Positions 1 through 64,000 of a DNA stretch of 64,000 bases are shown piece after piece. Within the stretch, counting starts at the first letter, position 1. The number at the start of each line of letters is the position of its first letter. The notes beneath the pieces were generated by a model that was not told the origin of the DNA, made no database searches, and was given only the letters and a program-made list of their open reading frames with translations. The stretch spans positions 3,680,001 to 3,744,000 of the forward strand of contig JASGJH010000001.1 in the NCBI GenBank assembly GCA_047601445.1, read 5' to 3'. The DNA is from Myxococcales bacterium (GTDB lineage: Bacteria; Myxococcota_A; Polyangia; Polyangiales; DASUME01). Made by a program: the position numbers and the translations under genes.

Positions 1-1
1 G

Positions 2-769
2 CAGCACGAGCGAGCCGCGCTGAAGACCGAGCGACTTGCGACGCGAGCCAACGTAGGAGGGCAGCTCCGGCGCGGGCGATTGCTTGGGAAGCTTGACTCC
101 GCTGCGATCCTCGTACTCACCGGCAGCGCCCAACATGAGGTCGTACTTTCCCCACTGAGCTCCGCCCGAGAGGTCGAATTGGCCGCCGAGATGGGTCGTC
201 GTGTAGCCGCCGAGCAGGCGCGCCCGCAGAGGGCGCAGCGTCGAGGGCGAGCGCGTGATGATGTTGACCACGCCGAGGAAGGCGTCGAAGCCGTAGAGTG
301 CCGAGACGGGCCCGCGGATGATCTCGATCTGTTGGATCGACTCGAGCGGGACGAGCTCCACGCCGATCCAATTTCCCAAGGTGGTGAAATAGGTGACCGG
401 GCGTCCGTCGATCATCACCTTGATCACGCTGCTCTCGGCTCCGAGCCCCCCCGTCACGCCGCGCACTCCCGCGTTGGGGAGGATGTTGTCGTCGAGCACG
501 TAGAAGCCCACCGTGTGCTGGAGCACCTCGGCCACGGAGCGCCAGCCCCACTTCACGATGTCCTCGTAGGTGATCACGCTCATCACGGCGGGAGCGTCGT
601 CGATGTCCTCTGCGGTGCGGCTCGCGGTGGAGACCTTCACGTTCATGAGTCGGACCAGGTCGAGCTCGTCGAGCGCGTGTCGCTCGCTGGTCTGCGCCTC
701 GGCGTGCTGGAGCGGCGCGCTCCAGAGCCAAATTCCCAGCAGCCAACCCAGGCCGCGCAGACTGGACAT
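2..769 (-). CDS. TonB-dependent outer-membrane receptor, N-terminal plug region (runs off the window start)
   Basis: Hand translation, not in the ORF track: MSSLRGLGWLL...LMNVKVSTASRTAEDIDDAPAVMSVIT...IQQIEIIRGPVSALYGFDAFLGVVNIIT, a classic plug motif after a signal peptide. Alternative start at 790. Confidence 0.9.
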   Translation of the reverse strand, partial: MSSLRGLGWLLGIWLWSAPLQHAEAQTSERHALDELDLVRLMNVKVSTASRTAEDIDDAPAVMSVITYEDIVKWGWRSVAEVLQHTVGFYVLDDNILPNAGVRGVTGGLGAESSVIKVMIDGRPVTYFTTLGNWIGVELVPLESIQQIEIIRGPVSALYGFDAFLGVVNIITRSPSTLRPLRARLLGGYTTTHLGGQFDLSGGAQWGKYDLMLGAAGEYEDRSGVKLPKQSPAPELPSYVGSRRKSLGLQRGSLVL

Positions 770-905
770 GCGGATCGCCCGCCGCGCCATGCCTCGAAGC
801 CTCCAGTGCTGTGTCAGCCTGGATGGGCCCTGCCGAGGCTCCGCGCCTGCGAACACCGTCGCAGTATATCGCGGAGCAGCGCCTACGATCGAGCACCAGC
901 GTCAA

Positions 906-2210
906 TCACTCCGACGGCGACGACGTGCCCGGCGCGGCGCAGCGCTCGGATCGACCGTAGCGCGGCAGGCAGATCGTGACCTTGGTACCTTGCCCGAGGG
1001 CACTCTCAATCTCGATGTGTCCGCCGAAGCCCTCGAGGATCTGGCGCGACAAGTACAGCCCCAATCCGGTACCAGTGCCCTCCGAACGCGTGGTGAAGAA
1101 CAGGTCGAATGCGTGGGCCAATGTCTCCTCGGACATACCGGGACCCGAGTCCTGAATCTGTACCTCGACCGTGCGTCCGCCCTCGATGGCACGCGTGGAA
1201 ACCCGCAGCGTATCGCGCGCCGCCGTGCCGTTCTCCAGGGCCTGAGCCGCGTTGGCGACCACGTTCAGCATCACCTGGCTAAGGCGAGCCGCGTTGGCCG
1301 CCACGGGCGGCACGGCTTGGCGGTCCCAGACCACGCGCGCACGGTGCTTGATTTGATGCCCCGCGAGCCGGAGCACCGACTCGAGAACCTGGGACAGGTC
1401 GACGGGCTCCACGACGTCTCGGTCCGGCGCCGAAAAGGTCTTGATGTCGTGGGAAATGACGCGCACGCGGTCGGCGGCATCGACCGCATGGTCGATCATC
1501 TTCAGCGCCGGGTCGAGGCGAAGCGGGGCTCCTTCGCGCTGGGCGGTGAGCGCGCTGTTGCGCAGCATGTCCAGGCTCGCGGTCAGGTAGGTCAAGGGTT
1601 GGTTCATTTCGTGCGCTACTCCGGCCGCGACCACCCCCAACGACGACATCCGGTCGTTCATCACCAAGCGGGCTTCCGCGCGCTGACGCTCCTCGATCTC
1701 GTGCTCCAGGCGCGTGACCATGCCGGCCATGTCGAGTTCACGACGCCTCAAGGCCACGCAGGTCCGGATGCGCGCGAGTAGCTCCTCCGTCTTCCAGGGC
1801 TTGGTGACGTAGTCGGTGGCGCCGGCGCGCAGCGCGCGCACGTAGTCCTGGCCGGACGCAGTGAGCACGACCACGGGCAAGAACGACGGACTCGGATGCA
1901 GCGCCAGCTCCTCGAGCACCTCGAAGCCGGACATGTCCGGCATCATCAGGTCGAGCAACACGAGGTCGACACGTTCATGCTTCAAATACGCGAGGCACTC
2001 CAATCCCGAGTGCACTACGACGGTGACGTAGTCGTGCGCCAAGTCTTCCTGGAGACGCTCCCCGACGATCGGGTTGTCATCGACGATCAAAAGCTTGGCG
2101 TGTTGCTCGGCGACATCGCTCGCGGCGCGCGAGGACGAAGGCTCGGGCCAGACGTGAGGCGGGATGGCGCCTGCAGACGACGGATCTTGGGAGGGGCGAA
2201 CCCAGACCAT
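906..2210 (-). CDS. Hybrid response regulator / histidine kinase (REC-HisKA-HATPase)
   Basis: LIVDD, DLMMPDMSG and TKP receiver motifs; AHEMNQPL H-box; NVVANA, DSGPGM, FFTT and GTGLGL boxes. Confidence 0.93.
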   Translation of the reverse strand: MVWVRPSQDPSSAGAIPPHVWPEPSSSRAASDVAEQHAKLLIVDDNPIVGERLQEDLAHDYVTVVVHSGLECLAYLKHERVDLVLLDLMMPDMSGFEVLEELALHPSPSFLPVVVLTASGQDYVRALRAGATDYVTKPWKTEELLARIRTCVALRRRELDMAGMVTRLEHEIEERQRAEARLVMNDRMSSLGVVAAGVAHEMNQPLTYLTASLDMLRNSALTAQREGAPLRLDPALKMIDHAVDAADRVRVISHDIKTFSAPDRDVVEPVDLSQVLESVLRLAGHQIKHRARVVWDRQAVPPVAANAARLSQVMLNVVANAAQALENGTAARDTLRVSTRAIEGGRTVEVQIQDSGPGMSEETLAHAFDLFFTTRSEGTGTGLGLYLSRQILEGFGGHIEIESALGQGTKVTICLPRYGRSERCAAPGTSSPSE

Positions 2211-2432
2211 ATTTCAGCCTAGATCCGCGGGGAGCCTTGTGCGAACCCTCGATGCGCGTCGCCGCTGCCCCCAACATGGCGCATCCTCGACCGACCCTGC
2301 GCTAGGGCCACACGAAAACGCGCATGCGAGCGCCGCGTAGCGCGGTGAGATCGCGCTTCTCCTCTGCCGCGGAAGGTGACGTGCCACTGACGCGCGAGCT
2401 GGCCCCAGGTACGCTGTCCTGAGGGGGAATCG

Positions 2433-3863
2433 ATGATGGCCCAAGCACCATGCAGCGTCGCTCTGGCAGCGGCGCTCGTGATCGGAGGGAACGCGTGCGG
2501 CGGCGGAGGAGAGTCGGCATCGTCCAACGACGACTCCGGACTCGAAGCGGGATCGGTCGACCAGGAGGACACGATCGAGCTCTACAGCTGGTGGACCGCC
2601 GGCGGTGAGGCGCAAGCGTTGGCGCTGCTGATCGACCTGTACAAGAACCGCTACCCCGGCCACGACGTGCTCAACTCCACGGCCACGGCGACCGCGAGCG
2701 GCGCGGTGGAGGAGGCCTTCCAGACCATGCGCAAGCGGCTGGCGGCCGGGGACCCACCGGACTCGTGGCAAGCCATCCTTGGTAACAATCTCCTGACCTA
2801 CACGCGCTTCGTGCCCGAAGGGCTAGAGGACGCGGGCGTCACTCCAGTGAACACCACAGCGGAGCTGTCCTCGCTCTACGCGAGTGAAGGTTGGCTCGAC
2901 AAATTCCCGCCTGCTCTGCTCGACGCCATGAAGGACGGCAACGGGATTTACGCGGTGCCGATCTCCATCGGCCGCATCAACAACCTCTACTACAACAAGG
3001 CGATCTTCGACAAATACGGGCTGAAGCCGCCCGAAACCCTGGCCGAGCTGTGGGCCGTGGGCGAGGCCCTCAAGGGCAAGGTCGACGCGGAGGGCAAGCC
3101 GATCATCCCCATGGTGATCGCCTCGGGCTACACGGACTCTGCCTGGCCCGTACGCTTCGTGGCCGACGCAATCTTGATGGCCGAGCCAGGCGGCGCCGCC
3201 TTTCGGCAGGACTACTACCAGGGCAAGGCCAACCCGAGCGACCCGCGCTACGTGCAAGCGTCCAACGACTTCATCAAGCTCCTCTCCAACTACACCAATG
3301 CCGGCAACGACGAGCTCGCCGCCGAGGACTCGCCCGAGCACGCGCTCAAGCTGCAGTGGGAGGATGCCGCGGACCTGCTGCGCTCCGGGCGCGCCGCGAT
3401 GTTCCTGCACGGAAGCTGGGTGAAGGCCTATCTGGAATCCAAGGGCGAGGTCGCGGACACCGACTTCGGCGTGGTGCAGTTTCCTCCCAAAGCCTTCGTG
3501 TATGCCGGGGATAGCTTCGTGATGTCCAACGCTGCCCAACACAAGCAGGCGGCACTCGACTTCCTCAAGCTGATCGGATCGGCCGACGTTCAGAGCGCGT
3601 TCAATCAGGTCAAAGGGGCATTGCCGGCTCGCACCGACGCCGACACCAGTGACTACGACGCGATCGGGCGCCAAACCGCGGCGGATTTGCACGACTCCTC
3701 CGTGTCGCTCGTGCCTGCCTCCTGGGACTATCCGCCTAGCGAATACTGGGGATGCTGGGAGAAGGCGGTGCTGAACGCCGTCAAGGACAACGACGCCCAC
3801 GCCTACGCGAATGCCTGCGTAGACGTGTACCCCGCGCTCTCCGAACCCAAAGAGAAACCGTGA
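2433..3863 (+). CDS. Carbohydrate ABC-type solute-binding lipoprotein (glucose/mannose-binding-like)
   Basis: YSWWTAGGE, GDPPDSWQ, NNLYYNK, FNQVKGALPARTD; lipobox-like NAC; GGGGGA RBS. Confidence 0.88.
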   Translation: MMAQAPCSVALAAALVIGGNACGGGGESASSNDDSGLEAGSVDQEDTIELYSWWTAGGEAQALALLIDLYKNRYPGHDVLNSTATATASGAVEEAFQTMRKRLAAGDPPDSWQAILGNNLLTYTRFVPEGLEDAGVTPVNTTAELSSLYASEGWLDKFPPALLDAMKDGNGIYAVPISIGRINNLYYNKAIFDKYGLKPPETLAELWAVGEALKGKVDAEGKPIIPMVIASGYTDSAWPVRFVADAILMAEPGGAAFRQDYYQGKANPSDPRYVQASNDFIKLLSNYTNAGNDELAAEDSPEHALKLQWEDAADLLRSGRAAMFLHGSWVKAYLESKGEVADTDFGVVQFPPKAFVYAGDSFVMSNAAQHKQAALDFLKLIGSADVQSAFNQVKGALPARTDADTSDYDAIGRQTAADLHDSSVSLVPASWDYPPSEYWGCWEKAVLNAVKDNDAHAYANACVDVYPALSEPKEKP

Positions 3864-5096
3864 ACCACCGCACGCTTCTCCTCCTGGCTCTGCTCGGTTG
3901 CGGCGACGGCGCGAGTGACGGCGCCGACGACGGCGAGCTCCGTATCGGCCTGCTCTTGCCCTACACCGGCAGAGACGGCTCGGCGGGCACCAACTTCGAA
4001 CGCGGCGTACTGATGGCCGTGGACAACGTCAACGCGGGCGGAGGGCTCTTCGGCAAGCAGGTCAGAGATCGTCTTCGCGGACACCCACTCCAGCGTCGAA
4101 CTTGGGTTGGACGGCGTGCACGGGCTGATCGACAAGGGGGTGATCGCCGTGATCGGCCCTGAGGGAGACGAGCTCGCCAAGAGCCTGCCTCCCATCTTGG
4201 AGCCCCTCGGCATTCCGCTGATCACACCGAGTTCATCATCGGCGCCGGTAGAGGTCTCGGCTGAGACCAGCCTGTGGTTTCGGCTCGCGCCCTCGGCCGA
4301 AGACCTGGGCACGGCCATGGGCCGCTACCTGCGCACCGAGGGCGTGACGGACATCGCCATCGTGAGCACCGACACCGAGTACGACACGAGCTTCTCTGCA
4401 GCGGTCGCGGCGCGGCTCGAGGAGGCAGACATCGCCATCGCGATCTCCGAGAACATCCTGCCCAGCGCGGCCGACTTCACCGATGTGGTACACCGCGTGG
4501 TCGACGCTGCACCCAAGGCCATCGTGCTGGCAGCGGACGCCAGCACGGGCAGCCGCTTCGTCAACGACTACGACTTCGTGTTGGGTTCCACCGACGGCGT
4601 TAAGTGGTACCTCTCGCCCCAGCTCGAGCAGCCTGGCTTCTTGCTCAACACCTCGCCGGAAGACGTCGAGGGGATGATCGGCGTGGCCGCGGCGGTGAGC
4701 CCGGTGAAAGCGCGCACGGACGCCTTCACGAAGGCCTTCGAGGAACGCTGGGACGGGGCTGCGCCCACCACGGGCGCTTTCTACTACTACGACGCGTTGG
4801 CGCTGTTCGCGGTCGCCTTCGAGGGCGCGGCCACCAAAGTGGGCAATGCGCACCCGGATCCAGAGACCCTGCGCAGCTATATGCTGTCTTCCTCCGGGCA
4901 GTCGGGGCTGGTCGTGGAGTGGGACGAGTTGCCCAAGGGGCTCGAGAATGCGAGCAAAGGTGAAGCGGTGTACTACACGGGCGTGACCGGGGTCCTGTCA
5001 CTCGATGAAGCTGGAGCTCGCTCGGCGGTGTACACGCGGCTGTGGACCATCGAAGGGGGACAAGTGGTGCCGCTCCCCGAGGCGCAGGCGGAGTAG
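3860..5096 (+). pseudogene. Branched-chain-amino-acid-type (LivJ/K-like) solute-binding lipoprotein interrupted by a +1 frameshift near 4064
   Basis: GTG start overlaps the upstream TGA; LLGC lipobox; IGLLLPYTG...VNAGGGLFGKQV. Removing one A near 4064 restores EIVFADT and joins ORF 4107-5096. Could be a sequencing error. Confidence 0.8.
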
Positions 5097-5112
5097 CGTT
5101 CTCTGTCCTGGA

Positions 5113-6399
5113 CTAGTCCACCAGCGTACGCAGACGGAAGGCCAGGCGCGCGCTCGCCGACATGCGATGCCAGCGCTCGAGGCGCTCCGTGTAGTAGTCG
5201 AGTGTGAGCCTGGCCACGGCCCGCGGGGAGTAGTCGTTCTGCATGGCGCGCGCCCCCTCGGCGCCCATGCGTTGCGCGTGCTGAGGATCGCGCAACAGCC
5301 TGAGGCAAGCCTCGGCCAGATCCGCTTCGCTCTCACTCTGGAAGAGCACGCCGTTGCGCCCTTCTTGCACGATCTCCGGGATGCCTCCGGTACGAGAGGC
5401 GACCAGGGGACAGCCGTAGGCGAGCGCCTCGAGCACTGCGAGCGGATGGTTCTCGTAGCGGGAGGCCACCACGGTCACGAACGAGCGCCGACGCAACTCC
5501 GCGATCTCCGAGAGCGGGCGCGAGCCAAGCCAGCGTGCTCGCGCGCGCAGCTCCCCGGGTAGCTCGCCGTCGAGGTAGCGCTCGGGAGCGAGCAGCTCAC
5601 CGCGCACCGGAATGCCCTCTCCGGGCCCCACCAGCAACAGCTCCAGCTCCGGCAGCTCCGCACCCAGCCGACGAAACGCCTTCACCACCAGGTCGGCGCC
5701 CTTGCGAAGATCGAAGCGCCCGACGCACAGCAAGGTCTTCTTGTCACACGCCTGGTAGCTCCAGCGCTCACGGGCCTCCACGCTCGGCCCCGGGTTGGGG
5801 ATCACGGCAGCATGCGGCAGCTCGACCTGATAGCGCGCACGCACGCGCTCCAGCTGATCGCGCGCCGGAGAGGTGATCGCGAGCGCCGCACGAAAGGCCT
5901 GGCCCTCGGCCCACACCCGCCGCGCGAAGGCGGCGTCTTGCACCACGTTGTCCGAGGGGCCGGCGAGGAACCACGGGCCGTGCAGGCGCACCACGATGGG
6001 AATGTCGAGGAAAGGCTGCGCCCAAAACGGAGTTCCGAATGACTCCTCCATCTCGATCAGCTCGGGCCGTGAGGTGCCGGGGAGCCGCTGAAGCGCGTGG
6101 AGCACGCGCAGCGCGTGCTGGTGACCAGTCAGGCTCCATGGGCTCACTCGGCGCACCGTGCGCAGCAGCGCCGCGGGGACTGCCTGGATATTCGCGTCGC
6201 ACAAGGGCACCACGTCGGGTGTGTTCTGTGGGGCGTCGGGCGGCACCCAGGCGAGCACCAGGGAGGACACCCCCTCCTGCTGCAACCCCTGCCGCATGTT
6301 CGCGACATACGTGACGATGCCATTGGCCAAGCAGTCGGGGGGCCAGGCTGGACTCACGAAGGCCACGTGGCGTGGACGCCGGAGCGTGCGGTTACGCAT
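5113..6399 (-). CDS. Glycosyltransferase family 4
   Basis: GIVTY, VGRFDLRKGAD, SRYENHPLAVLEALAYGCPLVASRTGGIPE. Confidence 0.92.
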   Translation of the reverse strand: MRNRTLRRPRHVAFVSPAWPPDCLANGIVTYVANMRQGLQQEGVSSLVLAWVPPDAPQNTPDVVPLCDANIQAVPAALLRTVRRVSPWSLTGHQHALRVLHALQRLPGTSRPELIEMEESFGTPFWAQPFLDIPIVVRLHGPWFLAGPSDNVVQDAAFARRVWAEGQAFRAALAITSPARDQLERVRARYQVELPHAAVIPNPGPSVEARERWSYQACDKKTLLCVGRFDLRKGADLVVKAFRRLGAELPELELLLVGPGEGIPVRGELLAPERYLDGELPGELRARARWLGSRPLSEIAELRRRSFVTVVASRYENHPLAVLEALAYGCPLVASRTGGIPEIVQEGRNGVLFQSESEADLAEACLRLLRDPQHAQRMGAEGARAMQNDYSPRAVARLTLDYYTERLERWHRMSASARLAFRLRTLVD

Positions 6400-6545
6400 C
6401 TCGTGATCGTACCGATCCACGCGCCCGAATGAACGCAGGAACACCCGACCGCGCGCGCCTCGAACGGGCGCTGCCCTCGCTTGGAGACAGCGCTCGCCAC
6501 ACCTTCGTTGACCGCAGATGGGAGACGTCAGGCTCGGATCACGCC

Positions 6546-7013
6546 CTAGTTGGAGGGATCTTCGCGATGACGGCAGATGGCGGCCATGGTCTCGGTGAGC
6601 CCGCGCAGGGCGCGCTTCTTCATCTTGCCGTCGGGGGGCGGCACACGCGCCAGAATGACGTCGTTGAGCGAGAGCACGCCGACCAGGCGCCCATTGTCGT
6701 CGACCACGGGCAGACGCCTGACTTGCCAGGCGCGCATGGTGCGCTCGGCACTGGCCACCGTGTCGCTGTCGAGACAGGTGTACACCTCGGGCGACATCAC
6801 ATCGAGAATCGGAATCGCGTTGAGCGATCGGCCCTGGATATAGGCCGCCATGCACACGTCGCGATCGGTGACCATGCCGACAGGCACTTCATCGTCGTCC
6901 ACCACGGGCATGCTCCCGATGTCGCACTCCCACATCGTCCGAGCGGCGTCGCTCGCCGTCTGCTTCGAAGTACACGTGCGAGGTTTCGAGCTCATCAACT
7001 CTTTGACGCGCAT
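6546..7013 (-). CDS. CBS domain protein
   Basis: Tandem CBS pair: GMVTDRD, VRRLPVVD..LVGVLSLND. Confidence 0.92.
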   Translation of the reverse strand: MRVKELMSSKPRTCTSKQTASDAARTMWECDIGSMPVVDDDEVPVGMVTDRDVCMAAYIQGRSLNAIPILDVMSPEVYTCLDSDTVASAERTMRAWQVRRLPVVDDNGRLVGVLSLNDVILARVPPPDGKMKKRALRGLTETMAAICRHREDPSN

Positions 7014-7145
7014 GGACCACTACTCCTCGTGCCACTCCAACTCGGGGACGCACCTCACCGAGAGCCGGCACCAGGGAGTCACGTAAGCACGTCGAGGCCG
7101 CTGGCTAGTCCCGCCTGCGCTGCTCCGATCGAGGCTGTTCGGCGT

Positions 7146-7958
7146 TCACGTGCGGCGCCCGAAAATCTGCAAAATGCGGGGCATTCCCATCAGGGTATCG
7201 GGCCGCTCGGCGAGCGCGATCAACTCGGCTGCCAGGGCCTCGACCTCTGCGGCCGTGGCGAGCTGCGCGCCCACCACCGCGTCGGCCATGTTCTTCATGC
7301 TGACCGCCGCGGCCAACTTGGCCTCCCCGCGCAGGGCCACCGGCTGCACGACGTCGACGCGCACATCGGCGAGACCCGCCTCGGCCATCAGCGTGGGCAG
7401 CCGCAGCCCGATGTGCACATCTGCGCCCTTGCTCTGCACGACCCGCTCACAGAGCTCGGTGTACCGGTCGTGGGACGCACTCGGCGGCTCACACAGCCAC
7501 CCGGAATGATCGATGTCTTCCACGATCACCACGCCGCCCGGCCGCGTCAGGCGTACGAACGTGGCCAACATGGCCGCCGGATCCCGAAGCTGGGTCAACA
7601 CGAAGCGCGCGTACACCGCGTCGAAACCGCGCTCATCGGACCATTCGGCCACGTCGACACACTGAAACGCGAGATTTTCGGAGAGCCCCTCGAGCTCCGC
7701 GTCGCGCCGGGCAAGCTCCAACTTCGCCGGATCCAGATCGGCGCCGATCACCTGTCCGCGCGGCCCTACCCGGCTCGCCAGCTCGAAGCTCACGTCACCC
7801 GTACCGCAGCCCACATCCAGGCAGCGCGAACCCGCGGCAATTCCGACCCGATCGAACAGGGCCGCCGTGGGGTCTTGCATGACCCTGGCCAGCACCTTCG
7901 AGCGTTCGAGGCCTGCGGCACCCGCGTTCGCGATGTAGTCCGTGAGCTTCCCCGCCAT
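7146..7958 (-). CDS. Class I SAM-dependent methyltransferase
   Basis: LDVGCGTG, FDAVYARFVL, RPGG. Confidence 0.9.
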   Translation of the reverse strand: MAGKLTDYIANAGAAGLERSKVLARVMQDPTAALFDRVGIAAGSRCLDVGCGTGDVSFELASRVGPRGQVIGADLDPAKLELARRDAELEGLSENLAFQCVDVAEWSDERGFDAVYARFVLTQLRDPAAMLATFVRLTRPGGVVIVEDIDHSGWLCEPPSASHDRYTELCERVVQSKGADVHIGLRLPTLMAEAGLADVRVDVVQPVALRGEAKLAAAVSMKNMADAVVGAQLATAAEVEALAAELIALAERPDTLMGMPRILQIFGRRT

Positions 7959-8009
7959 GCCGACCACGATAGGCCTGGTTTTGGCTGGAAACAACCGTCA
8001 ATGGACGAC

Positions 8010-9788
8010 CTACTGGCCGAGCACCGAGGGCACGAACTTGCCCTCGAAGTGGCCCGCCACGGTTTCACCGGTGGCGCCCACCTTGTCGAACACGATCTTG
8101 CCCGAGCCGATGAAGCCCACGATCTGCAGGTGCGGCGCATCTGCACCTTGGAGCACGACGCCAAAGGTCTCGAAGCCATGGGTCGCAAGCTCACCGAGCT
8201 CCGGCGCAGGACGCCCGAGCTGCCACTGCAGAACGGTCAGGCTGCCGTCGAACATGATCAACACCATCTGCACGGCGCCGGCCGGTCGCAGCGAGTCTTT
8301 CAACGGACCCGCGCTGGCGTAGGACAGCAGCGGCACCACCGCCTGCCCGTTGAGGGACAGCTGTACGGGATTGCCGGACATCAAAGTGAGCTGCTCGAGG
8401 TCGCCCCAGGGTGCGCTGAACTCGACGCGTACGTCGCTCACCAAGTCGCGGTGGCACGCGAGGCTCGCGAACTCGGGATAGGGCAACGCCACGGCATCCG
8501 CCGCCAACTCGGGTTCGATCTGCCCCCTGCGCGCGCGGATGAACTCCCGCTGTTGCTCGAAGCCCTTGGCGATGCCGGCCGTGCCCAAGAACCGCTCGTA
8601 GCGATCCACTTCGGCCAAGAGCGCGTCCTCGTCCCACACCGTGTCGAGCAGCTCCTGAAGGGTCTCGCGGTAGCGCTGGCGTCCCTCGGCCGTGGCGTAG
8701 ATGCGCCCGCTCAGAAACGAGCGCACGATCACGGAGGCCGGGCTCGCGGGCCCGTAGGCGATCTTCGAGAACGCGCCATCGGTCCCCCAGGGGATGAACG
8801 AGAGTTTCTGCGTGCCGGGTGCTGCATAGACGAAGAAGTTGTTGCGATTGCCGTCGTAGCCGTCCCAGTGCGACAGCAAGCTTTCCATCGCCCAAAAGCG
8901 CAGGTACTCATCGACATCGATGAGCTCGTCGAGCGCGCCGAGCAGGTCGGCCGGGGGGTTCTCCAGCAGCTTGGCGAGCGCTTCGAAGGTCGCGCCCATG
9001 GGCTGATCTTCGTTGGTCTTCTTCTCGAAGTTGAGGAAGAGATCGGCGCGAAAGTCGGCGGGGGCCGAGCCCTCGTAGAGGTCCCCCTTGGAGTCCCCGA
9101 AGGAGCGCTTCAAGAACGGCTTCTTCACGGGCTCCACGTTGGTGTACACGCCGAGCGCCTCACCGTTGACCTTCACCTGGGCGAAGGAGCAGCGCGGGGT
9201 GGCCAAACCCGCCGCCTCGAACAATGCGTATGCCATGCATTGGTGGATGAGCGTCGGATCCTGCTGGTTGTTGTTGAGCGTGAACGACTTGGTCCCGTAG
9301 AGCTCCTGCTTCTCCACGAACTCGTCGAGGTCGATGCGCAGCGACGGGTGCAGCACCGAGAGCGAACCGAGGAAGCCCTTCTTGTGCACACCTACGCGCT
9401 CGAAGTCGTGCCCGTTGATGCTGGCCTTGGCCTCGAAGGTCGTGTAGTCGAACTCCTTGTCCTCGCAGCCGGAGAGGATTTCGTCGAGTTGACGCCCTTC
9501 GCCGCGCAGCTTCTGCCAGTCGATCGGATCGAGCTCCACCTCCACCTGCATGAAGGCTTCGTCCGAGAACCAAGGGTCGCTGGCAGCGGCGTCGGATGTA
9601 CCAGCGTCGTCCTGCGCATCGGGGGACGGCGACGCGTCGTCTCCCGGGCTCGGCTCTGCGCCGGCATCCTCGGCGTCGGGGGGAGCGCGGTCGGACCCCG
9701 GGGGCGGCTCGGGAGCCGGCTCACCGCAGGCACCGCACAACACGAGCCAGAGGGACGATGCATGGGCGAGCTGTCGCGAGGTGTTCAT
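8010..9788 (-). CDS. CotH kinase family lipoprotein
   Basis: GAC lipobox; KGFLGS, SLRIDLDEF, LNNNQQDP, YTNVE, HWDGY..NRNNF, IPWGTD. Confidence 0.85.
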   Translation of the reverse strand: MNTSRQLAHASSLWLVLCGACGEPAPEPPPGSDRAPPDAEDAGAEPSPGDDASPSPDAQDDAGTSDAAASDPWFSDEAFMQVEVELDPIDWQKLRGEGRQLDEILSGCEDKEFDYTTFEAKASINGHDFERVGVHKKGFLGSLSVLHPSLRIDLDEFVEKQELYGTKSFTLNNNQQDPTLIHQCMAYALFEAAGLATPRCSFAQVKVNGEALGVYTNVEPVKKPFLKRSFGDSKGDLYEGSAPADFRADLFLNFEKKTNEDQPMGATFEALAKLLENPPADLLGALDELIDVDEYLRFWAMESLLSHWDGYDGNRNNFFVYAAPGTQKLSFIPWGTDGAFSKIAYGPASPASVIVRSFLSGRIYATAEGRQRYRETLQELLDTVWDEDALLAEVDRYERFLGTAGIAKGFEQQREFIRARRGQIEPELAADAVALPYPEFASLACHRDLVSDVRVEFSAPWGDLEQLTLMSGNPVQLSLNGQAVVPLLSYASAGPLKDSLRPAGAVQMVLIMFDGSLTVLQWQLGRPAPELGELATHGFETFGVVLQGADAPHLQIVGFIGSGKIVFDKVGATGETVAGHFEGKFVPSVLGQ

Positions 9789-11245
9789 AGTTCGACCTGT
9801 AACTGGCCAATGACGCGGGTGTTATCGAGAGCCATGAAGGGCGGGATCTGCAGCGGCTTCGGCTGCTTGAGCACGGGCGAATGCGCCTGCACGTCGGTGC
9901 GGGTTACATCGAGCATGAAGCGCACGCGCTCCAAACAAATCAGCGTCAGACTCGCGGAGAGCGTGCGCCAGAGCCCCGTGCCGTGCTCGCGGTCGGCGTC
10001 CAACCATTCGGCGCGCAGGGCCGGCAGCAACTGCACGGAGCGCACGTCGAACCGGTAACCAGCGATGCCCCAGGCAGCCCAGGCGGATTTGGCGCCATAG
10101 CGCTCGTCGAGATCCACGCGGTCGATGTACATGAACTCGCCGCGCAACATGGCGCCCTTGCGCTTGATGCGAATGTCGGCGCTATAGGCGCGCCCCTTGC
10201 CCCAGTTCTTCTGCATCGGATGAGCCGGATCCGGCGGGTCGGGCAGCACGTCCTTGCCGGAGGTCTCGAAGGGTCGGTTGTAGGAGCGATTCCCGAGCTG
10301 CTGCACCATGTCGGCGCCGAGTCGCAGCCACTTGTTGGGCTTGCTCTCGGCGCGCGCGGCTAGGCTCCCCGCGGGCGAATCATGCTCGTCGTGGGCGTGT
10401 CCGCGAAACGCGCCGAGGTAGAGTCGGAGTCGCTTGGGCTTCTTGAGCGGCGCCACCGTCACCTGGGCCCCGAGGTCGCGACCGGCGAAGCCGAGGCTAT
10501 TCAAGAGCTGATTGGCGGGGCCTAGGTTGGCGAACTCGTAGCGACTCGTGGGGTCGAGCTCGAGCACCGAAAAGGGGACCTTGAATAGGCCGGCCACGAA
10601 CTCGAGCCGCTCGGGGATGGGCCGCAGCACCGCGTAGGCTTGCTTGAGAACGTCCTCCGGATCGTTGTCGATGAGCTCCGAGAAATCGAGCACCGACTTG
10701 AAGCCCAGGTACTTCACCGGATCGCTACTCAAGCGCACCAGCATGCGGTTGAGGCTGTAGCCGTCGCCCTGCTGAACGAGGTAGTCCTCCTTCTCGCGTC
10801 CCGTGATCAGCTCGTTCTTGCTCGCCGTGGCGAACGTGCTCGTGTAGCGGAACTGCATGAGCGCGCGCAGGGAGATCACGCTCAGGCCCTGGGGATCTCC
10901 CCAGGGATCGCCGGGGATGGACTCGACCTCAGGCTCGCTCTCGAGGGGTACGGCCGCCTGGTCGACACGCGGCGATGCCGGCGAGGCTGGTGCGGGCGCG
11001 GAGGCGCGCGACGGCAGGGGAACGCTGAGCAGCACGGGAGGAGCCTCGGACTGGTCCTGCCCTCCCAGATCTTCCTTGGCTGGCTCCGCACTCGGAGCGG
11101 GGTTTCCGAGCTGCTCGGCAGGTGGCTCGACGACCTGCGCGGCGTCCGACTCGACACCCGCGTCGCTCTGTGCGCGCGCCACCCGCGCCGAAAGCAGCGC
11201 AGCAAGCGAACACGAAATGCACGCGAAGGAGAGAAAGCGAAGCAT
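9785..11245 (-). CDS. Outer-membrane beta-barrel, phosphate-selective porin (OprO/P)-like
   Basis: Signal peptide; AGLFKVPFS..E, GRDLG, amphipathic strands, C-terminal GQLQVEL. Confidence 0.65.
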   Translation of the reverse strand: MLRFLSFACISCSLAALLSARVARAQSDAGVESDAAQVVEPPAEQLGNPAPSAEPAKEDLGGQDQSEAPPVLLSVPLPSRASAPAPASPASPRVDQAAVPLESEPEVESIPGDPWGDPQGLSVISLRALMQFRYTSTFATASKNELITGREKEDYLVQQGDGYSLNRMLVRLSSDPVKYLGFKSVLDFSELIDNDPEDVLKQAYAVLRPIPERLEFVAGLFKVPFSVLELDPTSRYEFANLGPANQLLNSLGFAGRDLGAQVTVAPLKKPKRLRLYLGAFRGHAHDEHDSPAGSLAARAESKPNKWLRLGADMVQQLGNRSYNRPFETSGKDVLPDPPDPAHPMQKNWGKGRAYSADIRIKRKGAMLRGEFMYIDRVDLDERYGAKSAWAAWGIAGYRFDVRSVQLLPALRAEWLDADREHGTGLWRTLSASLTLICLERVRFMLDVTRTDVQAHSPVLKQPKPLQIPPFMALDNTRVIGQLQVEL

Positions 11246-11290
11246 GAATACCGAATGGAGGAAGGCGCCCCGCGCAGCGAGGCCACGCGA

Positions 11291-12010
11291 TCAAGGAGTG
11301 AGCTGGAAGCTGACGAGCTCTTCGGTCTGCCCGCCGGTTTCCTTCACCTTGCCAATGCCGGGCACGTACCAATAGGTCTTGAGCGAAGTGTCGCCGGTCT
11401 TGCGGTAGACGATGGCGTGGAAGGTTCCCGCCGGCACCGTGACGTCTTGCTCGCCGTCGACCAACCAGTGGTCCTGTGCGTCCGCGGTGCTCTGGGTGCC
11501 ATCGTCGGGGAGCTTGGTCTCTTTGTAGATCTCGTCCCACTCGGCGCCCGCCACGCGGTGCTCGACGCTGCCGTCGATATGCAGCTTGTGAGGTTGCCAG
11601 TACTCCTCGAGCTTGAGCGCGCCCGTCTTGGCGCCGTAGGAGAGCTCGCGATAACGCACCACGCGATCGCCATCGAGGGCCTGGTAGCTCACGGTCTCGT
11701 CGCTCTGGCCCTTCTTGGTGGTCACCTTGTTGGCGCGTTTGTCCTTATTGGGACCGGTGCCGCCCACCGCTTCTTCGGCGCCGATGGTGACCACCTTGGT
11801 GGTCACTTCGCCGTTGTCGGTGACGCGATAGGTCCAGTTGTTCCCGGTGTGCCACGGGAGCATCGGGAGCGCCTCACCGGCGTCGCCAGTGGGCTCGGAG
11901 TCACCATCGCCCACGCTTCCGCCGTCGGCTGGCCCTTGCGCCGGATCGGCGCCGCAGGCGAACAAACACAGCGCCACGAGCGGCGCACCCCAGGATCGGT
12001 GACCAAGCAT
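11291..12010 (-). CDS. Hypothetical lipoprotein (beta-rich, VTVPAGTF...YWYVPGIG family)
   Basis: LFAC lipobox; GAGGA RBS; start overlaps the upstream stop. Confidence 0.75.
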   Translation of the reverse strand: MLGHRSWGAPLVALCLFACGADPAQGPADGGSVGDGDSEPTGDAGEALPMLPWHTGNNWTYRVTDNGEVTTKVVTIGAEEAVGGTGPNKDKRANKVTTKKGQSDETVSYQALDGDRVVRYRELSYGAKTGALKLEEYWQPHKLHIDGSVEHRVAGAEWDEIYKETKLPDDGTQSTADAQDHWLVDGEQDVTVPAGTFHAIVYRKTGDTSLKTYWYVPGIGKVKETGGQTEELVSFQLTP

Positions 12011-12690
12011 CAGTCCTCCTCTGCCAACGCGACCCTGCGAATGCCCGGCACACCGGCGCGTTCGAGCTGGGCACGCAGCGTATCGGCGTCTTCGTTGGGG
12101 CTTAGCTCGAGTTCGATCACGAGCTTCCCGCTGTCCTTGCCGAGCTCGGCCGCGTTGGTGGCCAGCTCCATGATGCGCGCCGTGGGGAACACGGTCTGCA
12201 CTTGCCCGCGCACCGCGCCAGCGTTCTCGGCGTTGATGGTGATCAGTGTGGCGCGGGTCATCTTGCGAGCCCCGTAGTCGAACACGGTGAGCAAGATGCA
12301 CACGAACAGCGTGGCCGCCGCGGCCATCGCGAATAGTCCCAGGCCGCACGCCATGCCGATGCCGATCATCACGAACATCACAGCGGCGTCGCGCGGATCG
12401 CTGATGCCCGAGCGAAAACGGATGAAGGACCCGAGGCCCACCAGGCCGAACGCGCGCGCGGGCGAATCGCCGATCACCACCACCATCACCGCACCGGCCG
12501 CGGCGATCAGGGTCTGCGATTGGGCGCTCTGCAGGGACGGTTTCGACATGAACGGCATGAACCTGCGCCAGGCACGGAATGCGAGGCAGGCCCCGAGCAC
12601 GGTGGCCACGCTCATGCGCACGAAGAGCTCCGACAGCCTGGGCAATTCGGTCATGCTCTGGCCGAAGGCGTCCGTGATAGAAAACGGCAT
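12010..12690 (-). CDS. DUF4956 / MgtC-like membrane protein
   Basis: AFGLVGLGSFIRFRSGISDPRD...IGIGMACGLG; translationally coupled (TGATG overlaps). Confidence 0.82.
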   Translation of the reverse strand: MPFSITDAFGQSMTELPRLSELFVRMSVATVLGACLAFRAWRRFMPFMSKPSLQSAQSQTLIAAAGAVMVVVIGDSPARAFGLVGLGSFIRFRSGISDPRDAAVMFVMIGIGMACGLGLFAMAAAATLFVCILLTVFDYGARKMTRATLITINAENAGAVRGQVQTVFPTARIMELATNAAELGKDSGKLVIELELSPNEDADTLRAQLERAGVPGIRRVALAEED

Positions 12691-14381
12691 CAGCCCTCCC
12701 CTTCCCAGCCACGGTGGAGACCGAGCGCGATGGCGGTGGCGTGCTTGAGTAGCGACACGTTGTCCCCGTGCAGCGCGAGCCGACGCGCCACGAACTCCTG
12801 CCCACGCGGCGTATCCGCCAACGAGCCGAGTGATTTGACGGCAGTCGAAGGCCACTGGTCCGCGAACTCGGTGCGCAAAGCCCAGGCGGCCTCGGCTTCG
12901 ACACCGACCATCCCGTCGAGCGCCTCCTTCACGTCGGCGGCCACCGCGCGTCGCATCTGCCAGGCCTCCGGGACATCGAGCCGACGCAGGGACTCCATCA
13001 CGGTCTTGGGCGCGTACCGCAGGTAACTCGCGCGTAGCTCGAAGCTGCGCGCGGAGCTCAAATGGGCCAGCGAACCAACGCAAGCCAGGGGAGCCGCCGC
13101 GCGCGTGCTCTCGCGCAGCGCCCAGGCCCGTTCATCGGAGAGCCCTTGCACGCTCTTGGCCGCCGCACGCGCCAACCCGTAGTGCGTCCGCAGATCCTTG
13201 CGGTGCTGCGCCAAGAGGGAGTCGCGCAGCCGCCACGAGCGCTCACAGGCGAGACCGCTCAAGGAGAAGAGCACCGCCTCGGCGTGCTCCTCCCGCGCGC
13301 GCTCGCGCAGCGCCCAGGCGAGTTCCGAGTCCCGCTGGGCGAGTCCTTTGAGCACCTCGCCGGGAGCGCGCTCGAACAGCGCGGCCTGCAGGGCCTGCCC
13401 CTGCGGGTGGAGCGCGGCCGGGCCCGTGAGACCGCGGGCCACCTGCGCCGGATGAAGCAGCGCGAGCTCTTCGCGCAGCTGCCAGCTCAGCGGATTGGTC
13501 AAGCCAGCGAGTCCAGCCAAGACCACCTGCGGAGCGTGACGCGCGAGGGCCAGACGCAGATCGTCCACCGTCCCGCCAAACAGACCTGCCAGCATGTACG
13601 CCGCCACCTGCGGCTCGCGCTCGGCGCGCAGCTGGATCCAGTGCAAGAAGGCGTCGCGTGCCTGCTCCGGCGAAGACAGCGGTGGGGCCGCTCTCGGCTG
13701 TGTGCGACGAGCCTGCGCCTCACGCAACGCCGTGCTTGCGCCCAGGCGAGCCCCCGCGTCGATCAAGGTCGTAACCTCGACGACCACCTCCTCCAGGGGC
13801 GCGTCGTTGTGCACCGTGAACCAGCGCTCCGGGGACTCCGCTGCCAGCTCGCGATAACCTGCCCGCAGGCGCTGCGAGAGGCCCACGCCCGAGAGTCCCT
13901 TGCGCGACGGCGTGCGGCCGCCTTTGCTGACGAGCTTCGAGCTCTTGCGCCGGGCCCGCGCCAGGCTGGGGTCGAGATCGACCAACACGACGAGTTCGGG
14001 CGCCAGGCCCGCCGCGGCGGCGTTCACGACGGGCGTCACGTAGTCCGGCGGCAGATGCCGCCCGAAGCGGGCCAACACCTCCGCGGTGTAGAGAAAGCGA
14101 TCCGCGATCACGATGTCATGGTCCTCGAGCGCCGGGAGCAGCGACTCCTCCATGAGTTGCACGTCGCGAGCCACGTAAAGCAAGAACTCTGCGCGCGGAT
14201 CGAGGGCGAGGTTCTGGCTATCGCGCGAGAGCTCGCGGATGGACTCCGACACGGTCGACGCGAATCTACCCTCGGCCCGCAAGTGCTTCACGCGGTAGCC
14301 CTGGGCCTTGAGCCGCTCGACCACACGATTGGAGATGGTGGTCTTGCCGCAGCCGTCGATGCCCTCGAAGACCACGAACAT
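12690..14381 (-). CDS. tmk: Thymidylate-kinase-like protein with a long C-terminal helical-repeat extension
   Basis: FVVFEGIDGCGKTT P-loop, ADRFLYT; then about nine ~27-aa repeats (L.GL....AW.LRE). May be a non-housekeeping paralog. Confidence 0.75.
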   Translation of the reverse strand: MFVVFEGIDGCGKTTISNRVVERLKAQGYRVKHLRAEGRFASTVSESIRELSRDSQNLALDPRAEFLLYVARDVQLMEESLLPALEDHDIVIADRFLYTAEVLARFGRHLPPDYVTPVVNAAAAGLAPELVVLVDLDPSLARARRKSSKLVSKGGRTPSRKGLSGVGLSQRLRAGYRELAAESPERWFTVHNDAPLEEVVVEVTTLIDAGARLGASTALREAQARRTQPRAAPPLSSPEQARDAFLHWIQLRAEREPQVAAYMLAGLFGGTVDDLRLALARHAPQVVLAGLAGLTNPLSWQLREELALLHPAQVARGLTGPAALHPQGQALQAALFERAPGEVLKGLAQRDSELAWALRERAREEHAEAVLFSLSGLACERSWRLRDSLLAQHRKDLRTHYGLARAAAKSVQGLSDERAWALRESTRAAAPLACVGSLAHLSSARSFELRASYLRYAPKTVMESLRRLDVPEAWQMRRAVAADVKEALDGMVGVEAEAAWALRTEFADQWPSTAVKSLGSLADTPRGQEFVARRLALHGDNVSLLKHATAIALGLHRGWEGEG

Positions 14382-14893
14382 CGGCGAGCTCTTCGCCGGG
14401 TCGCCGGAAGGGGCGCTAAGTATACGTAAGGACGTCACAAAAGATTATTTTCCCAAGCCGAACGCAGAAGTCTGTTGTCGCAAATTTGCCGTGGATTTGC
14501 CATCGAAACGTTGCCGGAGCGAGGGCACGAGGCGGCGAACACCTCACGGGGATAGGTGGCGGGCACGACCACTTCATGTCTCGAAACCCGCCGGGCTTGG
14601 CGGCGGGCGCAAGAATTAATCGAACCAGGCGGCTCACCAGGGACCTGGGAGGCATCGATCGCCGGGTCCGCGACCCAACGTCATCCTCCGGGGTGATCCC
14701 CACGGCCGCATGCATGAGCATGGCTCTCGACTCGCCCGCCGGCTCCAGGACGGTCCGGGAGCCGAGCAGCCGGTCTCGTGACTCACCAGGGTGCGGCGCC
14801 CCACGGTGAACCGGCCCAGATCGCGAGCTTCGCCTGACCTGCGCGAACCGTCAGCGCGGGCGAACGTCCGGAATGGCGCTCGACCCACTCGAC

Positions 14894-16012
14894 TCACTTG
14901 TGCGCGGTCTTGCCGGAGCCGGTCTTCTTGGCCGGCACGCCCCACGCCTCTTCCGCGCTCTCTTCGGCAGCCGCGGTGGGCTCGGCCGCTTCGGCTTCGT
15001 CGCCCGCAGAGGCCACCGACGACGAGGACGCGCCGCCGCCCAGGAACTCGTCTGCATCACGCGAGGTCTCGTCGGGCCACTCCTCCATCGGGATGTGGCC
15101 ACCCTCGGCGTAGACCTTGACCTGCAAGCCGTCCACGTCGCGCTTCCACTTGTCGATCAGCTCCGGCGGGACCCAGCGGTCCTTGCCGCCCCACATCAAG
15201 AGCGTGGGTACCTTGATCTGCGGGACGAACTTCGCCATCGAGTCTTCGTCGTTGTACTTACGCAGCACCTTGAAGTACTCGACCATCGAGTTCTTGTGGC
15301 CCTTCTTGAGCAGAAGGTCGTGGTAGCGGTCGATGATCACGTCGGTCACCGACTCCGGGTGTCCGTAGACCTTCTTCACGTTGCGCTTCACGATCGAACG
15401 CAGCGCCGCGATCTGCGCCATCGTGCCGCCGAAGCCGCCCGAGGCGAACTTGATGATGCGAGGCAGGGGCTGCTGATAGGCGATCGGATCGATCAGCACG
15501 AGCTTTTCGATGCGCTCGGGGTGCTTGGTGGCGTAGAACCAGGAGACGAAGCCGCCGAGCGAGTTGCCAGCAAGCAGGAACCTCTCCGCCTTGGCCTTGA
15601 GCTCGGGATGCTCGTCGCCGAGCTGCATGCGCATCTTCTCAAAGAGCTCCACGGCGTATTCGGGCGTGTAGTTCTTGTTGGCGAGCGGCTCGCTCAGGCC
15701 GAAGCCGGGCAAGTCGATGCGCAGGATGTGGTACTTGGAGCCGAGGTTCTGGACCCATCCGTCCCAGGTGTGCGTGTCGGCGAGCACGCCGTGCAGCAGG
15801 ACCAGTAGGGGCGCGTCGGGATTGCCGTCGATGCGGTAGTGCATCTTGGTCCCGTCGACCGTGGTGAACTGGGAGTTCGAGGCGCCGTACTTCTCCTGAA
15901 GCTTGGCGTCCGAGATGGTGCTCATGCCCATGCGCTGACAGCCGAGGGAGAACAGGCTGAGAACGAGGCACAAGACGAGGAGTCGTGCTTGGTGAATCTT
16001 GGAGAGCGTCAT
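14894..16012 (-). CDS. Alpha/beta hydrolase (probable lipoprotein)
   Basis: LLHG, DLPGFG, GNSLGG nucleophile, WGGKD, GHIPMEE; LGC lipobox. Confidence 0.9.
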   Translation of the reverse strand: MTLSKIHQARLLVLCLVLSLFSLGCQRMGMSTISDAKLQEKYGASNSQFTTVDGTKMHYRIDGNPDAPLLVLLHGVLADTHTWDGWVQNLGSKYHILRIDLPGFGLSEPLANKNYTPEYAVELFEKMRMQLGDEHPELKAKAERFLLAGNSLGGFVSWFYATKHPERIEKLVLIDPIAYQQPLPRIIKFASGGFGGTMAQIAALRSIVKRNVKKVYGHPESVTDVIIDRYHDLLLKKGHKNSMVEYFKVLRKYNDEDSMAKFVPQIKVPTLLMWGGKDRWVPPELIDKWKRDVDGLQVKVYAEGGHIPMEEWPDETSRDADEFLGGGASSSSVASAGDEAEAAEPTAAAEESAEEAWGVPAKKTGSGKTAHK

Positions 16013-16118
16013 GGGCCGCTTGTACCTGGGGTCATCTGCCACGGCAGTGACCGATTGGTCGCCGCACGTTGCCAGACGTTGGCCAAAATGACCGCGGCGC
16101 GCACACGCGATCTAGCGC

Positions 16119-17132
16119 TCAACAGGCCAGTAAGATGGCTCGCTGATCGCGCTTGTAAGCGGCCGGCGTCTGGCCCGTCCAGCGCTTGAAAGCGCGATGA
16201 AAGGCACTCGGCTCGGAGTAGCCGAGACGATCTGCAATGCTCTTGATGGTCACGTCGGTCTCGAGCAGCAAGTAGCGCGCTCGTTCCAGGCGCGCTTCTT
16301 CGAGCAGTCCCGACAGAGTCTTGCCTTCGGAGACTAGACGTCTGCGCAAACGACGCGATGACATTCCGAGCAGTTTTCCTAACTTGTTGGGCCCAGCCTC
16401 CCACAGAGTCGGATCGGACTTGAGCAAGTTGAACACGCGGCGATGGACCGGTACCCCCACCATCTCCGATTCCAGCGTCGCGTCCGCCTCCTCCTTGAGC
16501 ACGCGCACCAGGCGCTCGTCCGTGAAGCTGCGCACACGATCGAGGGCTTCCGAGTAGAAAACGAGCTCCGGCCGCAGCTGGCCATGGACCACCGGGCAGC
16601 CGAAGATGCGCCGGTACTCGTGGGCGTGGGCCGGCTCCGCGTAGGGCAGTCTGAGCTCGTACAGGCCCAGCTCCGGCCCCAGGTACTCGCGCGCCACGCG
16701 CGCCAGGAGCGTGAAGGTGTACTCGACCACGAAGCGCAGCTCCTGGTCGACGCTGGGCGGGAGCTCCAGCCAGACCGAGGTCGTGGGCCCGTCGTCGTGG
16801 ACGCGTAGGTGCCCACGATCGGCGAGCAAAGGCAAGTAGCGCTCGAGCTCCGCGAAAGCGTGCCGTAGCGAAGAGCACTGCAGCACCAGAGCCCCCACGA
16901 GCCCAAGACAACGCCACGGCGCCCGCTCCGCAGCGTGCAGACCGAGCGCCGCATCTCCGGTCAGGCGATGGGCCGCATAGCCGGCGCGAAACATGACCTC
17001 CAGGTCCACGCGCGCGCGTGCGTCGTGACGCAGCGCCTGCGCGACGCCCGCCTCCTCCAGCAGCGCCTCGACGTGCGCGCGGTTGTCCAGGAGCGCGCAC
17101 AGCCCCTCGACCACGAAAAGGGATACCTGCAT
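16119..17132 (-). CDS. AraC family transcriptional regulator
   Basis: IADRLGYSEPSAFHRAFKRWTG; GGAGG RBS. Confidence 0.92.
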   Translation of the reverse strand: MQVSLFVVEGLCALLDNRAHVEALLEEAGVAQALRHDARARVDLEVMFRAGYAAHRLTGDAALGLHAAERAPWRCLGLVGALVLQCSSLRHAFAELERYLPLLADRGHLRVHDDGPTTSVWLELPPSVDQELRFVVEYTFTLLARVAREYLGPELGLYELRLPYAEPAHAHEYRRIFGCPVVHGQLRPELVFYSEALDRVRSFTDERLVRVLKEEADATLESEMVGVPVHRRVFNLLKSDPTLWEAGPNKLGKLLGMSSRRLRRRLVSEGKTLSGLLEEARLERARYLLLETDVTIKSIADRLGYSEPSAFHRAFKRWTGQTPAAYKRDQRAILLAC

Positions 17133-17185
17133 GACCGCCTCCTCCGTCTTGCCTTCAGCGCGCGCTGGTCCGCGCGGCTCAAAAC

Positions 17186-18577
17186 TCAGTCGAAGGTTCC
17201 GACCTTGGTGTTCTTCTCGGCCAGGATGTCGGCCACCCACTCCGCGATGGTCTTGTCGAGGCCGTTCTTGTTGTAATAGTCGGGACGGAAGAGATGCATG
17301 TGAGGACTGCCCTCCATGCCGTAGTAGCCGAGCTGATCCTCGCCGAAGGTCTGAGCAGCGTCCTTCAACCCCTCAGTGAACTTGGAGCCTGGGTACACCT
17401 CGTCGAGATAGAGCGCCGAGAACACGGTGCTGTAGCCGGGGTCGACCGTGCAGTTGTCGGGTTTCCCCTTGGTAGCGTTGAGACCGGGCGCGAAGAAGGC
17501 GCGGATGATCTCGTCTTGCTTGGTGGAGATGGCGCCACCCAACATGCGGCCCTTGTACTTGGTGTGGAAGTAGTAGTCCGCGAGCGCCTGCGTGAGTCCG
17601 CCGCCGTCTTCGTGGAAGCAATCCTTGCAGTCCTTGGGCAGGACCTTGTCGAGGCCCCACAGCTCGCGCCAACGCTTCTGGAGGCAAGCCGCCATGTACT
17701 CGTCGCGCATGGGAATGCCGGAGTCGGTGATGCCGATGACCTTGCCGCCGTAGGGCTTGAAGAACTCCTGGGTACGGTCGAAGTTCAGGAGCGTACCGAA
17801 GCCACCCGCGCTCGAGCCGGTGAGCAAGATGGTCTTGGCCGAGGCGAAGCTCGGCCCGAAACTCTCGAGGAACAGCCCGAAATTCGTGTAGCCCACGAAC
17901 TGCTGCACGCCGGGCACATCCTTCACGGTCACATCGGTGTTCACACCCGCGTGGATGTCCCCAGTGCAGTAGGGCACGAAGATCATGTTCCAGTCGCCCA
18001 CCGGGTTGCGTGGGTCACGCTTGAACACGCCCTCCTCCACAGGAAGCTGTCGCCACGGCGACGGGCCGAACACCAGGTTGCCCGTGCCCTGGATCAAGTA
18101 TTCGAGCGGCATGTCCTGGGAGACGTTGACCGGATTCAATCCGCAAAAGAAGTGGTCGGCACAGGCGCCGCCGCCGTTGAGAAAGATCATCAGATCTTTG
18201 GATTTGCCGAGGCGGTAGTAGTAGCCCGCGGGCGAGCCGTCGCGACACTTGGAGCCCTTGGTCTCCACCCAGGTCCAGCCGCTGTAGTCCTCGCCCTTGG
18301 GCAAGCTCGACGGCGTGCTGGCGTCGGGCGTGCTCGAGCCCGGTTCACCGCCGTCACCGTCTCCCGTCCCGAACTCACCGTCGCCGTCGCCATGGTGGCT
18401 GGTGTCCCCATCGCCGACCGCGTCGTCGTCGCCGTCTCCATCGCCGTCTCCATCTCCTGTGGAGGGATAGCCATCGGAGCCGGTCTTCTTCGGACCTGGG
18501 TCGTCGCCACAGGCTGTCAGCACGGGAAGCAGCAGGCACAGCGAAAGGCAGTGCACACGCATTACACGTCGAAACAT
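17186..18577 (-). CDS. Pectin acetylesterase/Notum family hydrolase lipoprotein with Gly-Asp linker
   Basis: LTAC lipobox; CRDGSP, LNGGGAC, VPYCTGD, GSSAGG. Confidence 0.85.
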   Translation of the reverse strand: MFRRVMRVHCLSLCLLLPVLTACGDDPGPKKTGSDGYPSTGDGDGDGDGDDDAVGDGDTSHHGDGDGEFGTGDGDGGEPGSSTPDASTPSSLPKGEDYSGWTWVETKGSKCRDGSPAGYYYRLGKSKDLMIFLNGGGACADHFFCGLNPVNVSQDMPLEYLIQGTGNLVFGPSPWRQLPVEEGVFKRDPRNPVGDWNMIFVPYCTGDIHAGVNTDVTVKDVPGVQQFVGYTNFGLFLESFGPSFASAKTILLTGSSAGGFGTLLNFDRTQEFFKPYGGKVIGITDSGIPMRDEYMAACLQKRWRELWGLDKVLPKDCKDCFHEDGGGLTQALADYYFHTKYKGRMLGGAISTKQDEIIRAFFAPGLNATKGKPDNCTVDPGYSTVFSALYLDEVYPGSKFTEGLKDAAQTFGEDQLGYYGMEGSPHMHLFRPDYYNKNGLDKTIAEWVADILAEKNTKVGTFD

Positions 18578-18818
18578 CGAGGAACCTCGCAAAGCAAGAC
18601 GGCCGACTCTCTCGAGTGAACCGTTGACCAAGTGAGGCGAAGCTAACGAGCTATGCGTGCTGCGACGACAGCAGCGGAGGACGCAAAGTAGGCCGCGGGG
18701 GTCAGTCGGTAAGTAGAATGACCGACTACGTCAACGCCGGGGGCCGGCATTTCTGGGAGGCTCGATGCTGCGGTTCGGCCCAGCTCGACCCTCTCTGGTC
18801 CAACCGCTCGCCTTTCTT

Positions 18819-19844
18819 ATGTGCCTGTCGCGCCTCCTCCTCCAGTCGGTGACCGCCGAGCTCCACGAGCGGGGCATCGATCCGCATCCGTTCTTCGATG
18901 ACCTCGACAGCTTGCTGAGCGGACCCAGCATGAGCGCCTCGGGCATCGGTCCACGCCAGATCGAGGTCGCGGTCGAACGCCTGTGTGCTCACGTCGGTGA
19001 TCCCGGCTTTGCGCTCGTCATGGCTCAAGAAGCGCCCGACACCATGCTGCACGTGATCGGCCACTTGATGCTCACCTGCGAGACGGTACTCGAGCGCTTC
19101 CGCGTGTTCGAGCGCTACGCACCGCTCTTCATCCATGGCATCGACTGGCACTTCGAGGAGCACGAGACCGATGCCGTGTTCGGCTTCAGTCCGCCTCCCG
19201 TGGGAGAACCCGCAGCGCGCTTCATCGCCGAGTGGATCCTGGTCTTTGCGCTCAAGGTGGGCCGACAACAAGCGCGTCGCCCGCGTGCCGTACCCCAGGA
19301 ACTGCGCCTCGCCCACAGCGCGCCGAGCTACGCGGATCGCTACGCCCAGGTGTTCGGCTGCCCGGTGCTGTTCGATCAGCCCACCTACTCGCTGGTGTTT
19401 CCCCGCAATCTGGCGGAGCGCCGGCAACCACACGCCGATGCGGTGGTGGCCGCAGCCCTACGCGATGTGGCCGAGGGGCTGTATCGTGAAGCCACCGGCG
19501 CGAGCAGCTTCGTGGAGCGCGTGCGCCACCACATCGCGGCCTTGCCGAGCCTGGCCGAGGTCGACTTCGACTCGGTCTCACGGGAACTCGGTCTAAGTCC
19601 GCGCAGCCTGCGGCGCCGCCTCACCGACGAAGGTCACTCGCTGACGGGTCTACTCGAAGAAGCGCGCTGTCGACGCGCGCGCGACGAACTCAGCATCTGC
19701 GACGAGAGCATCGACGCCATCGCCGAGCGCCTCGGCTATGCGGACACCAGCTCGTTCCATCGCGCGTTCAAGCGCTGGACCGGCCAGACCCCCTTCGATT
19801 TCCGTCGGAGTGCACGGCAGGCTCGATCGGCGGAGGCTCGCTGA
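18819..19844 (+). CDS. AraC family transcriptional regulator
   Basis: IAERLGYADTSSFHRAFKRWTG; start uncertain. Confidence 0.9.
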   Translation: MCLSRLLLQSVTAELHERGIDPHPFFDDLDSLLSGPSMSASGIGPRQIEVAVERLCAHVGDPGFALVMAQEAPDTMLHVIGHLMLTCETVLERFRVFERYAPLFIHGIDWHFEEHETDAVFGFSPPPVGEPAARFIAEWILVFALKVGRQQARRPRAVPQELRLAHSAPSYADRYAQVFGCPVLFDQPTYSLVFPRNLAERRQPHADAVVAAALRDVAEGLYREATGASSFVERVRHHIAALPSLAEVDFDSVSRELGLSPRSLRRRLTDEGHSLTGLLEEARCRRARDELSICDESIDAIAERLGYADTSSFHRAFKRWTGQTPFDFRRSARQARSAEAR

Positions 19845-19885
19845 GGCTCGCCGGCGTAGGTGACAAACGTCAGGGGTCGTGAATC

Positions 19886-20030
19886 CGCTCGCGCACGCCG
19901 TCGCCGTTCAGGTCAAAGTCCACGTCGCCGACCAAGTCCGGGCCGGGGAGACGTCGAGCAACCTCTGCCGTTCGCGAGCGTAGTGGTGGACATGGACGAC
20001 GACTTTTGACGGCGACGGCGTGCGTGAGCG
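19886..20030. repeat. REP-like inverted pair between convergent genes
   Basis: 22-bp arms at 19886-19907 and 20009-20030 with one mismatch; the unit recurs at 24555 and 46839-46955. Confidence 0.75.
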
Positions 20031-20089
20031 CTCCCGCATCGACGGAACACCTCACCCAGCGTCGCACCACCGACAACGTCAGGCTCTGG

Positions 20090-20572
20090 CTACAGCGCAC
20101 TCTCATTGCGCTGCGCGTTGACCACCAGCTGTTCGGCCAGGCCGTCGGCCAAGAGCCCCTCGATCTTGCCGCCGATCAGCGGCACGCGCGCGGTGATCTC
20201 GAAGGTAGACTCATAGTGACAGCCGGAGGAGCTCGGCGTCAGCGTGCTGCGGCCGCTAACCTTGCCGGGGAAGCCCTGGACCTCCACCGTGTAGTCCGCC
20301 ACCCAGCGATCGCCCTTGCGCGACCACGCGGTGCTCTCCACGGCGCGGTGCGTGGGCTCGAACAGGCGCCTGGCGAAGGCCGGGATGTCGATGGTCTTCT
20401 CGCGCGCGATCACCACGCGCACGCCGTCGCTGGTGGGCTCGACCCGCACGTCCACGTCGCGCTCCCCCGCGGCTTCGCAGCGGCGCTTGAGGAAGGCGGG
20501 GTCTTTCAACAGGGCGATGATCTGGTCGGGGTTAGCCGGGTACTCATAGTGGATCGTGCGCGCTGTCGGCAT
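20090..20572 (-). CDS. DUF2505 family (SRPBCC/START-like) protein
   Basis: C-terminal ARVPLIGGKIE motif; size fits. Confidence 0.8.
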   Translation of the reverse strand: MPTARTIHYEYPANPDQIIALLKDPAFLKRRCEAAGERDVDVRVEPTSDGVRVVIAREKTIDIPAFARRLFEPTHRAVESTAWSRKGDRWVADYTVEVQGFPGKVSGRSTLTPSSSGCHYESTFEITARVPLIGGKIEGLLADGLAEQLVVNAQRNESAL

Positions 20573-20745
20573 GGCGGGAAAGGTGCCACAACGGCCTATC
20601 GAACCGTACTGACAGGGAATGCCTGAAAAGATGACCGCTTTTGCCGAGACCGAGCCTAAGCAGTCAATGAGCTCACGTGCCCCAGGCTGGGTCGACAGTG
20701 TGAAGCGCTGACAGCGGAATGCTTACCGCAGACCTGCGCGTGTTC

Positions 20746-22011
20746 TCACGCTCGCGGGGCGTCCACGCGGACCGGCGCACCGCTCGGAGCCAGCTTGGAC
20801 TCGACGAGGGCCAGCATGAAGGGGAGCAGCGCCGCCAGAGAGGCCGTGACCATGGCCACGTGGTTCATCCCGACGAGCTTGCCGTCGGGCTCTGCGGCCA
20901 ACACCTGCGACGCGAACAGGGCACCGCTCGCCGCGGCCATGTGTTGCACGCAGGACTGGAGCGACATGAAGCGCGCGCGCTCGGTGGGATGGGGGACTCG
21001 GCTGGAGAGGGCTTGCATCGGCACGAAGCGGAAGGAGCCCGTGACCATGAACATCACGAACAACAGCATCACCGGGATGAGCATCACGGAGTGGATGAAG
21101 CCGAGATAGAGCGTGGTCACGTAGAGCACGCTGCCGATGGTCGCGCTGCGCCAGGGGCCGACCCGATCGGTGAGGCGCCCCGCGATGCGCAGGGTGGCGA
21201 AGCTCACGAGCCCGCCCGCCATGTACAAGAGGCCCAGATCCGCGCGCGGATAACCCAGGTTGAACTGCAGGTAGGCCGAGAGGTTGGGGATCAACGCGAA
21301 GTGGCCCGTCATGGAGACCACCGTGGTGAGCAGCGAGAGCGCGACCACGGGGCGTCTCAAGATGGAGAGCAACCCGAGCAACGTGCCGCGTTCCTGACTC
21401 AGGTGAGCGCGCATGGACGGCAAGAGCGGGATGCCCAGCAACGCCACCAGGAGTCCAAGCGCCGCCACCGCGAAGAAGGGCGTGCGCCAGCCGCCCATGG
21501 TGGCGAGCTTGAGGCCCATCGGTACGCCAAGCACCGAGGCCACCGAGAACGAGCTCATCACCACACCCATGGCGCGGCCGCGCCGCTCGACGGGCACGGT
21601 GTCCGCCACGATGGCGAGGGCCACCGAGGTTGCGGGTCCGCCGAACGCACCGGCCAGCACACGGGCACCGATCAGCGAGTAGAAGCCAGTGGCAAGGCCC
21701 CCCAGCGCGGTGGCCGCGACCAACCCCAGCACCGCGGCGACCAGCGCGCTACGGCGATCGAAGCGATCCAGGAAGGTGGCGCCCAAGATGCCACTGACAG
21801 CGGCGGCGGCCGTGTAGGCGCCGCCGACGACGCCGAGGTGCGAGGTGGCGATGCCGAGCTCCTGGGCGAAGTCCGGCCCGAGCGGCATGACCATCATGAA
21901 GTCGAGGACGTTGACGAACTGGACTGCCGCGATCAGCAAGAGGATCTTGCGCTCGCTGGGCAGCTCCTGGGCCGCCAGGACTTGAGGTTCGGCTGGATTT
22001 CGAATGGTCAT
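20746..22011 (-). CDS. MFS transporter (DHA1/AraJ-like efflux)
   Basis: LDFMMVMPLG, DRFDRR motif A, ARVLAGAFGG, about 12 TM. Confidence 0.9.
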   Translation of the reverse strand: MTIRNPAEPQVLAAQELPSERKILLLIAAVQFVNVLDFMMVMPLGPDFAQELGIATSHLGVVGGAYTAAAAVSGILGATFLDRFDRRSALVAAVLGLVAATALGGLATGFYSLIGARVLAGAFGGPATSVALAIVADTVPVERRGRAMGVVMSSFSVASVLGVPMGLKLATMGGWRTPFFAVAALGLLVALLGIPLLPSMRAHLSQERGTLLGLLSILRRPVVALSLLTTVVSMTGHFALIPNLSAYLQFNLGYPRADLGLLYMAGGLVSFATLRIAGRLTDRVGPWRSATIGSVLYVTTLYLGFIHSVMLIPVMLLFVMFMVTGSFRFVPMQALSSRVPHPTERARFMSLQSCVQHMAAASGALFASQVLAAEPDGKLVGMNHVAMVTASLAALLPFMLALVESKLAPSGAPVRVDAPRA

Positions 22012-22280
22012 GGGTGTGCGCGCGACGCAGGCGCCCGGCGCGGACCCTAGAACATCGCGGGATCCAGTCGCAAGATCCTCAGCCGGCGTAACACGATCAG
22101 CCGCGAAATGCCGGCGTTCAGCCAGAGTAGGTGCTCACCGGCGCGGGCATGAACACATGGGGCAGCCAGTGCTGGCTAGTTGGGTGGGCCCGCACACGGG
22201 CGTCACCCGCAAGGCCCCTCGAGACCCGGCAGATTCGCGCTTGAGTCGAGATGTGGCAGAGTGCCGGCCGGAGGCTCCCC

Positions 22281-22652
22281 ATGACTGCCCCTCGCATCGA
22301 GTCGTTCGAAGACTTTTGGCCCTATTACGTGGGCGCCCACCGCAACCCGAAGAACCGCGCGTTTCACTACGTGGGAACCAGCAGCGCCGTGCTGTGCGCC
22401 ACGGTGGGGGTCCTGACCCAGAATCCGTTGTTGGTCCTGGCAGCTCCGGTGGTCGGCTACGGCCCCGCCTGGATCGGTCACTTTCTGATCGAGGGGAACA
22501 AGCCCGCCACCTTCGGCTACGCGCGTTACTCGCTGATGGCCGACTTCAAAATGTTGGGCCTGGCCCTGCGCGGCAAGATGGCGGACGAGGTCACGCGCCT
22601 GTTCGGCAGCCCTGCCCCGACCCGCGATGCTCCCATGCTCGCCACCCGCTGA
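22281..22652 (+). CDS. DUF962/Mpo1-like protein
   Basis: FWPYYVGAH..NRAFHYVG, AWIGHFLIEGNKPATF; GGAGG RBS. Confidence 0.9.
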   Translation: MTAPRIESFEDFWPYYVGAHRNPKNRAFHYVGTSSAVLCATVGVLTQNPLLVLAAPVVGYGPAWIGHFLIEGNKPATFGYARYSLMADFKMLGLALRGKMADEVTRLFGSPAPTRDAPMLATR

Positions 22653-22664
22653 CGCGTGATTCGA

Positions 22665-23171
22665 ATGCTCCAGCCAAGACTTGGTCTCCCGCTCGCGCTG
22701 TGTCTCGTGAGCTGTATCCAGATCGGCCCTCAGGACAAGAAGGACGACGATAGCAGCTCCAGCACGCCGGCCCCCTTTGCAGGCACCTGGACCTACGCCG
22801 AGCCGCTCGCTCCCTGCTCGCACTTCCTCATCTTCCTCAAGCGCGAAGACGTAGACAGCTACGAGATCGACCTCGCGTGCAATCTCGCCAATGGCGGCGT
22901 GGGCATGCAGGTGGAGTCCGGCGAGTTCGTCCTGGACGAGGACGGCGTGACCATGTTCATGCCCACACGGGCCACTTGCACGAGTGGCCTGGTGACGCCT
23001 CACACCGACACCGTGGTTCAAAACGGCGAGCTCCAGCTCAGCGTGAAGAACGCGGCGGGTGTGGTGCAAGCCTACGACCGCGTGTCGTCGACGGGCCTCG
23101 GGCCGAGCACAACGCTGGGCTGCTTCAGCAGCGACGGCAGCTTCACGCCGAGCTCGCTGACCCAGCTCTGA
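22665..23171 (+). CDS. Hypothetical lipoprotein
   Basis: LVSC lipobox; coding-like codon usage. Confidence 0.65.
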   Translation: MLQPRLGLPLALCLVSCIQIGPQDKKDDDSSSSTPAPFAGTWTYAEPLAPCSHFLIFLKREDVDSYEIDLACNLANGGVGMQVESGEFVLDEDGVTMFMPTRATCTSGLVTPHTDTVVQNGELQLSVKNAAGVVQAYDRVSSTGLGPSTTLGCFSSDGSFTPSSLTQL

Positions 23172-23261
23172 AGGGCCCTCGCCGCTACGGCAAGCCTGCG
23201 GTGCTAGCCTGGGCGGGTGCAGCTCGAGTCGGAGCATCGCGTAAGTCCACAGCACGCCACG

Positions 23262-24539
23262 GTGAGCGCACGCGCACGCCTACGCAGCGTGTTCGTCGGA
23301 TCCGTCGGCAATCTGGTGGAGTGGTACGACTTCTACGCGTACGCGGCCTTTAGTCTGTACTTCGCCGGGCACTTTTTTCCCGAGGGCGACGAGTTGGCCC
23401 AGCAGCTCTCGGCGGCCCTGGTCTTCGCCTTCGGCTTCCTGGTGCGCCCCCTCGGCGGCTTCCTGTTCGGGCGCATGGCGGACCAGCGTGGTCGTCGACG
23501 TGCCCTGACGGTGTCCGTGCTGCTGATGTGCTTCGGCTCTCTCTTGATCGCGATCACACCCGGCTATGCGGAGATCGGCCACGCAGCGCCCGCCATGCTG
23601 GTGCTGGCGCGCGTGATTCAAGGGCTGAGTTTGGGCGGCGAATACGGAGCGAGCGCGACCTATTTGAGCGAAGTCGCAGACCCGGCGCGCCGCGGCTTTT
23701 GGTCGAGCTTCCAGTACGTGACCTTGCTGGGCGGACAGCTGCTCGCGATCGTGGTGCTGCTGGTGTTGCAGTCGTGGTTGCTCGACGAAGCGCAGCTCAA
23801 GGCCTGGGGCTGGCGCATCCCCTTCGCGCTCGGCGCCGCCTTCGCACTGGTGGCGACGCTCATGCGCAGGGACCTCCACGAGAGCGCGGAGTTCGTGGCC
23901 CTCGAAGGCAGCTCGCGTCACGAGAGCTCGCTGCGCGCCCTGGCACGCTATCCGCGCGAGGTGGCCATCGTGGTCGGATTGACGGCCGGAGGGACCGCGG
24001 CCTTCTACACGTACACCACGTACATGCAGAAGTTCCTCAAGCTCTCGGTGGGACTGTCGGCGCGCGAAACCACGCTGGTCACGGCGGCATCGCTGATGTT
24101 CGCCATGCTCCTGCAGCCACTCTACGGTGCGCTTTCCGACCGCATCGGCCGCAAGGCGCTCCTGATCACCTTCGGTGCGCTGGGCACGCTGTTCACGGTG
24201 CCCCTGTTGAGCGCCATTCAGCACACGCGCAGTCCGCTCGCGGCGCTGGGCCTCTTGTGCGCTGCATGGATCATCGTTTCTGGTTACACCTCCATCAACG
24301 CGGTCGTGAAGGCCGAGCTGTTCCCCGCGCGCGTGCGCGCCACGGGGGTGGGCCTGCCCTACGCGATCACGGTGTCGATCTTCGGTGGCAGCGCGGAGTC
24401 CGTGGCGCTGGCCTTCAAACAGGCGGGCCACGAGCACTGGTTCTACTGGTACCTCACAGGCTGCATTGCGCTGTCGCTATTGGTGTACTCGAGCATGCGC
24501 GACACGCGGAGGGTCTCGGCGATGAGTGGGGAAGAATGA
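23262..24539 (+). CDS. kgtP: MFS metabolite:H+ symporter (alpha-ketoglutarate permease KgtP-like)
   Basis: GSVGNLVEWYDFYAY, QGLSLGGEYGASATYLSE, YTYTTYMQKFL, YTSINAVVKAELFP; start uncertain. Confidence 0.85.
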   Translation: MSARARLRSVFVGSVGNLVEWYDFYAYAAFSLYFAGHFFPEGDELAQQLSAALVFAFGFLVRPLGGFLFGRMADQRGRRRALTVSVLLMCFGSLLIAITPGYAEIGHAAPAMLVLARVIQGLSLGGEYGASATYLSEVADPARRGFWSSFQYVTLLGGQLLAIVVLLVLQSWLLDEAQLKAWGWRIPFALGAAFALVATLMRRDLHESAEFVALEGSSRHESSLRALARYPREVAIVVGLTAGGTAAFYTYTTYMQKFLKLSVGLSARETTLVTAASLMFAMLLQPLYGALSDRIGRKALLITFGALGTLFTVPLLSAIQHTRSPLAALGLLCAAWIIVSGYTSINAVVKAELFPARVRATGVGLPYAITVSIFGGSAESVALAFKQAGHEHWFYWYLTGCIALSLLVYSSMRDTRRVSAMSGEE

Positions 24540-24554
24540 GCGTCAAACGTGGAG

Positions 24555-24599
24555 CGCTCCCGCACACCGTCGCCGTCAATGTTCACGCCTACGACCAAG
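24555..24599. repeat. Single REP-like unit between convergent genes
   Basis: cgctcccgcacaccgtcgccgtcaatgttcacgcctacgaccaag resembles 19886-19939 and 46908-46955. Confidence 0.6.
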
Positions 24600-24618
24600 A
24601 TGACGAACCGACGCCGCG

Positions 24619-25068
24619 TCAAGCTTGCGAAGGCTTGAGACTCCGGGTGCCCAGGTAGGCGAAGGCGAGCAAGACGATCAGGTCCACGGCGGGGGGAATC
24701 AGGGTGCGGGGACCGTGGTAGAGCGCATTGCCGAGGGGAGAATCCGAGGTGCGCAGGTCCAGATAGGTGTAGTGCGCTTCGATCAAGAACAGCACGCGCG
24801 CCACCGTCCGCTGGTGTTCGCCGCGCTCCACGTAGCGGCCCAGCAGGCCGATCAGCACGCCGAGCACGACCATGTGCACGAACACCCAGTGGAAGAAGTC
24901 CGCGAAGTGCGGTGAATCCAGGGTCTCCTGGGGTAGCCCGAAGGGTGCCATCGCGACCTTCGCGCCCTGCAACACCATGGAACTCGCCAGGAACACGTAG
25001 ACGAAGGCCACGCTGGTGCAGACGGTCTTGAAACCCGGCAGCGTGGTTTGCGCGGCAAGGGGCGTCAT
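24619..25068 (-). CDS. Hypothetical membrane protein (about 4 TM)
   Basis: Hydrophobic segments; GGAG RBS. Confidence 0.7.
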   Translation of the reverse strand: MTPLAAQTTLPGFKTVCTSVAFVYVFLASSMVLQGAKVAMAPFGLPQETLDSPHFADFFHWVFVHMVVLGVLIGLLGRYVERGEHQRTVARVLFLIEAHYTYLDLRTSDSPLGNALYHGPRTLIPPAVDLIVLLAFAYLGTRSLKPSQA

Positions 25069-25158
25069 GGGTCTCCGGGGCAGACGGTCTCACCGCAAGC
25101 GGGTTCGAACCGAGCTCCCTTCCTCCTAGGGTCCGGGCGCGCGCGCAGACAAGGGTGA

Positions 25159-26808
25159 TCACCAATCGGTGGGCACGTAGTCCTTGAGGAACAAGCCCCA
25201 CACGTGTTGGCCCGTGTTGATGCCGGCGAAGATGGGGTCCACGATGCGTGCCGCGCCGTCGACGATGTCGAGGGGCGGATGGAAGCCCTGTTCGCGCGTC
25301 TTGCGGGCAGCCAGCTCGGCGGCGTCCTCGTCGGTGACCCAGCCGGTGTCCACGCTGTTCATGTGGATGCCGGACTTGACGTAATCGGCGGCCGAGGTGC
25401 GGGTCATCATGTTGAGGGCCGCCTTGGCCATGTTGGTGTGCGGGTGCTTGTCGGTCTTGAAGGTGCGGTAGAACTGCCCCTCCATCGCCGACACGTTCAC
25501 GATGTGCTTGTCGCGCGTGGAGCTGCGTTCCATCAGCGTCTTGAGGCGCGCGTTGAGCAAGAAGGGCGCGACCGAGTTCACGAGCTGCACCTCGAGGAGC
25601 TCCACCGCGGAGACCTCGGCCAATCCCAAGCGCCAGCTGTTGCGCTTGCGCAGGTCCACCTGCTGCAAGTCGGCGTCGAGCTGGCCCTCGGGAAATAGGT
25701 GGACACCGCGCGCGAGGTCCTCGTCGATGAGCGCGAGCTGGGAGAGCGCGGCCGACTCGAGCAGTCCGGCGGCGTGACTCGCGGAGTCCTGAGGCGTCGT
25801 GCCCGCGAGCTGGTCGCCGCGCCCGAGCGCCTTGTGGTGGGCGCTCTGACGCAGGCGCTCGTACTCCGAGAGCAGGCTGCGCTCACGGGCGGGCAAGCTG
25901 GCCACGGGCACCTGCTCCGCACGCATCAGGTGCTGGTAGAAGCCGGCCGGTCGCCGCACGGTCTGGCAGGCGTTGTTGATGATGAAGTCGAGTTGATCGA
26001 ACGAGCCTTCGAGGTGCCTGGCGAAGACCTCCACGCTCGGCGTGTGGCGAAGATCGAGCCCGCAGATCTGCAGGCGCTCCCCCCAGTGCTCGAAGTCGGG
26101 CTCGCGCGCGTAGCGCGCCGCAGCGTCGCGCGGGAAGCGGGTCGTTACGATGACGCGCGCGCCGGCGCGCAACAACATGATGCCGGCCTGATAGCCGATT
26201 TTCACGCGAGCGCCGGTGATCAGGGCCACGCGCCCGCGCAGGTCCGCGGTGTGGGAGCGCTTGCTCCAGTTGAAGTCGCCGCACGTGTCGCACATCGAGT
26301 CGTAGAAGAAGTGCAGCTTGCGGAAGCGCCGTTTGCACACGTAGCAGGCGCGCTCCTCACTGACCTCGGCGGTCACGCTCCACACAGACTCCGCAGGCAG
26401 CTGCAGCGCCGCGTCGATGTCGGCGCCCGCGGCCACGGGCGGCGGGTTCAACTGGGGCGTGAGGAAGACCTCTTCCTGGCGCTTCTTGCGGATGCCCACC
26501 TGCGACAGCACCAACTCGTCGGCAGCCCGCTGGGCTTCGCGGCGCTTCTTGGCTGCCGCACGCACTAGCTCCCGCTTCGCCCACGGGTCGGGTCGCGCCA
26601 CCTCCCCTGCGGCGCGCAGCAACCGTGCGCGCTGCTCGTCCGTAAGCTCGGCCAGCAGCGCGCGGCGTTCGCGCACTGCCTCCAGAAACTCGATGGCGAC
26701 CTGGGCTTGCTCGCGTAGCGACTCCGCACTGGGCACGAGCTCCTCCGCGCTGGGCACGGGCTCGGCCAGCGCCTGCTGGGTCTCGTCTGGAATGGAACGG
26801 CTGGTCAC
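25159..26808 (-). CDS. SDR family oxidoreductase with N-terminal CxxC..CxxC region
   Basis: CYVC/CDTC, ITGARVKIG, INNA, HTNMAKAALNMMT. Confidence 0.88.
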   Translation of the reverse strand: MTSRSIPDETQQALAEPVPSAEELVPSAESLREQAQVAIEFLEAVRERRALLAELTDEQRARLLRAAGEVARPDPWAKRELVRAAAKKRREAQRAADELVLSQVGIRKKRQEEVFLTPQLNPPPVAAGADIDAALQLPAESVWSVTAEVSEERACYVCKRRFRKLHFFYDSMCDTCGDFNWSKRSHTADLRGRVALITGARVKIGYQAGIMLLRAGARVIVTTRFPRDAAARYAREPDFEHWGERLQICGLDLRHTPSVEVFARHLEGSFDQLDFIINNACQTVRRPAGFYQHLMRAEQVPVASLPARERSLLSEYERLRQSAHHKALGRGDQLAGTTPQDSASHAAGLLESAALSQLALIDEDLARGVHLFPEGQLDADLQQVDLRKRNSWRLGLAEVSAVELLEVQLVNSVAPFLLNARLKTLMERSSTRDKHIVNVSAMEGQFYRTFKTDKHPHTNMAKAALNMMTRTSAADYVKSGIHMNSVDTGWVTDEDAAELAARKTREQGFHPPLDIVDGAARIVDPIFAGINTGQHVWGLFLKDYVPTDW

Positions 26809-26838
26809 GGCGGCCCGAGCATAGCCGCGTCCGCGCGC

Positions 26839-27408
26839 TCAGCTACTGGCCAGGATTTCCCGCTGTTTCAGGCGCTCGGCCCGGGCCGCGAGGCGCACCC
26901 GACGACGCTGTTCCATGAGCAGATAGCTGGCGCCAAACCCCATGGCCGCCGTCGCAGTGGCCACCACCAACACCCCGAAGAGAAACGCGATCACATGGCC
27001 GCGCGCGTCGTGCCAGAGCCGCGTCGAGATCTCACCGGCGTTCGTCAAAGTGAGCTTCTGTACCTCGGCGAGCAGATCGACCTGCACGGCGGCCGGACGC
27101 AAAAGAGGCAAGCCAACCCCGAAATAGGCCAGCGGATAGAAGAACAGGAACAGCGTCGGCGGGGTCGCGACGAAGGACGACACCAGCGCTGGCCCCTTGG
27201 GGACGCGCGCGATGTGAGCGGCCAACGCGGTGAGCGCCAGTGCGATGCCGAGCGTGGGCAGCACGGCGATCCAGATGCCGAGCGCCACCGACCAGGCCAC
27301 GCGGCCGCTGTGACCGTGACGGGGCAACAGCCGATGCGCGTAATAGCGGAGCGTGCGGGAGAAACTGCGGCGCCTGGGTGCGCGCGCGCGGACGCGCGGG
27401 GAACTCAT
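26839..27408 (-). CDS. DUF2062 family membrane protein
   Basis: VAWSVALGIWIAVLP..G pattern; C-terminal TM followed by a basic tail. Confidence 0.7.
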   Translation of the reverse strand: MSSPRVRARAPRRRSFSRTLRYYAHRLLPRHGHSGRVAWSVALGIWIAVLPTLGIALALTALAAHIARVPKGPALVSSFVATPPTLFLFFYPLAYFGVGLPLLRPAAVQVDLLAEVQKLTLTNAGEISTRLWHDARGHVIAFLFGVLVVATATAAMGFGASYLLMEQRRRVRLAARAERLKQREILASS

Positions 27409-27485
27409 GGTGACGCCAGCCTAGCAGACGCCGGTCACAACGTGGCGCAGGCGACGAGACAGAGGCGCCCAGCCCACGCTCGCAC

Positions 27486-28181
27486 TCAGCGCAAGACGTC
27501 GGCCAGCAGATTGATGGCGAGCGCGACGATGGTCGTGTTGTAAGCGAACGAGAGCACCGAGTGAGCGAGCACCCAGCGCCGAAACGACGAGCGTGAGACC
27601 CCCACGTCCGAAACCTGGAAGGTCATGCCCACGGTGAAGGAGAAGTACGCGAAGTCGAAGTCGTCTGGCTGCTCGCCACCCGGGAAGTCGAGGCCGCCGA
27701 TGCCCCCGTCGTCATCGTAGTAGAGGTGGGCGTAGCGCAAGGTGAAGGCGGTGTGCGTCACCGCCCAGGCAGAGATCACGGCCCAGAAGGACAAAGCCGC
27801 CAGGAGCGCGCGATGCTCGGCGGGGGCCAACTCTGCGCTGTGCATGATCAACACGGCCGATACCAGGCCCACGATGCTCGCCAGCAGCACCAGGATCCAC
27901 ACGGCACGCCGTCCCGGGTCCTCCTCGGCTGCCCGCCCCTCCACCACCCCGGCATCTCCCGAGAAGACCCCGAACCAAACCAGGCTGAGGTGGAATACGG
28001 TGGCCACGTCCCAGCCGGCCACCGAGCGCAGCGGCGCGCCCCACTCGGGCGGACCGACCAACGCTGCGCACAGACCGGTCAGCGTGCAGATCAAGAGGCG
28101 CCCCACCGTGCTGCGCGGATCGAACCAGGCGAAGGGGGCAGGTTTGGGACCGCGTGGCGCGGGCACCGGCTCGTTGCTCAC
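27486..28181 (-). CDS. DUF1345 membrane protein
   Basis: FTLRYAHLYY, DFAYFSFTVGMTFQVSD; start uncertain. Confidence 0.88.
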   Translation of the reverse strand: MSNEPVPAPRGPKPAPFAWFDPRSTVGRLLICTLTGLCAALVGPPEWGAPLRSVAGWDVATVFHLSLVWFGVFSGDAGVVEGRAAEEDPGRRAVWILVLLASIVGLVSAVLIMHSAELAPAEHRALLAALSFWAVISAWAVTHTAFTLRYAHLYYDDDGGIGGLDFPGGEQPDDFDFAYFSFTVGMTFQVSDVGVSRSSFRRWVLAHSVLSFAYNTTIVALAINLLADVLR

Positions 28182-28322
28182 AGGGTCAGTCTGCCCAAAC
28201 CCCGGCGCTCGATCCAATTCGTTCGGTCTCTCGTGCCGAGGCGGCAAGCCCCCGTGGGCCCTTCATTTTCGCGAGCGCTCTCGATACTGGCTCGACGGTC
28301 GCCGCGCTGCGATGCTTGGCCC

Positions 28323-29291
28323 ATGGCAGGCAGTCTCGCGGACCGGCTTCATGGGCACCTCTACACCGTAGGGCCGCGCCTCATGGGGCGCATTTCTCCC
28401 CAGCCCGAGCCGCCGCACCGCGTGTGGAAACGGCGCGTGGTGGAGGCCGGGCGGGACGTCACGCTGTCGGGGCTCCTGAGCGAACCCGAGGCGCGAAGCG
28501 CGCGCTCGAACACACTGGCCATCGTGCTTCATGGTTGTGGCGGAAAACCGTCGAGTCACTACACCACGCAGCTCGCCTATCACCTCTATCAAGCCGGTCA
28601 CACGGTGCTGCGCCTGGCCTGGCGCGGCTCCGACCTGGAGGGCGAGGACTTCTATCACGCGGGCCAAACCGCCGACCTGCACGCAGTGCTCGAGGATCCC
28701 GCGCTCGCTCATCATCAGCAGGTGTGGGCCATCGGTTTCTCACTCGGTGGCCACGCATGCCTGCACTTCGCGCACGAGTCCACCGACGCGCGCCTGGTGA
28801 AGGTGGCCGCCATCTGCCCGGTGCTGAACCTGATCCAGACGAATCACTTCATCGACAGCTCGCAAGCGGCTCTCTATCGAATCTACACGCTGCGAGGCCT
28901 GCGTGAGGGCTACGCCAAGGCCGCCGCCCGCGGACGCACGCCGACCGATCTCGCGGCGGTGTCGCGTGCCAACACCTTCCGTGCCTACGACGCGCTCACG
29001 GTGGTGCCTCGCTACGGTTTCACGTCGGTGGACGACTACTACACGCGCAGCTGCGTCTCCCGCATCGTCGATCGCATCACGCGACCCACGCTCATCCTCT
29101 CGGCGCGCCACGATCCCATGCTGCCCTGGCAGATCGCGGACGGCATGCGCGCGCGCTTCTCCTCGGCGATCACCTTCCGTTGGGCCGAGCGCGGCGGCCA
29201 CTGCGCCTTTCCGAGCGACGTGGATCTGGGCCTCGACCAGGGCGGCAGCGGCTTCGAAGACCAGCTCCACCGCTGGCTACTCGGCGAGTGA
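28323..29291 (+). CDS. YheT-like alpha/beta hydrolase
   Basis: LHG..G, YHAG.T.DL, GFSLGG, YGF.SVDDYY, DP, GGHCAF. Confidence 0.88.
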   Translation: MAGSLADRLHGHLYTVGPRLMGRISPQPEPPHRVWKRRVVEAGRDVTLSGLLSEPEARSARSNTLAIVLHGCGGKPSSHYTTQLAYHLYQAGHTVLRLAWRGSDLEGEDFYHAGQTADLHAVLEDPALAHHQQVWAIGFSLGGHACLHFAHESTDARLVKVAAICPVLNLIQTNHFIDSSQAALYRIYTLRGLREGYAKAAARGRTPTDLAAVSRANTFRAYDALTVVPRYGFTSVDDYYTRSCVSRIVDRITRPTLILSARHDPMLPWQIADGMRARFSSAITFRWAERGGHCAFPSDVDLGLDQGGSGFEDQLHRWLLGE

Positions 29292-30434
29292 GACCTCGTC
29301 GACCCTGCGCAGATAGCGCGTGGCGGGGTTCTCCCGACGCCAGATCACCGTGTCCATGAAGTAGTGGTGGATGTTCACGAAGGCGTAGAACGTGGCGAAA
29401 TAGGGAGTCGGCCCCAGCGCCGCGCGCGTGTTCGCGCTGGGCAGGTTGCCGTCCATCGCCTGCGGTCCCCCACGAAACAAGAGCCAGCCCAGTGCGACCG
29501 CTGACACCGCGAGCCAGCCCAGGCGCACGGAGACAGGCTTCTCGAACCAGGGCGGGCCTTCCCTTTCCTGGGCCTCGGCGCGCTTGAGCAACCACACCAT
29601 GTACAAGTACTGCAGCGAGTGCAGCGCAGGGATCGCATAGCGCACGAGGGGATCGAGGCTCGAATACACCGACCACAACCAGATGCTCGAGAGGTACGCC
29701 AGGAGCGGCGTGAGCGGGGGCAGCTGCCTCTGGCGGCGCCAGCGCGCGACGAGGGTCCAGCACAGCACCGCGAAGGTCGCCAGGAAGATCAGCTGGGTGA
29801 CACGTTCGAGCCCGACGGGGTGCGCGAAGGTCACGTAGGGAACCCCCTTCTCTTCCAGGCTGCGTCCCGGGTCCGCCGGGCTCGCCCAGGCGTAAGCCCA
29901 GCCCGCATAGGCATGCGCGAGCAAGCTGGTGCGCTCTGCCGAACCGAAGAAGAACGAGCGCCGCGCCGCGAGCACGGTCAGCACGCCGAAGCCTTGCTTG
30001 ACGTAGTGCCAGCCCACCAGCAGGAACATCAACTGGATCAAGAGCCCCAGGCTCCACACCGAGGGCGCGAGCAAGGCGTAAAGCCCCCATGCCGCGAGCA
30101 CGAGCGGCACCAGCAGTCCCACGACCAGATAGCGGACCCGCTGGGCCCCGACGAACTCGGGCCCCATGCTGCGCGCACGAATCCCGCGGTAGAACAGGAG
30201 ATAGGTCACCGCGAAATGCGGGTCGTTGATCACGTGGGCGGCCCAAAACATGGTGAACCCCACCATGAGTTCGGCCTCGTCGAGCCCGAAGGCACCCCGC
30301 AGCGCGTAGGAGAGCCCGAACAGGAACGGCGTGGCTCCCCCCACCAGCAGGAACTCCACCAGGTTCGCGGACCAGGGTCGTCTCTCCCGGGCCGCGAGTC
30401 CGGCATCCTCCAGGGTGGCCGACAGGCTCGTCAT
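29277..30434 (-). CDS. Uncharacterised polytopic membrane protein with conserved-looking His motifs (putative metalloenzyme)
   Basis: About 8-9 TM; NDPHF..TY, WHYVKQGFG, HSLQY, NIHHYFMD..IWR; co-oriented downstream of the peptide trio. Confidence 0.75.
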   Translation of the reverse strand: MTSLSATLEDAGLAARERRPWSANLVEFLLVGGATPFLFGLSYALRGAFGLDEAELMVGFTMFWAAHVINDPHFAVTYLLFYRGIRARSMGPEFVGAQRVRYLVVGLLVPLVLAAWGLYALLAPSVWSLGLLIQLMFLLVGWHYVKQGFGVLTVLAARRSFFFGSAERTSLLAHAYAGWAYAWASPADPGRSLEEKGVPYVTFAHPVGLERVTQLIFLATFAVLCWTLVARWRRQRQLPPLTPLLAYLSSIWLWSVYSSLDPLVRYAIPALHSLQYLYMVWLLKRAEAQEREGPPWFEKPVSVRLGWLAVSAVALGWLLFRGGPQAMDGNLPSANTRAALGPTPYFATFYAFVNIHHYFMDTVIWRRENPATRYLRRVDEVSLAE

Positions 30435-30559
30435 CGCCGAGCATGCTGCCTGAAGTCGGGCGGGCTTGCCAGCGTGAGCCGCCGGCCTCCAAATGGCCGA
30501 GCTCGCACGTGGCCTGGCTGTGACCAGGACCACGTACGAGCTCGTGAACCCAAGAGAGA

Positions 30560-30576
30560 TGCGGTCAGAGACCGCA
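30560..30576 (-). terminator. Stem-loop downstream of the third peptide gene (terminator, attenuator or stabiliser)
   Basis: tgcggtc/gaccgca stem followed by a pyrimidine run (tctctctt) on the minus strand. Confidence 0.45.
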
Positions 30577-30591
30577 CCGCTCATCGGCTTC

Positions 30592-30780
30592 TCAGCCAAC
30601 CTCGTTGAGCACGTTGCCGATGTAGCTCAGCACGTCGCCCACGTGGGTGTTGGCAGCGATGAAGCTGGCAACGTTGATGTTGTTGCAGTTGACCGAGCCG
30701 TTGCCGATGTCGGCAAGGCCACCGGCCACGGACTCAAGAGCAGACTCTTCGACGGACACGAACTGGATGGCGTTCTTCAT
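30592..30780 (-). CDS. Double-glycine-leader secreted peptide C (62 aa)
   Basis: MKNAIQFVSVEESALESVAGG|LADIGNGSVNCNNINV...; AGGAG RBS after an A-rich stretch; paralog of the two upstream genes. Confidence 0.88.
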   Translation of the reverse strand: MKNAIQFVSVEESALESVAGGLADIGNGSVNCNNINVASFIAANTHVGDVLSYIGNVLNEVG

Positions 30781-30891
30781 GGTGATTTCTCCTGATGCTT
30801 TTTAATGTCTTTGGGTTGTTTGCTTGATTTCAGTGACTTGATTCAGTGCAGTACTCAGAAACCTGGAACGACCTATTGGGTCGTCCGGAGC

Positions 30892-31116
30892 TCAGCAGAG
30901 CGGGCCTTCGCCGCCCACGGGGCAGCAGCTGCTCACGTCGTTGAGGATGTTCAGGATGTAGCTGCCGACGTCGCCCACCGAGGTGTTGGCGCTGAGGAAG
31001 CTAGCCACGTTGATGTTGTTGTGGTTCACCGAGCCGTTGCCGATGTCGGCAAGGCCGCCGGCCACGGACTCCAGCGCAGACTCTTCGACGGACACGAACT
31101 GGATGGCGTTCTTCAT
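30892..31116 (-). CDS. Double-glycine-leader secreted peptide B (74 aa)
   Basis: Leader identical to peptide C; core LADIGNGSVNHNNINV...SSCCPVGGEGPLC; AGGAG RBS. Confidence 0.88.
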   Translation of the reverse strand: MKNAIQFVSVEESALESVAGGLADIGNGSVNHNNINVASFLSANTSVGDVGSYILNILNDVSSCCPVGGEGPLC

Positions 31117-31186
31117 GATGATCTCTCCTGTGCGTTCTTTGATTCGAGCGTTGGTTATCGAGCGTTGAACTGCGGAAAACTTGGGC

Positions 31187-31417
31187 TCAGTCGGTGGGCT
31201 GAGCAGAGGAGCCGCAACCGCCGCCACAGCCGTGGACCTGATTGAGCACGTTGAGCAGCACGCTGGCGACGTCGCCGAGACCGGTGTTGATGGTCACGTT
31301 GCTGAGCACGTTGATGTTGTTGCCGTTGAGCGAGCCGTTGAGGACGTCGGCGAGGCCGCCGGACACGCTCTCGAGGGCCTGCTCATCGACGGACACGAAC
31401 TGGATCTGCGTGGTCAT
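31187..31417 (-). CDS. Double-glycine-leader secreted peptide A (76 aa)
   Basis: MTTQIQFVSVDEQALESVSGG|LADVLNGSLNGNNINV...HGCGGGCGSSAQPTD; AGGAG RBS. Confidence 0.88.
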   Translation of the reverse strand: MTTQIQFVSVDEQALESVSGGLADVLNGSLNGNNINVLSNVTINTGLGDVASVLLNVLNQVHGCGGGCGSSAQPTD

Positions 31418-31518
31418 GGTGATTGCTCCTGGTTGCTTGGGTGTTGGTTCTCGTGTGCGAGCTCGAGTCAGCCGGACCGCGAATCTGCTCGTCGTCCTCA
31501 GCGTCTCGTGACCAGGTG

Positions 31519-31538
31519 CTTGAGCAGGAGTCGTGCCG
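31519..31538 (-). promoter_or_regulatory. Sigma-54 (-24/-12) type promoter for the peptide trio
   Basis: CGGCACG-ACTC-CTGCT(CAAG), GG-N10-GC spacing, about 100 nt upstream of the ATG; 18/20 identical to 61425-61444. Confidence 0.75.
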
Positions 31539-32043
31539 GGTCGCACACGAGGGCACGGCTTCGCACGCAGGCGAGCGACGAGTTCGATCGCATCGCGCGC
31601 ACGTCAGCGCACGGTTCGGCACGGGTTCGCGCACTTGCACCGCGGCGGCGTTCCCAACTGCGTGCAGGCGGTTCGAGCGTTCGCCGGGCGCCGGGTCCGC
31701 GCGCGCACTTGCAGGGGGCCGCCGTTTGATGAAGCAGCTCACAGCCGGCGGCCCGTGAGGTCAAGGCGGTTGGCGGCGGAGCCGCTAGCCATGGCGACTA
31801 GCGAGGTGGCCGCCACTCGAGCCCAGGCCCCGAAGCCTCCCTCTAAACGCCGATCAAGTGAGGCACTTTGGCCTTGTTCAACGGGAGGCACGCGCCACTC
31901 CCGCCCGTCGCGGCGAAGCCGCGCCCCGGACCCACCCTCCGCGGGGTTCGTTGCGCTCACGAAATCCGTTGAGGTCTGGGCACCTTCGGCCCGGGTCTTC
32001 GACGAGAACTTGTCAGGGGTGCCATCCCCGCTCACTCTCGTGA

Positions 32044-34059
32044 TTGGTGCCCGATCGGATCCTTCGCTTTTGTGCCGTGCTCGTCGCTCTTTCGGCTGCC
32101 TGTGGTGGCCCCCAGGCCGCTCCGAGCGGCCCGCAGCCCACGACCCGCAACCCGTCCCAGCCCGCCCCCACGCAAGCCGTGAGCCCCGGGGCGCAAGCCC
32201 CCTTGGCGGCGCGCCCGGACCTGCCGCCCGGCGAGCGCGCGCTGCTGATCGAGAATGGCGAGGAGCGCTGGGTCGACGCCAAGGCCGCCGAAGCCGCCGG
32301 CTACACGCTGGTGGACCTGAGTGACAACTGGACCCCGCTGATCTTCCGCGAAGAGCGCTCGGACACCGGGGAGCCACTGCCGAACCGCTACCGTCGCGTG
32401 TTCCTGGGCCTGGCCAACGATGAGCTCGACGGCGACGGCGTCCCGCTCGAGCCGGGCCGCAAGAACTACCTGGAACTCTACGGCATCTTCCCGTCGCTCT
32501 CGGTGCTGCGGGCGCGCTTCCTCGGCAGCGTCGACAGCACCTGCCACGATCAGGAGAGCGTCGACGTGCTGTCGGCGGTGGAGACCGTTTCCTACGTTGC
32601 TCCCAAGAACATCGAGAAGGAGGCGCGCAAGCTGGCCCGCGTGCAGGCCGAGCTCGACGCGGCGCTCAAGCGGGAGAAGCTCGCCAGCCTGGCGGAGCTC
32701 GCGCAGGCGGCCCCCCAACTCGTCCCCAAGATCGAGCTCGTCGAGAAGCGCGCTGCCGAGAAGCTCGCCATGGCCGCGGTGGAGCGCCGCCTCACCTGCG
32801 AAGGGCTCTTGAGTCCCACGAGCAAGCACAAGACCGGCATCTACGACGAGCCGATGCGGATCGCGGTGCGGCAGTTCCAGCAGAAGAACATGATCTACGA
32901 GGCCAACTTCCTGCGGCGTCAGACCGTGGACGCGCTGGCCCGACCTCCGCTCGACAATGACTACGACAGCCTGGTGCGCAGCATCCGCGAACGCGTGATC
33001 TCGGCCGCTGGCATCATCGAGGACGGCACGGGTGGCACGCCGAAGAACCCGGCGCTCGACCTCGCTGGCGAGTACACCAAGTTGACACTCGAGCAACTGG
33101 GCCTGAGCGACGCCCAAACCACGGTGGCCTTCTACAAGCGCCACGAGCCGCCCGAGTTCGAGACCTTGCGCGCGGCCATCAAGCTGCCAGCGCGGCCCGA
33201 GTACTACTCGGATCACATGGAGCTCTCCATCGTGGTCGACCGCGGGGACGTCTGGTACGACCTCCCGTTCGACGCCGCCGGCAATTTCAAGCTGCCCGTC
33301 CGCAAGCGCTACCCGTCGCTCTCGCTGATGATGACCTACGGAGGCAAGACCTTCCCGCTCGCGCGCTGGCGCAGCACCATCGGTGGTTGGCGCGCGGAGC
33401 AGGCCAGCGATGGCTACGAATACTTCCGCTACAAGATGTCCGACGTGGGCCCGCGTGTGATCCGCCAGGTCGTCTCGGGTCCGGTCTGGATCGCCCCGGC
33501 GTCCACCCCCATCCGCACCCTGGTGAAGAACAAGACGGTGAACCACGCCATGACCAAGGTGGTGAACTACGACGAGCTCGGGCCAGGCTTCCTGTCGGCG
33601 TACGGCGTGGTGGCCGGTTACTTCGTGACGCCCGGGCTCAACGGCCGCCCCGACTTCGACAACGGCGTGCGCGCCCACGGCTCGTCGGATTACCTCTCCA
33701 TCTACAGCCCGAACGGCTTCTCGCACGGCTGCCACCGGTTGCCCAACCACATCGCGGTCCGCCTCTACTCGTTCATCCTGGGGCATCGCAAGCGCGTGGT
33801 CGCGGGCGACCAACCGCTCGGTTTCTCGCGCCAATTCCTGTCGGGCGAGACCGTCTACGAGATGCGCATTCCCTCGCGCGGCTACGCCTACTACCTCGAC
33901 CCGCCGCTCCCCGTGGAGGTGCTCGAAGGGACCATCAAGGGCGACCAGAAAAAGCCGATCATCGGCTACATCCCCAAGCCCAACGAACGCTACCCGGGCC
34001 CGCCGCCCCCTGCCCCGGATAGTCCCGAAGCCAAGGCCGGCGGAGGCGGTGAAGAATGA
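32044..34059 (+). CDS. L,D-transpeptidase (YkuD) family lipoprotein with a peptidoglycan-binding domain
   Basis: AAC lipobox; GIYD..MR.AVRQFQ PG-binding motif; P.W..P; RAHGS...SHGCHRL catalytic motif. Confidence 0.85.
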   Translation: MVPDRILRFCAVLVALSAACGGPQAAPSGPQPTTRNPSQPAPTQAVSPGAQAPLAARPDLPPGERALLIENGEERWVDAKAAEAAGYTLVDLSDNWTPLIFREERSDTGEPLPNRYRRVFLGLANDELDGDGVPLEPGRKNYLELYGIFPSLSVLRARFLGSVDSTCHDQESVDVLSAVETVSYVAPKNIEKEARKLARVQAELDAALKREKLASLAELAQAAPQLVPKIELVEKRAAEKLAMAAVERRLTCEGLLSPTSKHKTGIYDEPMRIAVRQFQQKNMIYEANFLRRQTVDALARPPLDNDYDSLVRSIRERVISAAGIIEDGTGGTPKNPALDLAGEYTKLTLEQLGLSDAQTTVAFYKRHEPPEFETLRAAIKLPARPEYYSDHMELSIVVDRGDVWYDLPFDAAGNFKLPVRKRYPSLSLMMTYGGKTFPLARWRSTIGGWRAEQASDGYEYFRYKMSDVGPRVIRQVVSGPVWIAPASTPIRTLVKNKTVNHAMTKVVNYDELGPGFLSAYGVVAGYFVTPGLNGRPDFDNGVRAHGSSDYLSIYSPNGFSHGCHRLPNHIAVRLYSFILGHRKRVVAGDQPLGFSRQFLSGETVYEMRIPSRGYAYYLDPPLPVEVLEGTIKGDQKKPIIGYIPKPNERYPGPPPPAPDSPEAKAGGGGEE

Positions 34060-34652
34060 ACCTGCTCTCCTTCAAGACACGAGCCCTCTGCTTCGGCGTG
34101 GCCGGGGTGTGCGCGCTCTCGGGCCTGCTCTTGATGCGCCCGAGCAACGTAGCTGCCACGCCCCCGAGCTCGCCCGCTCCAGCGCAGCTGCAGGCGCTGC
34201 AGACGCCGCCTATGGGCACCGGCGTGGACGCCGGCACCGAGTCCCAGTCGGCGACCACGGCCACCATCAGCTTCGCGACCTCGCCGCCCGTGACCGCCAT
34301 GGTGTTCTGGGGCAAGAAGAACATCGGCAAGATCACCGCGAGCAAGCCGCTCGTGATCGTGAGGCCCCGAGACAGCGGCCCGCTCGACGTGATCGTGCGC
34401 ACCAAGAACTATCTCCCGGTGCAGACCCGTGCCCACACGTTCTCGGACCAGCGCGTGGTCGTGAAGCTCACGCCACCGGACAAGATGAACGAGCTGCTCG
34501 GCTACAAGGCGCCGCTCGACGCGGGCGTGGCGATGGAGCAGGAGGTTGCCCTCGAGGCCATGGCCGATGGAGGCGTCGCGGCCCCCGCGGCTACGCCGAC
34601 CTTCCAGGTCGTTCCAAGCGCCCCGGTGCAGACGCCGCTCCTGAGCCCATAA
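34056..34652 (+). CDS. Hypothetical membrane-anchored protein (PEGA-like domain)
   Basis: ATGA overlap with the upstream gene; N-terminal TM; TSPPVTA.V.WG beta domain. Confidence 0.7.
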   Translation: MNLLSFKTRALCFGVAGVCALSGLLLMRPSNVAATPPSSPAPAQLQALQTPPMGTGVDAGTESQSATTATISFATSPPVTAMVFWGKKNIGKITASKPLVIVRPRDSGPLDVIVRTKNYLPVQTRAHTFSDQRVVVKLTPPDKMNELLGYKAPLDAGVAMEQEVALEAMADGGVAAPAATPTFQVVPSAPVQTPLLSP

Positions 34653-34666
34653 CCTCCCTCCCTGGA

Positions 34667-34702
34667 TGGTCGTGGTCGCTCAGCCAGCTACGACCACGAC
34701 CA
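34667..34702. terminator. Hairpin between convergent genes
   Basis: tggtcgtggtcg / cgaccacgacca 12-bp arms. Confidence 0.5.
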
Positions 34703-34721
34703 CGACCAACGGAATCGGGGC

Positions 34722-35462
34722 CTAGCGGCGGCGCGGCGCGCTGACGAGGATGCGGATGGCGGCGGCGGCCTTGTCGACGCCCGACTCGCGCTCGGCGGGC
34801 ACGTCCCCGTACAAGAAGGCCTCGCCAATGCGCACGATGACGTAGGACAGCGTGTCCACGTCGAGCTCGGGCTCGATTTCGCCGGCCGCCTCGAGCTCCC
34901 CCAACCAAACGCGATGGATGTCGATGCAGCGCCGTTGCACCGGGCTCGAGTTGGAGGTGAGCACACGGATGGCAAACTCGGGGTCCTGCGCGATGAAGCG
35001 CCTGAGCGGCTCGAACTGCACCAGCCGCAACATCACGTGGCGCGCCACTGCGGCCACTCCCTCGGCCCCCTTGCCCTCGATCTTGCGGCGGGCGCGCTCC
35101 ATCTCCTGGACGTAGCTGGCGGACAGGATTTCCCCGTAGAGTTGCTCCCGACTGCCGACCCAGCGGAACAAGGTGGCCCGTCCCACGCCCAGCTCCTTGG
35201 CGAGCCGACCGATGTCGAGCCGCTCGCCTGCCAGCCACTTGCTGCGCGAGAGGGCGAAGAGGTCGAGGGGCGTGACACGCGCGGAGCGACGCTGGTTGCG
35301 CAGCGTGCGCGCGAGCGGAGTGGCCTCGGATGCCTCGGGGGATGGAACGGAAGCGAGTCGAGGGCGCTCGGGCTGAGCGGGCTCCGGGTCCTGCCGACGC
35401 GGGCGGCCGGGCGCCGGCTCCCTACGGGCTGCGTGAGTCGTTTTCTTACTGCGATTCGCCAC
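34722..35462 (-). CDS. TetR/QsdR family transcriptional regulator
   Basis: LAKELGVGRATLFRWVGSRE HTH; LSYVIVRIGEAFLYGD; start uncertain. Confidence 0.85.
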   Translation of the reverse strand: MANRSKKTTHAARREPAPGRPRRQDPEPAQPERPRLASVPSPEASEATPLARTLRNQRRSARVTPLDLFALSRSKWLAGERLDIGRLAKELGVGRATLFRWVGSREQLYGEILSASYVQEMERARRKIEGKGAEGVAAVARHVMLRLVQFEPLRRFIAQDPEFAIRVLTSNSSPVQRRCIDIHRVWLGELEAAGEIEPELDVDTLSYVIVRIGEAFLYGDVPAERESGVDKAAAAIRILVSAPRRR

Positions 35463-35609
35463 TACAAAACCTCGTCGGCTCGCTCGGTCCGCGCCCGGCA
35501 CGCATTCAGCCCGCAAAAAGCCAGCAGCACTGTTGATCTGGGTGCCCCGGTCTACGCACGCCGTCAAGTCATTATTGCAATTCGAACCAATATGATTCAT
35601 TTCTCCCTT

Positions 35610-36647
35610 ATGACTCATCCGGTCCTTTCACGCGTGGATCGGGCCCTCGGGCCGCGCATGCTGCTGGTGACGCCGGAGGACGAGGCGCCCGAGCTGTTGG
35701 TCTCGCGAACCCTGCTCCAACCCTTCGGCGAGCTCGCGCGGCTCGGACCGGAGTCTGGCATCGGCTCGCGCGTCCCGTTGAGCGCGATCAATCGTTGGCT
35801 CGAGGACCTCGACTGCGAAGCTGGCCTGCGAGCGCTCGAACGCTTCGAGGTAGGCACTGGGGATGTCACGGAATATCTCGCAGCCTCTTCTGCTTCATGG
35901 GGAGAGGCCCTCGAAGTCATCATCCGCTACGCCCGACTGCTCTCCGACGCGGCAGATTTCTGCCTGCACGAGCACGCCGAGCGCGCTGTGTTCGAGCTGC
36001 GCACCCGGGCCCGCATCGGCCGCCCGCTGGGCGACTTCCAGGTGGGTCTGTTGGCGCTCGCCGCGCGCAGCTGGCTCGGCCATCTGCAGAGCTTCGAGTT
36101 CTGGTTCGCGCATCCGCGCCCACACGACCTGGGCGACTACACGCGCATCTTCGGCCTCTCGCCCTTGCGCTTCGACGCGCCCTGCGATGCGGTCGTGTTC
36201 GACCGGGCGCTGCTCAAGACGCCGCTCAAGGAGTCGAATCAGCGCCTTCACGCGGTGCTCCGCCGCCACGCCGACAGCCTGCTCTCCGAGCTGCCACCGC
36301 TCGACCTTTTGACGGGTCGCGTGCGCGAGCTGGTGCTGCAGCTGTTGCCCGTGGGCAAGAGCGACGTGAGGTACGCCGCCGAGCGGCTCAACATGAGCCG
36401 ACGCACCCTGGCGCGACGCTTGAAGACCGAGGGGGCGAGCTATCGCGAGGTGGTGGAAGAGGCGCGCCACACACTGGCCCGACGCTACCTCGCGCTGCCG
36501 AACCTCGACGTGAAGGAGATCGCCTTCCTGCTGGGATACTCCGAGACCGCGGCGTTCTCGCGCGCGTTCCGCCGCTGGGCCGGTCAGAGTCCGCTGCAAT
36601 ACCGCGAGAGCCACATGAAGACCCCGCGCGTGGCAGCGGGACGCTGA
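35610..36647 (+). CDS. AraC family transcriptional regulator
   Basis: EIAFLLGYSETAAFSRAFRRWAG. Confidence 0.9.
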   Translation: MTHPVLSRVDRALGPRMLLVTPEDEAPELLVSRTLLQPFGELARLGPESGIGSRVPLSAINRWLEDLDCEAGLRALERFEVGTGDVTEYLAASSASWGEALEVIIRYARLLSDAADFCLHEHAERAVFELRTRARIGRPLGDFQVGLLALAARSWLGHLQSFEFWFAHPRPHDLGDYTRIFGLSPLRFDAPCDAVVFDRALLKTPLKESNQRLHAVLRRHADSLLSELPPLDLLTGRVRELVLQLLPVGKSDVRYAAERLNMSRRTLARRLKTEGASYREVVEEARHTLARRYLALPNLDVKEIAFLLGYSETAAFSRAFRRWAGQSPLQYRESHMKTPRVAAGR

Positions 36648-36652
36648 CGAAC

Positions 36653-37210
36653 TCAGCGCCCGGCGAGCAGGGCTTCGATCAGGATGCGCAGGCTCGGCGC
36701 GGCGAAGCCGGCGGTCTTGCGCGGCGCGAAGGCCCCCAGCACCAGCGCTCCGATGACGAAGGCCAGCACCGCCCCCGCCTGCGACTCGTCGAGTCGGCCC
36801 TCCGAACGCTCCTGGATACTGCCGATCTCGGCGTCGAGGATGCGCCGCACCCGAGCGAACAGGCTCGGGTTGCGCACCGCCTCGGACAGCACGCCCACCC
36901 AACAGCGGGCCGAGGTGACGTCGGCGCGCTCGTCGAGCTTGAGCGCTCCGTCGGCGTAGGCGTACAGCCTGCCTGCCTCGGCTTCGTAGCCGCGCACACG
37001 CCCTCGGAAGCCAGCCACCAGATTCTCCAGCAGCGCCGAGAGCAGCTCCTCCTTGTTGGCGAAGTGATGGTGAATGAGCCCGGGCGCATAGCCGGCGCGC
37101 TCGGCCACGGCGGCCATGGTGGCCCCTGCATAGCCACTCTCCGCCAGGGTCCGTGCGAAGGCCGAAAGGATCTCCGCGCGCCGCTCGAGACGATTGCTCG
37201 GTCTGCCCAT
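36653..37210 (-). CDS. TetR family regulator (BetI-like)
   Basis: ATMAAVAERAG..PGLIHHHFANKEEL. Confidence 0.9.
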   Translation of the reverse strand: MGRPSNRLERRAEILSAFARTLAESGYAGATMAAVAERAGYAPGLIHHHFANKEELLSALLENLVAGFRGRVRGYEAEAGRLYAYADGALKLDERADVTSARCWVGVLSEAVRNPSLFARVRRILDAEIGSIQERSEGRLDESQAGAVLAFVIGALVLGAFAPRKTAGFAAPSLRILIEALLAGR

Positions 37211-37212
37211 AG

Positions 37213-37230
37213 ATTGGTTGAGTAACCAAT
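37213..37230. promoter_or_regulatory. Palindromic operator candidate
   Basis: ATTGGTT-GAGT-AACCAAT in the 42-bp divergent gap next to the TetR start. Confidence 0.65.
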
Positions 37231-37252
37231 TTAATGGCTACAGGCTAGTCCC

Positions 37253-37894
37253 ATGCAGACGCGCTCTCACGGCCTCGACCTCCCGCGCTTCGCCCGTGCC
37301 TGGCGGGCCCTCGGCGCAGAATCTACGCGCGAAATCCCCCAGGCCGCGGAGATCCTGACCGCCCACTACGCGCACCCCGCGCGCGCCTATCACAACGCGG
37401 AGCACATCGGCGAGTGCCTGGCCTGGTTCGACCGGGTGAGCACGCAGCTCGAGCGTCCCACCGAACTCGAGGTCGCGCTGGTATTCCACGACGCCATCTA
37501 TGACCCCTGCGCCCGCGACAACGAGGCGCAGAGCCGCGCTCTGTTCGAGCAGCTCGCCCGCGAGGCCGGCCTGCCCGACACCAGCAGCGCGCGCATCGGG
37601 GCGCTGATCTCCGCGACGGAGCGGCACGCGGCCAGCTCGCACGACGCCGCCTTCATGGTGGACATCGATCTTGCGATCTTGGGCGCGGAGCCGGAGCGCT
37701 ATGCCCGCTTCGAGCGCGACGTGCGAATGGAGTTTGCGTTCCTCGACGACGCCGGCTGGAGCGCTGGCCGCGCGCGTGTACTGCAAGGGTTCCTGGCGCG
37801 CGAGCGACTCTTCGAGACCCCGTTCTTCCGCGAACGCCTGGAACTACGCGCGCGCGCCAACTTGGCTCGCGCCCTGTCGGCTCTTGGAGCCTAG
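37253..37894 (+). CDS. HD-superfamily predicted metal-dependent phosphohydrolase (COG4339-like)
   Basis: RAYHNAEHI, FHDAIYDP, DNE..S, DIDLAILG. Confidence 0.88.
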   Translation: MQTRSHGLDLPRFARAWRALGAESTREIPQAAEILTAHYAHPARAYHNAEHIGECLAWFDRVSTQLERPTELEVALVFHDAIYDPCARDNEAQSRALFEQLAREAGLPDTSSARIGALISATERHAASSHDAAFMVDIDLAILGAEPERYARFERDVRMEFAFLDDAGWSAGRARVLQGFLARERLFETPFFRERLELRARANLARALSALGA

Positions 37895-38078
37895 GAGGCA
37901 ACTGGGCTTGCTGGGGCAAACGGCGATGCCTTGCGCCCTCACGGGCCCAAGGCACCAAAGAACTACTCGCGCGTCTGCAGGAGCTTCCAGGCTTCGACAA
38001 CCTCGCGGTGATCGCGGCGCTGGGATCCACGTCGCACGCGCGCTTCGTGGTTTGGCAGCGTGACGCTGCCGCCAACTG

Positions 38079-38300
38079 CTAGCGGAGCCAGCAGACGGCG
38101 CGATCGACCATCGATGCGGCGTAGCAGAGCGCCTGCGCGATGTCGTCGTCTTCGAGCTGTGGGTACTCGCGCTTGAGCACCGCGCGGTCCGGTTGTTCAG
38201 CCACCATCTCCACGACGCGCCTTACGGGAACGCCGAGGTTGCGGATGCAGGGCTGACCTCTCATGCAGGAAGGATCGGTCGTAATGCGGTCGAACTGCAT
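38079..38300 (-). CDS. DUF433 family (antitoxin-like) protein
   Basis: DRIT.DP..M.GQPCIRNL.VPV...EYPQLE..DI..AL.YAA. Confidence 0.85.
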   Translation of the reverse strand: MQFDRITTDPSCMRGQPCIRNLGVPVRRVVEMVAEQPDRAVLKREYPQLEDDDIAQALCYAASMVDRAVCWLR

Positions 38301-38485
38301 GGCGGGCACCATAACACGAGCGTTTGGTGGTCGTGCAATTTGCCCACATCCTGCGCAATCGAATCGGCCCAAACATGGCCAGTTCACATGACCCTGATGG
38401 ATCTCGAGCGATGCGAGAAATACAGAAGAAATGCCAGCGGATGTAGGTCTCACGCCTCCACGAATAGGGACATTGCTCACGCTGC

Positions 38486-39016
38486 TCAGTCAGCACGAAA
38501 AATTGTCGGACGATCAGGGCGCTTCGCGAACTCTGTGAGGTGTTGCGCGATGGCACTGCGCAGCTCGGTGAGCTTGGGCGTTGCTCCGCCGCCCGAGGCG
38601 ACGGTGGCCTCGAGGTAGGGATGCAGCCACGTCACGGCGGGCTCGATCTGACCGAACACTTTGGTCGGATGCGGCGGCGGCACCAGCATCGTGAGTCCTG
38701 TGAGGATGCTGCGCTGCACCGAGGCCATCAGCCCCTCGGCCAAGATCACAGTGGCCGAGGCGTTGCGGCGCGACTCGCCGAGCTTGATCAAGCGCGCCAT
38801 GCGCGAGCGTTCTTCGTGGCTCATGCGCGCGTCGCTCGGATGGATCACGACCAGCTCGACGAGCTTGTCCTGGCGCTGCATGAGCCAGCGCTCGGCGAGT
38901 GCCTGCATGCGGTCCATCTCCTCGAGCGAGACGTAGCCTTCGAAGAGATGCACGCCGAAGTTGCCCAGCACCGAGGTCCAGGCGGTAGGAAAGCGAATGA
39001 CCGGCTCCCAACCCAT
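38486..39016 (-). CDS. Hypothetical protein (myxobacterial STAS/SEC14-like)
   Basis: A.VI.AEG..AS..RS.LTGL...P.KVF..IE.AV.WL pattern. Confidence 0.6.
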   Translation of the reverse strand: MGWEPVIRFPTAWTSVLGNFGVHLFEGYVSLEEMDRMQALAERWLMQRQDKLVELVVIHPSDARMSHEERSRMARLIKLGESRRNASATVILAEGLMASVQRSILTGLTMLVPPPHPTKVFGQIEPAVTWLHPYLEATVASGGGATPKLTELRSAIAQHLTEFAKRPDRPTIFRAD

Positions 39017-39051
39017 GCTCCGCAAGGATTACATGAATCGAGCGCGGTGCC

Positions 39052-40128
39052 CTACTTCACGATCTCGCAGTAGTCCGGGAAGCTGGCTGGCAATCCCTTG
39101 GTGGCGTAAGGCGACTTGGTGATCCCGAAGGGATGGTCCTTCATGAACTGCCAGGCTGCAGCTTGCAGGTCGGCTGGCGCCTCGCAGTGACCCTGGTCGT
39201 GCTTGCACTTGACCACGAACCCGCCCTTGCTGCGCACCAGGTCGCTGAGGTTGTTGCTGGTGGTCTCGAATGCGATCCCGACCATGTCCTTGGACGGATC
39301 GCCGTACATCAAGAGCACCGGGGCGACGTAGTTCGGGGCAGTGAAGCCGAACTTGGTGGTGAGACCGCCTGAGTTGGAGGTCATGGCCGCCAGGTAGTCG
39401 CCGTGCTGGATCTCCATCACGCCCGCCATCAAACCGCCCGCGCTGCAGCCGGTGGTGTAGATGCGCTTGGGATCGATGCCGTAGTTCTTGACGGCACACG
39501 CGACGATCAAATCGGCGTACGAGAAGTCGTGGGTGGTGAACCAGACCTTGCCGCCGGTCACGTCCTTGCCATCGCGCCCCGGGGCGGGATCAGCGGGATC
39601 ATGGGGAGCCACGATCATGCCTCCCTGCGCGACGATGTCGTCCTGCACGCTTTTTGGCAGGAGCCCGCCAAAACCTGTACCGAGCTCCCAGTCCGGGCTG
39701 CTGCCCGTGCCGTGCCAGTAGATCAGCAGCGGCCCCTTGCCGTCCTTCGAGGGCGTACCCGCCACGATCTTGGTCTCGAGTCCCATGATGGTCTGCGTAC
39801 CCGACTTCAGGGACGGGCAGGTCATGGAGGCAGCCGGGATCTTCGGTCCGGCGCCGGAGGGAACCGGTGTGTCGCCGTCGCCGTCGCCAGTGCCGCCGTC
39901 GCCGGTCACATCCCCGTCACCGTCGCCCGTGGTGTCGCCGTCGCCGTCGCCGTCGCCATCGCCGTCACCATCGCCGTCCCCGTCGCCATCGCCGTCGCCG
40001 TCGCCATCCCCGTCCCCGTCGCCTTCGTCACCATCGCCGCGGCCCTCCCCGGGTTGCGGCATCGCCGTGTCACCGCAAGCGGCCACCAGTAGTGCGAGAG
40101 CCAACAGAGATCGAAGCGTGCGCTGCAT
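39052..40128 (-). CDS. Secreted esterase (PHB-depolymerase-like alpha/beta hydrolase) lipoprotein with a long (GD)n linker
   Basis: VAAC lipobox; [27 protein letters not shown]. Confidence 0.8.
39934..40023 (-). repeat. In-frame (Gly-Asp)15 hexamer repeat
   Basis: 15 consecutive RTCNCC units on the plus strand with synonymous variation. Confidence 0.9.
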
Positions 40129-40328
40129 AGAGAACCTACCCCTGGTTACTGAGGGCAAGCTACTCGCGGAGAACCCGTGAAAGGAAGGCCCAAGCGGGTC
40201 ATGAACCCTACTTTTTCCGAGAGTTTCTGCAAAAAGCCAGCCGCAGCATACCTCGCGCGGCAAGCTCCCCAGGAAGCCGTGAGGCGGCGCGTGAGCCCAG
40301 CTACGCTTCGTGGGTCAAGCTCCCCTCG

Positions 40329-41414
40329 ATGACCCTGGAGCAACTGCTGGGCTTCGCCTTATCTCGCTCGCTTTTTCCCCCGACCACCCTGCGAGCCGCC
40401 ATCGAGCGCCTGGGGTTCGTACAGGCCGACCCGATCCGCGCCCCCGCCCGCGCCCAGGACCTGATGCTGCGCCAACGGGTGCGCGACTACCGCGCCGGAG
40501 ATCTCGAGCGTCACTACGGGAAGCTGGGCATCGAAGAGGACTTCTTCGTGAACTACGGCTTCGTACCGCGCTCGGTGCACGCGCTGATGCACCCCCGCAA
40601 GGCGCGCACGCCCTGGAGCGCAGTCACGAGTCGGCGCGCGAAGGCCTTGCTGGCGTTCGTCGGAAAGCACGGCGAGGTTCACCCGCGCGAGGTGGACGCG
40701 CACTTCGCGCACGGCACGGTGACGAACTACTGGGGCGGCAGCTCCAGCGCGACCACCCACTTGCTCGATGCCATGCACTACCGCGGACTCTTGCGGGTGG
40801 TGCGCAGGGAGCGGGGCGTACGCATCTACGGCCTGCGCACGCAGAGCACGGCGCTGTCGGTGGCGACCCAGCGCGCCAATTTGGATGCCTTGATCGACGT
40901 GATCGTGTCGACCTATGCGCCGCTGCCCGCTCGCAGCTTGAACGCGCTCCTCGCGCGTATGCGCTACGCCACGCCTCAGTGGGTGGGTCAACTCAAGGCC
41001 GCCATCGATCGGGCCAAGCAGCGCTTGGCGCACGCCCACCTCGAGGGAGTCACATGGTATTGGCCCGCAGACGAGGACCCCGCCCGCGCGCCGGAGCAGA
41101 ACTCGGACGAGAGCTTGCGCTTGCTGGCACCGTTCGATCCCGTGGTCTGGGATCGACGCCGGTTCGAGATCTTTTGGGGCTGGGACTATCGGTTCGAAGC
41201 TTATACGCCAGTCTCCAAACGGCGCTTCGGCTACTACGCTTTGCCGCTGCTCTGGCGCACACGTGTGATCGGTTGGGGCAATCTGGTCGCCCAGGGCGAC
41301 GAGCTCGACGCCAGTTTTGGGTACGTTCGCGGCAGCGCGCCGCGGGATCGTGACTTCAAGCGAGAGCTCGAGCGCGAACTCGAACGGGTTCGCGGGTTCC
41401 TCACGCCACGCTGA
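40329..41414 (+). CDS. YcaQ/AlkZ-like winged-helix DNA glycosylase (crosslink repair)
   Basis: LGFVQADPI...AQDL, LLAPFDPVVWDR, YRFEAYTP..KR.FGYYALP. Confidence 0.9.
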   Translation: MTLEQLLGFALSRSLFPPTTLRAAIERLGFVQADPIRAPARAQDLMLRQRVRDYRAGDLERHYGKLGIEEDFFVNYGFVPRSVHALMHPRKARTPWSAVTSRRAKALLAFVGKHGEVHPREVDAHFAHGTVTNYWGGSSSATTHLLDAMHYRGLLRVVRRERGVRIYGLRTQSTALSVATQRANLDALIDVIVSTYAPLPARSLNALLARMRYATPQWVGQLKAAIDRAKQRLAHAHLEGVTWYWPADEDPARAPEQNSDESLRLLAPFDPVVWDRRRFEIFWGWDYRFEAYTPVSKRRFGYYALPLLWRTRVIGWGNLVAQGDELDASFGYVRGSAPRDRDFKRELERELERVRGFLTPR

Positions 41415-41556
41415 TCGCACCGATGCCTCCCCCGTGAGAGGCGCTCGCGTTCGGCTGTGCTCGTCGCGTCCACCGCGCTGCTCGTCGGCACGGCCCGTGT
41501 ATGCGGGCAGACCGGGTTCATTCGAACACATCGTTCGAACTCGGAATGGAGTACCG

Positions 41557-42186
41557 ATGTCGAGCACACGACTCAGCACCCTCGCCATGTGTCTTCTCCT
41601 CGGAGCATGCGGCGACGACTCGAGCGGCGACAACAGCCAGGAGCAAGAGCCCAGCACGACGGGCGACGGGGATGGCGATGGCGGTGGCACGGGCATCGAC
41701 GCGGGCACGGAACCCACCGTGGACGCCGGCACCACCCCACGAGACGCGGGAACGACTCGACCCGACGCTGGCGCGACGCGCGACGCGGGCACCCCTCCGC
41801 GTGCGGATGCCGGCACGCGCGACGCAGGGACGCCCACACGCGACGCAGGAGCCACGCCCGACGCGCCGACCTTCGCGCAGGTCTATGCGATCCTGAGCAC
41901 GCAGTGCAGCCCGTGCCACACCGAGGCCGACAATGGCAACCTCGACATGTCGACGCGTGCCAAGGCCTTCACGAACTTGGTGGGAAAGGCGGCCGCGGGC
42001 CCCTCGTGCGCGGGCATGGGACGCGTGCGCGTGATCGCCGGCAACGCCGACGACAGCCTGCTCGTACACAAGCTCGAGGGCACGCAAGACTGCGGTAGTC
42101 GCATGCCGCGCAACCGTACGCCGTTGCCCGCGGCGTCCATCGATCGCATCCGGGCCTGGATCGACGCCGGGGCCAAGAACAACTGA
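41557..42186 (+). CDS. Monoheme c-type cytochrome lipoprotein with DAG-repeat linker
   Basis: LGAC lipobox; CSPCH heme motif; SLLVHKL, G.RMP, IRAWIDAGA. Confidence 0.8.
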   Translation: MSSTRLSTLAMCLLLGACGDDSSGDNSQEQEPSTTGDGDGDGGGTGIDAGTEPTVDAGTTPRDAGTTRPDAGATRDAGTPPRADAGTRDAGTPTRDAGATPDAPTFAQVYAILSTQCSPCHTEADNGNLDMSTRAKAFTNLVGKAAAGPSCAGMGRVRVIAGNADDSLLVHKLEGTQDCGSRMPRNRTPLPAASIDRIRAWIDAGAKNN

Positions 42187-42302
42187 GCGGACGCAACGGG
42201 CTCGCGCAAGCTTGTAAGAAGGCTTGGTTTGTGACCCGATCCTCCACGCTCGGCATACGAACGAATGCCCTGCCAGGCACTTACCTGGCTGCGTTGTGGG
42301 GG

Positions 42303-43505
<1,203 letters not shown>

Positions 43506-43507
43506 GG

Positions 43508-43810
43508 CTATCGCTCGATACACCCACCCCAAGTGGACACCATCTTGTCGGCTACCTGACCAGCGAGCTCCTGGGAGCCCTGACCGTGGCCGATGTACAA
43601 GACGACCCACGAGGGCAACGAACAGCGCAGGTTGGGCACGACGTGCATCTCCGGATCCACGGGCTCCACGCAGGCGTAGACCGATGCCGAGCCACGCTCG
43701 AACACACCTTGATAGAGGTGGTCTTGCCAAAGCCCGCCTTGCGACACGACGAACTCGCGCAACGTGGGGCGATCGATCTCGGAAGGAGTGAGGACGAGTT
43801 GGCTATCCAT
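43508..43810 (-). CDS. Hypothetical protein
   Basis: GGAG RBS; fills the gap; no recognisable motif. Confidence 0.5.
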   Translation of the reverse strand: MDSQLVLTPSEIDRPTLREFVVSQGGLWQDHLYQGVFERGSASVYACVEPVDPEMHVVPNLRCSLPSWVVLYIGHGQGSQELAGQVADKMVSTWGGCIER

Positions 43811-43941
43811 GGCTGACGCTCCGCGGTGGTGCTCCCTGTGTTACCGAAGCAAAGGAACCGGTATTGTAGATTTCAGCACTGTGCGCGCCTGAAGCGCAGT
43901 CGAGGGCCCTCGAGCAGCTCGAACCTTGATGAGCATTCGCA

Positions 43942-44829
43942 CTAGGTCCCAACCCAGCGCGAGACCATGCCGAGCATCTGATACAGCTTCTGCTCTCGAC
44001 CCGGCAGTGCGCTCTGCCCCGACGCGTCCGCGCCGATCGGGCTGAATGCTTGACGACGTTCGATGAACTTGACCGGCGGATGCCCCACCAGATCGCGGAA
44101 TTCGTGGATCATGTGGGCCTGATCGGCGTACCCGCTGCGCACCGCAAGCTCGGCCCAATCGAGGACGCTAGGGTCGGCCATGCGCGCGATGGTGGCGCGG
44201 ATGCGGGCGACGCGCGCCTGTTGCTTGGGAGTCAGCCCGACACCTTGGTCGAACTTCTGCAGCAGAGCTCGCTGTGAGTACCCGGAGCGCTCAATGATTT
44301 CACTCACACGGAGGCGCCCTCCGCTCTGCTCGATGAGATTCGAAGCGGCCACGGCGACGGGGTCGTAGCCCAGTCCCCGCTGCACGCGGCGTGCGAGCTC
44401 CTGCTGGAAGATCGTCACGCGCTCGCGGGTGCTCGGCGCCTCGGCCATGCGCTCGGCGATCAGGTCGGCGTCGCGCCCCCAGATTTCCGTGAGCGAGAGG
44501 GTGCTGTCGCGAACTTCTTTGGCGGGTACACCGAGCAACGCCCCCAGCCCGCCCGCGCGCACCTTCACGGCCACCATCTCGCCGCACTCGCCCAGGGTAC
44601 CGAAGGACTTCGAGTGCGGTCCCTCGCAGAACAATCCCGTCGCGGTGCGCGCGCTGCTGTTGCGCCGCACGTCGGCTGCGTAATAGAGCGTGGTGCGCGC
44701 GTTGGGGACCCGCTGGACCTGCTGCCCGTTGCGGTAGCGATAGTCCGGCAGCACGAGCCCGAAGTCGAGGATGGAGCTCAGGGCACGCAGCGGGCGGAAG
44801 AAGCCGCGCGCCGACTGGCCCTCGCTCAT
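43942..44829 (-). CDS. AraC-type HTH transcriptional regulator
   Basis: VGLTPKQ..RV.R, WAELA...GYADQAHMIHEFR. Confidence 0.88.
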   Translation of the reverse strand: MSEGQSARGFFRPLRALSSILDFGLVLPDYRYRNGQQVQRVPNARTTLYYAADVRRNSSARTATGLFCEGPHSKSFGTLGECGEMVAVKVRAGGLGALLGVPAKEVRDSTLSLTEIWGRDADLIAERMAEAPSTRERVTIFQQELARRVQRGLGYDPVAVAASNLIEQSGGRLRVSEIIERSGYSQRALLQKFDQGVGLTPKQQARVARIRATIARMADPSVLDWAELAVRSGYADQAHMIHEFRDLVGHPPVKFIERRQAFSPIGADASGQSALPGREQKLYQMLGMVSRWVGT

Positions 44830-45075
44830 GAGTCCCCCCTCAATCACTTCTTACTTTGTACACCAAAGCAGGGCTTCACTTCAGGTCTTCGCAGAGCTGA
44901 AGCGAGTTCCTCAGGTGCTCCGAAGCTCTTGCCGCATGACCGTCCGGCCAAGCTACGGGGCGGCAGCCTGCCCGCAAGGGCACCGAGCCCCGCCGAACGT
45001 GGGCCCTCGGAGCGAAAATTCCACACTTCTGCCGCGCGCCCGCCAAGGATGGCCGTCCGGCGGGCATAGAGTCGC

Positions 45076-46092
45076 ATGAACCGCATTTCCGATTTCGGTC
45101 CTCTTTCGAGCTTCACTTACTGCCTGCACCGTGGTTCAGGGGCGACCTCCCTGGCCCTGATGTTGGCCGCCCTACTCTCCGCGTGCTCCGCGACTCCAGC
45201 CAACCAGGGTTCGACCCCCGGACTCGACGGCGGCAACGGGGACGGCGACGGGGATGGGGATGGCGACGGCGACGGGGATGGCGACGAGGATTCCTGCAAG
45301 GCGGGCGAGACCGACTCCTGCCTGTGCACCAATGGCACCGATATCGGCACGCGCGGCTGCGTGGACGGCAAGTTCGGGGGAGCGTGCACCAACTGCATGA
45401 CTCCCGTGAATGGCTTGCCCTGTCAGCCCGGGCGCTACACCGGCGAGTTCGTCATCCTCAAGTACCTCCCGCGCGCGGCTAGCCTGTGCGGCTTCTACGC
45501 GGCCTTCGGCGGCAGCGGCATGGGCACCTTCCAGTTCACCCTGGGCAGCGGCGCCCCGGGCTCGGAGTTCATCGATGTGGTGGCCACCGAGAGCTGCCTC
45601 GAGCTGATCACCTCGGGCGCGGCCGACGGTGGACTCCAGGCGCCCGATGCAGGGGCTGAGATCAATGGGGAGATCGCAGACGCGGGCGGGAACAAGACCA
45701 TGGGGGCGCAGACGCTCGGCCTCGAGGGCACGGTGGACTGCGCCACGGGCGAGCTCAAGGGCATCCTCAAGGGCACCTACTATGCTCCGCTGAGCGTGTG
45801 TGGCGGCTTCACGGGGAGTCCCGAGGAGGAGTACTACTCGATCAAGGGCACGCTCACGGCCAAGTACAACCCAACCACGCAGACCTTCGACGACGGCTAC
45901 ATCGATCTGCAGGAGCCGATGAACGACCTCTTCTGGGCGCTCCCAGTCGGCGACCGCTTCGGCGGTGACGGCACGTGGCACGGCAAGCTGGACCCGCAAG
46001 CGCCCGCACCCGAGAAAAAGGACGCTTGCTACGACACGGCCCACTGGAAGGACTTCATGCTGGTGCCGCGGACCAAGCCTGCCACGCCCTGA
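45076..46092 (+). CDS. Hypothetical Cys-rich lipoprotein with (GD)8 linker
   Basis: LSAC lipobox; GD run at 45238-45285; start may be 45160. Confidence 0.7.
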
Positions 46093-46163
46093 AGGCCCCG
46101 GGACCTGGACTTGAGGGCTGTTCGGGGCCACCTTCTCCTCTCGTTTCGGAGGGGGACCTGCCC

Positions 46164-46790
46164 ATGCACGATGAAGAAGAGACGCCAGCGCAAATCCCGA
46201 TGCCGGTCGTGGTGGAAACCACTCACAAGGGCGAGCGCACCTGGGACGTCTACAGTCGGTTACTCAAGGATCGCATCGTGTTCCTGGGCACCCAGGTGAA
46301 CGACACCGTGGCCAACTTGATCATCGCGCAGCTCCTGTTCTTGGAGAGCGATGATCCCGACAAAGAGGTCACGATCTACATCAACAGTCCGGGCGGCTCC
46401 ATCACGGCGGGGCTCGCGATCTACGACACCATGCAATACGTGCGCTGCCCGGTAGCCACGGTGGTGGTGGGTCAGGCTGCCTCGATGGGCGCTCTGCTCC
46501 TGTGTGCCGGCGCGGCCGGGCGGAGGCGCGCGGTGCCCAATGCCCGCGTGATGATCCACCAGCCCCTGGGCGGCTATCAGGGACAGCAGACGGACATCGA
46601 GATCCATGCTCGCGAGATCCTCGACGTGCGCAGGCGCGTCAACGAGATCATGGCGCACCACACCGGTCAGAGCGTGGACAAGGTCAAGGTCGACACCGAG
46701 CGCGATCGCTTCCTCAGCGCCGAGGAAGCCAAGGCCTACGGGCTCATCGACCAGGTGATCTTCCCGCAGGACCTGAAGGCAAAGCGCTAA
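46164..46790 (+). CDS. clpP: ATP-dependent Clp protease proteolytic subunit
   Basis: [49 protein letters not shown]. Confidence 0.97.
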
Positions 46791-46838
46791 GGCCTCCGCA
46801 CACAGTTGGTCGACCGACGCTTGCTCGTCGTGAGCATC

Positions 46839-46955
46839 GTGGTGGACGTGAACCTTGACGGCGACGGTGTGCGGCTACGCCCTCGCGGTTGCCGTTCAGA
46901 CGCCTTGCGCTCACGCACGCCGTCGCCGCTCATGTCCACGTCGCCGACCAAGTCC
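46839..46955. repeat. REP-like inverted pair between convergent genes
   Basis: Same two units as 19886-20030 in swapped order; shared gtccacgtcgccgaccaagtcc. Confidence 0.75.
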
Positions 46956-46981
46956 AGGACAAGGAGCAAGTCAGCTGCCTG

Positions 46982-47566
46982 TTAGGGCAACCACTCCTGC
47001 CCCGTCTCGCAGTCCACGTGGCGCAGTGAGAGCTTGCCTGCTTTGACCTCGAGCATGCCGAACAGGATCGGCAGGTGCATGCGGCGCGGGCCGATGGAGC
47101 CGGGATTGAACACGGTGAGGCCGCGGTCGCGCCCGATGAAGGGCACGTGGGAGTGGCCGCACACGATGAGCTTGGCTCCCTGATCGTGCGCGAGCTTGGC
47201 CGCGTCGGCGCGGATCTTGGGTCCGTAGACCGCGATGTGCATCAGCAGCAGCTTGAGTGCGCTCTGGCCTGCCGATTGGATGTCGATGGTGATGACTTCC
47301 GGCAAGTCCCTGGCGCGCTCGTCGATGTTGCCGCGCACGGCGATCACGGGCGCGAACTTGCCGAGTCCGTCGAGCACGCCGAGGTCGCCGATGTCACCTG
47401 CATGAAGGATGGCGTCGGGGGCCATGGCCGTGAGGTGTTCGGCCGTCTTGGGGTGCGGGTGACTGTGGGTATCCGCGACGATGGCGATCTTGATTTCACC
47501 CTGGGCATCCAGGGTGAGCGTGGCCTCTCCCTGCGAGAGCACGGCCGTCCTGCTTTTCTTCTGCAC
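46982..47566 (-). CDS. Metallophosphoesterase (YfcE/MJ0936 family)
   Basis: DTH, HAGD, VRGN.D, GHSH.P, NPGS. Confidence 0.9.
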
Positions 47567-47745
47567 ACGCACCCACCTCTTATGCCGCAGATCCTGCGTG
47601 AAGTCCGCTCCGCGAGAACGTAGGCAGCGGATTTTTCTCAGATCGCGCCGCACGCAATGGGCCTCGATTCGCGCGCACTGGCGCATTGTGGTCGAATTTC
47701 CGTTTGGGGCTGGCTTATGGTGCTCCCTCAGTCGGGAGGATCAGC

Positions 47746-48297
47746 ATGAAGCGGAGACAGTTCGTTACGAGCACGACCACGACTCTTCTCTTGAGCCCAC
47801 TGCTCGCCAGCCTGGTCGCGTGCGGCGATGACGAACCCGAGAGTCCGGGAACCAACCTGGACGCCGGCAAGCATGGGGACGGTGATGGCGACGGCGACGG
47901 CGACGGCGATGGGGACGGCGACGGTGACGTGACCGCGGGAGATGGAGACGCGGACAAGGACGCCGGAGCCACCGGCGGCGGAAACCACGATGCGGGCACG
48001 CATCCTTCCGACGCGGGCACGTCGGGCACACCGAAGTGCGCGAACGGCGCCAAGGACACGATGGTCAGCGATCAACACACGGGCAGTTATGCTCACCACG
48101 TGACGATCCCCAAGGCCGACTTGAGCGCCAGCGGCAGCAAGACCTACACGTCCACGGGCTCGGCCCACACCCACAAGATCACGCTGACCGCAGCGCAGCT
48201 CGCCATGCTCGCCGCGGGCAAGAGCGTGACGGTCACCTCCACGAAGGACATGGGCGTCGACCTCCACGACCACATGTTCACCGTGTCCTGCGCCTGA
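47746..48297 (+). CDS. Tat-exported lipoprotein with (GD)9 linker and His-rich metal-binding-like domain
   Basis: MKRRQF twin-Arg signal and LVAC lipobox; HHVTI, HTH, HDH; GGGAGG RBS. Confidence 0.78.
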   Translation: MKRRQFVTSTTTTLLLSPLLASLVACGDDEPESPGTNLDAGKHGDGDGDGDGDGDGDGDGDVTAGDGDADKDAGATGGGNHDAGTHPSDAGTSGTPKCANGAKDTMVSDQHTGSYAHHVTIPKADLSASGSKTYTSTGSAHTHKITLTAAQLAMLAAGKSVTVTSTKDMGVDLHDHMFTVSCA

Positions 48298-48312
48298 GCG
48301 CGCGCTCGGAGC

Positions 48313-48981
48313 TCACATCACGGGGTGGAGCAAGATCACCGTGGGCGTCCAGATCAAATGGGAGATCAGCGGCGCCAACACCGAGTCGGTGAGCTTTCGC
48401 TCCACGGTCCAGATCAATCCGCACACGGCCGCGATGGCGCCCAGCACCCAGGCCCCCGTGCCGAGCTGCGCCAGGGCGTAACTGCCGATGCACACGCTCC
48501 ACGCAACGGCCAGCGAGGTCTTGCGCTCGAGGGCCTCGAGCAAGGCGCCGCGCCAGAGCAGCTCCTCGGCCACGATGATCACGCAAACCCACGCGAGCTC
48601 CACGTGCAATGGAGCCGTGGACGCGGAGCGGTAGAGCGCGCTCACTTGTTGCTCGAGCCCCGGGATCAAGCCCGCTGCCAGTCGGTACGCGGGATAGGTC
48701 GCGAGCGTCATCGCCAGGCCCACCAACAGCCCCACCACGACCACGCGCGTGCTCGGCGCGAGCCAACGGGCGATCGCGTGGGGACGCAGCAGCCACAGCA
48801 CCGTGCTCACAGCGAGCGCGTACGGGCCGAGTACCGAGTACATGTCGGCGCCGCCGAACTGACGCATCAACAGGAACCACACGCTCACCAGGCCTGCCAA
48901 GACCCAGCGCATGCGCCTGCCGGCGCGCCGGGAGCGCGTGCTCGAGTGCGCCGAGTGCGCTGCGGAGGGTGTTCCTTGCAT
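48313..48981 (-). CDS. CPBP (Abi/CAAX) family intramembrane protease
   Basis: AEELLWRG, ISHLIWT; motif 2 His replaced (YALAQ). Confidence 0.78.
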   Translation of the reverse strand: MQGTPSAAHSAHSSTRSRRAGRRMRWVLAGLVSVWFLLMRQFGGADMYSVLGPYALAVSTVLWLLRPHAIARWLAPSTRVVVVGLLVGLAMTLATYPAYRLAAGLIPGLEQQVSALYRSASTAPLHVELAWVCVIIVAEELLWRGALLEALERKTSLAVAWSVCIGSYALAQLGTGAWVLGAIAAVCGLIWTVERKLTDSVLAPLISHLIWTPTVILLHPVM

Positions 48982-48990
48982 GGTCGAGCG

Positions 48991-49983
48991 TCACGGGTGT
49001 GCGCGGTGGCGTGCGCGGGCTTGCAAGCCGCCTATGCGGTGAGCGATGGACTCCCCGAGCTGAGCCTTGAGCGAGATGGGCCCTTGTTCCTCGCTCAGTG
49101 CGCGCCGTACGGCCTCGTCGAAGGAAAGTCGACGGTACTCCGGGAACAGTTCCCATAGCCCCTGGTCGGGTGCGACGAGATCGTGGGTGAGCCCCTGCAC
49201 GAGCTGTGAAGCCACGCGGCTGTCGGCGCGCGTGACCCATTGGATCCAGAAGCTCGACAGCTTGGGGGTCAAGAAGGGCACGCCGAGCATGGACGGTGAG
49301 AGGCCCATGCATTGCGCCGTGCGCTCGAGGATCTGACGGCCAGACATCACCTCGGGGCCGGGCAGCGCGAGCACCTGGCTGGCTGGCAAAGGCAAGGAGA
49401 GCGCATAAGCCAACGCGTTGGCGACGTCGCGGATGGCGATCGGCTCCGTGCGAGTCTCGAGCCAGCGCGGCAGCACCATCAAGGGCAAGCGCGCTGCCAA
49501 GTCGCGCACCATGCGGAAGCTCTCGCTGCCCGCGCCGATGATCATCGAGGCCTGCAGCTCCAGCGTCGGCACGGGACCCCGGCGCAGGATCTCGCCCGTG
49601 TTCAAGCGACTGCGCAAGTGGAGCGACGGCTCGCCACGCGGACGCGGCCCTCCGAGGTAAACGATGCGCTCGACGCCCGCGTCCCTGGCCGCCATGCGGA
49701 ACGTCTCGGCCTGACGTGCCTCCACCTGGGCGTAGTCTTGGTAGTCGGCCATACCATGCACCAGGTAGAAGGCAGCGCTGCAGCCCTCCAGGGCGCGCCG
49801 CACGGACGCCGCGTCCAGCAGATCGACGCGCACCAACTCGGTGTCCGTGAGCTGGCGTCGCGCACGCTCCGGGTCACGCGTGGCGCCCACCACCTCGTAG
49901 CCCGCGCTCGCAAGGTGCGATCGCAAATGGCCGCCCACGAAGCCCGTGATGCCAGTGACCAGGATTCTCGCGTCCTGCTGCAT
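48991..49983 (-). CDS. NAD(P)-binding epimerase/dehydratase (YbjT-like)
   Basis: VTGITGFVG, YLVH.M, S.HLRSR, IIGAGSESF, P.AI.D. Confidence 0.88.
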   Translation of the reverse strand: MQQDARILVTGITGFVGGHLRSHLASAGYEVVGATRDPERARRQLTDTELVRVDLLDAASVRRALEGCSAAFYLVHGMADYQDYAQVEARQAETFRMAARDAGVERIVYLGGPRPRGEPSLHLRSRLNTGEILRRGPVPTLELQASMIIGAGSESFRMVRDLAARLPLMVLPRWLETRTEPIAIRDVANALAYALSLPLPASQVLALPGPEVMSGRQILERTAQCMGLSPSMLGVPFLTPKLSSFWIQWVTRADSRVASQLVQGLTHDLVAPDQGLWELFPEYRRLSFDEAVRRALSEEQGPISLKAQLGESIAHRIGGLQARARHRAHP

Positions 49984-50274
49984 GGAAACCTCGCGTCCTG
50001 CGCAGACCGTGTCGGTCTGACGAGCCTTACGCTCGAAACAAGCCTGCAAGTCGGGGGCCAGCTCGCGCGGCCTCTCGGACACGTGCGGGCACCGCGTGCC
50101 GCGGGACCTAAGTCCGCTCGAAGAGGCGGTTTTGCTCGAGCCAGACGAGTTTCTGCCGCCTCCTACCGGGTCGAAGCCGCGGGCGTTCAGGTCGCAGCCG
50201 GCTCGCACGAATGCCTCGCCTCGCGCGCTTGCCGCACTGGAGACGACGCCGCGCCGGCTGGACGCGCACTGGGC

Positions 50275-51330
50275 TCACTTGGTGGACAGCGGGTGCTGTC
50301 GAAAGAAACTCCAGATCACTTCGCTGGCGGAGAAGGTGGTGCTCTGGGGGCCATTGGCCGGGCACTCCACGAGCCCTGCCGGCGGATCGCCGCCGGGCCA
50401 GCTGTGGCCGCCACCTGTGATGGAGCACAACGTCACGTCGGCTCCGAAGACACATCCCCCGTAGGTCTCGCAGCTGCCGTCGCCCTGCTGGAAGGTGACG
50501 GTCTTGGCGCTGCTGCAGCCGTTGCGCAGACGCCAGGCCTCCATGGTGGCGGGGACAGACGGAAACGCCACGCCCGCCGGCCCGCAGCCCTCGCCGCCGT
50601 CGTAGGGCACGTGGCCGTCGGCGGTGCCGTGAATCTGCAGGACCGCGAGCGGGCGCTTGGGCACGCAGGACGCCGTCATGTTGGTGCCGGACACGGGGGC
50701 TATCGCGGCGATACGGTCCGAGAGCTCACACGCCAAGCGGTGGGACATGATGCCGCCGTTCGACATGCCGGCCGCGAAGATGCGCTGGCGATCGATGCAC
50801 AGAGTCTGCTCCAGATGATCGAGCAACGCGGCTACGAAGCCCACGTCGTCGACGTCTTCGCTCACCGCCGAGCCACAGCAGCCTCCGCCGTTCCAGGTCT
50901 TGATGGCCCCGGTACCGTCGGGGTAGACGCTGAGGAAACTCTCACGGTCCGCCACCGCGTCCATGCGCGCCGAGTTCAGCTCGAACTGCCGGCCGCTGCC
51001 GCCGCCGCCGTGCAGCATCACCACCAGCGCCGCCGGTCGGTCGGCCCGATAGCCAGGTGGCACGTGCACGCGAAAGCTGCGAGCGAGCCCGTCGTGCTCG
51101 AGCTCTCCCATCTGGGTTCCCGCGGCGTAGGTCGGGGCCCCCTGCGCGTTGCAGCCTGCGCTGCTCTGTGGGGCGGCGCTGCCTTCGTCGTCGCCGTCGT
51201 CGACCCCGGCGTCCAGCCCGCCACCCGCCACGGGCAGCAGCGGCTCGCGCGCGTCATCGCTCGAACACGCCGATGCCCATGCCCCTGCCACGAGTGCCGC
51301 GAAAAGGGGCGCGCCCCAGCTCCTGGCCAC
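50275..51330 (-). CDS. PHB depolymerase/LpqC family esterase lipoprotein
   Basis: LHGGGG, WNGG.CCG, DDVGF, GMSNGG, HGTAD, GHSWPG. Confidence 0.9.
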   Translation of the reverse strand: MARSWGAPLFAALVAGAWASACSSDDAREPLLPVAGGGLDAGVDDGDDEGSAAPQSSAGCNAQGAPTYAAGTQMGELEHDGLARSFRVHVPPGYRADRPAALVVMLHGGGGSGRQFELNSARMDAVADRESFLSVYPDGTGAIKTWNGGGCCGSAVSEDVDDVGFVAALLDHLEQTLCIDRQRIFAAGMSNGGIMSHRLACELSDRIAAIAPVSGTNMTASCVPKRPLAVLQIHGTADGHVPYDGGEGCGPAGVAFPSVPATMEAWRLRNGCSSAKTVTFQQGDGSCETYGGCVFGADVTLCSITGGGHSWPGGDPPAGLVECPANGPQSTTFSASEVIWSFFRQHPLSTK

Positions 51331-51488
51331 GATGTTACTCCTGCTTCAGATGAGCCGACCTCGTACGCCGAGACAGGCATCTGAGGCCATTGTAGCGTCG
51401 CGCGCGCGGCGGGCCCCTCCATTGGAGGACGAGCCGGCACCGACGCGCCAGGCGGACCCCAAGGACGAGCGCAGACGAAGGGGCGGAG

Positions 51489-52340
51489 CTAGGCCGCCTT
51501 GGCCTCGACGAAGCGCTTCTTGTAGGCCTCGATGAGCGAGCTGTCGTCCTGCTGCCAGGGATGGAAGTTCGGGTGGAAGTAGGCGAGCCAGGCGGGCGCC
51601 AAATCGTAGAGCTTCACCTTGCTACCCCAGACCTGCACCAGGCCCTTCAGCCAGATGCTCGGCTTGTCGGCGAGCCCGTCGCGCTTCAGCAAGTAGTACT
51701 GGAACCAGTGGGCCGTCGCGAAGAGCCCGATGGTGGTGAACAACAAGGCCATCACGCGCGGCAGGTAGTCTCCGTAGACCTCCTGATAGGCGTCGAACGC
51801 CACCGCCTTGTGCTCCATCTCCTCGATGGCGTGCCACAGCCACAGTGGCAGCACCTTCTCGTCGGCCAGCGCCTGCAGCTCGGGCTGCGTGAGCAACTTG
51901 TGTCCGAGGATGGCCGTCACGTGCTCCAGAGCCGCCGTCACGGCCAGCGACGTGCGCTTGTCACGCCGCGACTCGCGCTCCTTGATGCCCTCCTTGAGCC
52001 CCTGCTCGAGTTCCAGCACCGGATACCCGAACTTGGCGAGGGCGGTATTCAGGGCCGAGTGCTCCCGCGAGTGCAACGCCTCCTGCGCGAGGAAGCCCGT
52101 GATGTCCCGCCGCGTCTCCGGATTCTGCACCTGGTCACGCACGGCGCGCACGGCGTCCATGAACATGCGCTCGCCCGGAGGGAAGATCACGGAGAGCGCG
52201 TTCATGAAATGCGTGAGAAACGGATCGCCGTCGACCCAGTAGCGCGGGAGCCCGTCCTCCAAGCCGAAGGAGACGTTGCGCGGCTTCACGCTCACGGACT
52301 CGGGTTTCTTGGCGCGGGGGGTGAAGACGGCTCGAGGCAT
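51489..52340 (-). CDS. Predicted metal-dependent hydrolase (COG3687-like, ferritin-like)
   Basis: FPPGE..F, QEALHSREH, ALEHVTA, WHAIEEMEHKAVAFD. Confidence 0.9.
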   Translation of the reverse strand: MPRAVFTPRAKKPESVSVKPRNVSFGLEDGLPRYWVDGDPFLTHFMNALSVIFPPGERMFMDAVRAVRDQVQNPETRRDITGFLAQEALHSREHSALNTALAKFGYPVLELEQGLKEGIKERESRRDKRTSLAVTAALEHVTAILGHKLLTQPELQALADEKVLPLWLWHAIEEMEHKAVAFDAYQEVYGDYLPRVMALLFTTIGLFATAHWFQYYLLKRDGLADKPSIWLKGLVQVWGSKVKLYDLAPAWLAYFHPNFHPWQQDDSSLIEAYKKRFVEAKAA

Positions 52341-52471
52341 GCCGTGGTTCTACTACGGGCCCGCGTGAGCAGGGTTAGCGCAATGTGCCATCCGTTTAGC
52401 GGATACAGCCAAAGTGGCGCGCTGTGCGCAGCTTACGGGGCTCCCTGTGGCGAGCCAGCTAGGATGCTGGG

Positions 52472-53419
52472 GTGCTCCACACCTCCCGAAACGAAGTCAG
52501 TTTTTTGTGCCACGGCGAACGCATTCAGGCCTGGCACTACCCTGCCCAGTCCACGCGTCTAACCCAAGCCGGGGGTACGCCCGCCTTGGTGATGGCGCAC
52601 GGGCTGTCGATGACCCGCGACAGCGGCCTTCCGCAGTACGCGGAGCGCTTTGCGGCCGCCGGCCTGCACGTGGTGGTGTTCGACTATCGCTGCTTCGGCG
52701 GCAGTGAGGGCACGCCGCGCGAGCTGGTCTCGGCGCACAAGCAGGTGCAGGACTACCACGCGGCCCTGGCCTTCACACGCGGCCTACCTGGCGTGGATAC
52801 GGAACGCGTCGCGCTCTGGGGCACGTCCTACTCGGGCGGAGTCGCCACGCAATGCGCCTACGAGGATGCGCGCGTGCGCGCGCTGGTGTTGCAGGTGCCC
52901 AACCTCGACAACGCCGCCACTGCCGTGTTCATGGCCCTTCATCTGACGCGCACGGCGCCGCTGCGCGGACTCTGGCTGTGCGCGCAGGCCGTGCGCGACA
53001 CGGCCGCGGCGCTGTTCGGTACCTCGCCGGTGTACGTGAGGGCCATGGGCGCGAAAGGAGCTGGCGCTGCCTACGAGAACGACGAGGCGGCGGGTCACGT
53101 GGAAGCCATCCGTGGACCGAGCTGGCAGAACCGCATCGCCCTGCGCGACTTCACGCGCCTGCCCCTGTTCCGCCCCATCAAACACGCAAAGCAACTGCCC
53201 TGTCGGGTGTTCGTGGTGGCCGCGGAGCGCGATGATCTCACGCCGGTGGCACCCGCGCTGCGGCTCGCCAAGTTGCTCGGTGAGCGGGCCGAGCTCCATC
53301 GCTACCCGGTGGGGCACTTCGCCGTCTACACGGGAGAGCTGTTCACCGAAGTGGTCGCGAAGCAGACAGCGTTCCTGGTGAAAGAGCTCGGCGGCCCCCA
53401 GGTGCTCCAGGTGGCCTGA
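52472..53419 (+). CDS. Alpha/beta hydrolase
   Basis: MAHG, FDYR.FG.SEG.PR, WGTSYSGG, GHF. Confidence 0.88.
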   Translation: MLHTSRNEVSFLCHGERIQAWHYPAQSTRLTQAGGTPALVMAHGLSMTRDSGLPQYAERFAAAGLHVVVFDYRCFGGSEGTPRELVSAHKQVQDYHAALAFTRGLPGVDTERVALWGTSYSGGVATQCAYEDARVRALVLQVPNLDNAATAVFMALHLTRTAPLRGLWLCAQAVRDTAAALFGTSPVYVRAMGAKGAGAAYENDEAAGHVEAIRGPSWQNRIALRDFTRLPLFRPIKHAKQLPCRVFVVAAERDDLTPVAPALRLAKLLGERAELHRYPVGHFAVYTGELFTEVVAKQTAFLVKELGGPQVLQVA

Positions 53420-53441
53420 GCCCCACGCTCACCGGGCGCGC

Positions 53442-54467
53442 TCACCAGGCGCCATCAATGTTCTTGATGAACTCGTACGGATAGCCGAGTTCGATGGCGC
53501 TCACGTTGTCGAGCTTGGCCAGCGCCTGCGCGGGGAGCTCGAGCTCACCCGCCGCCAGGTTCTCCTCGAGCTGCGCCACCGTGCGTGCGCCGAAGATCAC
53601 CGAGCACACCGCGGGACGCGACAACAGCCACGCTAGCGCCACCTGACTCGGTGCCTTGTCGACCTCCTTCGAGACCTCGAGCAGCGCCTCCACGATGGCC
53701 CAATTGCGCGGCGTGTCGAAGCCCTTGTAGCGGTCCTGCCACTTGGCGAGCCGCGAGCCTTCGGGTGCCGCTTGCCCCCGCCGATACTTGCCGGTGAGCA
53801 GGCCGGAAGCCAGCGGAGACCAGGGCAAGATGCCGAGCCCGAACTTGTGGCACAGCGGCACGTGCTCACGCTCGAGGGCGCGCGTGGCGAGGCTGTATTG
53901 AGCTTGCAGCGTGACGAAGCGATTGAGCCCACGCTTGTCGGCCACCCAGAGCGACTCCATGAGGCGATAGGCGGCGTAGTTGGAGGCGCCGAAGTAGACG
54001 ATCTTGCCGGCTCGGGTAGCGTCGTCGAGCGCGCGCAGCAGCTCCTCCTCGGGCGTGCGCAGGTCCTGCATGTGGATTTGATAGAGGTCGATGCGATCGG
54101 TCCCCAGGCGTGCGAGGCTCGCATCGATGGCGCGCGTGATGCGCATGCGCGATGCGCCCGTCCCGTTCGGACCAGGCGCCATGCGGAAGCGGCCCTTGGT
54201 GGCCACCACCACGCGCTCGCGCGCTTTACGCGCCGCGAGCCAGCGCCCGAAGACGCGCTCGGACAGACCGTCCTGGCCGTAGACGTCGGCTGTGTCGACG
54301 AAATTGATGCCTGCGTCGAGCGCTCGATCGAGGACCGCGAAGCTCTCCGCTTCGTCGGAGCCCACCTTGTGCATGAAGGACTTCTCGTCCGCCTCGCCGA
54401 ACGTCATGGCGCCCAGGCAGAGCACGGAGACTTGCGTACCGGTTTGACCAAGTTGGCGATATTTCAT
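53442..54467 (-). CDS. Aldo/keto reductase
   Basis: LCLGAMTFG, DTADVY, ATK, DLYQIH, WSPLASGLLTGKY. Confidence 0.95.
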   Translation of the reverse strand: MKYRQLGQTGTQVSVLCLGAMTFGEADEKSFMHKVGSDEAESFAVLDRALDAGINFVDTADVYGQDGLSERVFGRWLAARKARERVVVATKGRFRMAPGPNGTGASRMRITRAIDASLARLGTDRIDLYQIHMQDLRTPEEELLRALDDATRAGKIVYFGASNYAAYRLMESLWVADKRGLNRFVTLQAQYSLATRALEREHVPLCHKFGLGILPWSPLASGLLTGKYRRGQAAPEGSRLAKWQDRYKGFDTPRNWAIVEALLEVSKEVDKAPSQVALAWLLSRPAVCSVIFGARTVAQLEENLAAGELELPAQALAKLDNVSAIELGYPYEFIKNIDGAW

Positions 54468-54565
54468 CGCAGGAGCTTACCTCCGGCCGGGACGCTCGGC
54501 CCGCGACTCCGCACCGAGCTCGGCGCCTGCTAGAGTCGCTCGAACCACTGGCTCGAGGTGCAACG

Positions 54566-55090
54566 ATGGCGGTGTTCGTGGCGCTCCTGCGCGCCCTCAA
54601 TGTGGGCGGCAACATGCTCTCCATGGAAGATCTCGCGGCGTGTTGCGTGGAAGCGGGCTTTGGCGCGCCCAAGACCTACATCCGCAGCGGCAACGTGGTG
54701 TTCACGAGCAAGCTCGGCGAGGCCAAGGTAAAGGCCGCCCTGGAGCGCCAGCTCGCCGAGCACATGGGCAAGCCCATCGGCGTGCACGTGCGCACCGCGG
54801 ACGAGCTCGAACAGGCCCTCGAGCGCAATCCGTTCCGGGACGCGGCCCCTGCCCGCGTGGTGATCATGTTCATGGATCATCCCGTGCTCAAGAAGGCCAT
54901 CGGCGAGCTCAAGATCCCGGGCCGCGAGCAGGTCGAGACCCACGGGCGCGAGGTCTTCATTCACTACGTCGACGGGATCGGAGACTCGAAGCTCAAGCTA
55001 CCCTTCGCCAGCCAGGGCACGGGCCGCAACGTGAACACCACGGGCAAGCTGCTCAGCATGGCCCGCGCTCGCGAGCTCACCAAGGCCTGA
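54566..55090 (+). CDS. DUF1697 family protein
   Basis: ALLRALNVGG, TYIRSGNVVF, T.RN.NT. Confidence 0.9.
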   Translation: MAVFVALLRALNVGGNMLSMEDLAACCVEAGFGAPKTYIRSGNVVFTSKLGEAKVKAALERQLAEHMGKPIGVHVRTADELEQALERNPFRDAAPARVVIMFMDHPVLKKAIGELKIPGREQVETHGREVFIHYVDGIGDSKLKLPFASQGTGRNVNTTGKLLSMARARELTKA

Positions 55091-55120
55091 CGCTCGCGCA
55101 AGCACGCGGAGAACGAGCGC

Positions 55121-56545
55121 TCACCAGGGCACGAGATCGGGCGCGTAGGCGTTGTTGCCGTAGGCCGCGCAGAACGCGGTCTCGTCTCCCTTGTACTTCG
55201 GATCGCCCTTGATCACCGCGGGTCGCACCGCGTCCCAGAGCTTGCCCGAGGGATTGGCGTTGTTGCGCAGCTCGAGCGAGATGCCCTGATCGATGGTGAG
55301 ATCCATGCCTACCACCACCATGTCGAGCCCGCGGTGCACCTGAATGACCTGCCCACCGAGTCCGATCGCCTGCCACACGCCGACGTCGAAGTCCTGCTCG
55401 CAGGAGCGCGCCACGCCGTAGAGGCAATCGGGTGCCTCGCCGTGCGGATAGGCGTTCCACAGCGACACGGGCGCACAGGGACCGGGGTTGATCGCTCCGA
55501 GACCGGCCAGGTCGGGCACCGGCGTGCCGTCGGGAAGCTCCGTGAGACCGATGTGCCAGCCAGCGGTGGCGTTGAGCCAGGTGAGATAGCCGTAGCCGGT
55601 GTTGGCGTCTTCGAAGGAGGGATGACTCATGCGGTAGATCCAATCGGATGCGAGCAGGCGCTCGTCTCCCCACTTGCCACCGCGCAACATCAGCTGCCCG
55701 ATCTTGCCCATGTCGAAGACATCGGACATCCAGCCGAAGCCGAGCACCTTCTTGGGATTGCCCGGGATCCAGAACGAGTTCGCCATGCCGAGCTTGTCGA
55801 ACAGAAACTTCTGCGCGAAGGCGTCCAGGTCGCCCAGCCGCTCGGCGTCCTGGGCGAGCGCCGCGTTCATCACGTCGGAGAGGGTGTTGATCTGCACGCT
55901 GCCCACGGTGTCGTAGGACATCTGGCGCTGGCCGTAGGCCAGGTTCGGGTTGTGGGCGATCATGGCGAGGACGTGCGCGATCAGCGCGTCCTTGTTGTAG
56001 GTGAAGCCCGTGATCCAGCGGTCCACGCGGTCTTGATCGCTGAGCGCCTTGGGTAGCTCCCGCGTCTCATAGGCGACCATGCCGAGCGTCAGGGCGCCGA
56101 GCGTCTTGGTGGCCGACCAGGCATTGCGCACCTCCATGCCCTCCGCCATGTAGTCGTGACAAAGCTTGCCATAGCGAAATACCGCCCAGGGCTTCGCGAG
56201 CATGGTGTCCGCTGCCGCTAGCGCCTCCGGATCGAGGCGGCACTTCTCCAGCACCTGCTCCTCGGGCACCTTCTCCCAGGGCATGGGTCCTGGACTCCAG
56301 GGCTTCTCGGGCATGCTGGCGTCAGCGCCCGCGTCATCCCCCGCGTCGCTGTCATCGCCGTGGTGGAGCGGTGGCTTCGGGCCCGCATCGCGCGGCGCCG
56401 CGTCCGCAGCGCTCGCGTCGTCGCCTGCGTCCTCGACGGTCGCATCCGCCTGTACATCACGGGCCCCCTTGCTCGAGCCGCCATCGCAAGCAGCCACACA
56501 TGTCACGACACCGGCAAGCACACACAGCGAGAGCGGTCGCGCCAT
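55121..56545 (-). CDS. Serine hydrolase / beta-lactamase-like lipoprotein
   Basis: VAAC lipobox; WSATK (SxxK), LFDKLGM, YGYLTWLN, AIGLGGQ. Confidence 0.8.
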   Translation of the reverse strand: MARPLSLCVLAGVVTCVAACDGGSSKGARDVQADATVEDAGDDASAADAAPRDAGPKPPLHHGDDSDAGDDAGADASMPEKPWSPGPMPWEKVPEEQVLEKCRLDPEALAAADTMLAKPWAVFRYGKLCHDYMAEGMEVRNAWSATKTLGALTLGMVAYETRELPKALSDQDRVDRWITGFTYNKDALIAHVLAMIAHNPNLAYGQRQMSYDTVGSVQINTLSDVMNAALAQDAERLGDLDAFAQKFLFDKLGMANSFWIPGNPKKVLGFGWMSDVFDMGKIGQLMLRGGKWGDERLLASDWIYRMSHPSFEDANTGYGYLTWLNATAGWHIGLTELPDGTPVPDLAGLGAINPGPCAPVSLWNAYPHGEAPDCLYGVARSCEQDFDVGVWQAIGLGGQVIQVHRGLDMVVVGMDLTIDQGISLELRNNANPSGKLWDAVRPAVIKGDPKYKGDETAFCAAYGNNAYAPDLVPW

Positions 56546-56631
56546 CAGGACTCCAGGGCGCCGACCGTAACACGGCGGGCTCCCGGCATCGTGTGACCTA
56601 AGGGGACGAATAATTTGGCATTGCAGTCTCC

Positions 56632-57087
56632 TCAATGCGGTCGGGCGCAGTAGGAGCCACCGTGCTCGAAGAGCTGCGTACACAGGTAGCCATCCGGACA
56701 CTCACAGCGACCGCTCTGGTCCTTGGGGCCGTCGCAGCGGCAGCTGCAATAGGAGCCCTGGTCGAGCTGGGCCTGCGTAAGGCAACCCGCCGGCTGCCCG
56801 TGCTCGTCGCACAGCACGTCCGGGTTTGCAGGGATCGCGCCGTTGGTGCCGTTGTCCAGGTTCTTCACGAGGCACGACTTCTCGCACTGACTCGACTTGC
56901 TATCGAGGTACGACTCGTGCAGGTCGAAGCCGCACACGCCGTTCGCACACGGCGCTTTGATGGTGCAGGGTGTACCAACGTCAGTCACTTTGTCGCACGC
57001 GCCCATCGACGCCATCAGCAGGGCCCAGCTCAGGCCGAGCAGCCGACGTCGGAGACTGCTCTCGAAGTTCGTCGTATCCTTGCTCAT
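56632..57087 (-). CDS. Cys-rich lipoprotein, CglC-like
   Basis: MGAC lipobox; DVGTPC...QCE..CLV...YCSCRC...CPDGYLC; AAGGA RBS. Confidence 0.6.
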   Translation of the reverse strand: MSKDTTNFESSLRRRLLGLSWALLMASMGACDKVTDVGTPCTIKAPCANGVCGFDLHESYLDSKSSQCEKSCLVKNLDNGTNGAIPANPDVLCDEHGQPAGCLTQAQLDQGSYCSCRCDGPKDQSGRCECPDGYLCTQLFEHGGSYCARPH

Positions 57088-57172
57088 GGTCGTGCGTCCT
57101 TTCGTGATCGCACAAGCACAGGGCCGCGCGAAAAACCAAACGGCTCATCGCATCACCCCCCTTGAGTTCTCG

Positions 57173-57595
57173 ATGCCCCAACGCAAGCAACCGCGCCGCG
57201 CCACAGTTTCACGCGTTGATCGTTCTCGATCGCGCGAGCTTGGAGCGCCGCGCAAGGCGCCTGAACTCGCCGCCGCGCAAGACACCATGAGCGCCATCTA
57301 CGAGGTCGTCCGCGCGATCCCACGCGGCAAGGTCGCCACCTACGGACAGATCGCGGAGCTCGCAGGCATCCCACGCGGTCATCGCATTGCGGCGCGCGCG
57401 CTGCGCGTGTGCCCGAGCAAGCTGCCGTGGCATCGCGTGGTCGGAAAGAAAGACGCGCGACGCGCGCAGATCAGCGTTCAGGATCCGGAACACGCTGCGC
57501 TGCAACGCAAGCGATTGCTCGGCGAGGGTGTTCGGTTCGATGAGAATGGTCTCATCTTGCTGCGTCACTCGGGTTGGTTGCCGCACGGCGCGTGA
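57173..57595 (+). CDS. Alkyltransferase-like (ATL/YbaZ, MGMT family) protein
   Basis: IPRGKVATYGQIAELAG; LPWHRVV with Trp in place of the catalytic Cys. Confidence 0.9.
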   Translation: MPQRKQPRRATVSRVDRSRSRELGAPRKAPELAAAQDTMSAIYEVVRAIPRGKVATYGQIAELAGIPRGHRIAARALRVCPSKLPWHRVVGKKDARRAQISVQDPEHAALQRKRLLGEGVRFDENGLILLRHSGWLPHGA

Positions 57596-57757
57596 ACTCG
57601 CGCATGATCGCGCTTCGCGCGCGCACTACCCGATCGGGTAGTCTCGCTAAGAAATTCGAGAAAAACGCGGAGAATTCGGCGAATAAAACATGACAAGAGA
57701 GCACTGGAAAGCGAACACTTAGGACGTAAAGTTCAAGCAATCCGAAGAGAACTTGCA

Positions 57758-57770
57758 TGAACATTGTTCA
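57758..57770. promoter_or_regulatory. Palindromic operator candidate upstream of TetR
   Basis: TGAACA-T-TGTTCA in an AT-rich intergenic stretch. Confidence 0.5.
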
Positions 57771-57821
57771 AGGAATTCCTTCGCTGCGGTCCTTTGGTTC
57801 ACAATCCCATCTCGGTAGCTT

Positions 57822-58553
57822 ATGAGCGAGATCAAGGAGCGCGAGCCAAGCCCGAGCGTGCTGGCAAAGCGTGCTGAAAAGAAAGAGAAGTATGTGTCCG
57901 CCGCGCGCGAACTCATCGGCCAACACGGGCTAGCCGAAGCGAGTGTCCACGGCCTCGCGCGCAAGCTTGGACTCTCACCAGCCGCTCTCTACTGGTACTT
58001 CCCGTCACGCGAAGCGCTGATCGGCGAAGTGCAGCGACGCGTGTTCGCAGAGCTCGCCCAGGAGTTCCACGCGCACGGCGCCAAGCTCGTGGCCGCCTGC
58101 AAGCAGCACGACTCGGATCCCGCCACGGCGAGTCTCACCGTGTTGTTGGGCTTAGCTCACTACTACCTCGGCATGCCCGAGCGAAATCCGGAGCAGGCCC
58201 GCGTCATCGGGTTCTCGCTCGATCCGCGCGTGTGGCTCGACGCCGAAGAGGGCGCGCTGTTTGCGCCAGTGTTGGTGAACCTGTTTCGCGAAGTAGCCAT
58301 CCCGTTCCAGCAAGCCGCCGATGCCGGCGCGCTGCAGCCTGGCCCCGCCAACACGCGCGCAGTGCAGTTCTGGGCGGCGCTCCAAGGCCTGATTCAGGCG
58401 GGTAAGCTCGGTCGATTGGCCCCCACCTTGTTCGAGTCCTACACGCTCGGCATGAACAGCGCCGAGACCTTGCTCGTGGGCTGGGGAGCGCAGCGCGAAG
58501 CCGTGATGCGCGCGCGCTCACTTTGGTCCGAGCTCACTCTAGCCTTGCGCTGA
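57822..58553 (+). CDS. TetR family regulator
   Basis: LARKLGLSPAALYWYFPSREAL. Confidence 0.9.
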   Translation: MSEIKEREPSPSVLAKRAEKKEKYVSAARELIGQHGLAEASVHGLARKLGLSPAALYWYFPSREALIGEVQRRVFAELAQEFHAHGAKLVAACKQHDSDPATASLTVLLGLAHYYLGMPERNPEQARVIGFSLDPRVWLDAEEGALFAPVLVNLFREVAIPFQQAADAGALQPGPANTRAVQFWAALQGLIQAGKLGRLAPTLFESYTLGMNSAETLLVGWGAQREAVMRARSLWSELTLALR

Positions 58554-59337
58554 CTCGGTCAGCCGCTGCTAGCTCGATCCACGCGGGCGCGTGATCGCTC
58601 GCGCCTTCGAGGGCGCGTTCGGCGTGTTCCACGCCACCCGACACCAGGCGCGGTGCGAGCGCGGGGCTCAGCAGGAAGTGATCGATGCGCAGGCCGTGCC
58701 CGCGCTCCCAGCCGAAGCGCTTGTAGTCCCAGAACGTGTAGAGGGGCTCGTCCGGGTGCAGCGAGTGCAACGCATCGGTGTAGCCCAGGTCGAGCAAGCG
58801 TCGAAAGCGCGCGCGGGGCTCGGGCTGTACGAGCGCATCGTTCCTCCACGACGACTTCGACGCGTACATATCACGCTCGGTGGGCACCACGTTGTAGTCG
58901 CCCGCCAACACCACGGGCACCTTGGCCGCGAGGAGCGCCTGCGCGTGCGCATGCAAGCGTTGCAACCAGGCGAGCTTGTAGTCGAAGCGCGGTCCAGGTT
59001 GAGGGTTGCCGTTGGGTGCGTAGAGACAGCCGATGAGCACACCGGCCACGGCGGCCTCGATGTAGCGTGGCTGCTTGTCTGAGGAGTCCCCGGGCAGCTC
59101 GCGACGCGTGATCAACGGTTCGCCGTCCCGCGTCAGCACGGCCACACCGTTGTAGGATCCCTCGGCCACCCAGGCTGCGCCGTAGCCAGCCTCACGGAGG
59201 GCGGCGCTGGGAAAGCGCTTCGCGTCCGTCTTGAGCTCCTGCAAGCAAACGACGTCGGGCGCCGTACGCTCGAGCCACGACAGGAGGAGCGGCAGGCGAT
59301 TCACGACGCCATTGATGTTGTAGGTGACGATCTTCAC
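58534..59337 (-). CDS. xthA: Exodeoxyribonuclease III (AP endonuclease)
   Basis: TYNING, CLQELK, YNGVA, GDYN, GLRIDH.L, SDHAP. Confidence 0.93.
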   Translation of the reverse strand: MKIVTYNINGVVNRLPLLLSWLERTAPDVVCLQELKTDAKRFPSAALREAGYGAAWVAEGSYNGVAVLTRDGEPLITRRELPGDSSDKQPRYIEAAVAGVLIGCLYAPNGNPQPGPRFDYKLAWLQRLHAHAQALLAAKVPVVLAGDYNVVPTERDMYASKSSWRNDALVQPEPRARFRRLLDLGYTDALHSLHPDEPLYTFWDYKRFGWERGHGLRIDHFLLSPALAPRLVSGGVEHAERALEGASDHAPAWIELAAADRVSARLE

Positions 59338-59348
59338 GGCGCTCGGCT

Positions 59349-59696
59349 TCAGTCGGGCACCGCGGGAAGCGAGCCGTGGGCCGCCACCAGCTCCTCCGCC
59401 GTCAGGTTCCGCACGTCCGTCCAATAGCGGTGGGCCGCCACCAACTCTTCGTCCCAGTGCTCGAGGTCCCGGAACCCGGCCGGCAAGCCCGAGCTGCTGA
59501 TCACCACCGCCGAATAGTCGGGCTGCTGCGCGCGCCGCACGGGAGCGCGAGCCGCCTCGAGCAACGTCACGAACTCGGCCTCCGGACAACCACACAAGCG
59601 GCGCAGCTCTTCGAAGTCGACGATTTGGCCCGCGGAAGCGAAGGCCACCAGCATTCCCTGAAGGAAGGACACGCGGCGCGAATCGACGATGGTCAT
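59349..59696 (-). CDS. Hypothetical protein
   Basis: Compact ORF 11 nt upstream of xthA; PDYSAVV...GLP..GF motif. Confidence 0.6.
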   Translation of the reverse strand: MTIVDSRRVSFLQGMLVAFASAGQIVDFEELRRLCGCPEAEFVTLLEAARAPVRRAQQPDYSAVVISSSGLPAGFRDLEHWDEELVAAHRYWTDVRNLTAEELVAAHGSLPAVPD

Positions 59697-59745
59697 GGGC
59701 CCATGCTGGCAGAAGCCGCACGCGCAAGCCAGCGGAGCTGCCCTA

Positions 59746-59898
59746 GGGGTGTCCCCAATTCCGGTGCGCGTCAGGGCGCGGATTTCCGTCGCATCGCGAG
59801 CGCGCCCGCAGGCTCGACCTGAAGGTCGGGCCGAGGACGAACGCCGCGATGCGGCGGAAAGGCGCGACGCTGGCGTGCGCCGGAATTAGGGACGCCCC
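59746..59898. mobile_element. Palindromic MITE-like element
   Basis: About 53-bp imperfect terminal inverted repeats (ggggtgtccccaattccgg...ccggaattagggacgcccc), an internal hairpin and CTAG on both flanks. Confidence 0.6.
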
Positions 59899-59912
59899 GA
59901 CGCCCCCTAGCC

Positions 59913-61037
59913 CTAGCCCGCGAAGTACCAGGAGCTGAAGAATACCGTGTGCAGCGCGAGGGAGACGCTGGTCGCGTAGATCACGAAGCGCTCCACCTGC
60001 GGATTTCGGGTGGCGTAGGTGAGCATCAAGTAGAGGGCGATCACGCTGGCCGAATAGCGCTCGATGGACGTGACTCGTCCGGAGCACAGCGGAACCAACA
60101 CGGAGAGCAGAGCGAACACGCTGTGCGCCAGGTCGAGCCGGTGCAGCGAGGCGGCCACCACCGCGAACATCACGATGACCGCGGTGTAGTCGAAGGTCAC
60201 TTGCACGCCGTGATCGAAGTTCCAACGACGCAGGTCCACCACCAGCGTCCAGAGCGGAAACATCGACTTGCGCCCCCAGAACTCCTGCACCTTGATGAAC
60301 GCCAGGGCATCGCCCACGGCCTGCTGCTGCATGAGCGCGACGGCGACCAACCCGAGTGGGATGATCAACAGGAAGAGCACGCGCGGTGAGAGTTCCCGCA
60401 AGCGATAGTGATGACGATGCAGGATGCCCACACCGAACGCCGGCACCAGCAGCACGCCGCTCAAGCGCGTGAACGCGGCCAGACAGCCGAACAGTGCCGC
60501 CGGCAGTAGCTGGTCACGCTCGTAGAAGTAGAAGGCCGCGCAGACCGCGAGGAAGAACGGAGCCTCGCTGTAGAAGGCGGAGAAGAAGAACGAGGCGGGG
60601 CACATGAGTACCCACAAGGGAACCCGGCGCGCCTCCTGCTCGTCGAAGTAATGGCGTGCGATCCCGTAGAGGAAGAACAGCGAGCCCACCAGGCACAGGT
60701 TCACGACGATGAGCCCTGCGACCCACACGTCACCCGTGAGGGGAGCAAACAGACGCGCCAGATACGGGAAGCCAGGAAAGAAGGCCACGTCGCTCTGGCC
60801 ACGCTCCAGGAAGTACCCCTGGGTGGCGATCTTCCAGTACCAGCCGGAGTCCCAGCGCGCGAAAGCGTCCCAGAACCGATGATCGGGGAAGGCCACGATG
60901 GCCTTGCGGCCACCCGTCTCCGGGATTCGCAAGCGCGTGGCGAACACCAGGGCAAACAACACGGCACGCCAGAGGACCACGGCCCCCACGAGATAGGCCG
61001 GCAAGCGCAGACGCGAAGGCAATCGCTCGAGCAACAC
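59913..61037 (-). CDS. GT-C membrane glycosyltransferase (PIG-V/mannosyltransferase family)
   Basis: RWDSGWY..IA..GY, AFFPG.P, P.SFFFSAFYSE, TR..G. Confidence 0.88.
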   Translation of the reverse strand: MLLERLPSRLRLPAYLVGAVVLWRAVLFALVFATRLRIPETGGRKAIVAFPDHRFWDAFARWDSGWYWKIATQGYFLERGQSDVAFFPGFPYLARLFAPLTGDVWVAGLIVVNLCLVGSLFFLYGIARHYFDEQEARRVPLWVLMCPASFFFSAFYSEAPFFLAVCAAFYFYERDQLLPAALFGCLAAFTRLSGVLLVPAFGVGILHRHHYRLRELSPRVLFLLIIPLGLVAVALMQQQAVGDALAFIKVQEFWGRKSMFPLWTLVVDLRRWNFDHGVQVTFDYTAVIVMFAVVAASLHRLDLAHSVFALLSVLVPLCSGRVTSIERYSASVIALYLMLTYATRNPQVERFVIYATSVSLALHTVFFSSWYFAG

Positions 61038-61040
61038 GGG

Positions 61041-61229
61041 TTACTGCAACTTCCTGAGCAGGCCGAGCACCAGGGTCAGCCAGGGGACGAGCGCCAGGCA
61101 CAGGCAAATCATCGTGGATCGACGCGTGCGCTGCGAGAACAGGGGACGCACCGGTAGATCGAGCGACACGGGCGATGCGCTGGCAGGTGCTGTCAGCGTG
61201 GGGTTGGCCGGGGGCTCGGTTCCAGTCAT
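61041..61229 (-). CDS. Possible small membrane protein
   Basis: 62 aa with a C-terminal hydrophobic helix; ends 3 nt before the GT-C start. Confidence 0.35.
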   Translation of the reverse strand: MTGTEPPANPTLTAPASASPVSLDLPVRPLFSQRTRRSTMICLCLALVPWLTLVLGLLRKLQ

Positions 61230-61424
61230 GGGGCGCAACTGTATCGGAAGGGCGATCACGCTGCCAGACACGCGCACGACTTCGCACGGGCAACCGAAGC
61301 AGCCGGCAACGGCCAGTCGCGACGCCACGTTGCGCGATTCACCCCGGTGTGTTGCGTGTGAGCCAGATCAGCATCTCGTCCGCGATCACGGCCAGCTTCG
61401 ACGCCGAAACCGGAAGCCGACGCG

Positions 61425-61444
61425 CGGCACGGCTTCTGCTCAAG
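61425..61444 (+). promoter_or_regulatory. Sigma-54 (-24/-12) type promoter for peptide D
   Basis: CGGCACG-GCTT-CTGCT(CAAG), 85 nt upstream of the ATG. Confidence 0.75.
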
Positions 61445-61529
61445 GGGGGTGTGTCAACTCGTGCGGCGGCGCGATCCGACTTGCCGCCGCAGATGACGTG
61501 ATCGGTCTACGACGAACAGGGGGAACACC

Positions 61530-61748
61530 ATGCAGAAGCAAGATCAATTCGAGTCCGTTTCAGAGCACGCGCTGGATGCAGTCGCGGGCGGTCTACTGGG
61601 CAGCCTACTGGGCACCCTGACGGGCAGCCTCGGCGGCCTGGGCGGTCTGGGCGGCCTCGATAACGTGGGCGGGCTCGGCGGCCTGGACAGTGGCTTGGGC
61701 GGCGACCTCGTCGGCCAGCTGCTCGGCGCGTTCCCGCTGCCGCTCTGA
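61530..61748 (+). CDS. Double-glycine-leader secreted peptide D (72 aa, Gly/Leu-rich core)
   Basis: MQKQDQFESVSEHALDAVAGG|LLGSLLGTLTGSLGGLGGLGGL...; AGGGGG RBS; leader aligns ungapped with peptides A-C. Confidence 0.85.
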   Translation: MQKQDQFESVSEHALDAVAGGLLGSLLGTLTGSLGGLGGLGGLDNVGGLGGLDSGLGGDLVGQLLGAFPLPL

Positions 61749-61769
61749 GCGAACCCAGCGACGTGCGCA

Positions 61770-61800
61770 GGCTCGAGGGGCGACCTCTGCTCCCCGAGCC
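61770..61800. terminator. Hairpin after peptide D, between convergent genes
   Basis: ggctcgaggggc...gctccccgagcc imperfect stem. Confidence 0.4.
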
Positions 61801-61917
61801 TGCGCGTGCTCTCTCTCGATTGGGCCCGCTGCGCCGAACGGCTGGCATGGCGCGCTTACGGAGCGCGAGCCCACGACGTGCCTCAGGCGATGACGCGGAG
61901 CGGCCGCCTCGCGCGCT

Positions 61918-62973
61918 TCACTCGCACAAGTGCGAGTTCTGGTTGCACTTGGGGCCGGCCTGTCCACCGTTCTGCTGAGGTGCATCGCCCAGGCAAAAGC
62001 CGACGGTACCGAGAACACAGCAGGGAGATCCGGCCTTGTCACCGCAGGCCGTACACATGCTGTTCGAGCAGACCTGGGGCGGGTTGAACTTGCACGGCAT
62101 GTTGCACTTGCCGCAGTTCTGGAATGACGTGCTGGTGTCGACGCACGAGTCGCCGCACATGGTGCCCGGCGCCGGACAGGAGCACTTTCCAGCGGTGCAC
62201 ACGCCGGCCGGACCGCAGCTGTGGCCGCATTGGCCGCAATGACGGGGATCGGTCTGCAGGTCGGCGCAGGCGTTCTGCCCGCACGCCATGGTGTTCGCCG
62301 GGCACGCGCACTTGCCGGCATTGCACACCTGGTCGCCCGCACACACCGCGTTGTCGTCGATCTTGCCATCGCAGTCGTCGTCCAAGTTGTTGCAGCGCTC
62401 GGTCTTGCCCGGGCCCACGCGCGGGTCCATGTCGTTACAGTCGCCGCCACCGCAGGCCGTGGGCGGCAGACCGTCGCGATCGACATCGAGCGGCGAGAAC
62501 GTGCACACCATATCCATGCTGCAGCGCTCGTTCGTGGTGCATTCGTCCTTATCGGTGCAGTCGGACGGCATGGTGCACGCCTTGCCCATGACGCAGCCCT
62601 GGGTGGGATGGCACGACGCGCCGTCGTCGCAGGCACCCGGGTTGAGCACGTGCGTACAGTCGCCGGCCAGATTGCAGCGATCGTTGGTGCACTCGTTCGT
62701 ATCCATGCAGGTCTGCTGACAGGCCTTCTGCGCGGCCGCGTCTTGACCAGGCAGGACACCTCCGTCGTCGAGCGGATTGTCCACCGAGCCGTCCTGCCCC
62801 TGGCCCGGCATGCTCAGCGAGCCGTCCATTTGGGACATCATCGAGTTGCCGCCATCGTCATCGGGCGTCGTCGAGGCGTCTCCCTTGGAACCGCCTTCTC
62901 CGCCTCCATCACAGGCTGCAAAACTCAACACGAGGATGCTCAGACCGTACGTTCGTAGCTTCTTTCCCACCAT
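61918..62973 (-). CDS. Myxobacterial Cys-rich lipoprotein (MopE-like DCND motif and MXAN_6577/Stig1-like repeats)
   Basis: FAAC lipobox; DCND.D..V.PG..E.CNN.DDDCDG.ID; C.DL..D..HCG.CG..C repeats. Confidence 0.85.
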   Translation of the reverse strand: MVGKKLRTYGLSILVLSFAACDGGGEGGSKGDASTTPDDDGGNSMMSQMDGSLSMPGQGQDGSVDNPLDDGGVLPGQDAAAQKACQQTCMDTNECTNDRCNLAGDCTHVLNPGACDDGASCHPTQGCVMGKACTMPSDCTDKDECTTNERCSMDMVCTFSPLDVDRDGLPPTACGGGDCNDMDPRVGPGKTERCNNLDDDCDGKIDDNAVCAGDQVCNAGKCACPANTMACGQNACADLQTDPRHCGQCGHSCGPAGVCTAGKCSCPAPGTMCGDSCVDTSTSFQNCGKCNMPCKFNPPQVCSNSMCTACGDKAGSPCCVLGTVGFCLGDAPQQNGGQAGPKCNQNSHLCE

Positions 62974-63122
62974 AAAAGCCCCCTACGCCTGCCCTTATGA
63001 CCGCACTGACACCCGTTCGTCACCAAAAAAGGCAACTGGAAAGACCTTCGATTCTCGAGAATTCACGCAGCTATGGCGCGAGCGTCTTGGAAGGAGCCGC
63101 ACGTCGAAGGCATGCTGATGAG

Positions 63123-63527
63123 ATGAGCGCTTCCACAATCATCGAATTAAGTAAGACGCCAGTTCACTTGGGCCTGGGTGCGATTGTGAGAATTCAGGAA
63201 CCTTTTACCGGCGACCTGGAATGGTACGAGCGCTACGGAAAACGGAACCAAAAAGATGGTGTGGAAGGCCGTCTGGTGAGTCTGCATTCTTTCAGTGAAC
63301 CCTGGGATACCTGGGAGATGCATCCCAAGGGCGAAGAGCTGGTGTTGTGTGTTGCCGGCCAAATCACGCTGCTCCAGGAGATCGCCGGAGAGGTGCGCCA
63401 ATGCACCCTCGGGCCCGGGCAAGCGGCGATCAACGAGGCCGGCGTGTGGCACACCGCCGACGTGAGCATGCCCGCGACCGCGCTCTTCATCACGGCCGGC
63501 GTCGGCACCGAGATTCGCCCCAGATGA
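63123..63527 (+). CDS. Cupin domain protein
   Basis: WEMHPKGEE, GVWHTA. Confidence 0.88.
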   Translation: MSASTIIELSKTPVHLGLGAIVRIQEPFTGDLEWYERYGKRNQKDGVEGRLVSLHSFSEPWDTWEMHPKGEELVLCVAGQITLLQEIAGEVRQCTLGPGQAAINEAGVWHTADVSMPATALFITAGVGTEIRPR

Positions 63528-63876
63528 AGCGAGTAGTCGCGCTCGGCTGAGCAGGCCAGCACTCACGTGGAGCAGGCTGGTTCGGCGCAGCGATTCCCGC
63601 TCGGGAACGCGATGCTCTCGCCGCGCCGCCTCACGCGGCGAGAGCATCGGCCCCCACCGATGCGAGTCGAGCTGGCTCGTGACGCCAACCGGACGCAGCT
63701 CAAGCTATCAAACGATCGCCAGGCGCCATTGTTCGGCCGACACTCAATCGTGTACACATGCGTCCAGCGCGCGAGCGCGACGAGCGTCGTGGGCACGCGC
63801 GGTCAATGCAACGAGCACGAATGAAACAGCGCGCTTGGCCGTAGTCAACGCGGTGCCGACGTGGCAGCCTCTCCTT

Positions 63877-63999
63877 ATGCCAGATTTCAGCCTCTTTGGT
63901 GCCGAACACGTCCGACAATACGAAGCCACCGGCGGCAAGGTCGGCCACGACTGGAACGGCGCAACATGCCTCGTGCTGCGCACCCTCGGCCGCAAATCA
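63877..63999 (+). CDS. F420H2-dependent Ddn/DUF385-family oxidoreductase, N-terminus (truncated by the window end)
   Basis: Hand translation: MPDFSLFGAEHVRQYEATGGKVGHDWNGATCLVLRTLGRKS(G); L.L.T.GRKSG motif. Confidence 0.75.
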   Translation, partial: MPDFSLFGAEHVRQYEATGGKVGHDWNGATCLVLRTLGRKS

Positions 64000-64000
64000 G

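Follow-up and report, generated by a model that had tools for sequence, protein, structure and literature searches.

What do three small, adjacent genes on the minus strand of a Myxococcales bacterium encode, and what are their products for? The genes lie in a stretch of 64,000 nucleotides (the window; Table 1). A sequence-only reading had described them as a tandem trio of Asn-rich peptides with double-glycine (GG) leaders, and had proposed that they are either co-secreted subunits of an extracellular fibre or matrix, or precursors of an unclassified RiPP. GG-leader peptides are usually classed as bacteriocins, and the EbfG peptides are the precedent for a matrix amyloid. The Asn-rich family is a second, unrelated test case for GG-leader matrix peptides, in a different phylum. 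If its members polymerise, myxobacteria would gain a matrix protein with a new fold; if they kill, they would amount to an immunity-free cocktail of peptides from what is probably a predator. The general weight of either outcome is limited because the family is narrow in range, having been found in one genus among the genomes searched.

Table 1. Features of the window, with positions counted from its first nucleotide.
Feature	Position	Strand	Description
Membrane protein gene	29277..30434	-	385 aa; His motifs HF, HY, HSLQY, HHYFMD; context, outside the system
Hairpin	30544..30590	-	Directly 3' of gene C; -30.5 kcal/mol over 71 nt, without shuffle control
Peptide gene C	30592..30780	-	62 aa: leader, core, single Gly
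Peptide gene B	30892..31116	-	74 aa: leader, core, Cys-rich tail
Peptide gene A	31187..31417	-	76 aa: 21-aa GG leader, 40-aa core, Gly/Cys tail
Sigma-54-type -24/-12 motif (GG-N10-GC)	31519..31538	-	120 nt upstream of gene A
Palindromic element, core GCCATGGC	31786..31798	-	258 nt upstream of the -24 GG
Divergent 671-aa gene	32044..34059	+	Weak PG_binding_1 match; context, outside the system
Fourth GG-leader gene	61530..61748	+	72 aa; 51-residue Gly/Leu-rich core; sigma-54 motif at 61425-61440

The basic layout was read correctly. The three minus-strand genes are neighbours, an AGGAG lies 7-8 nt 5' of every ATG, and behind the 21-aa GG leaders the 40-aa cores align without gaps (24/40 identities for A/B and for A/C, 32/40 for B/C). 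The tails are as described, and the three cores contain no Lys, Arg or Trp. The predicted mature peptides have 55 aa (gene A; 5.4 kDa, pI ~4.2), 53 aa (gene B; 5.3 kDa) and 41 aa (gene C; 4.2 kDa), with GRAVY values of 0.29-0.46 and a pI of ~4.1 across the trio. GC3 is 0.84-0.92, and the whole genome has 66% GC. The outer edge of the cluster needs correcting: position 31538, taken as a gene edge, is the base at which a sigma-54-type promoter motif starts. The hairpin 3' of gene C is a possible transcript end or stabiliser; it is absent from the calls of the terminator scan, and the scan for sigma-70 promoters and terminators returned no sites.

The trio are confirmed as real genes and not chance open reading frames, because a whole-genome tblastn found five further paralogs (C1:8,271,921-8,273,363, ~4.56 Mb away) at E-values of 1e-13 to 1e-21 and a profile search of the databases found 59 homologous proteins at E ≤ 4e-18. 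Beyond the eight family genes, the best remaining match in the genome has E > 1. A wider profile gave 61 proteins, so that about 60 are known in all, every one of them short (57-103 aa), and the profile search left the range from E 4e-18 to E 10 empty. When proteins of 73-2000 aa were searched with a profile of the core alone, nine matched, all family members, among the best 7,999 candidates scored. An exhaustive search of 1.84 billion representatives gave six matches, namely five family members and one spurious repeat protein. P0061 (1289 aa) was considered as a member and rejected; it is an unrelated tandem-repeat protein whose score was summed from weak repeats. Judged by its sequence, the trio belongs as a satellite to an eight-gene family whose five-gene main array lies elsewhere, and this larger, apparently co-regulated family goes beyond what had been claimed.

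The family is patchily distributed. It was found in 1/301 genomes of the phylum (its own) and in 2/10 of the taxonomic family. Full-length members were found in 2/401 genomes of the order, both of the same genus, with the best 15 candidates per genome scored; the other two matches among the 401 are leader-only or weak. A scan of genome collections added two loci labelled as uncultured Polyangiales bacterium. Within the genus, the family was not found in eight of nine relatives, and therefore it does not appear to be a core structural need, although these assemblies are fragmented and 72-99% complete. Alignment A3 has 58 sequences (8 from this genome and 50 others); it does not include four homologs that are extended at the N-terminus or the two identified afterwards, and core statistics use 57 of the 58.

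Export by a C39 transporter, as first proposed, is supported. On the same strand and directly downstream of the main array are two HlyD_3 genes and then a gene for a Peptidase_C39/ABC_membrane/ABC_tran protein (PCAT; C1:8.275 Mb). The QxxxxDCG and H...D catalytic motifs of this protein, with the catalytic Cys, His and Asp, are intact. The sequence-only reading had suggested looking for a locus of this kind elsewhere in the genome, and it is there, beside the five paralogs. Candidates for a TolC-type channel are plentiful (40 OEP domain matches), so the genome holds a C39 transporter, membrane-fusion proteins (MFPs) and outer channels, with the cassette adjoining the five paralogs and not the trio. 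A 16-bp hairpin marks the boundary between the main array and the exporter genes, which fits the expectation if far more peptide than transporter is made. The same peptide-HlyD-HlyD-PCAT order occurs in the genus relative G308, with five peptides, and in the metagenome loci L027 and L029. GG leaders have 15-30 aa with hydrophobic residues at about -4, -7 and -12, and the family leaders have this form. We regard it as likely that the family is exported unmodified by the linked PCAT. At C1:4.867-4.872 Mb there is a second HlyD-HlyD-PCAT cassette, which comes with a different GG peptide of its own, and the trio would be exported by the main-locus PCAT rather than by this one, judged only from the likeness of leader and promoter.

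The second cassette itself (G000:C1:4867145-4872079; L004 9145-14079; also L048, L049 and L071) carries a single GG peptide of 63-65 aa, the core of which alternates hydrophobic and small residues and has a Lys/Phe-rich end. Cassettes of this kind with similar peptides also occur in G304 and in G305 (two in G305), and have a wider spread in the genus than the Asn-rich family.

The flanks of the arrays bear on the RiPP proposal. We did not find a conserved modifying-enzyme or immunity gene beside the arrays in the flanks of this genome, of G308 or of the satellites. Modification in trans by an unlinked enzyme, e.g., of the invariant Asn or Ser side chains or of the Cys tails, could draw on Asn6, 12, 35 and 38 and Ser18 and 31 of the core, on an unlinked YcaO gene ~190 kb from the main array, and on the orphan GG peptides elsewhere in the genome. 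Against this, no enzyme stands beside the main array in either genome or beside any satellite, the core is conserved and not hypervariable, no Cys is invariant (8/58 cores are Cys-free), and the genome has no LanC-like (PF05147) match, in a search in which the control was likewise blank. A conserved Cys/Ser-Thr ring pattern was not found in the family. The RiPP reading has thus weakened, and we hold modification in trans to be very improbable.

The immediate neighbours of the trio can be set aside for similar reasons. The 385-aa membrane protein had no match in Pfam or NCBIfam, and we take it to resemble a membrane metalloenzyme. It was tried as a tailoring or immunity gene and rejected. It is context only, because it is conserved at 58-70% in five of nine genus relatives (one a fragment), where it occurs without the peptides, yet was not found in the peptide-bearing G308. 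The divergent 671-aa gene has an L,D-transpeptidase-like motif. In G305 the starts of these two genes are ~156 bp apart with no peptides between them, and here and in L025 they are ~1.6 kb apart, which means that the array was either gained at this site or lost from G305. At the orthologous site L025 has a satellite of four peptides. A DNA tree of 23 genes nests window genes B and C with gene 4 of the main array (support 88-93) and pairs the main-array genes by position with those of L027 and L029 (99, 85 and 65); deeper nodes are weak. In L024 (G308:C132) two single-gene satellites lie 8.5 kb apart (4990-5211 and 13455-13679) with near-identical promoter regions. These two sit among unrelated neighbours, as if the family spreads as gene-plus-promoter units.

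The arrays share their upstream DNA. We called sites sigma-54-type against the -24/-12 consensus GG-N10-GC. The site over the trio has >20 nt identical to the one over the main array, and such a motif occurs in 8/8 aligned upstream regions, 90-120 nt before the first gene. The extended motif GGCACG-N4-CTGCTCAA occurs three times in the 9.5 Mb genome, each time upstream of GG-peptide genes (the trio, the main array and the fourth GG-leader gene of the window). Further upstream, a palindrome with core GCCATGGC was found in 7/7 family loci that have upstream DNA, 216-272 nt beyond the sigma-54-type motif, although these loci share descent and are not independent observations. The palindrome is kept beside differing upstream genes and was found in 0/3 other GG-peptide loci. 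Genome-wide, 2/63 sigma-54-like sites have it, both at family loci, against a chance rate of ~0.005 per 70-nt window. A looser palindrome-plus-promoter pattern applied across the genus matched mostly by chance. The sigma-54-type motif would be the promoter and the palindrome an enhancer, i.e., a candidate activator-binding site, and the genome encodes RpoN and 49 sigma-54 activators. An MrpC site (TGTYN8RAC, as given in PMC4320627) was considered for the palindrome and rejected; the pattern fits in only one of seven loci, and what is conserved is its N8 spacer. Between palindrome and promoter, a 12-nt word occurs twice, ~74 nt apart (31627-31712, minus strand), and is partly kept in L025.

The fourth GG-leader gene has the same leader type as the trio, an unrelated core and no palindrome. 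It had no match in Pfam or NCBIfam, and its neighbours are a mannosyltransferase-like gene on one side and a Cys-rich gene on the other. Its product is likely to be another substrate of the same exporter.

Dedicated sigma-54-type control is one reason to ask whether the peptides are signals, i.e., kin-recognition peptides or ComC-like pheromones in a developmental or density circuit. Leader-level ComC matches in 32/58 members and a hybrid histidine kinase after the PCAT in G308 point the same way. The kinase, however, is not at that place in this genome. Pheromones are usually short and single-copy, whereas the family peptides have 41-58 aa, occur in 7-8 copies and keep a fixed, packed scaffold. 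A signalling role is thus improbable in our view.

Core length is fixed (57/58 align without gaps), and Asn6, Asn12, Ser18, Gly27, Ser31, Asn35 and Asn38 are invariant across 57 cores. Asn makes up 18% of these cores (1.8% in the background), and Pro, Lys and Arg together 1.1% (16% in the background). The net charge is mostly -2 to -4, and the cores on average lack a transmembrane-grade segment. The majority fraction is 0.72 in the core and 0.88 in the leader, and pooled dN/dS over 29 genes, a rough and GC3-biased estimate, is 0.63 in the core and 0.13 in the leader. The ~60 natural variants already map which core positions are fixed, free or compensating.

An alternation of Asn with hydrophobic residues had been read into the whole core. 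It holds for residues 19-27, where hydrophobic periodicity is two-residue (p=0.004-0.014), but residues 27-40 have a helical, 100-degree periodicity (p=0.001) and residues 1-11 are borderline helical (p=0.054). Side-chain volumes compensate at positions 30/34/37 (SD of the sum 47, vs. 75 when shuffled), where three Leu occur together in only 1/57 cores, and also between positions 17 and 19. The effect persists in 34 non-redundant cores, with the qualification that the position groups were picked after seeing the data and that kinship is still present in the statistics. These patterns suggest that the core packs as one unit, its middle forming a strand and its end a helix. AlphaFold2 gave a low-confidence, mostly helical monomer (pLDDT 54 at full length, 65 for the core) that supports only the last helix (pLDDT 81, residues 31-40). 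With the low-confidence core model, Foldseek found no match and a VIA fold search returned generic helices (best Z 4.7). Sequence searches of the PDB gave only matches with E ≥ 0.017 (GCN4 fusions and glucanotransferases). The ESM Atlas offers leads only, in the form of unnamed clusters at 0.90-0.92 when the whole peptide is compared and at no more than 0.81 for the core. An internal repeat in the core was considered and dropped (the best lag, 25, has p=0.003 by itself but 0.29 over all lags), as was a likeness to gas-vesicle protein layout, which had no match in Pfam or the PDB.

Composition makes the proposed fibre or amyloid plausible. A simple all-beta amyloid does not agree with the helical periodicity of residues 27-40. 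Aggregation hot spots cover 15.4 residues in the cores vs. 18.2 in shuffled cores. Among background windows, 14% score at least as high as the average core. The strict EbfG hotspot A[FI]NI[GS] is in 0/57 cores, and a relaxed version, xNI[GSA], in 29/57. A plain cross-beta arrangement is not established, because the last third of the core evolves as a packed amphipathic helix and the middle as a strand. A reading of the Cys tails as essential cross-linkers is weak, since 24/58 peptides have nothing after residue 41, 8/58 cores lack Cys altogether and every Cys column varies.

The closest known system is EbfG1-4/PteB of Synechococcus elongatus PCC 7942, where, as described in PMC4997328, PMC12267927 and PMC9981879, the small EbfG genes are co-transcribed and sit immediately before those for a C39 PCAT and HlyD. 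EbfG1-3, encoded there as tandem GG peptides beside the exporter, form amyloid in C-DAG, according to PMC9981879 and PMC4997328. The same layout of tandem GG peptides directly before C39 PCAT and HlyD is found in the main arrays of this genome and of G308 and in L029. Both systems lack a linked tailoring enzyme and have Asn/Ile-rich stretches. The likeness is one of layout and composition. The Asn-rich family differs in its myxobacterial host, two MFP genes, satellite arrays and sigma-54 control, and in one fixed 40-aa scaffold across eight paralogs without the strict hotspot.

Our preferred reading, to which we assign a probability of about 45%, is that the family consists of unmodified, PCAT-exported, self-assembling surface or matrix peptides that would work like EbfG-PteB; kinship with that system is not claimed. 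We favour it because many redundant genes share one scaffold with strong ribosome-binding sites and a hairpin layout, because the arrays have no immunity or enzyme genes, and because EbfG is a precedent (as described in PMC4997328, PMC12267927 and PMC9981879). A single sigma-54 enhancer-binding activator at the palindrome would switch on both arrays together. The PCAT at C1:8.275 Mb would cut the leader after GG and, with the two membrane-fusion proteins and a TolC-type channel, would export unmodified acidic peptides of 4-5.5 kDa starting with L[AL]D. Made in bulk from many near-redundant genes, the peptides may then co-assemble extracellularly, as a surface layer or a fibre of the matrix, through the invariant Asn/Ser/Gly positions and the fixed-volume hydrophobic face. 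The optional Cys/Gly/His tails might decorate or cross-link a minority of the subunits.

The main rival to the matrix reading is an unmodified antibacterial cocktail against prey or competitors, comparable to the class IIa microcins or to the Bacteroides peptides that have no immunity protein, using the same PCAT, with the C-terminal amphipathic helix acting on membranes. The class IIa microcins (MccV type; MccE492 is an amyloid-forming class IIb microcin) likewise have a GG leader, PCAT-MFP-TolC export and a hydrophobic, anionic, unmodified core with optional disulfides (PMC10233263). We retain this reading because, as described in PMC10233263 and PMC12219008, microcins can be anionic and hydrophobic and GG bacteriocins without immunity genes exist. 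With a GG leader, a PCAT and an MFP, the family is laid out as class II microcins are. Microcins are hydrophobic, most of them with a net charge that is zero or negative, several may share one exporter, and GG-leader bacteriocins without an immunity protein are known (all as given in PMC10233263). Leader-level PF10439 matches in 32/58 members, the amphipathic helix at core residues 27-40, and the patchy distribution with variable core positions agree with such a role, and the difference in dN/dS between core and leader would also suit diversifying toxins or signals. On the other hand, the verified microcin immunity genes in PMC12219008 are small membrane proteins encoded immediately adjacent. 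The family has no adjacent immunity gene: five of seven spacers have no ORF of at least 25 aa and the other two only ORFs of 27-37 aa with non-ATG starts, the array neighbours vary between genomes, and the gene for the 385-aa membrane protein occurs independently of the peptide genes. The family also differs from these microcins in being Asn-rich rather than Gly-rich, in its mature mass of 4.2-5.4 kDa (at or below their 5-10 kDa range), and in its many near-identical paralogs, eight on one fixed scaffold, where microcins are diverse in sequence. We thus consider an antibacterial role possible but rather unlikely.

Named families were compared with the peptides as well. No family in Pfam or NCBIfam reaches its cut-off, and the core profile found nothing outside the Asn-rich family, so the core does not belong to a named family, as the sequence-only reading had suspected. 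The nearest was the CTB family bacteriocin (NF038167; PF28158), which shares the tandem array of GG-leader paralogs. Tandem CTB arrays, which can be inferred from locus tags in PMC9846622, are there exemplified by cyanobacteria. The CTB HMM (72 positions) matches 34/58 members weakly, all under the cut-off and centred on the leader. The best score is 27.4 bits over residues 1-37 (cut-off 32), and the trio scores 14.2-17.2 bits. The match ends by residue 37 in ten members listed individually and by residues 37-53 in the trio. One homolog has a precomputed PF28158 label, and a genome-wide CTB search gave no match. Membership was rejected on the sub-threshold scores, and a tblastn of P0057 against plasmids had no match.

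Streptomyces rodlins (NF041022) are also small, secreted, amyloid-forming surface proteins. Core and rodlins have short motif resemblances. The amyloid-forming RdlB peptide described in PMC5314377 has a QGSFN stretch, similar to NGSLN in the core. Rodlins, in contrast, have ~130 aa and no GG leader. NF041022 matches 0/58 members, and rodlin homology was rejected, with no HMM or profile support. A rodlin search of the genome gave only an unrelated site (E 0.585), and the positive-control genomes were also silent.

The export system is thus of a known kind, and the Asn-rich peptide family itself has no match in the libraries or literature searched. In the open literature we found nothing on it, although genome-mining supplements could list the genes. 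Paired membrane-fusion genes and satellite arrays, apparently under one private sigma-54 element, are its two variant traits. A bolder form of the matrix reading, which we hold only tentatively and think doubtful, is a dedicated myxobacterial extracellular polymer. Its interchangeable 40-residue subunits would have a new helix-strand-helix (or helix-to-beta switching) fold and be exported by the PCAT and two MFPs, with Cys-tailed cross-linking satellites and a private sigma-54 regulon. A comparable functional amyloid from myxobacteria was not found in the literature searched.

Three further loci were noted in the genome. An orphan GG-leader gene (G000:C1:3943749-3943958; L003 8749-8958) encodes a 48-residue core with seven Cys, has a GC3 of 0.70, and had neither a sigma-54 motif nor a family match. 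From C1:6066326 onward on the plus strand, a 60-aa ORF, which we take to look like a lasso-peptide precursor, follows a sigma-54-like site and precedes a 304-aa gene. From C1:516874 onward, also on the plus strand, a probable lipoprotein of 329 aa, which contains many tandem repeats of six residues, lies behind another sigma-54-like site.

Follow-up and report, generated by a model that had tools for sequence, protein, structure and literature searches.

The Gly/Leu peptide described here, encoded by a small gene at 61530-61748 (+) of the window (the 64,000-nucleotide stretch of a Myxococcales genome that we analysed), is very probably exported in trans. Two C39 exporters are encoded elsewhere in the genome, and the one that serves this peptide is probably exporter 1 rather than exporter 2. 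Four features link the gene to the exporter-1 operon: its leader subtype, a promoter 20-mer, a 17-mer at the start region and a hairpin 3' of the stop codon. The open reading frame (ORF), which has an ATG start and a length of 72 amino acids (aa), looks like a real gene, judging by its coding bias, homologues, codon changes and 3' hairpin. As the best explanation of the whole, we tentatively propose a moved copy of a peptide gene that would be co-transcribed from sigma-54-type promoters, exported by exporter 1 and employed in the matrix or at the surface.

The gene, its leader and its homologues

The translation of the frame is identical to that given in an earlier note on this DNA. The note had let the gene start at 61425; this position turned out to be the first base of a promoter-like 20-mer, and the ORF itself begins at 61530. 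The leader carries Q6, F7, S9, V10, E12, A14, L15, D16, V18, G20 and G21, and it agrees at all 11 of these positions, as previously claimed, with the leaders of three peptides (the trio) encoded elsewhere in the window. This double-glycine leader of 21 aa (61530..61592, +; from the sequence and a leader matrix) has Phe at -15, Val at -12, Leu at -7 and Val at -4 ahead of its terminal Gly-Gly. The hydrophobic positions -15, -12, -7 and -4 are those read by C39 peptidase domains (excerpts of PMC10885120; the other PMC articles are likewise cited from excerpts). Leaders of this class are short and end in GG, GA or GS, and by its leader sequence the peptide fits the substrate type predicted for double-glycine PCAT/C39 exporters. 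With a matrix built from eight other genomic leaders, its own being left out, the leader scored 26.8 bits, compared with 14.5 and 15.7 bits for the best hits in two six-frame shuffles.

Cleavage after the double glycine would release a predicted mature peptide of 51 aa (61593..61748, +; from the sequence, with the stop codon within the coordinates) that has an average mass of 4630 Da (monoisotopic, unmodified, 4627.5 Da), a net charge of -3 and a GRAVY of 0.9. It comprises an N-terminal segment with G-x3-G spacing, a GGL-repeat linker of variable length, an amphipathic C-terminal segment and a conserved P-x-P-L end. The LGG repeats and the lack of basic residues noted earlier are both there, with five LGG triplets and no Lys, Arg or His in a core that is 35% Gly and 33% Leu. 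Three Ser and two Thr are present, and Cys is absent. An AlphaFold model of the peptide, of low confidence (pLDDT 64, pTM 0.33), has two helices round a loop, and a Foldseek search of the PDB with this model gave no match at E up to 10. A complex prediction for four copies of the mature core had an uninformative score of 0.02, which weighs neither for nor against assembly, and the best feature scores in the ESM Atlas (0.85) were within the range of shuffles. No family was found for the peptide in Pfam at E up to 0.1 or in NCBIfam at E up to 1.

With long ORFs of the same genome as the training set, the hexamer coding score was 0.68 for the Gly/Leu ORF, 0.85-1.03 for the trio and -0.56, -1.17 and -1.47 for the three frames overlapping the Gly/Leu ORF. 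In 2,000 base shuffles of its coding sequence the score was 0.11 at most.

From 139 candidates returned by a search of 5.8 billion proteins, the Gly/Leu protein itself and two homologues were accepted (P0002 and P0003, each with 71% identity across the aligned region). A profile of the three full-length homologues revealed no further convincing member among 1.84 billion representatives: its three hits were P0003, the Gly/Leu protein itself and the 397-aa P0004 (E 3.7e-4), which we took as a low-complexity match. Three borderline hits within the phylum, in frames of 174-403 aa, match the Gly-rich part only and were also taken as low-complexity; a further candidate, L017, was rejected, since its leader-like sequence lies within a long frame that runs antisense to another ORF. 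Of nine other genomes of the genus, one has a partial copy, L010, truncated by an assembly gap. The known family of this core amounts to three full-length sequences and one partial sequence.

P0002 is encoded on L016 in the same gene neighbourhood as the window gene, and L010 has one neighbour in common with it (49% identity). Across 61 codons, the window gene and L016 have 27 identical codons, 20 synonymous changes and 14 non-synonymous ones, and this excess of synonymous changes points to purifying selection on the gene. Both ends of the core are kept in the homologues, with Gly at core positions 3, 7, 11, 41 and 45 and the P-x-P-L end invariant in 3/3 full-length sequences. The GGL linker varies, giving cores of 48, 51 and 53 aa.

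A dispersed peptide set and its two exporters

The leader pattern proposed in the earlier note, run against the genome, matched five ORFs. Looser patterns combined with the leader matrix gave 14 double-glycine-leader ORFs at seven loci, so the peptide is not the fourth member of a group centred on one trio, as had been thought. Before these 14 genes were counted, seven matrix hits (14.2-16.5 bits) and 9 of the 22 ORFs from the looser screen were judged by eye not to be leaders and were dropped.

The Asn-rich family, with eight copies in the genome and 61 clusters in the protein collection, includes the trio, which lies on the minus strand of the window: peptide 1, the first transcribed (76 aa, 31187..31417), peptide 2 (74 aa, 30892..31116) and peptide 3 (62 aa, 30592..30780). 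It also includes a quintet of genes beside exporter 1 at 8.272 Mb (G000:C1 8,271,820-8,277,760, where G000 is the genome under study; L003 9821-15761). Eight core positions, five of them Asn, are invariant in 59/59 cores of the family; these cores were taken from 61 hits, two of which were left out because the leader pattern was not matched. A second family of three peptides, one at 4.867 Mb and two at 5.456 Mb (5,456,277-5,456,727), has a leader subtype of its own and beta-strand-like cores of alternating hydrophobic residues; it was also found in genomes G004, G005, G008, G089 and G114. A Pro-rich double-glycine peptide is encoded beside a P450 gene and a pre-ATP-grasp gene (G000:C1 about 4,099,227-4,099,403; L007). 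Finally, a Cys-rich orphan peptide at 3.944 Mb (G000:C1 3,943,749-3,943,958), with seven Cys in a 48-aa core, has an exporter-1-type leader identical to that of the Gly/Leu peptide at 12 of 21 residues. No maturase was seen among its neighbours. Its gene shows no sigma-54-type site; this leader type is thus not always accompanied by the promoter.

The same layout recurs in G008, with a quintet next to exporter 1, two Asn-rich genes that stand alone, one copy of the Gly/Leu gene, and exporter 2 accompanied by the second family. A mixed-alignment search found matches in 4 of 300 other genomes of the order, in fragmented assemblies where misses are not absences.

Peptidase_C39 matches occur twice in the genome, both outside the window, and annotation of the neighbours bore out the earlier observation that no transporter or maturase adjoins the Gly/Leu gene. 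Exporter 1 (G000 about 8.275 Mb), 4.5 Mb from the Gly/Leu gene, comes after the quintet of Asn-rich genes; exporter 2, at a distance of 1.1 Mb, comes after the 4.867 Mb peptide (G000:C1 4,867,145-4,872,080; L005 10146-15080). Each locus contains two HlyD-type genes and a C39-ABC gene; no modifying enzyme was found among the ORFs scanned at either. Two tandem HlyD-type genes per exporter operon, not one, were seen at L003 11549-13417, L005 10451-12370, L056, L058 and L064. For a TolC-type export step, the genome has 40 OEP domain matches elsewhere. Aligned with LahT, both C39 domains (G000 8,275,520-8,275,903 for exporter 1 and 4,869,434-4,869,817 for exporter 2) retain the Cys, the His and the Asp that we take to be the catalytic residues. 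The exporter-1 domain matches LahT (PDB 6MPZ) at E 2.6e-24. A C39 exporter is present in 8/10 genomes of the genus, where again the assemblies are fragmented and misses do not mean absence.

The leader of the Gly/Leu peptide is identical to the eight trio and quintet leaders at 11-14 of 20-21 residues, and to three exporter-2-type leaders at 6-7 of 20. Since the precursors are dispersed, have at least four unrelated core types and mostly lie far from an exporter, their export in trans is the simplest assumption. The two C39 domains are closely related, and for this reason either exporter may cut the leader. A dispersed library served by one exporter, as envisaged in the earlier note, is thus right as to the dispersal and the service in trans, but there are two exporters, each with its own peptide family and leader subtype.

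Regulatory sequences, origin of the core and gene neighbourhood

A predicted sigma-54-type -24/-12 promoter 20-mer (61425..61444, +; from the sequence) lies 104 nt before the ATG of the Gly/Leu gene and fits the GG-N10-GC element; the sigma-54 consensus is TGGCACG-N4-TTGC(T/A) (PMC9765219). The sigma-54 gene rpoN is present in the genome. The 20-mer differs by two mismatches from that of the trio (31519..31538, -), of which the exporter-1 operon has an exact copy upstream. Within two mismatches, these three sites (Gly/Leu gene, trio and exporter-1 quintet operon) are the only ones in 9.5 Mb, and none was found in each of three block shuffles. A scan for sigma-70 promoters and T-run terminators at the Gly/Leu gene gave 0 and 0.

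At a distance of -90 to -120, a sigma-54-type site was found at 8/8 loci of the Gly/Leu gene or the Asn-rich family, seven matching the strict pattern and L010 only a pattern relaxed after L010 had been seen. The other peptide loci had none (0/11, one with just 18 nt of flank); for the second family the count was 0/9 upstream regions. The background per 60 nt is 0.0004 for the strict pattern and 0.003 for the relaxed one. Being paralogues drawn from two genomes and a single contig, the 19 upstream regions are not independent samples. Two further promoter-like sites in G000, at 5,126,611 and 9,339,970, were not counted as members; the first lies before an ORF that is presumably multicopper-oxidase-like and the second before an operon that is presumably of the anti-sigma type.

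The ribosome-binding region and ATG form a 17-mer (61516..61532, +) that occurs twice in the genome, the second copy being located before the fifth peptide gene of the exporter-1 operon. Just after the stop codon there is a strong hairpin (61762..61808, +; z -4.57, 0/200 shuffles), and the orthologue L016 also has a hairpin after its stop (z -4.49). The 5' arm of the hairpin resembles the one after the fifth peptide gene of the exporter-1 operon. When the 45 bases after the stop were compared with those after that fifth quintet gene, they gave a score of 37, the best of 11 downstream regions and one reached by 0/60,000 random windows; the match is to one paralogue only, and L016, the orthologue of the gene, reached only 19 in the same test.

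Farther upstream, invariant columns in the alignment of the window, L016 and L010 mark a block (61273..61329, no strand assigned) that consists of GCACGGGC and then spaced GCC, GGCCA and GCCA elements. This block is a candidate enhancer-binding-protein site. It is unlike the conserved block upstream of the Asn-rich loci, and it is possible that the Gly/Leu gene has a separate activator. The shared upstream k-mers contained no single enhancer motif common to all eight sigma-54 loci (best 5/8). A block containing GCCATGGC is found 270-380 nt upstream of all five Asn-rich loci examined, among them those of the window (about 31805-31830, -) and the quintet, and is itself a candidate enhancer; in that form it is absent from the three loci of the Gly/Leu gene.

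Alignment of the whole Gly/Leu core to 15 Asn-rich-family cores gave p 0.29 (local) and p 0.50 (global) against composition-preserving shuffles. A profile of the 59 Asn-rich cores gave the Gly/Leu core no score above shuffles, and the invariant Asn residues of that family are missing from it. When the alignment is anchored at the cleavage site, core residues 1-12 resemble the Asn-rich family with p 0.005 (p 0.011 without the first Leu and p 0.086 with a larger family), and control cores in this test gave p 0.29-0.93. At the DNA level, summed over eight paralogues, the comparison gave p 0.037 for the whole core and p 0.28 after residue 12. Homology of the whole core to the trio family was not established in five tests. 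The core can therefore still be called unrelated as a whole, as in the earlier note, but not in its first 12 residues, which weakly resemble the trio family (p 0.005-0.086).

That the core had been swapped onto a conserved leader, as the same note suggested, has become doubtful: the promoter, the start region and the 3' hairpin all match the exporter-1 operon. With quintet-like sequence on both sides of the core, a moved and diverged gene copy is more likely than a swapped core. The simplest history, and from the sequences the more likely one, would be duplication of a whole gene, its relocation and the rewriting of its core toward Gly/Leu repeats. As a possible alternative, the core may have been replaced from about codon 33 onward.

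The neighbours of the gene are a PIG-V/PMT_2-type glycosyltransferase, a 62-aa one-helix ORF, an MXAN_6577-like Cys-rich protein and a cupin. The 62-aa ORF (61041..61229, -), which is divergent, lies 300 nt upstream of the Gly/Leu gene and has one hydrophobic helix at its C-terminal end. It is identical at 22 of 38 residues to an ORF at the same place in L016. Its hexamer coding score is weak (0.21), and a search with it as query did not find it in G008, which has the Gly/Leu peptide. A match in G005 (E 0.008) was rejected, as it overlies another gene and has no peptide nearby. The ORF is the only candidate for an immunity gene, and its membership of the system is uncertain.

Two groups of window genes are missing from L016. 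The first (58534-61037) comprises the genes between a TetR-like gene and the 62-aa ORF, including the PIG-V-type transferase and an ORF that we assume to be exonuclease III-like. The second (61918-63527) comprises the MXAN_6577-like and cupin genes, between the peptide gene and the next conserved gene. These differences suggest gene gain and loss at the locus of the Gly/Leu peptide.

Possible roles of the secreted peptide

We propose that this stand-alone transcription unit of one gene arose as a moved, diverged copy of a peptide gene of the exporter-1 operon. To judge from the promoter sequence, sigma-54 polymerase and an enhancer-binding protein would transcribe it along with the trio and quintet genes. 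In trans, the 72-aa precursor would be bound by the C39 domain of exporter 1 and cut after Gly21, and the product would be secreted in one step via exporter 1, with its two HlyD-type adaptors and a TolC-type channel encoded elsewhere. The secreted product would be an unmodified, anionic Gly/Leu peptide of 51 aa. Outside the cell, by analogy and in what is the weakest step, it may serve as a minor hydrophobic, surface-active component of a material built from the co-regulated Asn-rich peptides.

To an EbfG-like surface or matrix component, the analogy on which this last step draws, we assign somewhat less than an even chance. The Asn-rich family is conserved, arranged in tandem and free of immunity-like neighbours (no small membrane ORF with coding bias was found beside the trio or the quintet), so structural subunits would fit better than competing toxins. 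Counted against a matrix role for the Gly/Leu peptide are the loss of the invariant Asn residues, the absence of a profile score, the adjoining one-helix ORF, the different upstream block and the AlphaFold models, which are of low confidence (pLDDT 64 and 52) and helical, not beta.

In Synechococcus, the double-glycine-leader proteins EbfG1-4 leave the cell through PteB and are required for biofilm (PMC4997328). EbfG1-3 form amyloid; EbfG4 does not and is proposed to associate with EbfG1-3 (PMC9981879). The EbfG1-4/PteB system of Synechococcus elongatus PCC 7942, as far as the excerpts of these two articles describe it, resembles the one presented here in having several small unmodified double-glycine-leader proteins (6-7 kDa or less once cleaved), export by a C39 peptidase-ABC protein, tandem genes and a mixture of related and deviant members. 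In contrast to the single EbfG operon beside pteB, the genes here are scattered over megabases and share a sigma-54-type promoter. The likeness is drawn from the descriptions of the two systems, and the matrix function that was shown there would apply here by extension.

The next most probable explanation, plausible if on balance doubtful, is an unmodified class II microcin-like toxin with the same transcription and export. Two Gly-spaced hydrophobic helices joined by the flexible GGL linker would insert in the inner membrane of the target, the C-terminal end would bind an uptake receptor, and the 62-aa ORF would confer immunity. The size, hydrophobicity and leader of the peptide fit such a toxin, as do the two helices of the predicted model and the invariance (3/3) of core Gly 3, 7, 11, 41 and 45 and of P-x-P-L while the linker varies in length, although G-x3-G spacing is expected by chance at 35% Gly (about two triples per core). 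Conserved C-termini mark the receptor-binding regions of Acinetobacter microcins in the excerpts of PMC13188072. A small membrane ORF adjoins the gene in both the window and L016, in the manner of the immunity genes described in PMC12219008, but this ORF is divergent, scores weakly as coding and was not found in G008 despite the peptide there, and the promoter is common to loci that have no immunity candidate. The leader is longer (21 aa) than those of validated microcins (15-18 aa) and has Val where both screening patterns of that article, compared by eye, require Ile or Leu. Moreover, Pfam and NCBIfam gave no bacteriocin match.

As a system, the genes share with class II microcins (excerpts of PMC12219008 and PMC13188072) a Gram-negative host, export by a PCAT with a membrane-fusion protein and a TolC-type channel, and a Gly-rich hydrophobic core below 10 kDa (here 4.63 kDa), unmodified (presumably so here) and conserved at its C-terminal end. 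They differ from them in the 21-aa leader with Val at -12, in an exporter that is not adjacent, in two HlyD-type genes per exporter, in a doubtful immunity gene and in being known from genes alone. MccAB1 combines killing with the formation of biofilm amyloid (PMC13188072), and by this analogy a microcin-like and a matrix role are not mutually exclusive.

A more specific form of the matrix reading, which we regard as unlikely, is a fibre or coat made of leader-cleaved peptides through a dedicated type I system. The Asn-rich peptides would be its major cross-beta subunits, exporter 2 would have a beta-strand family of its own, and the Gly/Leu peptide would play a minor part as a hydrophobic cap, anchor or surfactant. 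The shared sigma-54 promoter would be the sole bond of the scattered genes. For a fibre test, the Asn-rich family is probably more informative than the Gly/Leu peptide.

We consider it quite improbable that the peptide is a secreted signal, that is, a pheromone of the ComC type or a developmental cue, with a membrane kinase as its sensor and feedback from this kinase on the sigma-54 regulon. Double-glycine leaders and PCATs do export pheromones, as in ComA/ComC (PMC10885120), and the gene is a single-copy orphan with a sigma-54-type promoter. However, no sensor kinase is present among the neighbours examined, and a very hydrophobic, low-complexity core of 51 aa with a linker of variable length would probably make a poor specific ligand. 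Lower still we place a functionless, decaying low-complexity duplicate of the Asn-rich family, carried by its promoter and leader. Such a relic would agree with the flank identity to the last quintet gene, with the disappearance of all invariant family residues and with the occurrence of the Gly/Leu gene, for this query, in just 1/9 other genomes of the genus, yet synonymous changes outnumber non-synonymous ones (20 to 14), and both core ends, the promoter, the start region and the 3' hairpin are kept in diverged orthologues.

The prochlorosins (ProcA/ProcM; excerpts of PMC10783134) also have dispersed precursor genes, some single and some in tandem, in which a conserved leader with a terminal Gly-Gly precedes differing cores. 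The earlier note's comparison with them holds for the scattering of the genes (14 genes, seven loci) and not for the chemistry: unlike in prochlorosins, there is here no Nif11-type long leader, no Cys and no LanC-like enzyme in the genome, and the main peptide family is conserved, not hypervariable. Nif11 was not matched by the Gly/Leu peptide in Pfam (E up to 0.1) or NCBIfam (E up to 1). LANC_like was not found in G000, which is 98.7% complete, and was found in 4/41 genomes of the order; a DUF4135 search was run without a positive control. A prochlorosin-like RiPP, in which Ser, Thr or Gly would be modified in trans by a distant lanthipeptide synthetase, a YcaO enzyme or the neighbouring glycosyltransferase, is the least credible explanation: dispersed precursors with one leader type, a core with three Ser and two Thr, the genome's one YcaO gene and a PIG-V/PMT_2-type transferase about 490 nt upstream speak for it, but the core has no Cys, the genome no LanC-like match (vs 4/41) and the ORFs scanned at either exporter locus no maturase, the YcaO gene lies about 190 kb from exporter 1, and in L016 the homologue of the 62-aa ORF has the end of a TetR-like gene, not a transferase, next upstream (by eye). 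Near the single YcaO gene (G000:C1 8,467,299-8,469,886) no small precursor ORF passed the coding filter; the ORF after it is presumably TfuA-like.

LahT/LahA and ComA/ComC (PMC10885120) likewise combine one protease with conserved leaders, hydrophobic at -15, -12, -7 and -4, and diverse cores; unlike here, where neither is adjacent, the LahA genes cluster with a transporter and modifying enzymes. The CTB family bacteriocins (NCBIfam NF038167, Pfam PF28158) are similar in their tandem short double-glycine-leader genes. The trio peptides match NF038167 at 14-17 bits (E 0.004-0.04), below the curated cut-off of 32, the Gly/Leu peptide does not match it at E up to 1, and PF28158 was found on 1/61 Asn-rich family hits. 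The CT pili of Microcystis were considered and set aside: the passages of PMC12397347 contain no mention of a bacteriocin, C39 or a leader. In the main texts of the open-access literature we found no description of the Gly/Leu or Asn-rich family, nor of such a system in myxobacteria.

Every part of the system is of a known kind. The combination, in which scattered and apparently unmodified cargo shares a sigma-54-type promoter and two exporters have separate families, differs from microcin, EbfG and prochlorosin loci. Service in trans, as first suggested for this peptide, is now better supported, with two corrections: there are two exporters, and there is no prochlorosin chemistry.

The export mechanism is textbook and the family of the Gly/Leu core is tiny. 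Orphan double-glycine peptides, however, are usually labelled bacteriocins without an assignable exporter, whereas here the promoter, the start region and the 3' hairpin assign such an orphan to one exporter out of two, over a distance of 4.5 Mb, and provide a testable rule for cargo in trans. They do so for a scattered, apparently unmodified peptide set in a genome without a lanthipeptide enzyme. If the peptide kills, it would represent a microcin-like scaffold without known relatives; if the set is structural, EbfG-like matrix peptides would be extended to Polyangiales-type bacteria. Should the fibre or coat, which we rate as unlikely, prove true, it would be a curli-independent functional-amyloid system outside cyanobacteria, with a regulon readable from one 20-bp element, in which a new subunit would have been born by the move of a whole gene and the rewriting of its core to low complexity.
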